Shown here in pieces: positions 1 to 64,000 of a stretch of 64,000 nucleotides of DNA (the stretch's first letter is position 1; each line of letters starts with the position of its first letter). Source of the stretch: the human T2T-CHM13v2.0 reference genome, Homo sapiens; NCBI RefSeq assembly GCF_009914755.1, contig NC_060942.1, one strand, 5' to 3'. The notes beneath the pieces are model-generated. The model was not told the DNA's origin. It saw only the letters and a program-made list of their open reading frames with translations, and did no database searches. The translations under genes were made by a program, and so were the position numbers.

Positions 1-815
1 ACTGTTTGTTGGAATGTAAATTAGTACAACTGCTATGGGGAACAGTTTGGAGGTTCTTTAAAAAACTAAAAATAGAGCTGCTATAGGATCCAGCAATTCT
101 ACTGATGGGTATATACCCAAAATAAAGGAAATCAGCATATCAAAGAGATATCTGCACTCCCATGTTTGTTGTAGCACTGTTTGGAATAGCCAAAATTTGG
201 AAGCAACCTAAGTGTGCATCAATAGATGAATGGATAAAGAAAATATGGCACATATACACAATGGAGTACTATTCATCTATAAAAAAGAATGAGATCCTGT
301 CTCTTGCAACAACATAGATGGAACTGGAGGTCATTACATTAAGTGAAATAAGCCAGGCACAGAAAGATAAACATCATATGCTCTCACTTATTTGTGGGAT
401 CTAAAATTCAAAACAATTGAACTCATGGATATAGAGAGTAGAAAAATCATTACCAGAGGTTGGGAAGGGTAATGAGGGGCTGAGGTTGAGGGGAGGTGAA
501 GATGGTTAATGGGTACAAAAAATAGTGAGAAAGAATGAATAAGACCTAGTATTTGATAGCACAACAGGGTGACTACAGTCAACAATAATTTAATTGTACA
601 TTTAAAAATAACTAAAAGACTATAATTGGATTATTTGTGACACAAAATATAAATTCTTTAGGGGATGGAGACCCTAGTTTACATGATGTGATTATTGCTC
701 ATTGCATGCCTGTACAAAAAAAAATGTGCCCCATAAATATATATATCTACTATGTAAACACAAGAATTAAAATTTAAAAATTTAAAAAATTGAAAGATAT
801 TTTAAAAAAGAAAAA
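1..815 (+). mobile_element. LINE-1 3' end (L1MA-like), ORF2 C-terminus remnant plus 3'UTR and A-rich tail
   Basis: Typical L1 3' motifs (ggaagcaacctaagtg, gatgaatggataaagaaaat, ctcacttatttgtggga) ending in an A-rich tail near 760-818. Confidence 0.9.
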
Positions 816-819
816 AAAT

Positions 820-1375
820 CAGGATATAGGCCTGAGCAAAGATTTCCTAAGACATGCCATAAAAATTATAATCCATAAAAGGGAAAATTGATAACTTGGC
901 CTTATTAAAAATTTGGCCCTAGGAAAGGGAAAATAAGAGCTATAGAAAGAGCAATACTATTTGTAAACCACATATGCAACAAAACACTATAATTTATAAA
1001 GAGCTCTCAAAACTCAACAGTAAAAAATCAAATAATCCAAATAAAAATGTGCAAAACACATAAAGAGTACATACAAATAACAAATAAGCACAGGAAAATA
1101 TGTTCAATATCATTAGTTATTAGGGATGTGCAAATTAAAATCACAAGGAGATATCACAATATACGTAACTGAATGGCTAAAATAAAACACAGCTAGAACC
1201 AAATGCTGACAAGGATGCAGAGAAAGTGGATCCCACTCATACATTGCTGGTTGGACTGTAAAATGTTATAGCCAATCTCGATAACAGTTTGGCAGGTTAA
1301 AAACAACAACAACTAGACATGCAACTCTCATATGACTCAAGAATTGTACTACAGGGCATTTATCCCTGCAAAATG
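820..1375 (+). mobile_element. Older LINE-1 (L1M) ORF2 3' fragment
   Basis: Degenerate L1 ORF2 motifs: gcaaattaaaatcacaaggagatatcac, aaatgctgacaaggatgcagagaaa, cattgctggttggactgtaaaatg. Confidence 0.75.
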
Positions 1376-2539
1376 TGGGAAATCAACAGAAACTCTCAGA
1401 TGCAAAGTTCCTTCACAAAAGCATGACAAAATTGCTATGTTCAGGCAACAAAGAAAGATAGACCAGGCTAAAGGAGCCGCACTCTAAGTCCTGTGAAAGC
1501 CATATTGCCCAGCTGAAACTTAATGTTCATTTTCTACACTGGTTTTGTTTAAGCATTGATCTTTTGACAGTGTAGTTTTTGTTTGTTTATTTGTTTCATC
1601 CTTAAAAGGCAGAAATCATTGATGCTGTGACTGGGAGATGGGAGGGTGAAGAGGGAAGTAGCATTGGAATCCCAAATTGGGTAATCCATACGACTTCCAT
1701 TTAATCTTCAGTTGGGTTTTCAGGAAACCCTGCCTTCAATCTCAGTGGCAGTTGGAAAGGTCACAAAATCTATTGTCCACCACTGGAGTCCCAATATTAC
1801 ACTAGGCAGCTAGGAATATATTCCGAGTCTCAGGAGGGCGCAGGCATTCTTTATTCGTCTTTCAGATGACCTTCTCGTCAGTCTGAGATCTTTTCACTGT
1901 GAATTTTCTCCCTTCTTTATTTTTTGTCTTTCTTCCCTGCAGTTTGTCTGACCTTCCTGTTAACTTCTGTATACTATGAATTGTCACATTTTTCTGAATG
2001 GAGTATCTACTTTCTAAGATCAATTGCTTTTCACAGCAAGAGTTTGATAACTTTATTATGCCAACAAGTCTCCTCCCCATAAGTAATGAGGATGCCATGA
2101 GTAACAAGGAGCAAAGGGGCAAGAGATGCTATCCTGCCATATGTCATTTCATTTGAATATAAATGTCCAAGGCGTTTAGAATTTTAAAAAGCTCTCAGTT
2201 TTGTTACTGTGCTACCTGTTACATGTATGGGATTCATGATTGCAATGAACTCTAAACAAACATATTTCTTACCCCAAATTCATAAAATAACATGTTTCTA
2301 ATTTTTGACTGTACTTCTATTATGTTTTTTTGGAAAAAGGTGACAATAAATTTGTATTGATTGCTTACTGTTGCCAAGCACTGCAGGTATTTCATCTTAA
2401 TTCTAGAGGTAAGAATACTATTGGCTAAGAAATACTCATTAGCTTTTCAAAAACAACATAAGTGGAAAGGATATATTTTAGACTTGAAGTTAAAACCAAC
2501 AGACCCATTACACTACAGGCCACAGCCTCCTAAATGTAT

Positions 2540-2900
2540 TTCTTTGCCTGGAACATATTCCCTTTTCTGCCTATTTACGTACAGTGTAAGTCTTCAAGAG
2601 AATCCTTCGTTGACTATTAGAATTCTCGGAAATCTTTCCTTCTTCAAAATTCCTGTAGCACTTATGATATGCCCCACACATTCTCATTCTTGTTCTTTAT
2701 TGGTTAATCATCATTATTTTGTCTCTGCCACTGGATTTCATATCCCTTGAGGTTGGTGACCTTATAAAGAATCTGCAGTACATACAAAAGTCAATAATGT
2801 GCTCTTTAAGTTTGTGGTCTGTCAGGCCTATTCCAAGGATCTGGAATGAAGATGGGATGTTTACAGACATTTGCCAAGGTATGTGAGTAACTGAATGAGG
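2540..2900 (+). mobile_element. LINE-2 fragment
   Basis: ctttgcctggaac..., cccttgaggttggtgacc..., ends gagtaactgaatga, resembling the L2 3' end. Confidence 0.45.
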
Positions 2901-3225
2901 CAAGAGAATGCTTAAAAACAACTATATGAGGCTCTGAGACATAAAATTCTAGTTTAAAGAAAATATGGCACAGGCCGTATCTAGATAGATGGTACACAAG
3001 ATATGTACATGTAAGAATGGAGTCAGTATTTGCAGAGAGAAGATGACTACTAGGACCCAATCTGGGATTTAAATAAAGGCCACTTCTTCTAAAACCTACA
3101 CCTATTACTGTTTTTGTGGTGTTTCCTGATGGACATCTTCTTTGGAATTATTTCTGAAGGAGAGAATTACTGATACCCAGGCTATGTGACTTATCATGCA
3201 TAAATATACCCTGGTCCTTTTGAAA

Positions 3226-3235
3226 CTCTCTCTCC

Positions 3236-3280
<45 letters not shown>

Positions 3281-3285
3281 ACACG
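3226..3285. repeat. Compound (TC)n(CA)n microsatellite
   Basis: Directly visible. Confidence 0.95.
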
Positions 3286-3960
3286 CAGTTTCCTAAATGG
3301 GGATTTGTAGAAAAAATAAATTCGAATGCCATATGTAGAATAAACTTGCAGGTACCTATATCCAATATCGTTCTAGCCCTATATCAAAGAAGTGATTACC
3401 AGACTCGATACCCACTTCCTATCACTCTCACTCCATACAGATTATTTATCTAAAGACTGGATGTAATGTTTTACAATGGACACAGAAATAATAACAAAAA
3501 TAATCATAAGTAAATATGACAAAAGGAAAAATGAAAATCTGAAATCATGTTGTTTAGATAACCTGCTCGTCACTGGGCATGGCTTACTTCAATTATAAAA
3601 TTACTTGTGGTACACATTCATGGGATGCAATTATTTGCATGGTGCGGTAAGTGTCGTTTGTACCCATATCTCTGCTCATGGTGAAATTGCTTTCACTATG
3701 TTTCCAATCTGCCCTTGTTAAAAGGAGAACACAGAGCAGAACACCAAGGAGCTTGTGGAGAGCATATAAAACTCAGAATATAAAACAGAGTTACAGCTCA
3801 GAAGCCACTACCAGAAGAGGAAGTAAAACAGTCAGCCACCACTTTGTAGAGTATATTGGAGGAAAAAACAATTTTCTAGCTAATACAGCAGGAAATTAGG
3901 AATTAAGCATCATTTTAAAGTAAGTGATCAAGTCTTTTCTTTAAATAGAAATAATTCCTT

Positions 3961-4287
<327 letters not shown>

Positions 4288-4636
4288 TCAGGATTACGAC
4301 ACTCAGGAAAGAATAGCAGAACTCTTAATATTCAAAAAGGAGATTAATGCAGAATATGGACAATGACTATAACATCCTATAACACGAATCCAAGGTAAGA
4401 ATATTCACTGTCGCAAATTGATGTTTATGTTAAAATGCACAATATAGGCTCAATTTAGTTTTGATAATATTTTTCAAATTGCAGATTGCCCCTCATGGAG
4501 AGGGTCATTAAATTAATTTAATGGGCCACAAAAACATTTTAAAAAATGAAATTGACTAGACTAGAATAATATGCAATACAAAATATTAGCATGAACTGCA
4601 TGTGGTAAGAGTAAATATTGCTTTGTAAATTTTTTA

Positions 4637-4698
4637 TCTATCTATCTATCATCTATTTACTCATCCATTCATCCATCCATCCACCCACCCACCCACCC
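4637..4698. repeat. (TATC)n/(CCAT)n/(CCAC)n tetranucleotide run
   Basis: Directly visible. Confidence 0.85.
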
Positions 4699-4964
4699 TG
4701 GGTTCATGTGTGGGTCATGGTTAAACACGTTTCAAAGATATTTGCCTTTTCCAGAGTGAATCATGGAAGACCTTATAGTGGTGGTGACACTTTGGCTGAT
4801 TATTAATAAAGGAGAAGAAGTTTTTAAAACAGAAAAAAGGTAGGGAATATGCTTGCCATTCCAGGCAAAAGGAGTAACATTTTGCAAAGGCAAAAATAAC
4901 TCTTGCCAATATTATTACTCTAGCAATGATAATATTATAAGTAAGAAGTCTGTGAAAATAATTT

Positions 4965-6060
4965 TTGGTAATATCTTTACTGAGATAAAATTTGCATATG
5001 AGACAATTCACCTGCTTAAAATATACAATTCAGTGGTTTTTAGTACATTCAAGGTTGTGTAACCATCACTACAACCAATTCTGGAATGTTTTTGTTGCCT
5101 CCAAAAGAAACTCCAGACTATGTAGCAGTCACCACCCCTCATTCCTGCCGTTCTCTGCATCCTGCCTCAGCCTTAGGCAACTACCAGTTTATATTCTGTC
5201 TCTACAGATTTGCCGGTTTTGAACATTTCGCGTAAATGGATTGTGTGATTACATTAATTGATTTTCAGATGTGAAATTTACCTTGCGTTTCTGAAATAAA
5301 TTCCACTTCATCATGATGTATAATGCTTTTTATATGTTGCTGTATTCTTTCCCCCAAGTTTTATTAAGGTATAATTGACAAATTATGTTTACCACATGGT
5401 GTTTTGATAGATGCATCTATTATTGTAAAATAATTAAATGAAGCTAAGTAACATATCCATCATCTCACAAATTTATATGTGTGTGTGTGTGTGTGTGTGT
5501 GTAGAAAACATTTAAGGTCCACTTTCTTAGCACTTTTCAAGTATACGATAAATTGTTAACTATAGTTACCATGCTGTATAATATATCTCCAGAAATTATT
5601 CATTCTAACTGAAACTTAGTACCTTTTGACCAAACTCCTCCCACAAGCCCTGGCAACCATCATTCTACTCTCTGTTTCTATGAGTTCAACTTTTTAAGAT
5701 TCCACATATAAGTGAGATCACGTAGTATTTTTCAGTGTTGGTTTTATTTCACTTGGCAGAATGTCCTCCAGGTTCATCCACATCATTGCAAATGGCAGAA
5801 TTTTCTTCTTTTTAAGGCTGAATAGAATTCCTTTGTATAAATAGCTAGAATTGTATTTTCTTTATCCATTCATTTGTTGATGGACACTTAGGTTAATTCC
5901 ATTCCTTGTCTATTATGAATAGTGCTGTGATGAGCATGGGAGTACACATATCTCTTTGCCTTACTGATTTCATTTGTGTTGCTAAATTTTGTTGAGAATT
6001 TTTGCATCTATATTCATAAGAAATAATGGTCTGTAGCTGTCTGTTCTTGTGTTTTTTTTT
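4965..6060 (-). mobile_element. Composite of antisense old L1 fragments: L1MB/MC-like 3' end, and an ORF2 piece split by an L1MA-like 3' end at about 5355-5975
   Basis: Antisense L1 3' motifs (tatacaattcagtggtttttagtacattc; ccctggcaaccatcattctactctctgtttctatgagttc); ORF2 sequence at 5245-5345 resumes at about 5978; (GT)n at 5478-5502. Confidence 0.8.
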
Positions 6061-7638
6061 GGTCTGGTGAAAACTTTTTGTTTTTTAAGTTGCAGGTCTG
6101 CTCACAACTTTTAATATGCCTCATGATCATTGTGAATCTTTAGGTAGATTCAAGCATTCAAGTTGTTTTAAAATGAAATTCTATTGTCTTGAGTATTTTG
6201 AAACAAATGTTCCACAGAAAATGCTCTGTGAAACACTATTATTGAGTAATAAATGAACATAGTATGTTTTGTGTCCTAGAATAGTTTGATATTTATGGGT
6301 TTTTAAGAATTGCATGGTGAGGAGAGCATTGAAATTAAAATTATTAGAATTATATCAGATCCTCACTCTACAATTTCTGAAGTTTGTCATTGAACTTAAG
6401 GTATACAGAAAACTGAATATATAACTTTCACTCTAAAATTTGAGTTCAAGAATTTTCAGCTAATCCTTTGGTTGTCTTCATGGAATTTGGAAGCTTCTCT
6501 GTCTTTTACATGCTGCATGATGGATGGAGTTTCCATGATGTTTATCTAAACATTCTGAAGTCAGCATTGGGGAAATCGGATAAAAACTGCGACCATTTCA
6601 TAATGTTATTTTAATAAGACGTATTTCTGTCTAAATATGAAGTGCAGTCTTCCAGTGGATGTCTCTGGCTCCCCAAATGACCAGCAATTGTAGGTTTCTA
6701 GTGTTCCCCTGACCTTTTCTAACCCTTTCCAACCCAGATCATAGTAGAAACATTTTGTCCTTCCTTTGCCAGATTTATTTTGCATGTTTGTTAACTTATT
6801 TTCTTTCTCTGCCTGCATTTTACCTGTGGCTTCATAGCCGAGTGTATATAGCCTGATATATTGTTAGCCACCCACATGTCCTCAAAGTATTAGTGGTGGT
6901 CATTAGGCTAACAAGCATATGTGATATGGTGTCGAGTGCTATAAAAATAATCAATGGAAAGCCACTCATCTTGTTATTTTTCTAACCAAGACATTAACTG
7001 CCTCAAGTTAAGGGTAGGCACAGTTTGTTCCTCCTGAGTTATGACAGAGCCAACAGTGTTTCTTTTGCAAACACACTGCAGGAGAGTGTGCATAAATGCA
7101 GCCGTTAGATTGGGTGACAGATCCTCTGTAATCTCATCAGATTAGCATGACTGTTCTTCCTGTTTGGGACTCCCAGAAGTTAGAGGTTTCACTTGAATTG
7201 CAGCAGTATTTTTTTAAGTCTATAATAGCTTCATCCATATCTTGACTCTGGTTTGTAAGCAGAAAGTGGCACTTTTAGACTTTTGTTATTTCAAACATTG
7301 TTTTCTTACATCCTGGCCATAGGACATTTTGTCCACCATCTTTCTAATGGAACTTTGCAGACTGTTCAGTAACAATGTTTTATGCTCTCTATCATTCTAA
7401 TAATCCTCCCCACCTCTGTATTTGCCACCTCCCCAACTCTGTGAATTTTCCAGTAATAATTGTTGGCTTCATCTAGAGAGACAGGTGCCCAGCTTGGGCA
7501 TCTATGTAATACCTTTGCTAACGCACGGAGTTCCACCACTTATTAGAAAACAAGCAATAAATCACAACTGTCTTCAAAAAGAAAGAAGGAAAGCAGTCAC
7601 AAGAAAAACTTGTTGCTCCCATTTTCCTTTTGTGACTC

Positions 7639-7830
7639 ACCTTCTCCTTCTCCTTTCTTCTTCTTCTCCTTTCTTCTTCTTCTTCTTCTTCTTCTTCTTC
7701 TTCTTCTTCTTCTTCTTCTTCTTCTTCTTCTTCTTCTTCTCCTCCTCCTCCTCCTCCTCCTTCTTCTCCTCCTTCTTCTTCTCCTTCTCCTTCTCTTTCT
7801 CCTCCTTCTCCTTCTCCTCCTTCTTCTTGT
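7639..7830. repeat. Pyrimidine triplet tract including pure (TTC)23 followed by (TCC)7
   Basis: TTC x23 at 7671-7739, then TCC repeats and mixed TTC/TCC. Confidence 0.97.
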
Positions 7831-8120
7831 TCTTTGAGACAGAGTCCCCCTGTGTCTCCCAGGCTGGAGTGCAGTGGCACAATCACAACTCACTGCAGCC
7901 TTGACCTCCTGGGCTCAAATGATCCTACCATCTTAGCCTCCTGAGTAGCTGAGACTACAGGGGCATGACACCATGCTTGGCTAATTTTTGTATTTTTGTA
8001 CAGATGGGGTTTTGCCATGTTGCCCAGGCTGGTCTCAAACTCCTGGGCTCAAGTGATCCACTCACCTTGGCCTCCCAAAGTGCTGGGACTACAAGGACAA
8101 GTGTGAGCCACCGCGCCCCA
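7831..8120 (-). mobile_element. AluJ
   Basis: AluJ diagnostics (cactgcagccttgacctcctgggctcaa, ttgcccaggctggtctcaaactcctgggctcaag). Confidence 0.93.
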
Positions 8121-10903
8121 CTGTGATTCTTTTCTATGCTCATTAGAGGAGTCTTTATCTACCCTTACTTCACAGTTTGGCTTTAGACCAGAAAATTGAG
8201 GATCAATTTAAAGTGAATTTTATTTGTTTCAAATCTTTAGTAAACTATGGCATTATGGAAACTCAAGAAGTATGGGTGACTAAGAGCTGCATCTGCACTG
8301 CCTAATGAACCATTCAGCTTGAGGGCCTCACTGTGCTCCCTCTTGTATTGGATAATTCCTCTAGCTAAAGAATCTGCTTTTCAATTCTCTCATCTGCAAA
8401 AAGGAAGACAAATTTTAATTTGCTTTCTAGGATTTATGCCTTTATATATAATAAATCTATGACTTTAGGGTTCTGTATCAATCCAAGTAGATTTTTTTCC
8501 TCTTTCTGAAATATTTGAATTGGTATTAAAATTTTAAGGGGAAAAATATATTGACGAGGTAGAAACTACCAATGGAAACGCAGATTTTTTTAAATTTATT
8601 AATACTGAAAGCATGTTCACTTTGATGTAATAAGCTATCTTATATGTAAATCTGTTATCTGTTTATTGCAGTCTCCATGAGTCCAGGACCTGACTCACTG
8701 AGAAAAACATGAAGGATTATTTGGCATCTGTGAGCAGTTTGCGCAATTGGTGGAAAAGGGATAAATATATTTCTTATTTTTGCTTCTCAGAAAAAAAGTC
8801 ATAAGAACACATAACATGTTTTCAAAATACTTGACTTCCTATAAGAATTTAGTAGTATTATTATTTCATCTTATAAAAATTACTAGTTAGGAAATATTAA
8901 TGTTAAGTAGCCATTCATATGCAAGAGAAATATCTTAACACTCAGGATAACATGCTTCTTAAAACCTCTCCCATTTCTTCAATTCAGCAAATGTGAAGCT
9001 GTACAAACAACTAAAACGCTTTTTTGTCATGGGCATTCCTAAAAATAAAAAAGTAAACTGACACATTGACAACTACAGAGCACCAATAGCTTATTATAAG
9101 TCAGCTGAATCCGTCAGCCTATCCAACTTCCCTGGATAGAGTTTTGAAGATGGAGATCAAAACTTGCCAATCAGTTATTACTTGGATGTGGTCTAGTTTC
9201 AATTAAAGATATTCAAACTTCCTGATTTGTTTGTAAATCTGGGTCCAATTTCTCTCTCTGGATTGTGGTAAAATAATTGAGGAGTCAAGAATATTCTCTT
9301 TTTAAAATATTTATTATTTGCCATTGAATTGATTTGTTCAAAGACATTCAAAAGATTTGCTTCACTTGGTCTTATGAGAATGGGATCATATTTTTACTTG
9401 CTTTAGAATTCTGAAATGAATTGAACTCCTATTGCCTTCCCTGAGGAAATAGCTGAAATATTTGGTGACTACATCTTCCAAAAAGTTCCATTAAAATGCA
9501 AATACTAGCCATTAATTTAAATGAATTTTCTTTCCCTTTAATCAAACTGTTCAATGAAATTAGGATTGGGAGCAGATGTCTTGGCTTCACCAATATATTT
9601 CCTTTTATCCTGTTTACCGTGTACCCTTCTGGTTGACCAGTCACAAGTAGCACCTCATGTCTTCAAAATGTCTATCTTTATCTTTTTTATTTGGTGTCTT
9701 CTAAATTAACATTAAAAGATTAAAAGGAAAGAAAAAATGGTGCCCACTACCCATAAGATACAGATGATATTTTTCTCAGGCAGTGTTTGTCTTTTTATTG
9801 TATTTCCCTATGAGATAGTTTCAGTCTCAGCTATTATTTTAGGTACAGCACTACTTAACTTGCAGCTTTCTTCCTTTGCTCACCTAGTTTTATGACTCCC
9901 CTAGTTCCTTTATAGCACCTTGTTTGTTCAGATTTAACATTTATGAGAACTGCCCTTTTTATTACTTGAGTTTCCTAATAAAAATGCTACGGTGACTTAC
10001 TGTGAAAGATTGAGGGATATGTTTCTTTGGAAAATAGTTGTAGTGACACTTATATACAGGGATAGAAATAGACAAGTCCCTTCTAAGTGCAAGGATCATG
10101 ACATTTATGTCTTTTTTTTCTTATAGCATCTAGCATAATAAAAAGACACATAGCAGGAGACTAACAAATCTTTAGTGAATTGAATTGAACATTCCTAGCA
10201 GTTTTTCTAATGTGAACTGACAATGGATTTTCTGCCTCTCCGGGATGTGACAGGCAGCCTCGAGATAGGTTTTGGATGCACAGAACAATTACTGGATATT
10301 TCAATGGTTTATGACAAACAGTGGTGCAGTGTATTTCAAATAATTATATATGGTTGGCGCATTCAGCACAGTCATATTTGCTCTACAGACATTTACTAAG
10401 CATTGTGTCTCAGTTACAATGATAACTATGATGCTATCCTTGCCTCCAAGGAGCTCACAGTCTGATGCCCTTAGCTAGCTTCAGGAGTACTTTTAGAGAT
10501 GAAGATGTTGTTGTCGAAAGAGGCCAGGCATTCTAGAAGTAGTGTGTTTGAGGCAGTTGAGAATATGTTCCTTTCACTACAAAATTTGTGGTAAACCTTA
10601 AGCAATGTTAAATTGATGCCCCTACCTTGTTTCTCAAAGTATTGTTGATGTGGACTTTTCTTCCCCTAATGTATTTATTTGCCCAGTAATTATTTGGTCA
10701 ACTAATTTCCCTATTTCCTAGGCCAATATGTAGAAATAGAATCCTCAGGTAACTTGAATACCTGCATAGTCATCCTTATTGAATATTAAACTTTTTTGGG
10801 AATAGCTACCTATCTAATATTACATTATCTTTTCTTTGTGATTCTTCTCAATTTAGGTTATTGCTGAAATATGCTATGATGTTACGGTGTTTGGAATGAT
10901 AGT

Positions 10904-11964
10904 TGCTATAGACTGAATATTTGTGTCCCCACTAAATTCTTATGTTGAAATCCTACCACCCAATGTCTTGGTACTAGGAGGTAGAGCATTTGGGAGGTGA
11001 TTTCATCACGAGACTGGAGTCTTCATGAGTGGGATTATTTGCCTTATAAAAGAGATCCCTGAAAGCTCCCTTGTCCCTTCCACCATGTGAGGACACAGTG
11101 AGAAAACAACTGTCTGTGAACTAAGAAGCATGTCCTCACCAGACCCCAAATTTGCCAGTGCCAGTGCCTTGATCTTGTTCTTTCTGAAACCGCTATTTCA
11201 AAATTATAACTGAGACAGTGAAAGAGATCTGACTTAACCAACTCCATCTTACTTCTAACCTCCAAGCTGTCCTTGTTCATTTCGGGGCATAGGCTGAACT
11301 AACTTTGGAGGAACTTAGTTTATAGTTTAAAACAAAGATGATAACAGCCCTTTCCCAAAGCAAACCTCCTTCTTGCTGGAGACTAGACTGCCCTTGTAGG
11401 ACTAACAAATTAGGCACAAGATTAGAAATTATGGTTTAAGAGTCGTGCAGCTGGAGGTTACAAGATTCTCACCCTCCCTAAACTGCTCCTAAGATCAGTG
11501 CTTGAAATATTTTGCTGACCCTGCACTTGATGGATCAGCTGGCACCACCCAGGTAGATAAACTGGCTCATCTGATCTGTGGCCCCCACCCAGGAACTAAG
11601 CACAAAAAGACAGCTTTAATTCCCTATTATTTCATCTCTGACCCAACCAATCAGCCCTCTTGACACACTGTCATTCCCCCACCCACAAAATTGTCCTGAA
11701 AAACTCTGATCCCCGAATGCTCAGGGAGACTGATTTGAGTAGTAATAAAACTTGGGTCTTCCACACAGCCGGCTCTGTGTGAATTATGCTTTCTCTATTG
11801 CAATTCCCCTGTCTTGATAAATCCGCTCTGTCTAGGCAGCAGCCAACGTGAACCCATTGGGCGGTTACATTTCCAGCTTTCAGAACTATAAGAAATAAAT
11901 TTCTGTGGTTTATAAGTCATCCCATTTATGGTACTCTGTTATAGCAACCAAACAGATTAAGACA
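10904..11964 (+). mobile_element. MLT1A-type MaLR solo LTR, interrupted by LTR8
   Basis: Starts tgctatagactgaatatttgtgtcccc, ends cagattaagaca; the two halves (10904-11184, 11870-11964) are contiguous across the insert. Confidence 0.88.
11185..11869 (+). mobile_element. LTR8 (ERV1) solo LTR
   Basis: Termini TGAAACCG...GGCGGTTACA, 685 bp, 4-bp TSD tttc (11181-11184, 11870-11873). Confidence 0.9.
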
Positions 11965-12454
11965 AAAGTACAGAGATTCTACAGAATTCGCCTTTAGATT
12001 CTAGAAGTTGATGTTAGCATTCAGATAATAATAATATCATTATTTTAATGAAAGGAGTTGTGTCACCCTTATAACCTGCTGGTATTTTTAAAAATCTATT
12101 TTTATTGACCTTAACATTGCACAAGACAGAAAAGGGACATGTATTAGCATAGCAAATCCATTTTACATATGCAATTCTGGTGCTCTGAGTTTAAATGACT
12201 TGCAATTATAATCTAAATTTATTAACATTTGAAGTACAAATATTATGTTCAAGACACTTGGTAGATACTCCACACTCTATCATATTTGAAATTTTGAGTG
12301 GGAGAGTTAAAAGTGGGAATGAAAAAATTAACATACATTATCTATTCTATAATTTACAACTACAGATAGTATTGCATGATTTTTATCCAATTACAAGCTT
12401 AATGCTTTTAAGCTTAATATTTGAATATCTTACTCTCTCTCTCTATTTTTTTCT

Positions 12455-13117
12455 TTATTCCTTTAAAAGATGGGGTTTCACTCTGTACTCTGTCATGCAG
12501 GCTGGAGTACAGTGGCATGATCATAGCTTACTGCAGCCTCAAACTCTTGGGCTCAAGTGATCCTCCTGCTTCTGCCTCCTGAGTATCTGGGACTACAGTT
12601 GTGCACAGCCATGCCTGGTTAAACTTTTTTTTATTTCTGGTAGAAATGGGGTCTTGCTTTGTGTATTAGTCTGTTTTCGTGCTTCTGATAAAGACATACC
12701 TGAGACTGGGAAGAAAAAGAGGTTTAATTAGACTTACAGTTCCACATGGCTGGGGAGGCCTCAGAATTACGGTGGGAGGTGAAAGGCACTTCTTACATGG
12801 CAGTGGCAAGAGAAAATGAGGAAGAAGCAAAAGTGGAAACCTCTGATAAACCCATCAGATCTCATGAGGCTTATTCACTATCACAAGAATAGCACAGGAA
12901 TGACCAGACTCCATGGTTCAATTACCTCCTCCTGGGTCCCTCCCACAACATGTGAGAATTATGAGAGATACAATTCAAGTTGAGATTTGGGTGGGGACAC
13001 AGCCAAACCATATCACTTGTTTCCCAGGCTGGTTTCAAAGACCTGCCTTCAAGGAATCCTCCTTCCTCAGATTCCCAAAATGTTGGGATTACAAGTGTGA
13101 GCCACCATCCCCTGCCT
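12455..13117 (-). mobile_element. AluJ interrupted by THE1
   Basis: Alu body 12455-12661 resumes at 13016 (ttcccaggctggtttc...gtgagccacc). Confidence 0.85.
12662..13015 (-). mobile_element. THE1A-like MaLR solo LTR
   Basis: tgtattagtc...gggtggggacacagccaaaccatatca, 354 bp, THE1A-type gggaagaaaaagaggtttaat. Confidence 0.92.
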
Positions 13118-13214
13118 ATTACAATATTTTTTAAAGTACATCAAGCATAATTTTTAGATGCCTCACCATCTAAACTGGCTTGAGAACCTGTACTTTACAT
13201 TTTTATTATTTCAC

Positions 13215-13390
13215 TTAGCAAACAATTTTTGAGCACTTGCTGTCTGACAAGCACTGTTTTCAGCACCATTAGTACAGGTGTTTAGAAAACAAAGCCATTG
13301 CTGTTATAGAGCTTTCATCCTAATGGGTCAGGCAACTAGAAACTAGTATGCAAGCAAATGAAGAGTTTAAGTAGTGATATGTGTGAAAAC
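13215..13390 (-). mobile_element. LINE-2 fragment
   Basis: caatttttgagcacttgctgtctgacaagcactgtttt...gagctttcatcctaatggg. Confidence 0.55.
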
Positions 13391-13562
13391 CTACATGGAA
13401 ATTTCATTCTTCATTAACTATCAAATATATTAAATAATAACATTAAATGTCTACTTAATCTCTTTTTCTGTTATTTATAAGTACTTATAATTAATATTGT
13501 TAAACACCACAGGAGTAGTTTTAATGAAGATAATCTTACAATTTACAACATTGTTCACTCAT

Positions 13563-14098
13563 CGTGATGGTTAACATTGACTGTCAACTTGATTGGATTG
13601 GAGGATGCAAAGTACTGTTCCTGGGTGTGTCTGTGAGGGTGTTGCCAAAGGAGATTAACATTTCAGTCGGTGGACTGGGAGAGGCAGACCCACCCTCAAT
13701 CTGGGTGGGTACCAGCTGCCAGTGTGGCTAGAATAAAGCAGGCAGAAGAACCTGGAAGGGCTTGACTGGCTGAGTCTTCTGGCCTTCATCTTTCTCCTGT
13801 GCTGGATGCTTCCTGCCCTCGAACATCAGACTCCAAGTTCTTCAGCTTTTGGACTAAACTTTCACCAGTAATTTGCTAGGAGCTCTCAGGGCCTTTGGCC
13901 ACAGACTGAAGGCTGCACTGTCAGCTACCCTGCTTTTGAGGTTTTGGGACTCGGACTGGCTTCCCTGGCCAGCTTGCAGATGGCCTATTGTGGGAGTTCA
14001 CCTTGTGATCGCGTGAGCCAATACTCCTTCATAAACTCCCCTTCATACATGCATCTGTACTGTTAGTTCTGTCTCTTTAGAGAGCCCTGGCCAACACA
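13563..14098 (+). mobile_element. MLT2A (ERVL) solo LTR
   Basis: gtgatggttaacattgactgtcaacttgattggattg...agagccctggccaacaca; near-TSD ctcat/ttcat. Confidence 0.92.
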
Positions 14099-14109
14099 TT
14101 CATTCTTTA

Positions 14110-14578
14110 GGGAAAAAAAAAAAATCTTACCCATCTTAGATTCATTTGCTGGGACCCTCTAAATTAGATTGATGAAAGACCTATGAACAAGAGAAAGACA
14201 TACTAATTTACTTAATGTCAGTTGTAAAGAAACGAAGACCTGAAGAAATAATTAAACCTGAGTGTTTTTATACTGAGTTTGATGAAGAATGGAAGATCAT
14301 GGAAAAATGTGATAGGACAAAGGTGTACGAGCTAAGGGTAGAAAGCTAGGGGAAACTCAACAAGGTCTGTTCATTCAGATTCCTTTTGACATCCCTCTGT
14401 CTTTGGACATAAGGATGTTTCTTTTGGCTATAAAAAAGGCATCTCTCACATGAGGGTCTTATGAAGGGGGAGGTCAGAGAGCGCTTCCTGAACCTGCTGT
14501 TACTCAAATTCCTTTAGCTTAAAGTATCCAATATGCCAAGGTATGATGTTTCAGGGTAGCATATTCTGATTCCTGTCA
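14110..14578 (-). mobile_element. ERV1-class LTR (MER67-like)
   Basis: Minus strand begins tgacaggaatcagaatatgctaccctgaaa...cttggcatattgga; subfamily from memory. Confidence 0.55.
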
Positions 14579-14715
14579 ATTCATTCACTCATTCCATGTT
14601 TATTAAGTCTCTGCTGTGTGCCATTTATTTAGTGTCTGCTATGTTCTCAGCACAAGGAATACGAGAATGATGAAAACAAATACAAATTCTGGCTCACGTG
14701 GATTTTAATCAGATA
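14579..14715 (-). mobile_element. LINE-2 3' end
   Basis: attcattcactcattccatgtttattaagtctctgctgtgtgcc. Confidence 0.6.
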
Positions 14716-15475
14716 TAACCTTTTTATTCTGGATGATTTTCATAGCATTCTACAGACACATTAGAAAACATCTTCCTGGAATCTCAGCACAATACAAATT
14801 ATATGAGAAAGACAATTTTATATATGTGTATAAAATGTAACTTTCAGAATATATTGTTTTATTTATTCCTTGAAGAAAACACTCACACAGATTTGTTCTA
14901 AGATTCTATTTGTAACATGGAATTGTTAGTTATGTACAGACACTTTTAAACAAGACTTTCCTAGTACATTACCTTAAGGATTCTTAGATTCAAGTATCAA
15001 GAGCGATTTGGGGCTTTTATTCTCGGCTACATAGCTTCATTATATCTAATAATCTTCATTATATGTCTCTGGTTTTTCATCTATGCACTTTTTTCTTTAT
15101 TCTTACCAATAATTTCGGGCCAATGTTAGAATTGTATGTGAAAACAATATGTATTGAGTATGCATTTAACTTTTTTGATATGTTTATTAAGTTCTATATA
15201 ACACTGTTTTTACATTTCCTGTTTTCAAAAATCAGGGCATGGTTTGCCATTACTATTTTTAAAATATATTTTAGATTTACTTGATTCAATAAAGCACAAA
15301 AGGAAGCATTCCACATTTCTCTGACATCTAGTAAGTTGCATTTCTAGGTCAGTTTTCTCATCTTTGCCTTTAAATAATGATTATAATTGAAATCTTATGA
15401 TGTAATAGTCAAATTGACCTTTTCCTTTGTCTACGCCTACTACCAAATAATTTGGAACAGAAATTATTTGAAGTA

Positions 15476-15925
15476 TGTATTAGTCTGCTTGGGCTCCTAT
15501 TACAAAATGCCGTAGACTCAGTGACATAAAAAACAGAAATTTGTTTCTCACAATTATGGAGGTGGGGAGGTCCAAGATCAAGGTGCTGAGAGGGTTGGTT
15601 TCATTCTAAGGCCTCTTCTCCTGGCTCAGGCTGCTGCTACTTCACTGTCTCACTGTGTCCCTCACATGATCTCTTCTTGGTGGGTACTTGCAGAGAGTGG
15701 GGAGGGAGAGAGGAAGGGCAAAAGGGAGAAAGGGGGGGGAGAGAGAGAGAAGAAGAAAGAGAACACTCTTATGTCTCTTCTTTTTATAATGACACCAATC
15801 TCATCAGATTAAGGCCCCACTCTTAAGACCTCATCTCCAAAACTCCATCTGCAATTACCATCACACTGGGGGTTAGAGCTTCAACATGTGAATTTGGGGG
15901 AGGCACAAACCTTTAGTCCATAACA
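15476..15925 (-). mobile_element. MLT1A/B-type MaLR solo LTR
   Basis: tgtattagtctgcttgggct...cagaaatttgtttctcaca...tccaagatcaaggtgc...ttagtccataaca. Confidence 0.88.
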
Positions 15926-17100
15926 GTGTGCAATATCAACAAAAACTTTGAATGCTGTAGTGATTTTTGTAGAAATACAGATTTATGTATCAGTCTCTTT
16001 CACTTATTAAAATTGTCTAATTATGAAGTAATTGATCTGTTTACTTTTTTTACATTGAAAAACGGATTCTTAATTGTCAACGAGCTGTGAGTTAGAGGTG
16101 AGATCTGAGGAGAATCCAACGTGCAAAAATCAGGTCTATTTATTTGCTGTAAGTTTTCCTACAGCCGCCATTGCCAAATCACTAGCCAATTCTAGCTCAT
16201 GGTTAACAAAGTAGAGATCTCAGAAACTCATAGGGATTTGGGAGGCATTTTCAGATGTTGTAACATAAATAAAACCTGCATTTTAGATTTAAAATATTTT
16301 TATATTAGGTAAACATTGAATTGGTTGTACTATCATTTTTTAAACATTTGGATACTGTCATTGAGATAAAATTAGTCTACTGGGAAGCAACTTTCTCTTA
16401 TCCCCTATAAATTATCAATATGCAAATATACTGTAAGTATAATGCAGAGCAGGGTGCATAATACAAACCTGAAGGAAGAACTTAATATATTGATGCAGAT
16501 TAAAGAATAATCTTATTCTTAATTACCCTGAGAAAAGCACTGATGGTTCCTTATTTCACGTCTCCTACTGTTACACAATTTCAATCTTTTTTTCAGAAAT
16601 TTATCCTAGATCCTTCATTTTGAAATTTTGGTCCACCTTCCCCTACCTGCCTGCCCTGTCTTGCATACATATTTAGTGTAGGTCTTACCTGGCAGTTATT
16701 TAAGGGCCTATGACAGCTCTCTGCTATTGTTCTCCAGGTAGTGGAGGTACTGCATTGCAGAACAGCTTGGAGGAGTTAGCCATACCTAAGCATACAAACT
16801 GTTGGAGACTCACAGAGCCATCTGGGTTCACTTCCAACCAAACATAATCTCAGAGCACTTTTTGCTGGTTAGTTTTCAAGTTTTCAGTTACAATAACTCA
16901 ATCCTTCTGTAAGAATCTGAATGAAGGAAGATGTAAAATAAAAAGAATTTGCATTATTTGGTATGTTGACAAATTCTGAACCCATTCACTTGAGGATAAT
17001 ATAGATATGTAAAATGTAGTCTGGGTTTATTAAGGTGAACATTCTATTTCTAACACATGCAACTCTTTTGAAAATACTATTTTTATGAAAGTCAAAAGAT

Positions 17101-17194
17101 ATATTTTGATAATCCATAATTTATTTGAATTATACTTAAATACACATATATTTTGAGAATTCATAATTTATTTGAATTATACTTAAATACACAT
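17101..17194. repeat. 47-bp tandem duplication (2 copies, 2 mismatches)
   Basis: 17101-17147 versus 17148-17194. Confidence 0.92.
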
Positions 17195-17337
17195 ATGAAT
17201 CACCTGGGACTCTTATCTTCTTAAAATGCCAGTTTGGATTCAGTAGGTCTGGGGAGGGGCCTGGGAACCTGCATGTCTATTGCCTTTCTAGGGGATGCTA
17301 ATGTTGCCGGTCTGTGGACCACTTTTTGAGTAGCAAG
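17195..17337. mobile_element. MER5-type hAT-Charlie MITE fragment
   Basis: gaatcacctggg...gattcagtaggtctggggaggggcctgggaacctgcat...ggtctgtggaccactttttgagtagcaag. Confidence 0.8.
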
Positions 17338-18088
17338 TTACAATGAAATACTTTATAATTCTTCCCAACTTCCCAGAAGGTAAAACCTTTTATTTTCTAT
17401 TGTATTAAAAGTTATAAAGCTTTTAAAAGTGTATCAACTGATAGGAAATAAATCATTGTCCTATTTGTTGAGTTATTGTTTAAAAATTGCAAATTGTCAT
17501 TGAACATTATCAACAAATTTTAAATCGAAATTCAAAATAGAAAATAGCTACAAAATTATCAGTGAAGTAAGTGATGGCATTTGTATGCACAGTGATCAGG
17601 TTACCTTAAAAGTACCACATCTACCAGATGAATATCCTACCATATATCAATAACAGTTCTATACACATGCTGCATATGTTTTTTACTGTTTTTTAACAGT
17701 TTAATATTAAATCTGTGTTTTATTATAACTCATGTTAGTAACAGTAATAATTTAAAATTGTTACCAAAACAAATATTAAGATTATTTGCAAATATTTGTA
17801 AGATTTCACCAATTGAGTCAATTGATGATATCAATTGAGATTGTAGCATTGCACAACTGAATTTTCATCAGGGGCCAATCTATGAATACAAGATGATACA
17901 TACAGGACAGCTTTAATTTAGGACTCTTCACTTTATGAAATTTATTAGATATGATGAAACATGTAACTAAAATTTAGATTTAAAGTACAAGAAGATGTAG
18001 TTAAATTGTGACATTTTAAATAGTCCTGTTTTATAGACTTATAAAAGTTGGATACAAGATTAGAAAGGAGGTAGAATTCTATTAGTAA

Positions 18089-18807
18089 GGTTACTGGTGG
18101 CATATCCCTAAGGGTCTGCAGCAAGCTCAATTCTCACCTCCTCAGAAGAAAGAATTTGACCTAGGGGCATAAGGCAGAGTAAGAGACTGAGACAAGTTTT
18201 TGAGCAGGAGTGAAAGTTTATTAAAAAGCTTTAAAGCAGGAATGAAAGGAAGTAAAGTATCCTTGGAAGACGGTCAAGCAGGCAACTTGAGAGATCAAGG
18301 GTATTGTTTAACTTTTGACTTAGGGTTTTATATGTTGGCATCCTTCCGGGGTCTTGCATTACTTCTCCCCTGATTCTTCCCTCGGGGTGGCCTGTCCATA
18401 TGCACAGTGGCCTGTTAGTTCTTGGGGGGTGCAGCATGCCCAGTGTGTTTACTGGAGCTGTACGCATGCTCACTTGAGGCAGTCTTCCCTTACTAGCCCA
18501 GTGTTCCTAGATGGTCATATACTGGTTAAACTCTGCCATTTTGCCTCTTAGTGCGCATGCTTGAGCTCACTTGCCCAACTCCTGAGATCTTATTGGGAAG
18601 CTGCTGATCACCAGTTTGAGGTTTTCCTATCTACTGAGAGACTGCCGTTCTCTGGCGCCAGCTGTGACCTATCATTATTTTAGAGAGGCAGTTTAGCAAC
18701 CGCCTGACCATCACCTGATGGTTGCTGACATTCCTGGTGGGCGTTGGGGTGGAGGGGGGCTTCTCCTTCCCTGCTCATTTCTGACTGCCTACCTATCTAC
18801 TGTAACA
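18089..18807 (-). mobile_element. MER50-like ERV1 solo LTR
   Basis: Minus strand starts tgttacagtagataggtaggcagtcagaaatgagcaggg; about 720 bp; AATAAA on minus near 18217. Confidence 0.85.
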
Positions 18808-19951
18808 GTGGTGCTAATTTTTCTGACAAGAAAAAAGTTACATGATAAATGAAAATTCTGTGGTTGAGAAGGTGCTTCTGGTGGTAGAAAATTAAGAAAA
18901 TGTGATATGTATTGAAGTCATTCAAATTTTAGACAGAATGGTGAATTTGTGACAAAACTGAATTAAAAAAATTACAGCTCACTGAAACAGGTTGAAGGAT
19001 AGGGAATACATGTGAAATTCATTATTAAATATATTTTTATAACTTAGAAAATGATATTCTCAGTGTAGAGAGCATGATAAATTTATTACATCTATAATTA
19101 CACATCTATGAGTTTTCTGATGCTGTTAGAAATCAGAGATCGAGCTAAGTAAGTCTATTTTATAGTTCACAATTGAGTCCTACAAATGTATGAAAATTCA
19201 GAAGTCAATCAATGGAACAATAACGATCTCAATGTTACAAAATCTGGTGATTGTAACCACATTCTCAACTGAATAATAAGACAACTGCTCATGAAATTCA
19301 TATCAGATGTTTCAGAGTATACCGAAGATTATTTTAATAAAAATGATTTTTTATTTCATTGATGTACCAGTGAAATTCAATCTTTTTAGAACCAATTTAA
19401 AAAGGATTAAAAAAGTCCACTGCCAAAAATTCGATTTAGTTTAAGTAAAATACTGGATTAAAGCAGCACTGCTGGAAGAAATAAAACCGAGTGGCGTGAC
19501 AGCAACGTTTAAGGAGAATTAGCCAGAACTTTTCATATACATTGTCATGCATATTTTTTGGACATTGTAGTTGTGAGGATTAATGACGAAGGGTTTGAAC
19601 TCCAAAACACTCCCAATACTATCAATTCTTTATAAGATATTAAACATGTAGATTTAAGATACTGGCAAACATCTAGATATTTTTAAATAAAAGGAAAGCT
19701 TGACAATCAGAAAGCCATGTGGTTTAGAAAAAGCACAATTGAAATATATTATCTGTATTATCAGTTGTGATTAAGGAACTTCTGGAGAAGCCTCAGAAAA
19801 TGGAAGTTTCATCAAATTCATATTTAAATATGCATATGATAGTGATTCTTTAAATATGCATATGATAGTGAATAAAATGTTGATAATTTTCTAACTTGAA
19901 TTTTTATTTTTTTATTTTATTTTTTACTGTTTTCTATTTGTTAGAGAAGTC

Positions 19952-20389
19952 TTTTTTTTTTTGGGAAAGAGTTTCGTGTAATGGTGCGATCTCCACTCAC
20001 CACAACCTCCGCCTCCCGGGCTCAAGCGATTCTCCTGCCTCAGCCTCCTTAGTAGCTACCGCCTTAGTAAGTACCACTTAGTAAGTACCGCCTTAGTAAG
20101 TACCACTTAGTAGCTACCTCCTTAGTAAGTACCACTTAGTAGCTACCTCCTTAGTAAGTACCACTTAGTAGCTACCTCCTTAGTAAGTACCACTTAGTAA
20201 GTACCTCCTTAGTAAGTACCACTTAGTACTACCACCACGCCTGGCTAATTTCGTATTTTTTTTTTTTTAGTAGAGACGGGGTTTCTCCATATTGGTCAGA
20301 CTGGTCTCGAAATCCCGACCTCAGGTGATCCGCCCACCTCAGCCTGCCAAAGGGCTAGGGATTACAGGAGTGAGCCACCGCGCCTGGCC
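19952..20389 (-). mobile_element. AluSp with internal minisatellite
   Basis: AluSp diagnostics (gagtttcg, gtttctccatattggtcag, cccgacctcaggtgatc); near-TSD gagaagtcttt / gagaaatcttt. Confidence 0.9.
20044..20231. repeat. Minisatellite: 13 monomers of 13-15 bp forming a 29-bp higher-order unit
   Basis: cc(t/g)ccttagtaagta alternating with ccacttagta(gc/ag)ta. Confidence 0.97.
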
Positions 20390-20615
20390 GAGAAATCTTT
20401 CTAAAGATCTTCGCATCAAAATTATAGAAATGTGGTTTTACTCTTTCATCAGTCTTAACCTTTATGGGAATCAGCTAAAAGTTACAGACCTCTTCTTAAG
20501 AATACATACACTTAATTAAATACAAAAATATTTAGCGTATAATGAATTTTATTCTACTGAAAACTCATTTCAAAATATCTATTGAGGACAATATCTAGTG
20601 AAACTTTATTATTTT

Positions 20616-20963
20616 TAAAAATGATGAGTTCATGTCCTTTGTAGGGACATGGATGAAATTGGAAATCATCATTCTCAGTAAACTATCGCAAGAACAAAAA
20701 ACCAAACACCGCATATTCTCACTCATAGGTGGGAATTGAACAATGAGAACACATGGACACAGGAAGGGGAACATCACACTCTGGGGACTGTTGTGGGGCG
20801 GGGGGAGGGGGGAGGGATTGCTTTGGGAGATATACCTAATGCTAGATGACGAGTTAGTGGGTGCAGCACACCAGCATGGCACATGTATACATATGTAACT
20901 AACCTGCACATTGTGCACATGTACCCTAAAACTTAAAGTATAATAATAATAAAATAAAATAAA
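20616..20963 (+). mobile_element. 5'-truncated young L1 (L1PA3-like) 3' end
   Basis: Near-consensus 3'UTR with G-rich tract, gacgagttagtgggtgcagcacacc, ccctaaaacttaaagtataataat and tail. Confidence 0.95.
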
Positions 20964-21054
20964 TTTTTTTTTATTTTTTTGAGCAAAATATTAATGGCAA
21001 AAATAAAAAAATACAAATTGTGCAGACAGAATAAAATAAAATATTTTATTAAGA

Positions 21055-21162
21055 GACCCTGTTCGGTGTTTCTAAGTTATATCCTTTATAATAAAGTGGT
21101 AATAGTAAGTAAAGTGCTCTTCTGAGTTCTGTGAGTCATTGTGCCAAATTGTTAAACCTGAC
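21055..21162 (+). mobile_element. LTR fragment (MER21-like)
   Basis: atatcctttataataaa...gtaagtaaagtgctcttctgagttctgtgag. Confidence 0.5.
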
Positions 21163-21497
21163 ACTAGTGTTAAGTTAAGAAATTGGATAAGAAAAATTAG
21201 AAAAGTTAGAAATGTTTAGCTTGCCCTGAATCATGCCTGCACTATGAGACTTGTATTCCATGAAAACAAACTATTCAATAATTGATGATGGGACAATCAG
21301 CTAGACATTACCACAGAGCTGTTTTTAAATAATCCTCATTTTTCTTTAATAATTTCTGCTAATGTGTCCATAATAAATGAAATAATTTCAAATAATTCAT
21401 ATTTCTTAGCTTCCTGATTCATGATTGATCTTTTGATTCTTGTGCCAATGTTATATCAATTTGATTCCTGAGATTAATGCTACTTACATTAATTATA

Positions 21498-21700
21498 AAA
21501 GTTGCTAACACTTACAAGCACTTACTATACACTGGGTCATATAAAAAGCTTTATATCTTTTATATGATTCAATTTACACATGGCACATTTGAGGTGTTTA
21601 TTATTCTCCTTTGAAAGATGAAAATGAGAGAAAGACATGTTAAGAGACTTGCCAAATGATGAAAATCTCTTTGGTGAAGCCCAGATTCAACTCCAGGTTA
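21498..21700 (-). mobile_element. MIR
   Basis: Antisense MIR core: gctaacacttacaagcacttactat...gatgaaaatgagag...gttaagagacttgccaa...gattcaactccagg. Confidence 0.7.
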
Positions 21701-21899
21701 ACTTATTTTGCCAGGGTATGTCTATTTCCATGAAAGAAAGTGTCTGTCTTACTTCTCTTCTTTAAAATTTATAATTAAGTATGGCCATTTTTCCACTTTG
21801 GTTTCCCATATTAATCTTAGTGTCATATCCTTCTTCTAACAAACCCCTTTCCTCAAACCCCATTCTTTTGTTAGTATTCCAGTTTTGTACTTATAACAG

Positions 21900-23260
21900 G
21901 AGGTTGTTTTGCAGATTTAATTTTGTAATTTAATTTACATTTAATTTTATGGCCAAGATCAAGTGCTATGAGATCATCATCAAGATTTACTGTCTCAATT
22001 GTACAATCTCTGTAAAATGATTTGTGAAGCATTCTATCTTTTTATATCTTCTTTCTTTGAAAGAATTTAAACGCTATGGAAACTAGAAACTTCTTCAAAA
22101 TTTGAAAGAATGTATCTGTAAGTCATTTGGCCCGTAAGCATATTTTAGAAAAAAGTGTTGGACACATGGAGAGGTTTTAAGTTTCTTTGTCCATTATTAT
22201 TAAGCTATTCAGGTTTTCTACTCCCCGTTGAATCAATCACAGAAACATCCATTGGGAATTTTTAAGTTCTTTAGTATAGCATTATAAACAATATTTTATT
22301 CTAATTAAAAATATGAAATCTGTTAAACTCTTCTCATTTGTAATTTTGCCCATTAAATGTTTCTGTTTTATTTATTAGACCTATACTTATTTTTTATTTT
22401 TCCTCAAAGAACTAGCTCCTGTATATTAGTTCTACTCTTCTTTTAAAAAAATGTTTTCTAATTCACTCATTAGAATTTGCACAATTTCCTTAGGCTTACA
22501 AAATTTATTTGCACTGATTTTTATTTTTCAAATAACTCAAGAATTTATGACAGGAAAAAATGACCATAAGTACAGTTTTGCTGTACATCACGTTGTTAGC
22601 ATTTTTTAAATATCATATCATTGAAGTTTTGACTATGCACATCATCCAATAATTACTATATAAGTTTAACAATTAATTGATTGCAGTTTTATTGATTGAA
22701 ATTTTGTCCTTTTTTATTTTCTGTTTTATTGCAGGTTCTTCATAGAAACTTTCTACTTGGGTGGATTTAATGAAAGTTTTTTGGGGGGATTACAAGTGTA
22801 TTGGTTTGTTTTCACACTGCTATAAAGATACTACCCAAGACTGGGTAATTTATAAAGAAAAGAGATTTAATTGACTCATAGTTCCACATGTCTGGGAAGG
22901 CTTCAGGAAACTTACAATCATGGCAGAAGAGAAGCAGCCACATTTTACATGGCAGCAGGCAAGAGAGAGAGTGTGTAGGAGGAACTCTCAAACACCTATA
23001 AAACCATCAGATCTTGTGATAACTCACTCACAATCGTGAGAACGGCATGGGGGAACCACCCCAATGATGTAATCACCTCCCACCAGGTCCTGGCCTTGAC
23101 ACCTGGGGATTATGGGGATTACAATTTGAGATAAGATTTGGGTGGGAACACAGAGCCAAACCCTATCAACAAGATCAAAATTTTAAATCATTCCATGGAC
23201 TTTGAATAAAATGTGTTTACTCTATTTGTGTATGGATAGTGTTTAGCAATTAAATCAACT
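21900..23260 (-). mobile_element. Very old antisense L1M ORF2 remnant (hosts THE1D)
   Basis: T-rich degenerate L1 motifs (gctattcaggttttcta, tttgaataaaatgtgtttactct). Confidence 0.5.
22797..23168 (-). mobile_element. THE1D-like MaLR solo LTR
   Basis: tgtattgg...cagagccaaaccctatca; perfect 5-bp TSD acaag (22792-22796, 23169-23173). Confidence 0.93.
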
Positions 23261-23361
23261 TGAGTATACACTTACAACATAATATGAAATAATAAACATT
23301 ATAATTGAATGTGCTACCAATGTTATTATGTACACTATATTCACATATTCAAGTGCATAAT

Positions 23362-23750
23362 ATTCACTAATTGTCATGGAAATGCAAATAAAAAACACAA
23401 TGCAATATTATCTCACCCTAGTTAAAATGGCTATTATCCAAAAGACAGAAAATAACAAATGCTAGTGAGGATATAAAGAAAGGGGAACACTCGTACACTG
23501 TTGATGAGAATGTAAATTAATGCAGCCACTGTGGAAAACAATATAGAGCTTCCTCCAAAAACTAAAAATAGAATTACCATATGAACCTACAATCCTCCTG
23601 CTGGGTATATATCCAAAAGAATGAAAATCGGTATATCGAAGAGATGGCTGCACTCCCATGTTTATTGCTGCGCTACTCACAGTGGCCAAAATATGGACTC
23701 AACCTAATTGCCTATCAATGGATGAATAGATATAGAAAATGTGAAACCTA
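23362..23750 (+). mobile_element. L1 (L1MA-like) ORF2 3' fragment
   Basis: gaaatgcaaataaaaaacacaatg...cactcccatgtttattgctgc...atggatgaatagat. Confidence 0.88.
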
Positions 23751-25449
23751 GACATGACCACAAGATGACTATCCATACTTAAGTTATAGTACAATAGTCC
23801 TTTAAAACAAAGACGAACATTGAAGACATAATTTTCTATCGTTTTTTACTACTTTGATAATCTCAACATGTTTCATTTTTATATATTTTACAAATGTGAT
23901 GTAAATAATTTTTGTCAACTAGATGGTGACTTTGTTTTTCCATATTAAAAAAAGCAACAAATTTTATGTAAATTTGAAGCTCAAGCCAAAGTTCCTTTTG
24001 TAGTGAAAAAGCTAGTAGATGCCCTATATTGTGGTATTAAGCTATGTTAAGCTATCTGTGCTAATGTAGTTATTGTGGCAAAAAGATTTACAGAATCTGA
24101 GTCAGTGAGTCCAATTAGTTCTTTCCTGAATAATGGTTAGGATGGTACAAATTTACTATTTACCTCCACATTCAAGTCATGCAATCAACAGCAATGACTT
24201 TATCTAAGTGCCTTGAAAGTGAATAAAAGCTGCATCACAAAGGATAATGCTTTGAATTGAAGATTCATGTGACAGCCACTGTACTACAAATAAAATGTAA
24301 ATATTTCATTGAGACAGAGCCTAAAAGATGGAGGATATCAGACTCCAGGTCCCACTGATGCACACAGCTCTGGGAGGAGTGAACCATGACTATAAACCAC
24401 AGTCCTACTTAATGGTAACAACTGGGCTGGAGAGGCCACTATAATTGACCCAAATGACTGTATTCTTTCCATTTTTCGTGGTCTCCTGGACTGATCATTA
24501 TTTGTTTTTTCTATATTTCTATTAAGCCATCCTGCCCAAAGGCAGTGGCTTAGATTCAATTCCATTTTAATTATGGTCCAGTAACAACCTTTATCATTGT
24601 TGTTAATATTGATATATTTCAGTGTCCTTCTAATTTTGGGTTTTTCTTCTACCAGCTCTACCCAATTCAAACTATTCTTTTCCATGTCCAAGATTCAATA
24701 AGCTCTTTATGAAACTCTAAATACGTCATTCAAAAGCATTTGATGGCACCTAGAGAATATATTTTAAGCTCTCCAGCAGGATATTTAAGGTCCTCCGTGG
24801 TCTTCTTCCTAAAATTTTCTTACCTCCAACACACTCCTCCATATACCCAGTGTTCCAATGTTGTTTGCTTTCTCTGGCATATTTCTGAGAAAGAAGGCTG
24901 TTAGCTGCAGTGTACAAAACTGCCATTTATTGTGAAATATCTGATTGTGTCAAACTATTTAATTAAAAAAGACGTCCTTTTGAATGATAACCCAAGGAAA
25001 AGAAATTAATCCTTCTCCGTCTGTTCATCTAGTCATGCAGATTGCTTTATTTGCTTTAGAATAATGTTTTGTTATATGCTTTAGAATAATATGTGTTTTT
25101 TAGAATCAGTGACATTAAATAAGTTCAGTTATATATTTTTGTAAATCATGTTAATGCAACTGTCTGGCCAAAGAAAGTGGACACAAAAATGAATAAATAC
25201 ATAAAAATAAACACGTGAATAAAACTGTATTTTTGATAGTTTTACCTGCATGTGTATTTGTTGTTTTTTATGAAGTAAAAGAAAACAAAGACTTCTGGAG
25301 AAGAACTGGTTTCTAAAAAACACAATATTCCTGTTCATATTTTACAAACTTTGATCTCTAGATGATTTATAATCTTATTTCTACAATTAAAAAATAAAAA
25401 CATTTCAATCGAAAGAATAAATGTTATTTCCAGGACATGGACCAGGACT

Positions 25450-25970
25450 GAAGAAGGATCATTTCAACCAGAGGAAACATTACAATGGTTCTGAGCAGTC
25501 AAAGGTCATGGTGCTTCTGGGAGCACGTGCAAAGTCTGGTTTGATCTGAGTATAATCTGGGTGATACAGAATAGGGGGCGATGAGGCTGCTAGAGTTGGG
25601 CAAAGGAGGACCTTGTATAGTATAACAAGATTTGGGGCTTAATCCTGTAGTCTATGAGGCTTATTGAAAGTTCAAAGCAGGATTTTGTATCATCCTTTCT
25701 GTAGTTTAGGTGAAGAAATCATTTGTCAGTGAAGGAGATGAATTGGAGAGACTTGGAGTGTAGACTGCCAATGAGTCCACAACATAAACTGTTTGGCATG
25801 AACAAAGGAAATGGCAGAGCAAACATAAGATGGGAGAGTTAGCTTAGCACTAATTAGGAGCTAAAACTGATGGCACCAGTTTACTGATTGAATGTGAAAA
25901 GATACGAGAGAGGAGTTTAGTTAATCGAAGTTTCTACAATGAGCAACTGAGTGGTTGGAGTTGCCATCAA
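25450..25970 (-). mobile_element. LINE-2 fragment
   Basis: Purine-rich L2 body motifs (gatgaggctgctagagttgggc, gatttggggcttaatcctgtag, gagcaactgagtgg). Confidence 0.55.
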
Positions 25971-26406
25971 ATTAGACAACAATGTGTTAATCACATACTG
26001 TGTGGGGGGTACTATAGAACACTTGAGAGGTGGTGGAAATAAACAAGACATGCTTTCTGTCATGTTGAATAACTGTTTTTCTCTGTTATGTCCTCTTGGC
26101 ATGAGACACACTTTTGAGACAATGACTCACTATTGGCAGAGACTTTGTCAGATGGTAGGCTTTATGTATAAGTTCTGGTAGTTCTCAATGGCTTTATTGC
26201 ACAACTGGCTTGAAAGTTTCTTTATACTTTTTCTTTAGACAAAGAAAAAGCACCATAAAAGCTGCCCTAAATCTAAAGCAAACTTTTGATTTAACAGTAA
26301 AATCTGAATTACTGCAGTTTTTCCAGCCACTGAATGTCAATGGATCTTCTGAAGTTTCTTTCCCCTCTTTTTGTAACAATTACAAAAATGATTAAAGGCA
26401 CTTCTA

Positions 26407-26593
26407 TGTGTGTATGCATACACACACACACATACACACACATGCACACACACACACACCTGTGAGGGAGCAGAACATGATGCTCAATTAACAATTCTGA
26501 AAGATTAATACACAAACACACACACACACACACACACACCTGTGAGGGAGCAGAACATGAAAACATAATGTGCAATTAACAATGCTGAAAGTT

Positions 26594-26627
<34 letters not shown>
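26407..26627. repeat. Three (CA)n tracts separated by a duplicated spacer of about 50 bp
   Basis: cctgtgagggagcagaacatga at 26459 and 26539, each followed by caattaacaat(t/g)ctgaaag. Confidence 0.93.
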
Positions 26628-26629
<2 letters not shown>

Positions 26630-27754
26630 GTTATATCTTTATTTGAATAAACTTTCCATCAAAGAGAGTGAAACTTACAGGCAATATGAATGAGAGAATG
26701 TGTCCAAAAGTTGTGAAAAACTACCCCAGGAAAATATCTCTTTTAAAATTAGGTTTTTATAAACAGTGCATTTAATGAAGCATATTAGTCCTTTTCCATA
26801 TTAAATTGGATTATCACATTTTTTCTTGTTTGTTTTAATGCCTCAGGATTCAAGACTGAAATCAATCATTTACTGATCCAGATTAAAGTCTGTATATATA
26901 GATATATACATGTATGGGTTTACCAATAATATTGATAAAATATTCTCATGAATCTTTTGTGAAGCAATGGAAAAACACTGAAAAGGCTTATATTCACTGT
27001 CTGGAGAAATGAGATCCAACCACAAGCGTATAAGCAAAGTAGACACAAAAGTAGGGCAATAATAGCATTTTGATTGCTTTTGCTAATAAACTTTTCCATT
27101 TCCTTAAAACAAAAAGATTGTTAGTTCATTTTAATGTGGCATTTCTGATGCTTACAAAGTATTATGTGCTTTTTAGAAGAAAAAATTCCTTAAAATATAG
27201 ATATGTGCAATGTACCACTTTCTTTCATGCTTGCTATTTCTAAAACCCAAAGAGAGAGTAGACTGACTGAAATGAAAGTTGCATTCCAATACGTTCTTAT
27301 AGGAATTAGACATATAACAAATATATAGCGCTAACAATTAATAAATGTGCTGTATAGTATATAAAACTAACACTAATACAAGTATTGGTCTTATTTTATA
27401 TAGTATTGCCTTTTGCTCAGTTTTCTTCTAAATGATTTCAATTGTACTTACTGTTTTAGGTCCCTGATTAGAAATACCCACAGTATAATAATGTAATAAG
27501 CATAAAAAGTAGTTGAATTTTGAAATAACTGAAATTAATGCTTATCGATGTGAAATTACGTTATTATTTTTCTTTCTTTTTACTATAAAAGTTGCATGCA
27601 GAATGTAGTGAAGAACTTATATTAACACCTAAATTTTTCCTCATCTTTAGAATTCTACCAGTATAGCTCTGAAATATATTGCTATAATTGGACCTATTGA
27701 TTGACCACCCAATCCCCAGGGTTCAAATGCAGCAGTTCTTAGCTGGGACTGAAA

Positions 27755-27793
27755 TGTGTGTGTGTGTGTGTGCACGTGTGCATGCACGCGCAC
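27755..27793. repeat. (TG)n plus alternating purine-pyrimidine tract
   Basis: Directly visible. Confidence 0.85.
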
Positions 27794-28309
27794 TTTAATA
27801 GTATTTGAAGTGGAATCTGGAAATTCCATTCCCTCGCTGAAGCTTTCCTCACTGACTCCACCTAAATGTGAGCTCTCACTCACCTGGACTCCTTTTACTC
27901 CTTGGTTCTTTCACTTTTATAGTATTAATAATGGAAGTAATTGTATCATATTTTTTTCTGAGCATATTGCATGTGAATTTCCAGATTACATAGTATCTGG
28001 AAACAGACTATCTGCTTCAAATACTATTTATCATAAGAGATAAATGAGGGCAGCCAGTTTAGGGAGCAACTGCATTAGTCCTTATCAATGTTTCTCAACT
28101 TGTATTCCCTTCATCACAGGGTGTATGAGAAAAGTATTTATTTAGTGTAGGCTTTCCCAAAAGTATCAGACCACAGGACCTCTTGGGTATGTAAAGCTCT
28201 CAGCTACTCAGAATTTACTTTCAACACCAAAACTCATTGTTAAATGTAGATCCAGTCCATGGTTCCTGAATGCTAAAAATGTTCCATACATCAAAAAAGT
28301 ATTTCCACT

Positions 28310-28625
28310 TAGTATATAGTCTAGTTTTTAAGAGCATAGTATCTGGAAACAGACTGGTTCAAATACTAACTGGCTCTGTCATTTGCTAGCTGCTTGACCT
28401 CTAGCAAGGTACCTAATGTCTCTTTTTTTAGTTTTATCTTATTAAAATTAGGATAACAAATATAACACCTTCCTAGGATTTATATGAGGTTTGAATGAAT
28501 TAATATATAAAATACATTATATATTAATGTTAATATATAACATTATATTTTAATATATTAATATTAATACATATTAATTGGGAACAGTGCCTTGCACATT
28601 GCCTGCACTGTATAAGCATTTGCTC
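28310..28625 (+). mobile_element. MIR with internal AT-rich expansion
   Basis: ttaagagcatagtatctggaaacagactggttcaaat...gctagctgcttgacct...gaacagtgccttgcacat. Confidence 0.75.
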
Positions 28626-30543
28626 TCACTGTAACTACTAGTAATACTAATAGTAGGGCATTACTGCTATCATTTAAGGACACTGAACACAATTATAATT
28701 TTGTTCTATTAATAGTAATATATTGTGAGTACGTTAATCTCTCCCCTCTGAAAATGTGTTTCAAAATAAATTAAAAATATTTTGTATTATTAATCCCTTG
28801 CAAATGTTTGTTGCACACCCACCAAGTAAATGACAATATCCTGACCATTGTACAGAAAAATGATAAACAAGATTTAATTCTCGGCCTTAAAGAACTTGTA
28901 ACCTAAAGTCAATTTTCCATGTAGTCACACTGAAATCTGCCACTGACAACCTGCATACTCACATAGATCTGTCGATGAGTCTCTTAAATCTTTCATGTAG
29001 TCATGAAAAACTACCGCAGGTATTTCTATCCGTTATCTGGAGAAACCCACATACAATATGCTCAGAAAAAAAAGATACAATTTTGTCTATAATCAACACT
29101 ATAAAAGTGAAAGAACCAAGGAGTAAAAGGAGTACAGAGGAGTGAGAGCTCACTTTTAGGTGGAGTGAGTGAGGAAAGCTTCAGAGAGAGAATGGAATTG
29201 CAGCCAGATTTTGAAAAATGTTTTCAATTGCAATAGTAAAGAGGTGAAAAATTGACAAGGTAAGGAAAAGTGGTGGTGGCTGTGCATTTTAGATTGCAAG
29301 AATGACACAAACATGCAGGTGGCGAAAGCTACATTTTGTGTAGGAAGAGCAGCTCAGGTGTGGAGAGTAGTGAAGGTATGAAATTTTACTCTAGTCAAAG
29401 TCTCAAGGTTCTAGATTTCAAAATTACTAAAAAGAATTGTGCCAACCTTTTTCCCCCAGTCTTGCTGATCTATGATTAATCTTTAAAAATTTTACAAAAA
29501 AAAATCGAACATTTTTGACAGTAAGACAAAAATAAAATGGCCAATGCTGAAAAAGGAATTACTAATTTTATTTATACTCTGCATTTATAAATGACCTCTC
29601 CTAATGTTTAGTTAATATGAGGTGAACTTACCCATGATTACCCGAGATCATACGAATAAACATTGGAGAACTAAAATTACATTTACTAGCAATATACAGC
29701 TTTAAAGACTAAGCTGGATTGTGACAGTTTTTAAAAAGTCCAGAAAGGAAATGGGTAAGGTATTTTGACCAAGAATAGCCCCGTTCTTTGATTGAGCTTT
29801 ATAGGAATTCTCACAGGATGGAAAAAATGAACTCTCTTGAAGATATCTTCCCAGAAAGAGTCTACCCTAAAATGCGGTGTGAAGAAATATTACTGTTACA
29901 GTCACAGTGACTACTTAGATGGTATCAGGAAAAAGCCAACCTTGAATGTAACCAGTGAAAACAAAATGCTCTACTGTGGGGAACTGATGTATTTTACAGC
30001 TTCTTGGTGAAATGAGAAAGACAGTAATTGAATGACAAGAGGAAAGAGAAGAGACATGGGCATCTCAAGGCTGAGCAAAGAGAAAGTTGGAGAATAAGAA
30101 TGTGTCAGACTGTCATTCAACACTATTGAGCAGAGAAAGTTCCAGGGCTGGAGGGAACCTGTCGGCACTGCTTTCTCTGGGTGATGGCAGGACATAGAGC
30201 CCTAGGTGGAATGCTGGCCAGATTCCAGTCCCTCCGCTGAGCATGCTCATGCAGGGTACAACCTGCACAAATGCACATGGTGACAATGACAGGGTTACAG
30301 TAGTATTTAGTAACCTTCATAGGAATAATCTCAAGAAACAAGGTTATTTCATCACACTACCAAAGCTCACTGATAATATGCCTCAAGACCTGTGTGTATT
30401 CTGACCATGGATTTTTGCTCAGCAAACCTCTAGTCTTAATATTTCCTAAGAAACAGGGTAACTGTGAGCTTCTCAGGCATATGCAACAGTAAATGTTACA
30501 AAATGGGCAATCTGGCCAGGAAAATAATAATAAAGTATGAGTA

Positions 30544-31298
30544 TGTGGTAGGGAGAATAATGCCCCCCTAATATCCACACCCTAAGAAAATTACAGCCAT
30601 ATTTATTAAATGTAAGGTGCGGTGGGCAGGGGAGAGGGAGCAAAGCACGTTCACGAATGAGTTCTCAAATTGACTCTCAGAACTTATGTCCAGTGACATA
30701 GAAACCACCTTCCCAAATGGCAGAGCCTTTCCTTCCCTGGAGATAGTGGCAGAGGGAGTGGCGGCCACTGAAGCCACGGAGGATATGGGAATACAGTACC
30801 TTAAAAGGCAAAGGGACTTTACTACGTGTAATTAAGGTTAAGGACCTCAAAATAGAGAGAAGTCCTTGCTATTTGGTTGGGCCTAATCTAAACCCATGAG
30901 TCCTTAAACCACAGAACATTTTCTGGCTGGAGTCAGAGATAGTGTGGAAGACGAAGCAGAAGATAGATGTGGAAGAAAGGGAAGTCCTGAGATGCAGGGG
31001 TCATGTGTGAGAAATAGAAAGAGGCCTCTTAAAGCTGTGGAGGCCCCTAGCTGTCAGTCAGCAAGGGAACGGAGACCTGAGTCCTACAACAGTAAAGAAT
31101 GGGATTCTATCAACAACCTGGATGAGCTTGGATGCGGTTCTTCCCAGAGCCCATAGGCGTCAGACTATGAGACCTGAAGCAGAGAAACCTGTGGCCCAAA
31201 CCAAACTTCTAACTGCAGTCTATGAGACAACAAACTTGTGCTATTTTATGCCACAAATTTGTGATAATTTGTTACAGCATCAATAGGAAACTAAGACA
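30544..31298 (+). mobile_element. MLT1D/E-type MaLR solo LTR with a foreign insert of about 200 bp (30586-30785)
   Basis: tgtggtagggagaataatgcccc...ccctaa, resumes gaatacagtaccttaaaaggcaaagggacttt..., ends ggaaactaagaca. Confidence 0.8.
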
Positions 31299-31907
31299 GG
31301 CACATGTTAGCAGTGAATATGGCTGCTTGAGGTAGACAAGTTACAGTCATAGGCAAAGTGTTTTTAAACTTCAAAATTACTGTGCTAAAGCCATGTGCTA
31401 TTTAACTAACTTCACAGAGGAGCCTGTAAGTGCCCCTTTTGGTTTTACCCTTCCTGGAAAGTTCCTTAATCCAATGGGATCTGATTTCATTTCATGCTTG
31501 GCACTTGCATTGTATACCCACTCTTGACTTCAACCGTGCTGTTTACCTTGACTTGTCTCCATGACCCAGTATGCTTTGTTGCTTATTCATTCAACACTAC
31601 TATTATGTGTTAGCTGAACCTGGCTTGATTTAGCCTTTTATTCCAGTCAGCTGGATCCCCACTGAGGTAATCATTTTGGCACCTTATCCAATAGCTGGCT
31701 CCCTGCCAATTTCATTTTGTGAATTGGGTAGACATCACTGAAATTTAACTATCCCTGGGTGAACTGATGCCACTGAGTTTCTGAACAAGCAATTGAGATC
31801 TCAGTGGTGAAGGTGAGTTTCCAGGTGCTGTTCACCTTGGCAGTCACTTGGCCTCTTCTTTTACTATTTCTTGTCTTTTTGTTTTTAAATTTTTAAAGTA
31901 TTTTATG

Positions 31908-32183
31908 GGTTTTTTTTTTTTTTTAGGGACAGGGTCTTGCTCTGTCATCCAGCCTGTAGTGCAGTGCCATGATCATAGCTCACTGTAACCTTGGACCCCC
32001 GGGCTCAAGCAATCCTCCCACTTTAGCCTCCTGAATGGTTGAGACTACAAGTGCATGCCATAACACCTGGCTAATTCTTATTTATTTTTTATGTATTTAT
32101 TGTAGAGACAGGGTCTCACCATGTTGGTCTCAAACTGCGGGCCTCAAGTATTCCCCCTACTTTAGCCTCTCAAAGTGCTTGGA
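31908..32183 (-). mobile_element. AluJ (5' end truncated)
   Basis: acagggtcttgctctgtc...gatcatagctcactgtaacc...gcctctcaaagtgct. Confidence 0.9.
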
Positions 32184-32681
32184 CCTTAATCTTTCATACA
32201 TTACATAGTGTCATAGTTTCCAGCCTGCTTGGGACTCTTCGCACGCCCACTTTTCCTCTTACATTCCCCTATACATGAGTTATTCTACAAGAATTCATAT
32301 GATTAAAGAAGGATTGCAGGTAAGATTTTAATAATGAGAAAAGGGTAGTGGCAGAAAATGAAAAGTTTAAGAAAAGTTTTGAGCAAGCAAGCTGCATAAT
32401 GAAACTTAAGTCAAGAAAGTAATTTCAACCATGGAGGAAAGGACTCTAACCACAATATTTAGAAAAATTCAAAAGTGATGGAGTTTTAATTATAGCTGTA
32501 GATTGTATTGTGGAAGTAGTGCCCCTTCTTTTTTTATTTTCTTTAAAATATAGTATGAGTGAGAAGGTAGTTATTGTCTCTTTTTTTAATTTTTCTGTTC
32601 ATACAAGTTATTGAATGCAGAAAGCAATGTGTCTTTAGACTTTAAGAGTTCTTCTTTCCCTTTTTTTGACAAGATCATTTT

Positions 32682-32826
32682 TTAAATTTTTTTATTTTTT
32701 ATTTTTATTTTTTTAATTATACTTTAAGTTTTAGGGTATATGTGCTCGCAAGGACAAAAAAACAAACACCACATGTTCTCACTCATAGGTGGGAATTGAA
32801 CAATGAGAACACATGGACACAGGAAG
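32682..32826 (-). mobile_element. 145-bp 5'-inverted (twin-primed) L1PA4/5-like insertion
   Basis: Antisense tail and terminal about 30 bp joined at 32745/32746 to a sense 3'UTR piece; exact 14-bp TSD gacaagatcatttt. Confidence 0.93.
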
Positions 32827-35800
32827 GACAAGATCATTTTCTGGAATATATATGTAGTGCTTTAAAAGTTTTGCTAAGCAAATCTTTTTGCAGAACACAA
32901 ATTATGTTAAAGTAATATATATAGTGTTCACAAAAGTAAATGGAAGTAAATATTATTACTTCTCAGAATGAGAGTGGCTTCACAAAACTGGACCTCTATT
33001 CATGGATATTATCAGAATTTATTATATAAAAAGTACTATAGGGGTCAGCTAGGTGACTCAAATCCTTTGCCCTCAAAGAATTTCAATGTATACTTCAAGA
33101 GCTATAATATCTTACAAAGCCCTAAAGACTCTTGCCCTCCAAGCTTAATCTATCACTTGCACTGTTATTAGGGGAGCTGGAGCTAGAACTCGAGGGTGGG
33201 AATGAGGGAGGCCAATGTCTGTTATTCCTATAGTCATAGTGCTGCCTTATGTCCTTTCCCCAGGCTCCTGGATAATTGATAACTGCCTATGGGGCTTATG
33301 CTTAAGATACTTGACGGCAGAGAATATTAATTCATTGTAACAGAGAAAAACTTAGGTGAAAAGATTTGTGTTTATAATTTCTTCTAGAGCAAGGACCTTT
33401 CCTGAGTATAGTATACCTTTTGTAAGCATTTGAACTGAGTTGTGCAATCAATGTATTTTTAATGTAGAAATTTTTTATTTTATAACTAATAAATGATTTA
33501 TTTATTTTTATATTATTACAGGTTCAGGGGGTACATGTGTATGTTTGTTATATGGATATATTGTGTAATAATGGGGTTTGGACCTCTAGCAAACCCATAC
33601 CCCAAGTAGTGAACATTGTACCCAATAGGTAGTTTTTCAACCCTTACCCCATTTCTCCTTCCCCTCTTTTGGAGTTCTCAATGTCTATTGTTTCCATCTT
33701 TATGTCCATGTGTACTGACTGTTTAGCTCCCACTTATAAGTGAGAACATGTAATATTTGATTTTCTGTTTCTGTGTTATTTCACTTAGTATAATGGCCTC
33801 CAGCTTTGTTCATGTTGCTGCTTAAAGGACATGATTTATTCTTTTTTATGGCTGCGTAGTATTTCACAGTGTATATTAACAACATTTTCTTTATCCAATC
33901 CACTGTTGATGGATATTTAGGTTGATTCCATGACTTTGCTATTGTGAATAGTGATTTAATAAACATATGAATACAAGTGGGTTTTTTTGTTTGTTTGTTT
34001 TGATAAAACTATCTCTTTCCATTTTGGTAGATACCCAGTAGTGAGATTGCTGAGTGGAATGGTAGTTCTATTTTTAGTACTCTAACAAATCTCCATACTG
34101 TTTTCCATAGGGGTTGAACTAATTTACAATCCTACCAACAGCGTATAAGTGCTTCCTTTTCTCCACATCCTCATCAGCATCTGTTGTTGTTGTTTTTTGG
34201 GTTTTTTTTTTTTTGACTTTTTAATAATAGCCTGGCTGACTGGTATGAGATGGTATCTCATTGTAGTTTTGATTTGCATTTCTGTGATGATTAGTGATGG
34301 TGAGCATTTTTTCACATTTGTTGGCTGTGTGTGTGTCTTCTTTTGAAAAGTGTCTGTTCATCTCCTTTGCCCATGGTTTAATGGTTTTTTTATTTGTTGA
34401 GTTAAATTCCTTATAAATTCTGGATATTAGTCCTCTGTTGAATGCATATTGCAAATATTCTCTCCCATTCTATATGTTATCTGTTTACTCTGTTGATTTT
34501 TAAAACATTTTTGCTGTGTAGAAGCTTTTTAGTTTAATTAAGTTCCATTTGTCTATTTTTGTTTTTGTTGCATTTGCTTTTAAGGTCTTAGTCATAAATT
34601 CTATGCCTAAGCCAAGGTCTAGAAGAGTTTTTTGTAGGTTTTCTTTTTAGGAATTTTATAGCTTCAGGTATTACATTGAAGCCTTTAATCCATCTTGAGT
34701 TAATTTTTGTATATGGCAAGAAGCAGTGGTCCAGTTTCATTCTTCTCCCTATGAATAGCCAGTTTTCCCAGCATCATTTATGGAATAAAGTATTCTTTTC
34801 CCATTGTTTACTTTTGTCAACTTTGTTTAAGTTAACTTCATTGTAGACGTGTGGCTTTATTTCTGGGTTCTCCATTCTGTTCCATTGATCTGTCTATTTT
34901 TGTATCAGTACTATGTTGTTTTGGTTACCAAAGCCTTGTAGTATTGTCTAAAGTGAGATAATGTGATGCCTAAAGCTTTGTTATTTTTGCTTAGGATTGC
35001 TTTGACTATTCAGGCTCTTTTTTGGATCTAAATGAATTTTGGGATTGTTTGTCTAATCTTGTGAAAAATGAGACTGGGAATTTGATAGGAATTACATGGA
35101 ATCTATAGATTGCTTTGGGCAGTATGGTCATTTTCATGATATTGATTCTTTCAATCCATGAGCATGAAGTGTTTTTCCATTTGTTTGTTGCACCTGTGAT
35201 TTACCTTTTTGTGCCCGTCATAAATGAAATAAGGTTCTTGATTGGGTTATCAGTGTGAATATTACTAGTGTTTAGAAATGCTACTGATATTTGTACATTG
35301 ATTTTATATACTGAAACTTTATTGAAGTGTTGTATCAGATCTAGGAGTCTTTTGGAGAAATTTTTAGGGTTTTCTAGGTATAGAATCATGTCATGAGCAA
35401 ACAAATGATTTGACTTCCTTTTTTCCTATTTGGATGACTTTTATTTCTGTTGGCTAATTACTGTAGCTTTGACTTCCAGTACTATGATAAATGGAAGTGG
35501 TGAGTGGACATCCTTGTCTTGTTCTAATTCTCAGGGGAATGCTTTCAACTTTTGCCCATCATCGTGATGTTGGCTGTGGTTTTGCCATACATGACTCTTA
35601 TTATTTTTAGGTATGTTCTTCCAATGACTAGTTTGTTGAAGGTTTTTATCATGAAGAGATGTTACATTTTATTGAGTGATTTTTCTGCATCTATTGAGAT
35701 AAGCATATGGTTTTCTTTTTAGTTTGTTTATGTGGTGAATCACATTTATTGATTTGCATGTGTTGATCCTCACATCCCAGGAATAAAACCCAATTGTTCA

Positions 35801-36361
35801 TGATGAATTATCTTTTAATATTTTTATATATTTTTTGCAACTATATTCATCAAGGATATTGGCCCGCAGTTTTCTTTCTTCTTCTTGTCTTTGCCATATT
35901 TTGGTATCAGGATGATACAGGTTTTGTTGAGTGAATTAGGGAGGAACATGTTTTCCTAGATTTTCTGAATAATTTCAGTAAGATTGGTAGAATCTCTTCT
36001 TTGTATGTCTTGTAGAATTTGGCTGTGAATCAGTCTGGCCCTGGGTTTTTTTGTTTGGTAGATTTTTTATTACGAATTCAATTTCATAACTCATTATCAG
36101 TCTGTTCAGGATTTTCATTTCTTTCTGGCTCACTCTGGGGAGGTTGTATGTTTCCAGGAATTTATCCATTTCCTCTAGTTTTCTAGTTTGTGTGCATAGA
36201 GATGTTCATAGTAGTTCGTGAGAATCTTTCATACTTCTGCAGTATCAGTTGTAATGCCACTTTTGTCATTTCTGATTGTGCTTATTTGAATTGCCTCTCT
36301 TTTTTCTTGGTTAATCTAGCTAGTGGTCTATCAGTTTTGTTTATTCTTTCAAAAAAGCAAC

Positions 36362-36490
36362 TTAAAAAAAAATAGAGATGGGGTTTCACCATGTTGCCCA
36401 GGCTGGTGTTGAACTCCTGGGCTGAAGTGATCTTTCAACCTCGGCCTCCCAAAGTCCTGGGATTACAGGTATGAACTATTGCACCTGGAC
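36362..36490 (-). mobile_element. Alu left monomer / FLAM inside L1
   Basis: agagatggggtttcaccatgttgcccagg...gggattacagg; near-TSD aaaaaagcaactt / aaagaaccaactt. Confidence 0.85.
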
Positions 36491-37059
36491 ACAAAGAACC
36501 AACTTTTCATTTTGCTGATTATTTTTATAATAATTTGTTATTATCCAAATAAATTATATAAATTATTGATATAATAATCAATAATTTGATTGTATAATCA
36601 ACAAAATGAAAAGTTGTATGGGTCTTTTTGGTCTCAGTGTCATTTAGTTCTGCTGTGATCTTTGTCATTTCTTCTGCTAGCTTTGGGTTTGGTTTGGGTT
36701 TTTCTAGTTCTTTTAGGTGAGACATTAGGCTGTTGATTTGGGAGCTTTCTATCTTTTTTTTCCAAATAACTTATTTGATTTCTACCTTAATTTCATTGTT
36801 TATCCAAAAGTCATTCAGGAGCAAGTTGTTTAGTTTCCATGTGCTTATGTGGTTTGGGGAGTTCCTTTTGGTATTGATTTCTAATTTCACTTCACTGTGG
36901 TCTGAGGCAATGCTTGATATGATTTTGGTTATTTTGATTATATTGAGACTTGTTTCATGACTAAGCATGTGATCAATTTTAGAGAATTTTCCACATATAG
37001 ATGAGAAAAAGTGTATATTCTGTGGTTGTTGGGTGAAGTATTCTGTAAATGTATATTAG

Positions 37060-37569
<510 letters not shown>

Positions 37570-40500
37570 TAGTTTAAAGACTGTTTTATCTGATACAAAA
37601 ATAGTTACCCCTGCTCTTTTGTGTTTTCTATTGCATAATAGATCTTTCTCCATCCCTCTACTTTGAGCCTGTGGGTGTAATTAGGCATCAGATGAGTCTT
37701 TGAAGGCATCAGAAAGTTGGGTCTTACTTTTTTTTAGTCAATTTGCCACTCTATGTGTTTTAAGTGAGGTATTTAGAGTGTTTACTTTCAAGGTTAATAT
37801 TAGTATGTGAGGTTTTGTTCCCGTCTTAGTGTCATTAGCGAGTTGCTTTCTAGTCTCAATTGTCTAATTACTTCATAGATTCTGTGAACTTTGTACTTAT
37901 GTGTGCTTTTATGGTAGTAAGTATCATTCTTTTGTTTACATGTTCAGAACTTCTTTGAGCATTTCTTCTATGACTGCTCTGTTGAAGAATTACTTTGGTG
38001 TTTACTTGTCCGGGAAAGACTTTATTTTTCTTTTATGAAGCTTAGTGTGATAGGATATAACATTTTTGGCTGGCAGATTTTTTTTCTTCAGAATGGCTAA
38101 AAATAGGCCTCTATCGCCTGTTAATTGTAAGGTTTCCACTGAGAAGTCCGCTGTCAGTCTGATGGAATTTCCCTTCTAGGTAATTTGACCCTTTTTTCTA
38201 ACTGCCTTTAAGATTTTTTTCTTTTGCATTGACTTTGGTTAATCTGATGACTATATTCCTTGGGGACAGTCATGTTGTATAGTATTTTGCATGTGTTCTC
38301 AATTTTTTTGTATCAGAATGTTGACTTCTCTAGCATGATTAGGGAGATTTTCCTGAATTGTTTCTCTTAATATGTTTTACAAGTTGCTTACTTTTTCTTC
38401 TTCTCTCTCAGGAATGCCAATAAGCTGGAGATTTTGTTGTTCTTATATAATCCCATATTCTTAAAGGCCTTGTTCAGTTTAAAAATCCTTTTCCCTTTAT
38501 TTTTGTCTGATTGGGTTAATTCAAATGTCTGGTCTTAAGGTTATGAAATTTTTCTTCTGCTTGGCCTAGGCTACTGTTAAAGCTTCCAACTTATTTTAAA
38601 ATCTCTTTAGCAACTTTTTCAGTTCCAGAAGTTCTATATGGTTTTTTCTTAAAATAGCTATCTTGTGTTTCATGTCCTGAACCGTTTTTATGGTTTATTT
38701 GTATTGGATTCCAACTTTCTCTTTGATCTCATTTAGTTTCCTTGAAACCTGTATTTTGAATTCTTCATCTGTCATTTCAGAATTTTCAGCTTGGTTAGTA
38801 TCCAATGCTGGAGAGCTGTGCCATCCTTTAGAGGTGTCAAGACACTCTGGCTTTTTGTACTGCCAGATTTCTGGTAGTGATTCCTTCTCATCTTAGAGAG
38901 GTGCCACTTGTAATTTTTTGAATTCGCTATCATTTGGATAGGACTTTTTCGTGTTTTTATATTTCCCTTGAGTGTATGACTGTGATATATGTGTATGATC
39001 ATTTTGTTTTGTTTCTGTGTGCGTTCAGGGAGCCAAGGCTCTTTATGGGTTCCATGGTTGTGGATAGCATCTGCAGCTTTCTTAGTCGCTGCTTGTTGCA
39101 GCGATGTATTAAGTCTTCGAGCTGACACACTATCCCCTGCAAGGCTGAGGGTGTGGAGATCTCATGAAGCTTGTCTCCGGGACCAGCGCTAAGCCCTTCT
39201 GGCAGCAATTTTTGTTTTGTTCTGTTTGATGGTGCACTTCAGGCTGCAATTAAGTAGTAGCCCTTAAAAGTAAGAGCAGGCTTGCCCTCAGGCGGGCTGA
39301 TGAGCTGTGAAAGAACTTGTTCTGAGAGAGGGTAGAGGGAAGAGATCATGTTAGGATGAACCAAGGTCTTGAAGGAAGGAGTGAGAGGTGATGCACAGCT
39401 CCTCATCCTGAGCTGGCAGGAACTGATCTGCTCCCCTATCGTGCCCTTGTCACAGGGCTCATGACCTTCAGTTCATAAACACTTTGTCCTTTGGTTCTTG
39501 TTTTCAGTGTGGCTGTGGGCCAGAGATACAGTCTTCTCATGGCTACCACCAAAATGGGCACTTAGGGCATAGCCTCTTTCCCAGTTCGGAGCAGGCAATT
39601 CTGCAGCTTGTCTATTCTCTGTTGCTGGGATGCTGCCACTCTGTTTAGGGAGAGGTATTTGCCATCCAGCTTTTGTGTACAGTCAAGTGGCTGGGCTCAC
39701 TTTCAGTATAGGTGGGGCCATTGCAAAAATTGCAAATATGCTTCCTCCAAAGAAACACTGCTGTGTTCACAATAGTGGATGAGTGAGCAGAAGATGACCC
39801 CCTCTACATGTTTCTTCCCAGGCATTAGTGCTGCCTCCTTCAGTGATTGCCGCGGCACCCATATTTCCTTTGTCCCAAGGAGTTTTTGGCTGGCTGTGCT
39901 CCCCCCTCCCTTAGAGATGACCCATGCCAAGAGTTATACTTACTGGGGTCCCAACACCTCCTCAGGGACCCATTTCCTTTACTTGTTAAAGTCGGAGTAG
40001 GTCTGTGGGGTATGTTTATGGGGAACCTGGTGGTGTGCTGACACATGGGAAGAGAATTTCAGGGCAAAGCAGTGGCCCACAACCAGTATGGTGGCTGCTG
40101 TCTCAGTTTGGGTCTGAGGGAAGTGCGGGCACACCTGCATGAGGTGGCCACCCAGTTCTCTGTTCTTGGGTAGTCTCCAAATCACCACTGATAGAATTGC
40201 CCTGGGTCACAAGGGCAGAGGGTTTCCAGATTTTGGTAGTCAGCAGATTGTCACAGGGGTGAGGGGAGCAGAGATGCACTTCCACCTACTTTTCCCAGAG
40301 GGCTCTGAGTTCCTTGGGGGCTGATCTTTGCCAGACTCTTGCTGCTTTCCTTTTCTGTACCCTGGCTTCTTACCATGGACACTCTGACAGGTCCTGGCTC
40401 TCTTTTCTCAGTTTTCCATTTGGAACTTGTGTATTTGCTGGTAATTCTGATCTTCTTTCTGAGGAGACCTGGCATCCAATGTCCATAGCCAGCCATTTTG

Positions 40501-40849
40501 AAATAAAAAAACATAGAATTTTAATTCACAATATTTTCATTCAGAGCAGTTGGAAATTAGGTGTGTTCTGTTTCCAAGGATGGGTCTAGTCTGTGTGGAG
40601 GAGAAAAGGTTGTATTACGCTTTGCTAGTTTACTTCAAAAAGTCACTGTTGAATTCTTTACACTTTGTGTAACTTTTGGCTTTGTAGGTTAGAAATGTTT
40701 CAATATGATTTATTAAATTTTTATTGTATTGGATAGTAAGTTAAGAGCAAAAGCTTCAAATCAATACTTTCTTCATTGATTTTGTTTGGCTTAAATGATT
40801 TATTAAGCTGCAGGCTTAAAGAAACAAATTGAAGAGAAACAAAGGTATG

Positions 40850-41277
40850 TGTATTAGCCAGAGTTCTCCAGATAGAGAGAGAGAAATTTAGTTACTTAAG
40901 GAATTGACTCACTTAATAATTATGGTTCCTGGCAAGTCTGAAAGCTATAAGGCAGACAGGCAGGGTGAAAATTCAGATAACAGTTGATGTTGCAATCTTG
41001 AGTTCAAAATTGTTAGGGCCAACAAGCATAGTTTCTACATTGCAGTCTCGAGGAAGAATTCCTTTTTCTTTGGGGAACCTCAGTCTTTACTCAAGACTTG
41101 CAACTGATTAGATGATGCCTGCCCATATTATGGAGAGTAATCTGCTTGCTTAGAGTCAACAAATTTAAATGTCAATTATATATATAAAATACCTTCACAA
41201 CCACATCTAGACTAGTGTTTTACCAGGTAACTGGGGACTACAACCTTGCCAAGTTGAACAATAAATTAATCATCAGA
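40850..41277 (-). mobile_element. MLT2D-like ERVL 3' LTR
   Basis: tgtattagccagagttctccaga...aaggaattgactcac...gccaagttgaacaataaattaatcatca. Confidence 0.85.
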
Positions 41278-41885
41278 GTCCACTGCTTGTCAACTTGATA
41301 CCTATACACATTTTTATAAGCCATACTTAATATCCAAATAAAGACAAAAACAAAGTATCATTTCTGCCAAACATGATACTACTATCCTATATACAACTGG
41401 AAATGCACTTACCCTTTCCCCAGAAGAGGATGCAAAATCCTTCAGTAATGTTTACTTTTCTCCTTGATATTCTGTTACTTATATACTATGATGAAAAGTT
41501 CACAATGCTTAAAATACTGTGGTATAAAGTTAATTTATCTCATGTTACATGACAAAGAAATAAGAGAGAAGAAAACAAGAACACTTTCTATGTACAAATA
41601 CGTATATGCAAACATATTCATAATAAGGATATGTTATAATAATTACAGTCTATTTCTGCGATGGGTCATGTGGTCATAGCTGTATTTATAACTACCTTCT
41701 TTCACTATCTATTCCATATTTCCTTTACCCTCAGCAAGGACCTCAGCAGGTCTTGGTTTTGTACCTGGTAGAGTGACTCAAACCTTCAGTACTGAAGACT
41801 CTGGGCCATTAGCAGTCCTTCCAGAATTGGGTTGTTACTGTTTGCCATGAACTTTCACCACAGGGCATACTAGTACTGGGAGATT
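41278..41885 (-). mobile_element. ERVL internal 3' fragment (end of pol) attached to the LTR
   Basis: Minus-strand translation CPVVKVHGKQ*QPNSGRTANGPESSVLKV*VTLPGTKPRPAEVLAEGKGNME resembles the ERVL pol C-terminus; PPT-like gacaagcagtggac abuts the LTR. Confidence 0.85.
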
Positions 41886-42965
41886 GTGGGGCTGTTAGGG
41901 TTGTGAACCTCCTTAAAAATGTGTCAGCTACAGGAAGTGCTGAGATAATGGTAGCCCAGGCAGGAATTGGCTCTCAAACCTTCAGAGCATTGTAGGAAAC
42001 TTTTGATTTCAATAATTGTTAGATGCCACCTAGAGGTCATATTTGTTCCTCAACTTATGTTTAAATTGTGATAGGGTAAAACAATTCAAACACATCATAA
42101 AGAATATTGTTACTTCAATAAATATTTTTGCTAACTGTATTTATGATCATGTTTTAAAAATATACAAGGACATATTATATTCTCTGATTTAAAATATTCA
42201 GTTGTTATATAGAATTCAAAATAAGAAATGCAACATGGCTATAAAAATATAAAATATAATGTAAATGTAGTTGAGGTGGTATTTTGCATATACTGGAAAC
42301 TAACAATAATCGAGAGAGCTGGATTGAATACCTATGAAAAAATGGGTGCAGATCGGAAGAAAATCTGATAGACCAACTAGATGTTTACTGCATTTTGCAA
42401 TCTCTATCCTATCCATTCACTTTTATGAGGTGTTTTGCATGTGTGACTTTTTAATAGGGCACAGTCTTATAAAATAGTCTCAATATATTTACCATAGGAA
42501 GGTTTTTGAGCTGTTATACCCCAGGGATCTTGATTTTGCAGAAATTATACCTGCCTTTCTGAGGTTAAATGCTGCTAGAACTTCCCCGATCCAACTAGGT
42601 TAATGAGATACTTCAGACAGAAGTTCACATACTGGAAAAAGCTTTGAGGTCCCTGAGGAGGAGAATTTCTCCCAAGGGATGCGAGACCCTTTGCTGATAA
42701 ACCTGAGTAAGAGAAGGGCACCGGAGTTCACATGGAGGGCTGCATCAGGTGGCTGAACATTATTTGGCTGAGGATGCAAGTTTCTCCTGCTTCTGCCATC
42801 TTGGTGGGGTGGCCAACCTATGGAAGCATGGGCTAAATACATTCAGAATTATAAACTTGAAACAAAAATGTGAGGCATCACTGCAGCTCTGCAGTGATCT
42901 TGACTAGCCACAGGATCATGACAAAAAATGGACCGTCTCCTTCGAACCATAAAAGGTGATTTACA

Positions 42966-43257
42966 GGCCAGGCACAGTAGCTCATGCCTATAATCCTAGC
43001 ATTTTGGGAGGCTGAAGTGGGTGGATCACTTGAGACTAGGAGTTCAAGACCAGCATGGCCAATATGGCGAAATTCTGTCTCTACTAAAAATACAAAAATT
43101 AGCCAGGCATGGTCACAAGCACTTGTAATCCCAGCTACTTGGGAGGCTGAGGCAGGAGAATTGATTGAACTCTGTAGGTGGAGATTGCAGTAAGCTGAGA
43201 TCATACAACTACAGTCCAGCCTGGGTGACAGAGTGAGAATTTTTTTTTTCTAAAAAA
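42966..43257 (+). mobile_element. AluS (Sz/Sx-like)
   Basis: Full dimeric Alu; degenerate TSD aggtgatttaca / agataatttaca. Confidence 0.92.
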
Positions 43258-45749
43258 GAGATAATTTACAGTAATAACCCTGTATCACTATTACATAACA
43301 CTAGCTTTCTCTCCCTTTGGCTAGCATTTGGAAGCAGAACTAACACTTTGGGAATGTTTAGATGTTGAAGGATCTTAGTTCAGAACACGCTGGTTCTCAT
43401 GAGGGGAGATGCTCAATTATGTCTCCGTGTCTCTTTTGACCACTTATTGTTAAATACTTTTGCCTTGTTGCTGGCTGTGTTTCAATTATTGGTAAACCCT
43501 ATTTCCTGGGTTTACCTTTTGTAAGGAATCCAATGCTTACTTCTGGGCACAGAAGGTAGGGTCAGAGTGAGGCATTCCAAAATCCTAGGTGGAGCCTAGG
43601 ATGTGATACTTTCTTCTCAGGAGCTATGCCATGGGAATACTATTTTGGGCAGCATCTTATAAATACATTGAATTTGGAGGCCAGGAAACTTGGGACTAGT
43701 CTGATGACAGAAGCTGAAAAGACAAGTTTCAATAAGGAGGGTAATGGAGAGGAGTGGGGACAGGGAAGGTGTGCTAATATTTTACTGGGTACCTACAGCC
43801 TTGGGAATGAGTGAGGAGACCAGCAGAAGAGTTAGGGCCTCAGGGCCACTGACCAGTTGGGATTGTAAAGACCAGCAATTGCTGAGCTGTGTCTGGATAT
43901 GCCTAATGAGGGTTCAGGTCCCCGTTCAGCATTTCTGGGACTCCAGACCTATTAAGAATCCTGCTAGAAGACTAGGGCTCTAAATTATTCTCAAAGCAAA
44001 GAAATAACAGAGGCTAACTGTTCTCTAAGATCCAGAGCATCTGTTTCTCTCAAATAGATATATAAACTAAATCCATTAGCAATTTTTGTCATATGTACAC
44101 TGATATTGCAACCATAAAACCATCAGTCATTAGCTCATTTGTGGTTAGCTACTTAAAAGAAAAATCTACACAGCTTATTGGCTAGATCTTTGAATTAGAC
44201 AATAAAACTTCCAGATTACAGATTTCCTGGTACATTCAATATCCTTAAATTTATGTCAAGTGTAATTACATAATTACATGTAGTTTATCTCTGAATATGG
44301 TCAATTTTCCTTTTGCTGGTAGTGCCACAAACAATCATGAATAATCATCCCACGTGCAATAAAAAATAACTAAGGTATATTCAGAGAACTTACTATTAAG
44401 GATTAATTGAATTGTGTTCATTGTCTGGTTGAAACACTATAGCAAAATCTAAATTGATTTCTGGCAGTTTATGGGTCATTTAAAACAATTTTCCAAAGCA
44501 AAAAGTATATAAATTGGCTAACACAAGAAATACTATCTCCCTAAGGGACATCAAAGTTCCAATATCAATCCAAAAATTAAATTTAAATTTAAGCCAGACT
44601 GGGCAACCTGCAAATGACCTTGTTAATTATCAACTAAGGCTATCCTAATCCATACCTAATCAATAAGGGACTTTCTAAGGGAAACTTTGTAAAGGTGAGT
44701 GGAGACTGTCAATTTTACAGGCAAATGTTATTTTTGAAAATGTTTTGGGATGTCATAAAATGCTCAATAACCACTTTATATGAGTGTAACTGCCTTGCCC
44801 ACTGTGAAACTGTATTAGTCTTTGGGGCCAACATCACATATGGAGTAGAAAAGAGAGAATGGCCTGTCTAGTTTTCAGTGCATATCCTTGAGGAGTAGAG
44901 GCTGTCGTGTGACAAAATTATCTATTTTAAACCTTGTATCATTCATTCATTCATTCATTCTCTTTACCTTGTTTCTTTATCTGCCCCTTTAATCACTACT
45001 TACACTATGCTTGACGGGTGCTACATATTCCTGCAAAATATATCCATGAACTTTGATTGGCAGTGGGCATGGAAATTAACAAATAGTTTCATGGTCTTAA
45101 AAGCTACAATGCTCAAAACAAAATAAAATGAAAAACCATAGGGCATACTGTGAAAATGAAATGCATCATTGCTTCTAAGTTCTGTTAACTTCTCTACTGA
45201 TTTCACTTCTATTACGTTTTCTGTTTCTTCCATCAGGTTATGCTGTCTAGCAACTTCCGTGGAGTAATTTAACACCATATATATGATTATGTGCAGATAT
45301 TCTTATGACTTATGAAGGATACAGAGAAAGAAAGGAAAATGTGCTCTATATCTGAGTAAATACTAGTCATTTACACTGAACTGGATATTACCCATTTTAT
45401 TATTTTCTGAATAATTTTAATATACATTATTGTTCAAATAATTATAATAATAATATACATTAATACATTATTATTCAAAGTACTGAGCCAGTCTTCTGGA
45501 GTCCCTTAAGACTTTGCCATGACCTCTCAACCAATTTCACCTCCCTCCACATGTAAGCAAAAATTATGGCAGAACTGGGCTCTTTTTATTTAATATTTCC
45601 CAACGGTTCCCTTGCTCTTTCCTGATTAATGTGGAATCATCACAAGTAAATATGACACAAAGCTTCCTATGTTCTCTGAAGTTCTTTATATATTTATCCC
45701 AGTTTGAGAAATTTATTATTAATGACTCTCTAGTGAGAAGGGAGGAGGT

Positions 45750-45925
45750 AATTGAGACAGCACAGTGAGTAAGAGTTGAGATATGGGAATTAGGCAGCTC
45801 AAATTTAAGCATGTTTCTCCTGCTTTTTAATTTTACAACCTCAAATAAGTTTCTTAATCTTTGCGCAACTATTTTACACATCTTTACATTTTGAAAAATA
45901 AAATTGTTTGAGTTATCTCTCTGTA
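45750..45925 (+). mobile_element. MIR
   Basis: cagcacagtgagtaagag...acaacctcaaataagtttcttaatctttg. Confidence 0.55.
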
Positions 45926-46207
45926 TATTTAATATCACCCATTTTCACTCTCGAAATGTTCTGCTTTGAGCAATACATTATATGGCCACACAATTGATTA
46001 AGATTGCAAGTTGTACAGATAATACTCGTTACTGTTATTTGTTAATACCTTTTGCCATAGCAACTGTAAGATATAAAATATCCTAGTTTGGGTTTTTCAT
46101 CTTGTATTAAGGAATAGTAATTACCAGAGGGGGAAAGATAAGCAAGGAAGAGATAAAAAAATACAAATTAGACAGTCATTTTCTGAATAAGTCAGAAATG
46201 ATTGTGG

Positions 46208-46238
<31 letters not shown>

Positions 46239-47252
46239 CATACAAACAGGCATGCCAGAAATCTGATTTATTCCATAATTACTGTGCCTGGATATTATTA
46301 TAAATTTTTTCTTTTTCCTGTCATTTTGTTCATATTTACAGTCGCTTCCTTCTTTTTAATTTGAATGGTATATTACATAATTTTTGTAGAGATAGCAATA
46401 TCCCCCAAAGATTTCATTTACTTCTCTACATTTTTCTAGTACTTTTACAAAAGTTGGGTGGGGTCCTGGAGACCAGTTCTGGTCAATACATTGGCCAGAG
46501 CAAAGCCATGGGTCATTTCCAGGATGAGGTTTTGTAAAGCCTTGCCGCCAGGCCAACTAGTACAGATGCCAGATAGTGGGCCCTCCACCGGGCTGTCTAG
46601 AGCAGAGGCTGTGACCATCTCCCGGGAACATGTACTGAGACTGACCAATACATCTTTGGTATGCGAAGCCACAGGGATCTGGAAATTATTGATTGCCCCA
46701 GTGTAACCTAACCTTTCCTTACTGATACAGAAACTGGTACCAGGAGAGATATGCTCCTGGAACAGACAAACCAAAACACTAAAGTATATGGCAATGGTTT
46801 AGTGGCCACTGAGGAAGTGGTTATCCAACTAAAAAGATAACAACCTAGTTTTTAAGTAAACTTTTAAATTTTAGAAGTGTTTTTAGATTTACATTAGCAA
46901 TCTCTTTTTGCAGGGCTGAAATATTTTGTGAAACTGGAGCCTGTGATAATTTGCAAAGTAGATCATGTAGCGTATCTATGGGAAGAGGTTGAAAAATGGA
47001 GCAGTTATAGTATTTTTATTTCTACTTAGTTGTATTTACAAGGCGTTGCAAGAAACAGATAATTTCAGTAAAGAAATTGTCAATTTGCAGCTTAATAAAA
47101 GGGAATGAGGACAGTTAGTCCTTTGAGTTAGAAGAGTCAACTGCTTTGATACCTGGCAGTAACAGGCTTAAGAAAGCCTTTTTGAGAAAAATACTCAGTA
47201 CAACCTCAAGTAATTTAAATGCTTAAGGGCAAAACTAAACTAAGGATAGGAG

Positions 47253-47257
<5 letters not shown>

Positions 47258-47302
<45 letters not shown>

Positions 47303-47358
47303 TTATTATGTTATATATAATGTATTTTATTATATATAAATATATAATATATATATTA
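47258..47358. repeat. (AT)n microsatellite and AT low complexity
   Basis: Directly visible. Confidence 0.95.
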
Positions 47359-47562
47359 AGTTTAGAGAGAGTGAGAGTTGTAAGAGTAAGAAAGCAAACC
47401 CACATTTCATAGATGAGAATCATGCCTCAAAGAGAATGTTAGATACATTTATTAGCACATCAGACTAACTTGCATAGACTATTTAAGAAGCTCTATAAAG
47501 TTTCTGAAACAGTTATATTGCCAAAAAAGCCACTAGACTAAAAGAGATGTGGCCTTTGAATG

Positions 47563-47905
47563 GACTTATTAGTTCATGCTGCAGCAACAATAACTGTGAA
47601 ATGTCAGTAGCTTACAGCAGGCAAAGCTCATTTCTTCTTTGCACCACAGGGCCATGGCCATCACAGGTTGGCTGTGGCTCTGCTCCACGTTTCCTTTTCT
47701 CTAGGTCCTATCTGACATTGCAAATTAGCATGGCAGAGGGCAAAGACATCATGGAGAACACGTGCTACCCTAGACATAATACATTCCATTGCTTATATGA
47801 TTTTGCTTTTTGGAAAAAATTATATAACACTCAGAGGTTAACATAGAGTGGGACATACAATCCTCTTGCAAGGAGGGGAAGTGAATATTGATAATAATGA
47901 GGCTT
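47563..47905 (-). mobile_element. MLT1J-like LTR nested in opposite orientation
   Basis: atgctgcagcaacaa...tcagtagcttacagca...ggctgtggctctgctccac...catggcagagggcaaag...agtgaatattg. Confidence 0.65.
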
Positions 47906-50374
47906 ATGACAGGGTACTAATGTTCTATTGGAAGGGATTGAGCTCAGAAAGTTGCATAGCCTGGAAGAAGGTTATACTCTTCAATGCCTGAATCAGTGTG
48001 GCCAAGGAGAGTCAGAATTAAGGAATCAAGATCCGTTTCCACCAAAGAGAGTGTCCTTAATAACATGTGTTCAGTGGAATTTGGGAATTGATACAAATAA
48101 GTCACTACTGTCAGTCCCTATTTTTCTCTTTTGTTTTTTCATTAGAGAGGGCAGTATCAGGTCCTTTTAGTCTACAGGTTTCTGGACCTAGAGCTGCTGG
48201 AGTCACATTTGGGTTTAACATAGAGATGACTGCACATCACCCAGGGACCCTGGACTTGAAGTTGAGTTTGTGACTGGATGGAATTTTTTTGGGTCCTCCT
48301 TTGGGAAGCTATTAAATGTGAGCCATATATTGGGAGAAAATAACAAAAGGATATTTGGTGACTAGAAGGATAGACAGGGCCATAGACAGTAATGCTCCCC
48401 CAAATTTCTATATTTCCCCGAATTCCCACTCATGTGACTGGTCATGGCCAGTGAACTCTGAGTGGGAGCAATGTATCACCTCCATGACTCAATTTATCAT
48501 TGAATGTCTCACTCTGAGATCATGAAAAGCCCAGGTGTGGTCTGCAGCCTCTCTCTCCCTGGTGTGCAGACCAAACATGCCTTTTATTCCAGACCAACAA
48601 GTAATAGGAGGAGAGCCCTCTGCCAGGCTTGATTTCTGAAAGGGAGTGTGAAACAGTGCCTTCTGCCAAACTGCATGGGGTGTGAACCCACAGTAAAAAG
48701 TAAACCTTTGTTATGTTAAGCGTCTGAGGTCTGGGCTGGGAGGAGTGTTTTTTTTCCCTAAAACAAGGATCTAGCTTATCAAGATGAAATCAGTTATGTT
48801 TGGTAAAGCTGAAAATTCTGTATAAAGCATATCTTTTTAAATGTTATTTCATTTTCCTACATATTGCTGAGGACACTTCATGTAGCTTATCTATCCTATT
48901 CACCCATCTCTTTGCTCTTGAGGAAAAATAAGTATTAAAAGAACAATGGTGAAGAAGCAGGCACAAAGCTCTACCTACCCACAAACGCGCTGTTTCAAAT
49001 GCAACAAACTGTGGGTAGAAGACTTTGATTTTCCCTTTTCACATAATGGTGCATCAGAGGTTAGAAACACTCAGGAGAAGGTTACTGAGAATATCCTTTG
49101 GGAATTCCATAATGGGTGCTTGCTATTTGTGCATTTCTTCTAATCAATGCAAAATAGCAGATTGTGGGTTCCATAAGCTAAAGTACAGGCATTTAATCAC
49201 ATGAATGCACACAGATCCAAAAGAAGAATTAATTATTAATGATACTGTGGTTAGGCTCCACTCCAATTAATAAATAATTTAGAATATGGTATACAGGAAA
49301 ACCACATTATAATAAAAAATAAGGTAGAGTCTTAGCAGAGACCTCCAAACCAAAATTTAAGAGGTCATTTCTCAACATTGATAATTCCTAATAGGGTAGC
49401 ATTCCAGTCAGTCCACTTCTGTTTATTCATAGCAACACCCATAGGCTAGCCTGAGGGGAAAGGCTTTATTAATATTTACGAAGTTATTTTCATAAGTATG
49501 TGGTAGTTCATTGTTAAAAGGACATAATTCAGCCTGTAATATGGCCTGATAAAATGAAAATTTGTACCACCCTGAGCAATTTTCAGTAATACACAGAAAG
49601 GCAACAAATTTATTTCTGCTCCCCAAACTGTGCCAAAGATTTTCAAGTCCCAAAGCTACTTTAAAGAAATTAACAACCATCTTAGAAGATAAAGCTACAT
49701 CAAGTACTGCTCTAGTCTAATGGTCCATAGCTCACAGGACTAATGTATGTGACAGGTTGCTTACTCCACAATTCACCAGCAGTTAAATATTGAAAGACAA
49801 AGAGATCATCATGGGATACTATTTTCTTTTGCTATGGACTTGGTAAACATGTATTTCTTGTGGCCCTCTAGCTTCAGAATTAAAAGTATTACACTTCAAC
49901 AAGACATAAACAATAAGAAGAAATTAACCTGAGAAGTCAAATATGAGAATTATTTTCAAGAACCTTCAGTCACCCCTTCTCACCCCTCCTTATCCCTCCC
50001 TCCCATGACAGTAATAGGAAAACAAAAAATGAATTCCAATTTATATTTCAAGCTACTTCTTGCAGCAATTACATTTCTGAAAACCAAAATAATTTTGGAT
50101 GGCTTCACATCCAGTAAACTGTATTTGGTGTTTCCTGTTACTCCCTGTGCAGTTAATTTTTGGAGTTTGTGATGTTATGGACAAAACTGTCTCTAGGCAT
50201 AATTTAATTTTCATAATTTATCATCTTTCAAAACCTGGAATTTATGCCAGGTCAGACAAAATATTAATCAACAGGACTCTCTGGAGCTTTAAGATTATAG
50301 AATTAGAACCTAAAGAGGTAAGTATTCAGATGTTGGTATAATGCTCAGATGTTGGTATAATGCTCAAACCTGTA

Positions 50375-51227
<853 letters not shown>

Positions 51228-51254
51228 ATATATATACACGTGCAAATTTCTTAC

Positions 51255-54200
51255 ATCCTCGTGCTAAATTGATCTCTTTATCATTATGTAATAATCTTCC
51301 TTGTCTCTTTTTATGTCTTTTGACTTAATGTTTATTTTATCTCAGTTTAACTACTCCTGCACACTTTTGGTTTCTGTTAATGTGGAATATCTTTTCCTAT
51401 CTCTTCACTTTCAGTCATGTGGAATATCTTTTCCTATCTCTTCACTTTCAGTCTGTGTGCGTCTTTACAGGCAAATGAAGTTTCTTTTTTTTTTTTTTTT
51501 TTTTTGAGACGGAGTCTCGCTCTTCCGCCCAGGCTGGACTGCGGTGGCGCGCGGCTCATTGCAAGCTCCGCCCCCCGGGTTCACGTCATTCTCCTGCGTC
51601 AGCCTCCCGAGTAGCTGGGACTGCAGGCGCCCGCCACCATGCCTGGCTAATTTTTTGTATGTTTAGTAGAGACGGGGTTTCACCGTGTTAGCCAGGATGG
51701 TCTCTATCTCCTGACCTCGTGATCTGCCTGCCTCGGCCTCCCGAAGTGCCGGAATTACAAGCGTGAGCCACCATTCCCGGCCCAAAGTAAGTTTCTTATA
51801 GGCAGCAAATATTTGTCTTTAAAAAAAAAATCCATTCAGGCAGTCTGCATCTTTTAATTGGGAAATTTCAGCTATTTACATTCAAGATTGTTACTGATAG
51901 GTGAGGAGTTACTCCCAGCATTTTGTTTATGTTTTCTGGTTTTTCATATCCTTTGTTCCTTTCTTCCCCTTTTATTGTTTACCACTATGATTTGGTGATC
52001 TGGTATAGTGTTAACATTTGATTTCAGTCTCTTTCTCATTTTTGTATTTGGTCTACCAAGTGAGCTTTATATTTTGTGTATTTTCATGAGGGTAAATATC
52101 TTCCTTTTACTTCCAGATGTAGAACTCCCCTAAGAATTTTTATAGGGCTTGTCTCGTGGTGATGAATTTCCTGTTTTTGCTTATTTGGAGAAGACTTTAT
52201 TTCTCCTTCATTTTTGGAAGATAGCTTTGTTGGGTAAGGTATATTGGCTGGCTGTTTTTTTTCTTTCTACATTTTAAATGTATCATTCTATTTTCTTGTG
52301 GCTTATAAGGTTTCTGCTGAGAAATACCCGTTATTCTGATAGGGATTCCTTGTATGTGATTTGATACTTTTGATGTTTTTAGAATTTGCTCTTTGTCTTT
52401 GGCTTTTGATAGTTTGAGTGCAATATGCCTTGGAGAAGACCTCTTTAGATTGAATCTCTCTGGGGTCTTTAAGCTTATTGTATCTGTGTTTCTACATCTC
52501 TTGCATGACTTGAGAAGTTTTCAGTTATTATTTCATTAAATGGGTTTTCTATGCCTTTGTCCATTTCTTCTGCATCTGAAACTCCCAAATTAAAAAATAT
52601 ATATATAGTTGTTTTATGGTGTTCTGTATGTCACATAAGCTTTCTTCCTTTATTTAGTTTTCTTTCTCTAAATGGGTTATTTGAAAAGACCTGTCTTCAA
52701 GTTCAGAAATTCTTTCTTCTGCTTGATCTAGTCTCTTGTTGAAGCTCATGATTGTGTTCTTTAAATTTATTTTTTGAATTCTTAAGTTCTGGGATTCCTG
52801 TTTGGTTCTTTTAAAATTATATTTACCTCTTTGTTAAATTTCTCATTCAAATCACTTTTATTTCTGATTTCTTTCCATTGTTTTTCTGTGTTCTCTTGTA
52901 TCACAGAGTTTTAAAAATTTCCTTATTTAATAGATGTATTTATAGTGTTGGTTGGGTAGGGTGCTTTGCCTTTGATTTTTGGTGGGTGTGGGAGTGTAGT
53001 CTTTATATAATTTCTCTGGCTGTAATCAATGTCAGTAGTGTCTGTTCATTCCTTACAGCCTTAACTTCAGTTGTTAGTAGAGACTGTAGCAAGGCTTTGT
53101 TGGGGATGGAAATGCAAGGTGGGCTGGTCCTCAGGCACCAGTAGTGGCAGCAGCAGTCAGGGCATGCTGGTCCTTGGGCTCTTGTGCAGTGGACACGGGC
53201 ACCAGCAGTGGTGGATCTGAGTGAGTCAGTCCTCAGGCCTCCTGGCAGCATGCTCAGGTGCTGTGGTATCAGCAGAGGGCTAGGCAGGCAGGTCTTTCGG
53301 ATCCTTGCAGCATGCATGGCATTGGTGGTGGCAGCAGTGGTGGCAGCTCAACCCTCAGGCCCTTGAGTAGCATATGCAGACACCAGCAGTGGTGATAGCA
53401 GGCTGTTCCCCAGGCTCCCGAGTGGTGTGTAGGGGTGGGCACCAGCAAAGTGGTGGCAGTCTGGGGCAGGCCAGTCTTTGGGCTGCTGGGAAGCACATGT
53501 AGGCACCAGCAGTGGGCAAGGTAGGCTTGTCACTATGCCCCTGGATGGTATGTGCATGCACTGCTGATGGTAGGCAGGGTGGGTTGGTCCCCATGTTCCT
53601 GAATAGTGTGCAGCACAGGCAGACAGCAGTGACAGGCAGACCATGCCCAACTACAGGCTGTCAAAAAGTGTGCAAGGGCTCTGGCAGTGGCGGTCAGGGA
53701 GGGTTTCTCCTCAGGCCCCTGGACTATAGGTACCACTAGTTGTGGGTGGAGCACGTCAATCTCTGGGCCCCCAGACAGTGAGCTCAGGCACCATGAATGA
53801 TGGTTGTAAGCAGGTCAGGAATATCCTCAGGCCCTTAAAGGCATGGGCTGATAGTGGCAATGGGTAGGACAGGCCTATTCTCAGACCCCAGGATGGTGCA
53901 CTGGCAGGCTGATCCTCAGTCCCGCTGAAGGCACGTATGAGTATGTGGCATCCCTGCTGCTGCTGGGCGGGGAGGAATTGCTGTTAAAGGCAGCAGTCCT
54001 GTCAGGCAGCTCTCAGGCTCTGAGGAGCACAAACTTTGGCTGCCTTTCTTTTGAAGAAAGCTTCCCTGGTATGCCACACTGCCTATTCCCCAGGGATGCA
54101 GCATACTGTGTGGCACACTAGAGTGCTAGGCACCTAGGCTCACTGCTGGGTCCAGCTGGCATCACAATGCTGCAGCCTTCTAGGTGGACATGGGCGGGGG

Positions 54201-54560
54201 TGTCAGCTGGGCTTCAAGGATGTTGGGATTCAGGAGCTGCTGGGCCCTGGGATAGCATGTTGTCTGGTAGGAGTTGGGCTCCCATAATGGTGTGGTGATG
54301 CAGCTGCTTGTGTCCTGTGGAATACATGGGACCCAGCACCAACTTGATGGTAACTTGCAACAGTGCCATCACGTGGACTCCAGGCAGCTCCCAATGTTAG
54401 TCTCAGGGCCCAGGAGTGCTGAGGGGCTCTCCCGTGACTAGGATTCCAGGAGTCTGTGGGGGAATGTGGATTGCTGAGGATCTCTCACTTTTTGCCCGAA
54501 ATAGGGAGTTCCTCCTGGCTCTGAGCCAATCTTGGCTGAGCTGGCTGTTTTGTGGTGGAG
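51255..54560 (-). mobile_element. 5' half of an old L1 (L1M/L1MA-type): ORF2 start, ORF1, GC-rich repetitive 5' region
   Basis: Antisense endonuclease and ORF1 motifs (tctctttatcattatgtaat, aaggtttctgctgagaaat, cttgagaagttttcag), then a GC-rich block at 53080-54560. Confidence 0.8.
51485..51782 (-). mobile_element. AluY
   Basis: gcaagctccgcc, ccgtgttagccaggatggtctc diagnostics; CpG-rich; near-TSD caaatgaagtttctt / caaagtaagtttctt. Confidence 0.95.
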
Positions 54561-56411
54561 GCGAGTGCTGGCCTCTGGTCAGTCATGTTCCTCCCTTCCC
54601 TTACTCTAACAGTCACCTCTCAAAACCCAAATTTGTTCTGGAATCATTTGAAAAGAGCAGTTGAAATTATGGAAGCTTTTTGGGGCATGCAGTTATGCCA
54701 AGACAGAAAGACTGAGTTGTCACTGCCTGTCCTGGTATTAAAGATAGAATGACAGACTTCCTGTAAGTAAGAGGGCAAATGACGCATATCACTTTCACTA
54801 TGCTATGCTGCCAACGAAGATGGGTGCTTTCTCTTTTCTTAAAAAAAAAAGGCAAATATTTACTATCCTGGTTATTGTGAAAATATTTCACTTTCTGCTG
54901 TCCCAGTAGAGCTTTATTTGATTGCAAAGCCTTACATCCTCCACTCTAAGGAAGGAAATAATGAACAGATCTTTCTTTTCTTAATTATGTATGTAACTAA
55001 CTCTGTTAGAAGTGTGTTTCTTATAATGAGGCACCAATACCTATTTTGCCAAATATGCAGCCCCAAAATTCCACTGGGGGTAAGACTATTCTGAAGTGTG
55101 GACTATAAAATAAAAATGAAAAATCTATTTAATATATCTATACCAACAATCTAATATATGTACTATTTTTAAAGACCGTAAAATATGAGCACTCAAAACT
55201 GGTGTAAAATGGTTTAAAAAGTTTCAATGGCTTTGCTTTTTCCAGTGAGATTGAAAATTTGCTGCAGTATACACTGTGGGAAGATACAACATTTACAATG
55301 AGAGTGAGTGCAACCAGGGACCTTACATTTGTCAGTTTCTCCTATTTCTTTCCAGTCTGCTTTTAGATTCCTCAATAATGTTGCATGCTAACATAATTTC
55401 CCACTGCTTGGAAACAACACATACTCAGAAATCCCTCATTTTAATTAAAAGACTCTTACTGAACTAAGAGGTCTTGTCAGGACGATCTTTTTCACTTTAT
55501 GTCAACTGCCTGTTCTCACTACAGATTAATTACAGATAAAATGATTTGGGGGATTTGTGAGAGGGCTATTTTTCATCTTTGTTAATATTGTTCTTTCTTT
55601 TTTACTGTTTATAAACAGCAAATACACTGTCTATGAAAGAACATTAGGTACCATCCATTAGGTATGATCTATTATTGAGTATTTTTACAGAATTCCTACC
55701 ACTTGTGAGATTAAGATGACATTTTTCGGTAAGGTGATCATTCTTTATGCAAAGGAACACTATCAAGAAAATGAAAACCAAATGAGAGCAACAAGAGAAA
55801 GACTCTTCCTTTTGGATTAGTTACTTCAGACATACACAAACAAAACACATCCAGACAACCAAATAAGTATTAAAAACACCAATGGTGTTTTATCCAAATT
55901 AGATTAGAAGCCACTTAGGAAAGGTGTTATAGGAAAGTACAAATGAATCCAAGGAAGGTTGGTGAGTTTTCAGTGATAATGAAAGTTGATGTTGATCCTT
56001 GATCCCTGGAATATATGGTACCTCATGACCCTCACATATAAAGAAATGGCTCTACCCCATGGATGTTGTCAGTTATCAGAGGTCACTCTATGGAATGCCT
56101 GCCCTGACTGTCAGGGGTCCAGCCAGATTCTTACAATCCCCATGTAATGTGTAGAGAACGTCACTCTAAATGATGGGGCTAGTGAGAACAGAACATCTCT
56201 GCTGTCATCTCTGGAAACTGTCACTCTGGCAAGCCTTTTCTTATCTTTCCTGTATCACTCTGTATTTTCCCTTTCATGACTCATTCCTTCCAATTTTCTG
56301 TTTCATCTCTTTCCACTATGCCCTCTAGAGTCCAACTATGCCAAAAGCAGGAACAAAGAAAAAAAAATTCTCTTTAATTATGAAATTCCACACAAAATGC
56401 TGTATCTTGGC

Positions 56412-56828
56412 TGTATTAGTCTGTTTTTATATTGCTATAAAGAAATACATGAGACTGGGTAATTTATAAAGAGAAGAGGTTTAATTGGCTCACGCTTCCA
56501 CAGGCTGTAAAGGAAGCATGAAGCTGGCACCTGCTCGGCTTCTGAGGAGGTCTCAGGAAATTTTCAATCGTAGTGGAAGGTGAAGGGGAAGCAGGCACAT
56601 CTTCCATGGCTGGAGAAGGAGGAAGAAAGAGAGGGGAACGTTGTTACATACTTGTAAACAACGAGAACTTGCGAAAACTCTATCACAAGACCAGCACTAG
56701 GGGAATGGTGCTAAAGCATTGGAAACCACCCCCATGATCCAATCACTTCCCACCAGCCCCCACCTCCAGCATTGGGGATTACATTTCGACATGAGATTTG
56801 GGTGGGGACACAGATTCAAACCCTATCA
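56412..56828 (-). mobile_element. MSTA-like MaLR solo LTR
   Basis: tgtattagtc...ggtgctaaagcatt...cagattcaaaccctatca; perfect TSD ttggc (56407-56411, 56829-56833). Confidence 0.93.
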
Positions 56829-56989
56829 TTGGCCTTACCTTATTTCTGGGTTTTTCTCAAGTTAATAACTTCCCTTGAAACTATCCAGTAATGTCTTCTA
56901 ATTTTGAGTGAGAAGGTTGCAGGCGGTGATCTATATTCTAAGTCTTTATTTCAAGCTCAGATTATTCTTCCTTCACTTTAAGGGAAGAA

Positions 56990-57520
56990 AATAATTCAAA
57001 ATTAAAGACAAGACCTTCTTTGAGTTCCATAATTTCTGGCTCTGCTTCCATCTCATCTCTTTATTGTGATGATAAACTTCTGTGTCGACATTTACCCTAG
57101 ACTCTGGACTTTCCTTCTCTGACTCCTGGATCCTGGCTACATTTCGTCTTTGAATATTCCCACCTGCAGAGCCTGAGCTCCAGCCACACGGAACCACTTG
57201 CTTTCTCCAAATGTTCCACGCTTTCTTCAGCTTCCCTGCTTTTATGCCTCTTGCTCCTTCTTCTTTTGACTCTACGGGTCTCCTCCCCACTCACACCTTC
57301 TCTTGCTTAGTAACTTCTACTTTTCCCTCTTCTTCAAACCTTTCCTTGGAATGGTTGTCCCTCTTCTGCCAGAGTGTTCTTACTGCTTGTTGATGCTCTT
57401 CACTAAACTGTATTGCTCTTTGAGGGTATAGTCTGTGCTGTGTCTCTTTCTACCGAATGTCAGAGCTACCATACAGTAGAGGTAAAATGCCTGTTTGCTC
57501 AGAGAATGAATGAGTGAACA
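56990..57520 (+). mobile_element. LINE-2 3' fragment
   Basis: ctccagccacacggaaccacttgc...gctctttgagggtatag...gaatgaatgagtgaa. Confidence 0.6.
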
Positions 57521-58059
57521 AAGGAGGCCTTTGATAATTTAGGCAACTCATGATCCAGGTGTGGAAGGTGTGGAAGTTACTGCTCCCTCCCCAGCCATTA
57601 AACAGCAGTAGATGTCAATGACTCCCAAAATCTGCTTAATGAAGATTCACATGTTTTTCCTAACTCACTCAAATTTGTCTTTAATTTAACAGTTATTCCT
57701 CTTGACTTCTGGCTTGGCATTTAGGGTTCCTTTCAATTGTAAATCCAAACAAGTACAATAAGGCCACTAGGCAAAGAAAGAGGCAATTGTGCTAGTAATA
57801 ACATGCCCAAGACTACATCTCAGCTTGAGCTTTGGCAAACTAAGCCTTAGGCCATGGTTTGGTTGGTTTCTACTTCTCTGCTTCTGAACTTCCTTCTTCA
57901 AATCATTAATTTTATCGGAACTTTTTGGCACATGGATCAGAAGAAATAAGTCTCCAAAAGGACTGAGTGAAAAGGCCAAATGGTAATCCTATATCTTGGG
58001 ATTTCTTGTTATATTATATTGTATCCTGAATTTGGGTCATGGCTAAACAAATATTTTCA

Positions 58060-58287
58060 TACACAAACACACACACACACATACACACACACACTCACAC
58101 ACATGACTAATATATTCATTGATCGGTGTATAGATGCTAAATACATGTCTTGAAGTTGAGATCACAGAAATTCAGTTTCATGGAATTAGTTATGGCACTG
58201 ATTGATATTGGGACAGGAAAAAAGAAAATCTTCAGTATCACTTAGAAATATATATATATATCTCAAGGTTTTATATATGTATATATA

Positions 58288-58334
<47 letters not shown>

Positions 58335-58340
58335 ATCTAT
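58060..58340. repeat. (CA)n and (TA)n/(TG)n microsatellites
   Basis: CA tract 58060-58103; TA/TG tracts 58248-58332. Confidence 0.9.
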
Positions 58341-58916
58341 CTCAAGATTGTGAGCACAACTATTTAAATATCTTGTCTAATTTTTCTGTAATTTTCCTGA
58401 TGAACTTTTCAGTAAGATGGAACTTTAAATTGATGGGTCATACCTCCTTAGTGTTTTCTAGCTGTCTCAGAAAAATGTTTTGGTTTCATCTCTTGACCTT
58501 TGAGAGATTCCAAGAATAGCCATTATTTTTAATGCTGGATGACTAAGGGCAAATCCTAGTGGATATGAAACATCCTAGTTCTCATGAGCCTCTGAGATTT
58601 TTACATTCCTATGTTTATTCTAATCATTTTGCAAGTGATTTTAGTTTGTCTAATTTTGAGGATGACTTGAAAATCATAACTGGAATTTTTTATTATATTC
58701 TATTCTCTTTTTTTTTTATTTAAGTTTTACGGTACATGTGCACATTGTGCAGGTTAGTTACATATGTATACATGTGCCATGCTGGTGCACTGCACCCACT
58801 AACTCATCATCTAGCATTAGGTATATCTCCCAATGCTATCCCTCCCCCCTCCCCCCACCCCACAACAGTCCCCAGAGTGTGATATTCCCCTTCCTGCGTC
58901 CATGTGATCTCATTGT

Positions 58917-62742
<3,826 letters not shown>

Positions 62743-62805
62743 TATGATGTTAGCTGGTTATTTTGCTCGTTAGTTGATGCAGTTTCTTCCTAGTCTTGAT
62801 AATCT

Positions 62806-63822
62806 TTACATTTTGGCATGATTTTGCAGCGGCTGGTACCGGTTGTTCCTTTCCATGTTTAGTGCTTCCTTCAGGAGCTCTTTTAGGGCAGGCCTGGTGG
62901 TGACAAAATCTCTCAGCATTTGCTTGTCTGTAAAGTATTTTATTTCTCCTTCACTTATGAAGCTTAGTTTGGCTGGATATGAAATTCTGGGTTGAAAATT
63001 CTTTTCTTTAAGAATGTTGAATATTGGCCCCCACTCTCTTCTGGCTTGTAGGGTTTCTGCCGAGAGATCCGCTGTTAGTCTGATGGGCTTCCCTTTGAGG
63101 GTAACCCGACCTTTCTCTCTGGCTGCCCTTAACATTTTTTCCTTCATTTCAACTTTGGTGAATCGGACAATTATGTGTCTTGGAGTTGCTCTTCTCGAGG
63201 AGTATCTTTGTGGCGTTCTCTGTATTTCCTGAATCTGAACGTTGGCCTGCCTTGCTAGATTGGGGAAGTTCTCCTGGATAATATCCTGCAGAGTGTTTTC
63301 CAACTTGGTTCCATTCTCCCCATCACTTTCAGGTTCACCAATCAGACGTAGATTTGGTCTTTTCACATAGTCCCATATTTCTTGGAGGCTTTGCTCATTT
63401 CTTTTTATTCTTTTTTCTCTAAACTTCCCTTCTCACTTCATTTCATTCATTTCATCTTCCATTGCTGATACCCTTTCTTCCAGTTGATCGCATCGGCTCC
63501 TGAGGCTTCTGCATTCTTCACGTAGTTCTCGAGCCTTGGTTTTCAGCTCCATCAGCTCCTTTAAGCACTTCTCTGTATTGGTTATTCTAGTTATACATTC
63601 TTCTAAATTTTTTTCAAAGTTTTCAACTTCTTTGCCTTTGGTTTGAATGTCCTCCTGTAGCTCAGAGTAATTTGATCGTCTGAAGCCTTCTTCTCTCAGC
63701 TCGTCAAAGTCATTCTCCATCCAGCTTTTTTCCGTTGCTGGTGAGGAACTGTGTTCCTTTGGAGGAGGAGAGGCGCTCTGCTTTTTAGAGTTTCCAGTTT
63801 TTCTGTTCTTTTTTTTCCCCAT
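62806..63822 (-). pseudogene. L1 ORF1p, full 338-codon frame with a single nonsense codon
   Basis: MGKKKNRKTGNSK...QNHAKM; TGA at codon 130 (63433-63435); both pieces in the same frame. Confidence 0.95.
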
Positions 63823-64000
63823 CTTTGTGGTTTTATCTACTTTTGGTCTTTGATGATGGTGATGTACAGATGGGTTTTTGGTGTGGATGTCCTTTCTGTT
63901 TGTTAGTTTTCCTTCTAACAAACAGAAAGGACCCTCAGCTGCAGGTCTGTTTGAATACCCTGCCTGTTATTCACACTGACCTTTGTGAGGTGTCAGTGTG

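What the first reader, a model, noticed from the sequence alone, without database searches (positions are those of the whole stretch)
17982..21015. Hidden ZMYM1-like / hAT-transposase fossil gene shattered by three younger insertions
Seen: removing MER50, AluSp and the L1 leaves about 1.5 kb that translates, with stops and frameshifts, into ordered blocks KVQEDVVKL*HFK*SCFID, LKSFKF*TEW*ICD, KQVEG..VKFIIK, FLMLLEIR, IQKSINGTITISMLQNLV, KIILIKMIFYFID, RTFHIHCHAYFLDIVVVR, LEFLF, NLSKDLRIKIIEM and STENSFQNIY. Established: HCxAHxL is the hAT transposase CxxH motif, and ZMYM1 carries a domesticated hAT-derived C-terminal region. From my recollection of ZMYM1 (LKSLEFWREYQFCD, KQIEG, FLELLEMR, MLQDIV, AILIKERFLGFVD, RALYIHCYAHFLD, ILSKELQNKTIDI), the match extends to lineage-specific residues beyond generic hAT motifs. 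Inference: this is an ancient ZMYM1 retrocopy, a lost ZMYM1 paralogue that could be intact in other mammals, or a relic of the transposon family that gave rise to it. I found no terminal inverted repeats or poly(A).
Basis: partly seen in the sequence, partly recalled or inferred. Interest (0 to 1): 0.8.

Follow-up and report, generated by a model that had tools for sequence, protein, structure and literature searches.

The report
Decayed ZMYM1-like hAT transposon fossil
A long-dead copy of an ancient cut-and-paste transposon, from the same family whose transposase became the tail end of the human ZMYM1 gene, lies broken in a gene desert on chromosome 18; it is real, but it is one of many such relics.

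Summary
With the two inner insertions removed, window 17934-20445 aligns in one colinear piece to the transposase-derived last exon of ZMYM1 (chr1 of the same genome). The match is 58% DNA identity over 1454 columns, 173 bits against at most 45.4 in 100 shuffles. At protein level it is 146 of 430 residues identical, with 17 stops and 22 frameshifts. It fits ZMYM1 specifically: a THAP12-type hAT protein scores at noise level.

The locus is not unique and not the closest relative. At least 16 other stop-riddled human loci are ZMYM1-like, and most match ZMYM1 better. The tree is star-like, with ZMYM1 on a very short branch. Homology between copies starts about 30-45 nt upstream of the ZMYM1 splice acceptor, beside an ATG that opens the frame. 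In other copies it stops about 58 nt after the stop codon. No MYM-finger exons lie upstream.

Best reading: a neutral, decayed copy of an early-mammalian Tip-type hAT transposon, the family from which ZMYM1 took its terminal exon. It was later hit by an LTR-type repeat and an Alu, and a young L1 lies at its 3' edge. A retrocopy or lost paralogue is unlikely. No terminal inverted repeats were found. Whether Dfam or RepeatMasker already names the family could not be checked. Interest is modest.

The parts
17741..18088 (+). 5' part of the hAT fossil. It covers the short leader, the decayed start-codon position (about 17773-17775, ATA) and ZMYM1 ORF aa ~7-105, including the remnant of the zinc-finger-like CYSCQLFC stretch.
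   Evidence: 17934-18084 aligns to aa 55-105, score 47 against shuffle max 30. 17741-18083 aligns to the 5' end of the chr2:72.9 Mb copy, score 34 against shuffle max 21. The family profile hits 17786-18082 at E 0.0036. Three-way alignment across the ZMYM1 acceptor and ATG.
18089..18807 (.).
   Evidence: 2170 first-look candidates. All 39 other scored copies are 80-83% identical and reach over query 2-719. The ZMYM1 alignment runs straight across the junction.
18808..19951 (+). Central part of the fossil, ZMYM1 ORF aa ~106-495. It covers the stretch that Pfam calls DUF4371 in ZMYM1 (aa 180-354) and the HCHAY remnant of the CxxH motif (19537-19551).
   Evidence: blastn E 2e-44. Shuffle controls. 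tblastn best hit in the whole window is 19516-19632, E 1.3e-4. nhmmer 18897-19949 at E 1.8e-40, and E 2.4e-37 with ZMYM1 left out of the profile.
19952..20389 (-). Younger insertion: an Alu-type SINE in minus orientation (T-run at its left end), flanked by GAGAAGTC / GAGAAATC. It carries a private 29-bp x 6.4 tandem array at 20048-20233.
   Evidence: 7086 first-look candidates. Matches fall in two blocks, 19976-20057 and 20231-20391, which lie about 17 nt apart at other loci. TRF. Flanking repeat read. The Alu name and orientation are recalled, not tested.
20390..20445 (+). Last colinear piece of the fossil, ZMYM1 ORF aa ~500-518 (NLSKDLRIKIIEM against ILSKELQNKTIDI).
   Evidence: The best + strand local alignment of 20390-20615 lands exactly colinear, but its score of 22 is within the shuffle range (max 24). 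nhmmer 20390-20439 at E 0.06, third-best hit in the window.
20547..20564 (+). Possible remnant of the core motif of the hAT dimerisation domain (STENSF = ZMYM1 aa ~709-714). If real, about 560 nt between aa 518 and 705 have been lost.
   Evidence: An exact 6-residue match was reached by 3 of 1000 and 14 of 1000 shuffles. 11 of 12 bases are identical over ENSF. Other copies carry E-x-S-F-S at this position. Not significant in the gapped alignment.
20612..20963 (+). Young L1-type 3' end with an A-rich tail, at the 3' edge of the detectable fossil.
   Evidence: 594 first-look candidates. All 39 other scored copies are 96-98% identical over query 15/20 to ~366. The L1 name is recalled from the sequence, not tested.

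Best explanation
The stretch is a dead, neutrally decaying copy of an ancient autonomous hAT DNA transposon. The transposon is of the Tip100-like architecture (DUF4371 plus a C-terminal hAT dimerisation domain). It belongs to the family whose transposase ORF was captured as the terminal exon of ZMYM1.

Inferred history:
- The element inserted by cut-and-paste in an early mammalian ancestor and lost its coding capacity. It now has 17 stops and 22 frameshifts over 430 aligned codons.
- It probably lost most of its C-terminal third.
- It was later split by an LTR-type repeat and an Alu, and a young L1 landed at its 3' edge.
- It resembles ZMYM1 in 'lineage-specific' residues because ZMYM1, held by selection, is the best-preserved member of the family, not because the locus descends from the ZMYM1 gene.

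Shown here: the homology, its colinearity, the multi-copy family, and the insertion borders.
Inferred: the transposition origin, the age, and the lack of present function.
For: 1. Significant colinear homology to the ZMYM1 terminal exon. Pfam finds DUF4371 (E 5.9e-24) and Dimer_Tnp_hAT (E 1e-15) in that exon.

2. A multi-copy family. A search of the same genome with the exon gave 42 matches, a stated lower bound. 18 distinct stop-riddled loci that are neither ZMYM1 nor THAP12 copies have E <= 0.01.

3. I examined 16 of those loci in detail. Eleven score higher against ZMYM1 than chr18 does at 251. Examples: chr2:72.9 Mb scores 558 over aa 6-680 with 267 of 644 identical and 34 stops; chrX:140.7 Mb scores 459; chr13:75.6 Mb scores 410.

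4. A profile built from the fossils alone, without ZMYM1, still finds chr18 at E 2.4e-37.

5. A star-like pattern.
- Fossils are 49-63% nt identical to ZMYM1 but only 35-50% identical to chr18.
- ZMYM1 agrees with the majority base of the fossils at 1464 of 1843 sites (79%), chr18 at 704 of 1183 (59.5%) and the other fossils at 50-68%.
- In the ML tree ZMYM1's branch is 0.059 against 0.41-1.31 for the fossils. chr18 pairs with chr7:10.3 Mb (support 87), not with ZMYM1.

6. Limits of homology fit an element rather than an mRNA.
- The chr2 copy aligns to ZMYM1 from L001 971, which is 20 nt upstream of the acceptor ...ctcccaaag|CTTTCT (score 42 against shuffle max 18).
- chr18 17741-18083 aligns to that same 5' end.
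- The ZMYM1 frame opens at an ATG (L001 964-966) 27 nt upstream of the acceptor. That position aligns to AGG in chr2 and ATA in chr18.
- In other copies, homology to ZMYM1 ends 58 nt after the stop codon.

7. Contrast with THAP12. Its copies range from 42% to 96% identity, as expected for pseudogenes spawned over time. All ZMYM1-like fossils are uniformly old, 31-45% aa identity on the ZMYM1-anchored alignment, as expected for one ancient burst.

8. Kojima and Jurka 2011 (PMC3212892, passages read) state that ZMYM1 exists only in eutherians and that its C-terminal part derives from a hAT transposase.
Against: - No terminal inverted repeats. In 15 comparisons of 5' ends with reverse-complemented 3' ends, none beat the shuffles; the lowest fraction of shuffles reaching the real score was 0.17.
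- No target-site duplication could be tested, because the 3' end of the chr18 copy is missing.
- Pfam sees no hAT domain directly in the chr18 translations: 0 relevant families in 5 read-through frames and 35 open pieces. PDB sequences gave nothing either.
- The intron-side homology is short, about 20-45 nt. Its part upstream of 17934 is marginal on its own (23 against shuffle max 21). It was not seen in the chr13 copy.
- The 5' piece 17786-18082 is not reported by the profile that lacks ZMYM1.
- All multiple alignments were anchored on ZMYM1. This inflates every copy's identity to ZMYM1 and shortens its branch.
- The chr18 locus was not among the 42 matches, where a stricter first look had been applied.
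Confidence: 0.85

Rival explanations
1. It is a processed pseudogene (retrocopy) of the ZMYM1 mRNA, 5'-truncated near the start of the last exon and then decayed.
For: ZMYM1 is the closest intact sequence. Detectable homology lies almost entirely within the last exon. The tests for upstream MYM exons have low power at this level of decay.
Against: - At least 16 sibling loci are equally old, and no young high-identity ZMYM1 copies exist, unlike the THAP12 copies.
- Two copies (chr2, chr18) begin at the same place, next to the ATG upstream of the acceptor, on the intron side.
- Several copies keep the 5' end and lack the 3' end. That is the opposite of L1-mediated retrocopies.
- In other copies, homology stops 58 nt after the stop codon.
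- No poly(A) tract was found.
- No zf-FCS signal upstream: Pfam 0 of 9 frames. In the exon alignments, 11 of 12 comparisons were within shuffles; the twelfth scored 40 against 37, in a frame that is not the finger frame.
Confidence: 0.07
2. It is a DNA-level duplicate of the ZMYM1 terminal exon region, that is a lost paralogue or unitary pseudogene that may be intact in other mammals.
For: Homology crossing the acceptor is compatible with a genomic duplicate. No other mammalian genome could be inspected here.
Against: - chr18 is not sister to ZMYM1 and is among the more diverged copies.
- Homology is confined to the ORF plus a few tens of bases, with no further intron or 3'UTR sequence.
- A dispersed family of at least 17 copies on 11 chromosomes (plus chr18) is not what segmental duplication gives.
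Confidence: 0.05
3. The resemblance is chance similarity in AT-rich DNA.
For: Pfam and PDB searches of the raw translations found nothing. The flanking blocks are individually weak.
Against: 173 bits against at most 45.4 in 100 shuffles. Score 251 against at most 80 in 100 shuffles. nhmmer E 1.8e-40 on the uncut window, with the three top hits colinear.
Confidence: 0.01

Closest known systems
ZMYM1 terminal exon. This is the hAT-transposase-derived C-terminal region of a MYM zinc-finger gene, at chr1:34.976 Mb in this assembly. I inferred the name from three things: MYM-finger exons 8-15 kb upstream on the same strand, the domain content and Kojima and Jurka 2011.
   Same: Colinear homology over ORF aa ~7/55-518, at 58% nt and 34% aa identity. 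It shares the positions of the start codon and of the region that serves as splice acceptor in ZMYM1.
   Different: The chr18 copy has 17 stops and 22 frameshifts, no MYM exons and no significant C-terminal third. It is one of many dispersed copies. ZMYM1 is open (769 aa) and sits on a very short branch.
Tip group of hAT transposons (Tip100, BuT2). BuT2 carries DUF4371 plus the hATC dimerisation domain (Rossato et al. 2014, PMC3942097, passages read).
   Same: The same two Pfam domains occur in the ZMYM1 exon to which the fossil aligns. Transposases in this group are several hundred residues long.
   Different: No direct comparison with a bona fide Tip100 sequence was possible. No TIRs or 8-bp duplications could be shown. 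[quoted passage not shown]
Autonomous human hAT families listed in Repbase: Zaphod, Arthur1/MER69C and the EuthAT entries (Kojima 2018, PMC5753468, passages read).
   Same: They are ancient, decayed, transposase-bearing hAT fossils of the human genome. The family found here may be one of them.
   Different: The fossil shows no similarity to the THAP12-type protein. I recall, from no call here, that the 2001 human genome paper linked THAP12 to Zaphod.
THAP12 (chr11:76.28 Mb) and its pseudogene copies.
   Same: Also a DUF4371-type hAT-derived host gene with dispersed copies.
   Different: Its copies span 42-96% identity, and at least one (chr8:79.19 Mb) carries the N-terminal host part in the same open frame. 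They form a set distinct from the ZMYM1-like fossils. ZMYM1 and THAP12 are 27% identical.

Membership tests
hAT superfamily transposon | Transposase core homologous to hAT transposases (Pfam DUF4371 region, RNase-H-like fold) | tested here: met
   Met indirectly. The fossil aligns colinearly to ZMYM1 aa 62-517, which includes the DUF4371 match at aa 180-354 (E 5.9e-24). Direct Pfam scans of the chr18 translations found no hAT family.
hAT superfamily transposon | C-terminal hAT dimerisation domain (PF05699) | tested here: inconclusive
   Present in ZMYM1 at aa 659-745. In chr18 only the 6-residue STENSF match remains (3 of 1000 and 14 of 1000 shuffles reach it). The gapped alignment is at noise level, and nhmmer finds no hit beyond profile position 1546.
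hAT superfamily transposon | Short terminal inverted repeats | tested here: not met
   Fifteen comparisons of 5' ends (chr2, chr18, ZMYM1 intron) with reverse-complemented 3' ends of 5 copies were all within shuffles. Decay may have erased them.
hAT superfamily transposon | 8-bp target-site duplication | not testable with these tools
   The 3' end of the chr18 copy is missing, and no held copy has both ends.
hAT superfamily transposon | Conserved CxxH motif | tested here: inconclusive
   ZMYM1 has HCYAH. The fossil has HCHAY at the aligned position, so the cysteine is kept and the histidine position reads tyrosine. That this motif defines hAT is recalled, not tested.
ZMYM1 processed pseudogene | Upstream MYM-finger exons joined without introns | tested here: not met
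   Pfam zf-FCS was found in 0 of 9 read-through frames upstream of the chr18, chr2 and chr13 copies. Alignments of the two ZMYM1 finger exons gave 11 of 12 within shuffles; the twelfth was marginal and in a non-finger frame. The test has low power at this decay.
ZMYM1 processed pseudogene | No intron sequence; 3'UTR and poly(A) present | tested here: not met
   Homology of the chr2 and chr18 copies reaches 20-45 nt to the intron side of the acceptor. No homology to ZMYM1 downstream sequence was found in chr18. In other copies it ends 58 nt after the stop codon. No poly(A) was seen.
Tip100-like (Tip) group within hAT | Phylogenetic grouping with Tip100/BuT2 transposases | not tested
   Only the shared domain architecture (DUF4371 + hATC) is known. 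No Tip100 sequence was available.

The most novel reading that the evidence does not exclude
The ZMYM1-like fossils, chr18 among them, are an uncatalogued early-mammalian Tip-type hAT family that is the direct progenitor of ZMYM1's terminal exon. The element was compact, about 2.4-2.5 kb, with roughly 30 nt of leader and roughly 60 nt of trailer. Its own start codon lay 27 nt upstream of the site that became the ZMYM1 splice acceptor. On this reading the birth of this eutherian gene by transposase capture can be reconstructed base by base from human fossils alone. The 2011 statement that ZMYM1's hAT part is closest to plant elements would then reflect a gap in the repeat libraries.
Probability: 0.3. 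Interest if true: 0.5.

Novelty: new member of a known kind. Interest (0 to 1): 0.3.

Why it matters
The chr18 locus on its own is an ordinary, functionless transposon relic.

Its value is as one witness among at least 17 that the transposon family behind the eutherian-specific gene ZMYM1 left recognisable copies in the human genome. Those copies show three things:
- which part of the gene came from the element: the whole terminal exon, from the element's own ATG;
- that the splice acceptor lies inside the former ORF;
- that ZMYM1 has stayed close to the ancestral transposase sequence.

If the family is not yet in Dfam or Repbase, it would add a missing source element for a host-transposase fusion gene. 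If it is, the locus is simply an unannotated or annotated copy.

Tried and rejected
1. Pfam on read-through frames and on 35 open + strand pieces gave only chance hits (PHD_like, NinH, TPR_10; E 0.01-0.04) and no hAT family.

2. PDB sequence search with two read-through frames gave 0 hits at E <= 10.

3. Rfam at gathering thresholds on 17000-22000 gave 0 hits.

4. A DNA search of the own genome with 18808-19951 found only the locus itself and a 40-nt low-complexity match. The family is too diverged for that tool.

5. I ran a variant of my aligner with cheap long jumps on the uncut window 15000-24000.
- It kept the core 18820-19910.
- It chained noise at both flanks: a jump from 16603 to 18818 that skipped the real 5' block, and a jump from 19910 to 21145.
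- I rejected its flanks and tested each flank separately instead.

6. The C-terminal third of ZMYM1 against 20430-22500 was not significant.

7. Nothing in 17000-17700, 20964-21400 or 21400-22000 clearly beat shuffles against the ZMYM1 locus. The closest was 17000-17700 on the minus strand, 27 against shuffle max 26, a non-colinear hit in the ZMYM1 intron.

8. The terminal inverted repeats I thought I saw by eye were not supported by shuffles.

9. Comparison of upstream flanks between copies was swamped by Alu-type repeats at ~80% identity and gave nothing usable.

10. The chr13 copy showed no 5' flank homology.

11. Literature.
- 'ZMYM1 + hAT + transposase' returned 2 papers.
- 'Zaphod + Tip100' returned 3 papers.
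- A five-term search with ZMYM1, Tip100, Arthur1, Zaphod and DUF4371 found no paper that holds ZMYM1 together with any of the other terms.
- 'EuthAT' returned only unrelated words.
- The Cosby et al. preprint text does not mention ZMYM, and its supplements are closed.
- The held supplement of Frith 2022 lists no ZMYM1 or Tip100 entry. The full fossil list is on GitHub and could not be seen, so this locus may already be catalogued there.

12. Earlier findings of this scan were not open to the session.
Full report
**What is in the sequence.** The window is human chr18:1.612-1.676 Mb, in a gene-poor stretch. Direct family searches see nothing in them. Pfam on read-through frames and on 35 open pieces gave no hAT family. 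PDB sequences gave no hit.

**Getting a reference from the same genome.** The window's own genome can be searched. Pfam DUF4371 (PF14291) found five places in it. The best is a 769-aa open frame at chr1:34.976 Mb.
- It carries DUF4371 (aa 180-354, E 5.9e-24) and the hAT dimerisation domain (aa 659-745, E 1e-15).
- MYM-type zinc-finger exons lie 8 and 15 kb upstream on the same strand.
- I therefore take it to be the terminal exon of ZMYM1. That name is my inference, in line with Kojima and Jurka 2011 (PMC3212892, passages read). They describe ZMYM1 as eutherian-only, with a hAT-derived C-terminal part.

**Is the resemblance more than chance?** Yes, by four separate tests.
- tblastn of the exon against all 64 kb puts its best hit at 19516-19632 (E 1.3e-4).
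- With the three insertions cut out, blastn gives one 1454-column alignment from window 17934 to 20445, onto ORF aa 55-518. It has 58% identity, 173 bits and E 2e-44. The best of 100 dinucleotide shuffles reached 45.4 bits.
- My frameshift-tolerant protein-to-DNA alignment scores 251: 146 of 430 pairs identical, 17 stops, 22 frameshifts. Controls were lower: 100 shuffles reached at most 80, the reversed protein 46, the minus strand 72 and the THAP12-type hAT protein 47. So the match is to ZMYM1 in particular, not to hAT proteins in general.
- On the uncut window, an nhmmer profile of 19 related copies (chr18 excluded) gives three top hits. They are colinear and end at the insertion borders: 18897-19949 (E 1.8e-40), 17786-18082 (E 0.0036) and 20390-20439 (E 0.06).

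**The two ends.**
- The 5' block is significant on its own: 17934-18084 onto aa 55-105, score 47 against shuffle max 30.
- The short piece after the Alu lands exactly colinear, but its score is within noise.
- Beyond 20445 there is no significant homology.
- The STENSF hexapeptide at 20547-20564 is nominally unusual: 3 of 1000 and 14 of 1000 shuffles reach it. It sits on the family's E-x-S-F-S motif, so it may be a last remnant of the dimerisation domain after a deletion of about 560 nt.

**The insertions.**
- 18089-18807 is a complete unit of a dispersed repeat. All 39 other scored copies are 80-83% identical and reach over positions 2-719.
- 19952-20389 is a very high-copy SINE, matched in two blocks. 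It carries a private 29-bp x 6.4 tandem array and is flanked by GAGAAGTC / GAGAAATC.
- 20612-20963 is a young repeat, 96-98% identical to other copies.
- The first two clearly split the fossil. The L1 lies past the last significant homology.
No repeat library was available.

**Not unique.** Searching the genome with the ZMYM1 exon returned 42 matches, a stated lower bound.
- Setting aside ZMYM1 itself, THAP12 and its copies, and one intact ORF on chr7, 18 distinct stop-riddled loci have E <= 0.01.
- I aligned 16 of them with the same method.
- Eleven match ZMYM1 better than chr18 does. Examples: chr2:72.9 Mb scores 558 over aa 6-680 with 41% identity and 34 stops; chrX:140.7 Mb scores 459; chr13:75.6 Mb scores 410; chr1:94.0 Mb scores 396.
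- The chr18 locus was not in the list, because that search used a stricter first look.

**Relationship among the copies.**
- On ZMYM1-anchored columns, the fossils are 49-63% nt identical to ZMYM1 but only 35-50% identical to chr18.
- Against the leave-one-out majority base, chr18 agrees at 704 of 1183 sites, the other fossils at 50-68%, and ZMYM1 at 1464 of 1843.
- I built an ML tree of the 17 rows with at least 400 nt in the shared region; five shorter rows were dropped.
  - It is star-like, with internal supports mostly 17-48.
  - ZMYM1 has a terminal branch of 0.059, against 0.41-1.31 for the fossils.
  - chr18 pairs with chr7:10.3 Mb (support 87), not with ZMYM1.
- A profile of the fossils alone still finds chr18 at E 2.4e-37, though it no longer reports the 5' piece.
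- Anchoring on ZMYM1 biases these figures toward ZMYM1. The qualitative picture is still many equally old copies around one conserved member.

**Transposon copy or retrocopy?**
- The ZMYM1 frame opens at an ATG (L001 964-966) just after a stop, 27 nt upstream of a typical acceptor...ttctcccaaag|CTTTCT.
- The chr2 copy aligns to ZMYM1 from L001 971, which is upstream of that acceptor (score 42 against shuffle max 18).
- chr18 17741-18083 aligns to the same end of the chr2 copy (score 34 against shuffle max 21). The part upstream of 17934 is marginal on its own, 23 against 21.
- In the three-way alignment the ATG position reads AGG in chr2 and ATA in chr18.
- At the other end, homology between ZMYM1 and other copies stops 58 nt after the stop codon.
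- No MYM-finger signal lies upstream of the chr18, chr2 or chr13 copies. That test is weak at this level of decay.
- Several copies keep the 5' end but lack the 3' end.
- THAP12 copies span 42-96% identity. No young ZMYM1 copy exists.
- Together this favours independent insertions of a compact element over reverse-transcribed ZMYM1 mRNAs.
- Against it, I could show no terminal inverted repeats and could not test target-site duplications.

**Mechanism and age.** The most likely history has three steps.
- A Tip-type hAT element was active in early mammals. The domain pair DUF4371 + hATC also occurs in the Tip-group element BuT2 (Rossato et al. 2014, PMC3942097, passages read).
- One copy, sitting in an intron of a MYM-finger gene, was captured by splicing into its ORF. 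This matches the general rule described by Cosby et al. (bioRxiv 10.1101/2020.05.07.082677, passages read).
- The other copies, chr18 among them, decayed neutrally.

The chr18 copy is about 40% different from the family majority base. It is far older than the repeats inserted into it, which are 80-98% identical to their own copies. I could not date it against other species. I see no sign of present function. RefSeq annotates nothing here.

**Novelty.**
- Kojima 2018 lists autonomous human hAT families in Repbase, including Zaphod, Arthur1/MER69C and the EuthAT entries (PMC5753468, passages read). I could not compare sequences with them.
- In 2011 the same group wrote that ZMYM1's hAT part was closest to plant elements. 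That suggests no close human family was known then.
- My searches found no paper linking ZMYM1 to a named human repeat family.
- The locus may still be listed in Dfam, or in the protein-fossil set of Frith 2022, whose full list I could not see.

**Verdict.** It is an ordinary member of a dispersed ancient transposon family, not a special ZMYM1 relative.

Noticed in passing
window 20048-20233: The Alu-type insertion carries a private tandem array, period 29, 6.4 copies, 94% matches. It separates two Alu blocks that lie about 17 nt apart at other loci.
   Followed up: partly
L001 961-995 (chr1:34.9756 Mb): The ZMYM1 terminal-exon frame opens at a real ATG directly after a TAA, 27 nt upstream of the likely splice acceptor. 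The fossils align across this point. The acceptor therefore seems to lie inside the former transposase ORF.
   Followed up: partly
L012+L038 (chr2:72.913-72.920 Mb, minus strand): This is the best-preserved ZMYM1-like fossil found: aa 6-680, 267 of 644 identical, 34 stops, 26 frameshifts. An L1 ORF1-type fragment (Pfam Tnp_22_dsRBD, E 1.5e-7) and Alu-type repeats lie upstream of it.
   Followed up: partly
L003/L010 (chr8:79.19 Mb, minus strand): A THAP12-like copy, 96% identical to the chr11 gene, has a 736-772-aa open frame. In that frame the N-terminal host part runs straight into the hAT part, so it looks like a young retrocopy with a long open frame.
   Followed up: no
genome-wide: THAP12-like copies span 42-96% identity. 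The lower-identity ones (chr6:11.38 Mb, chr6:77.84 Mb, chr13:25.45 Mb; 42-49% overall, higher in sub-stretches) could be older THAP12 copies or fossils of a second Tip-type family. None is among the ZMYM1-like fossil loci.
   Followed up: no
L021 (chr7:151.04 Mb): An intact 738-aa DUF4371-type open frame, 21% identical to the ZMYM1 exon. It is another domesticated hAT gene. Its placement inside the fossil clade in the tree is a long-branch artefact.
   Followed up: no
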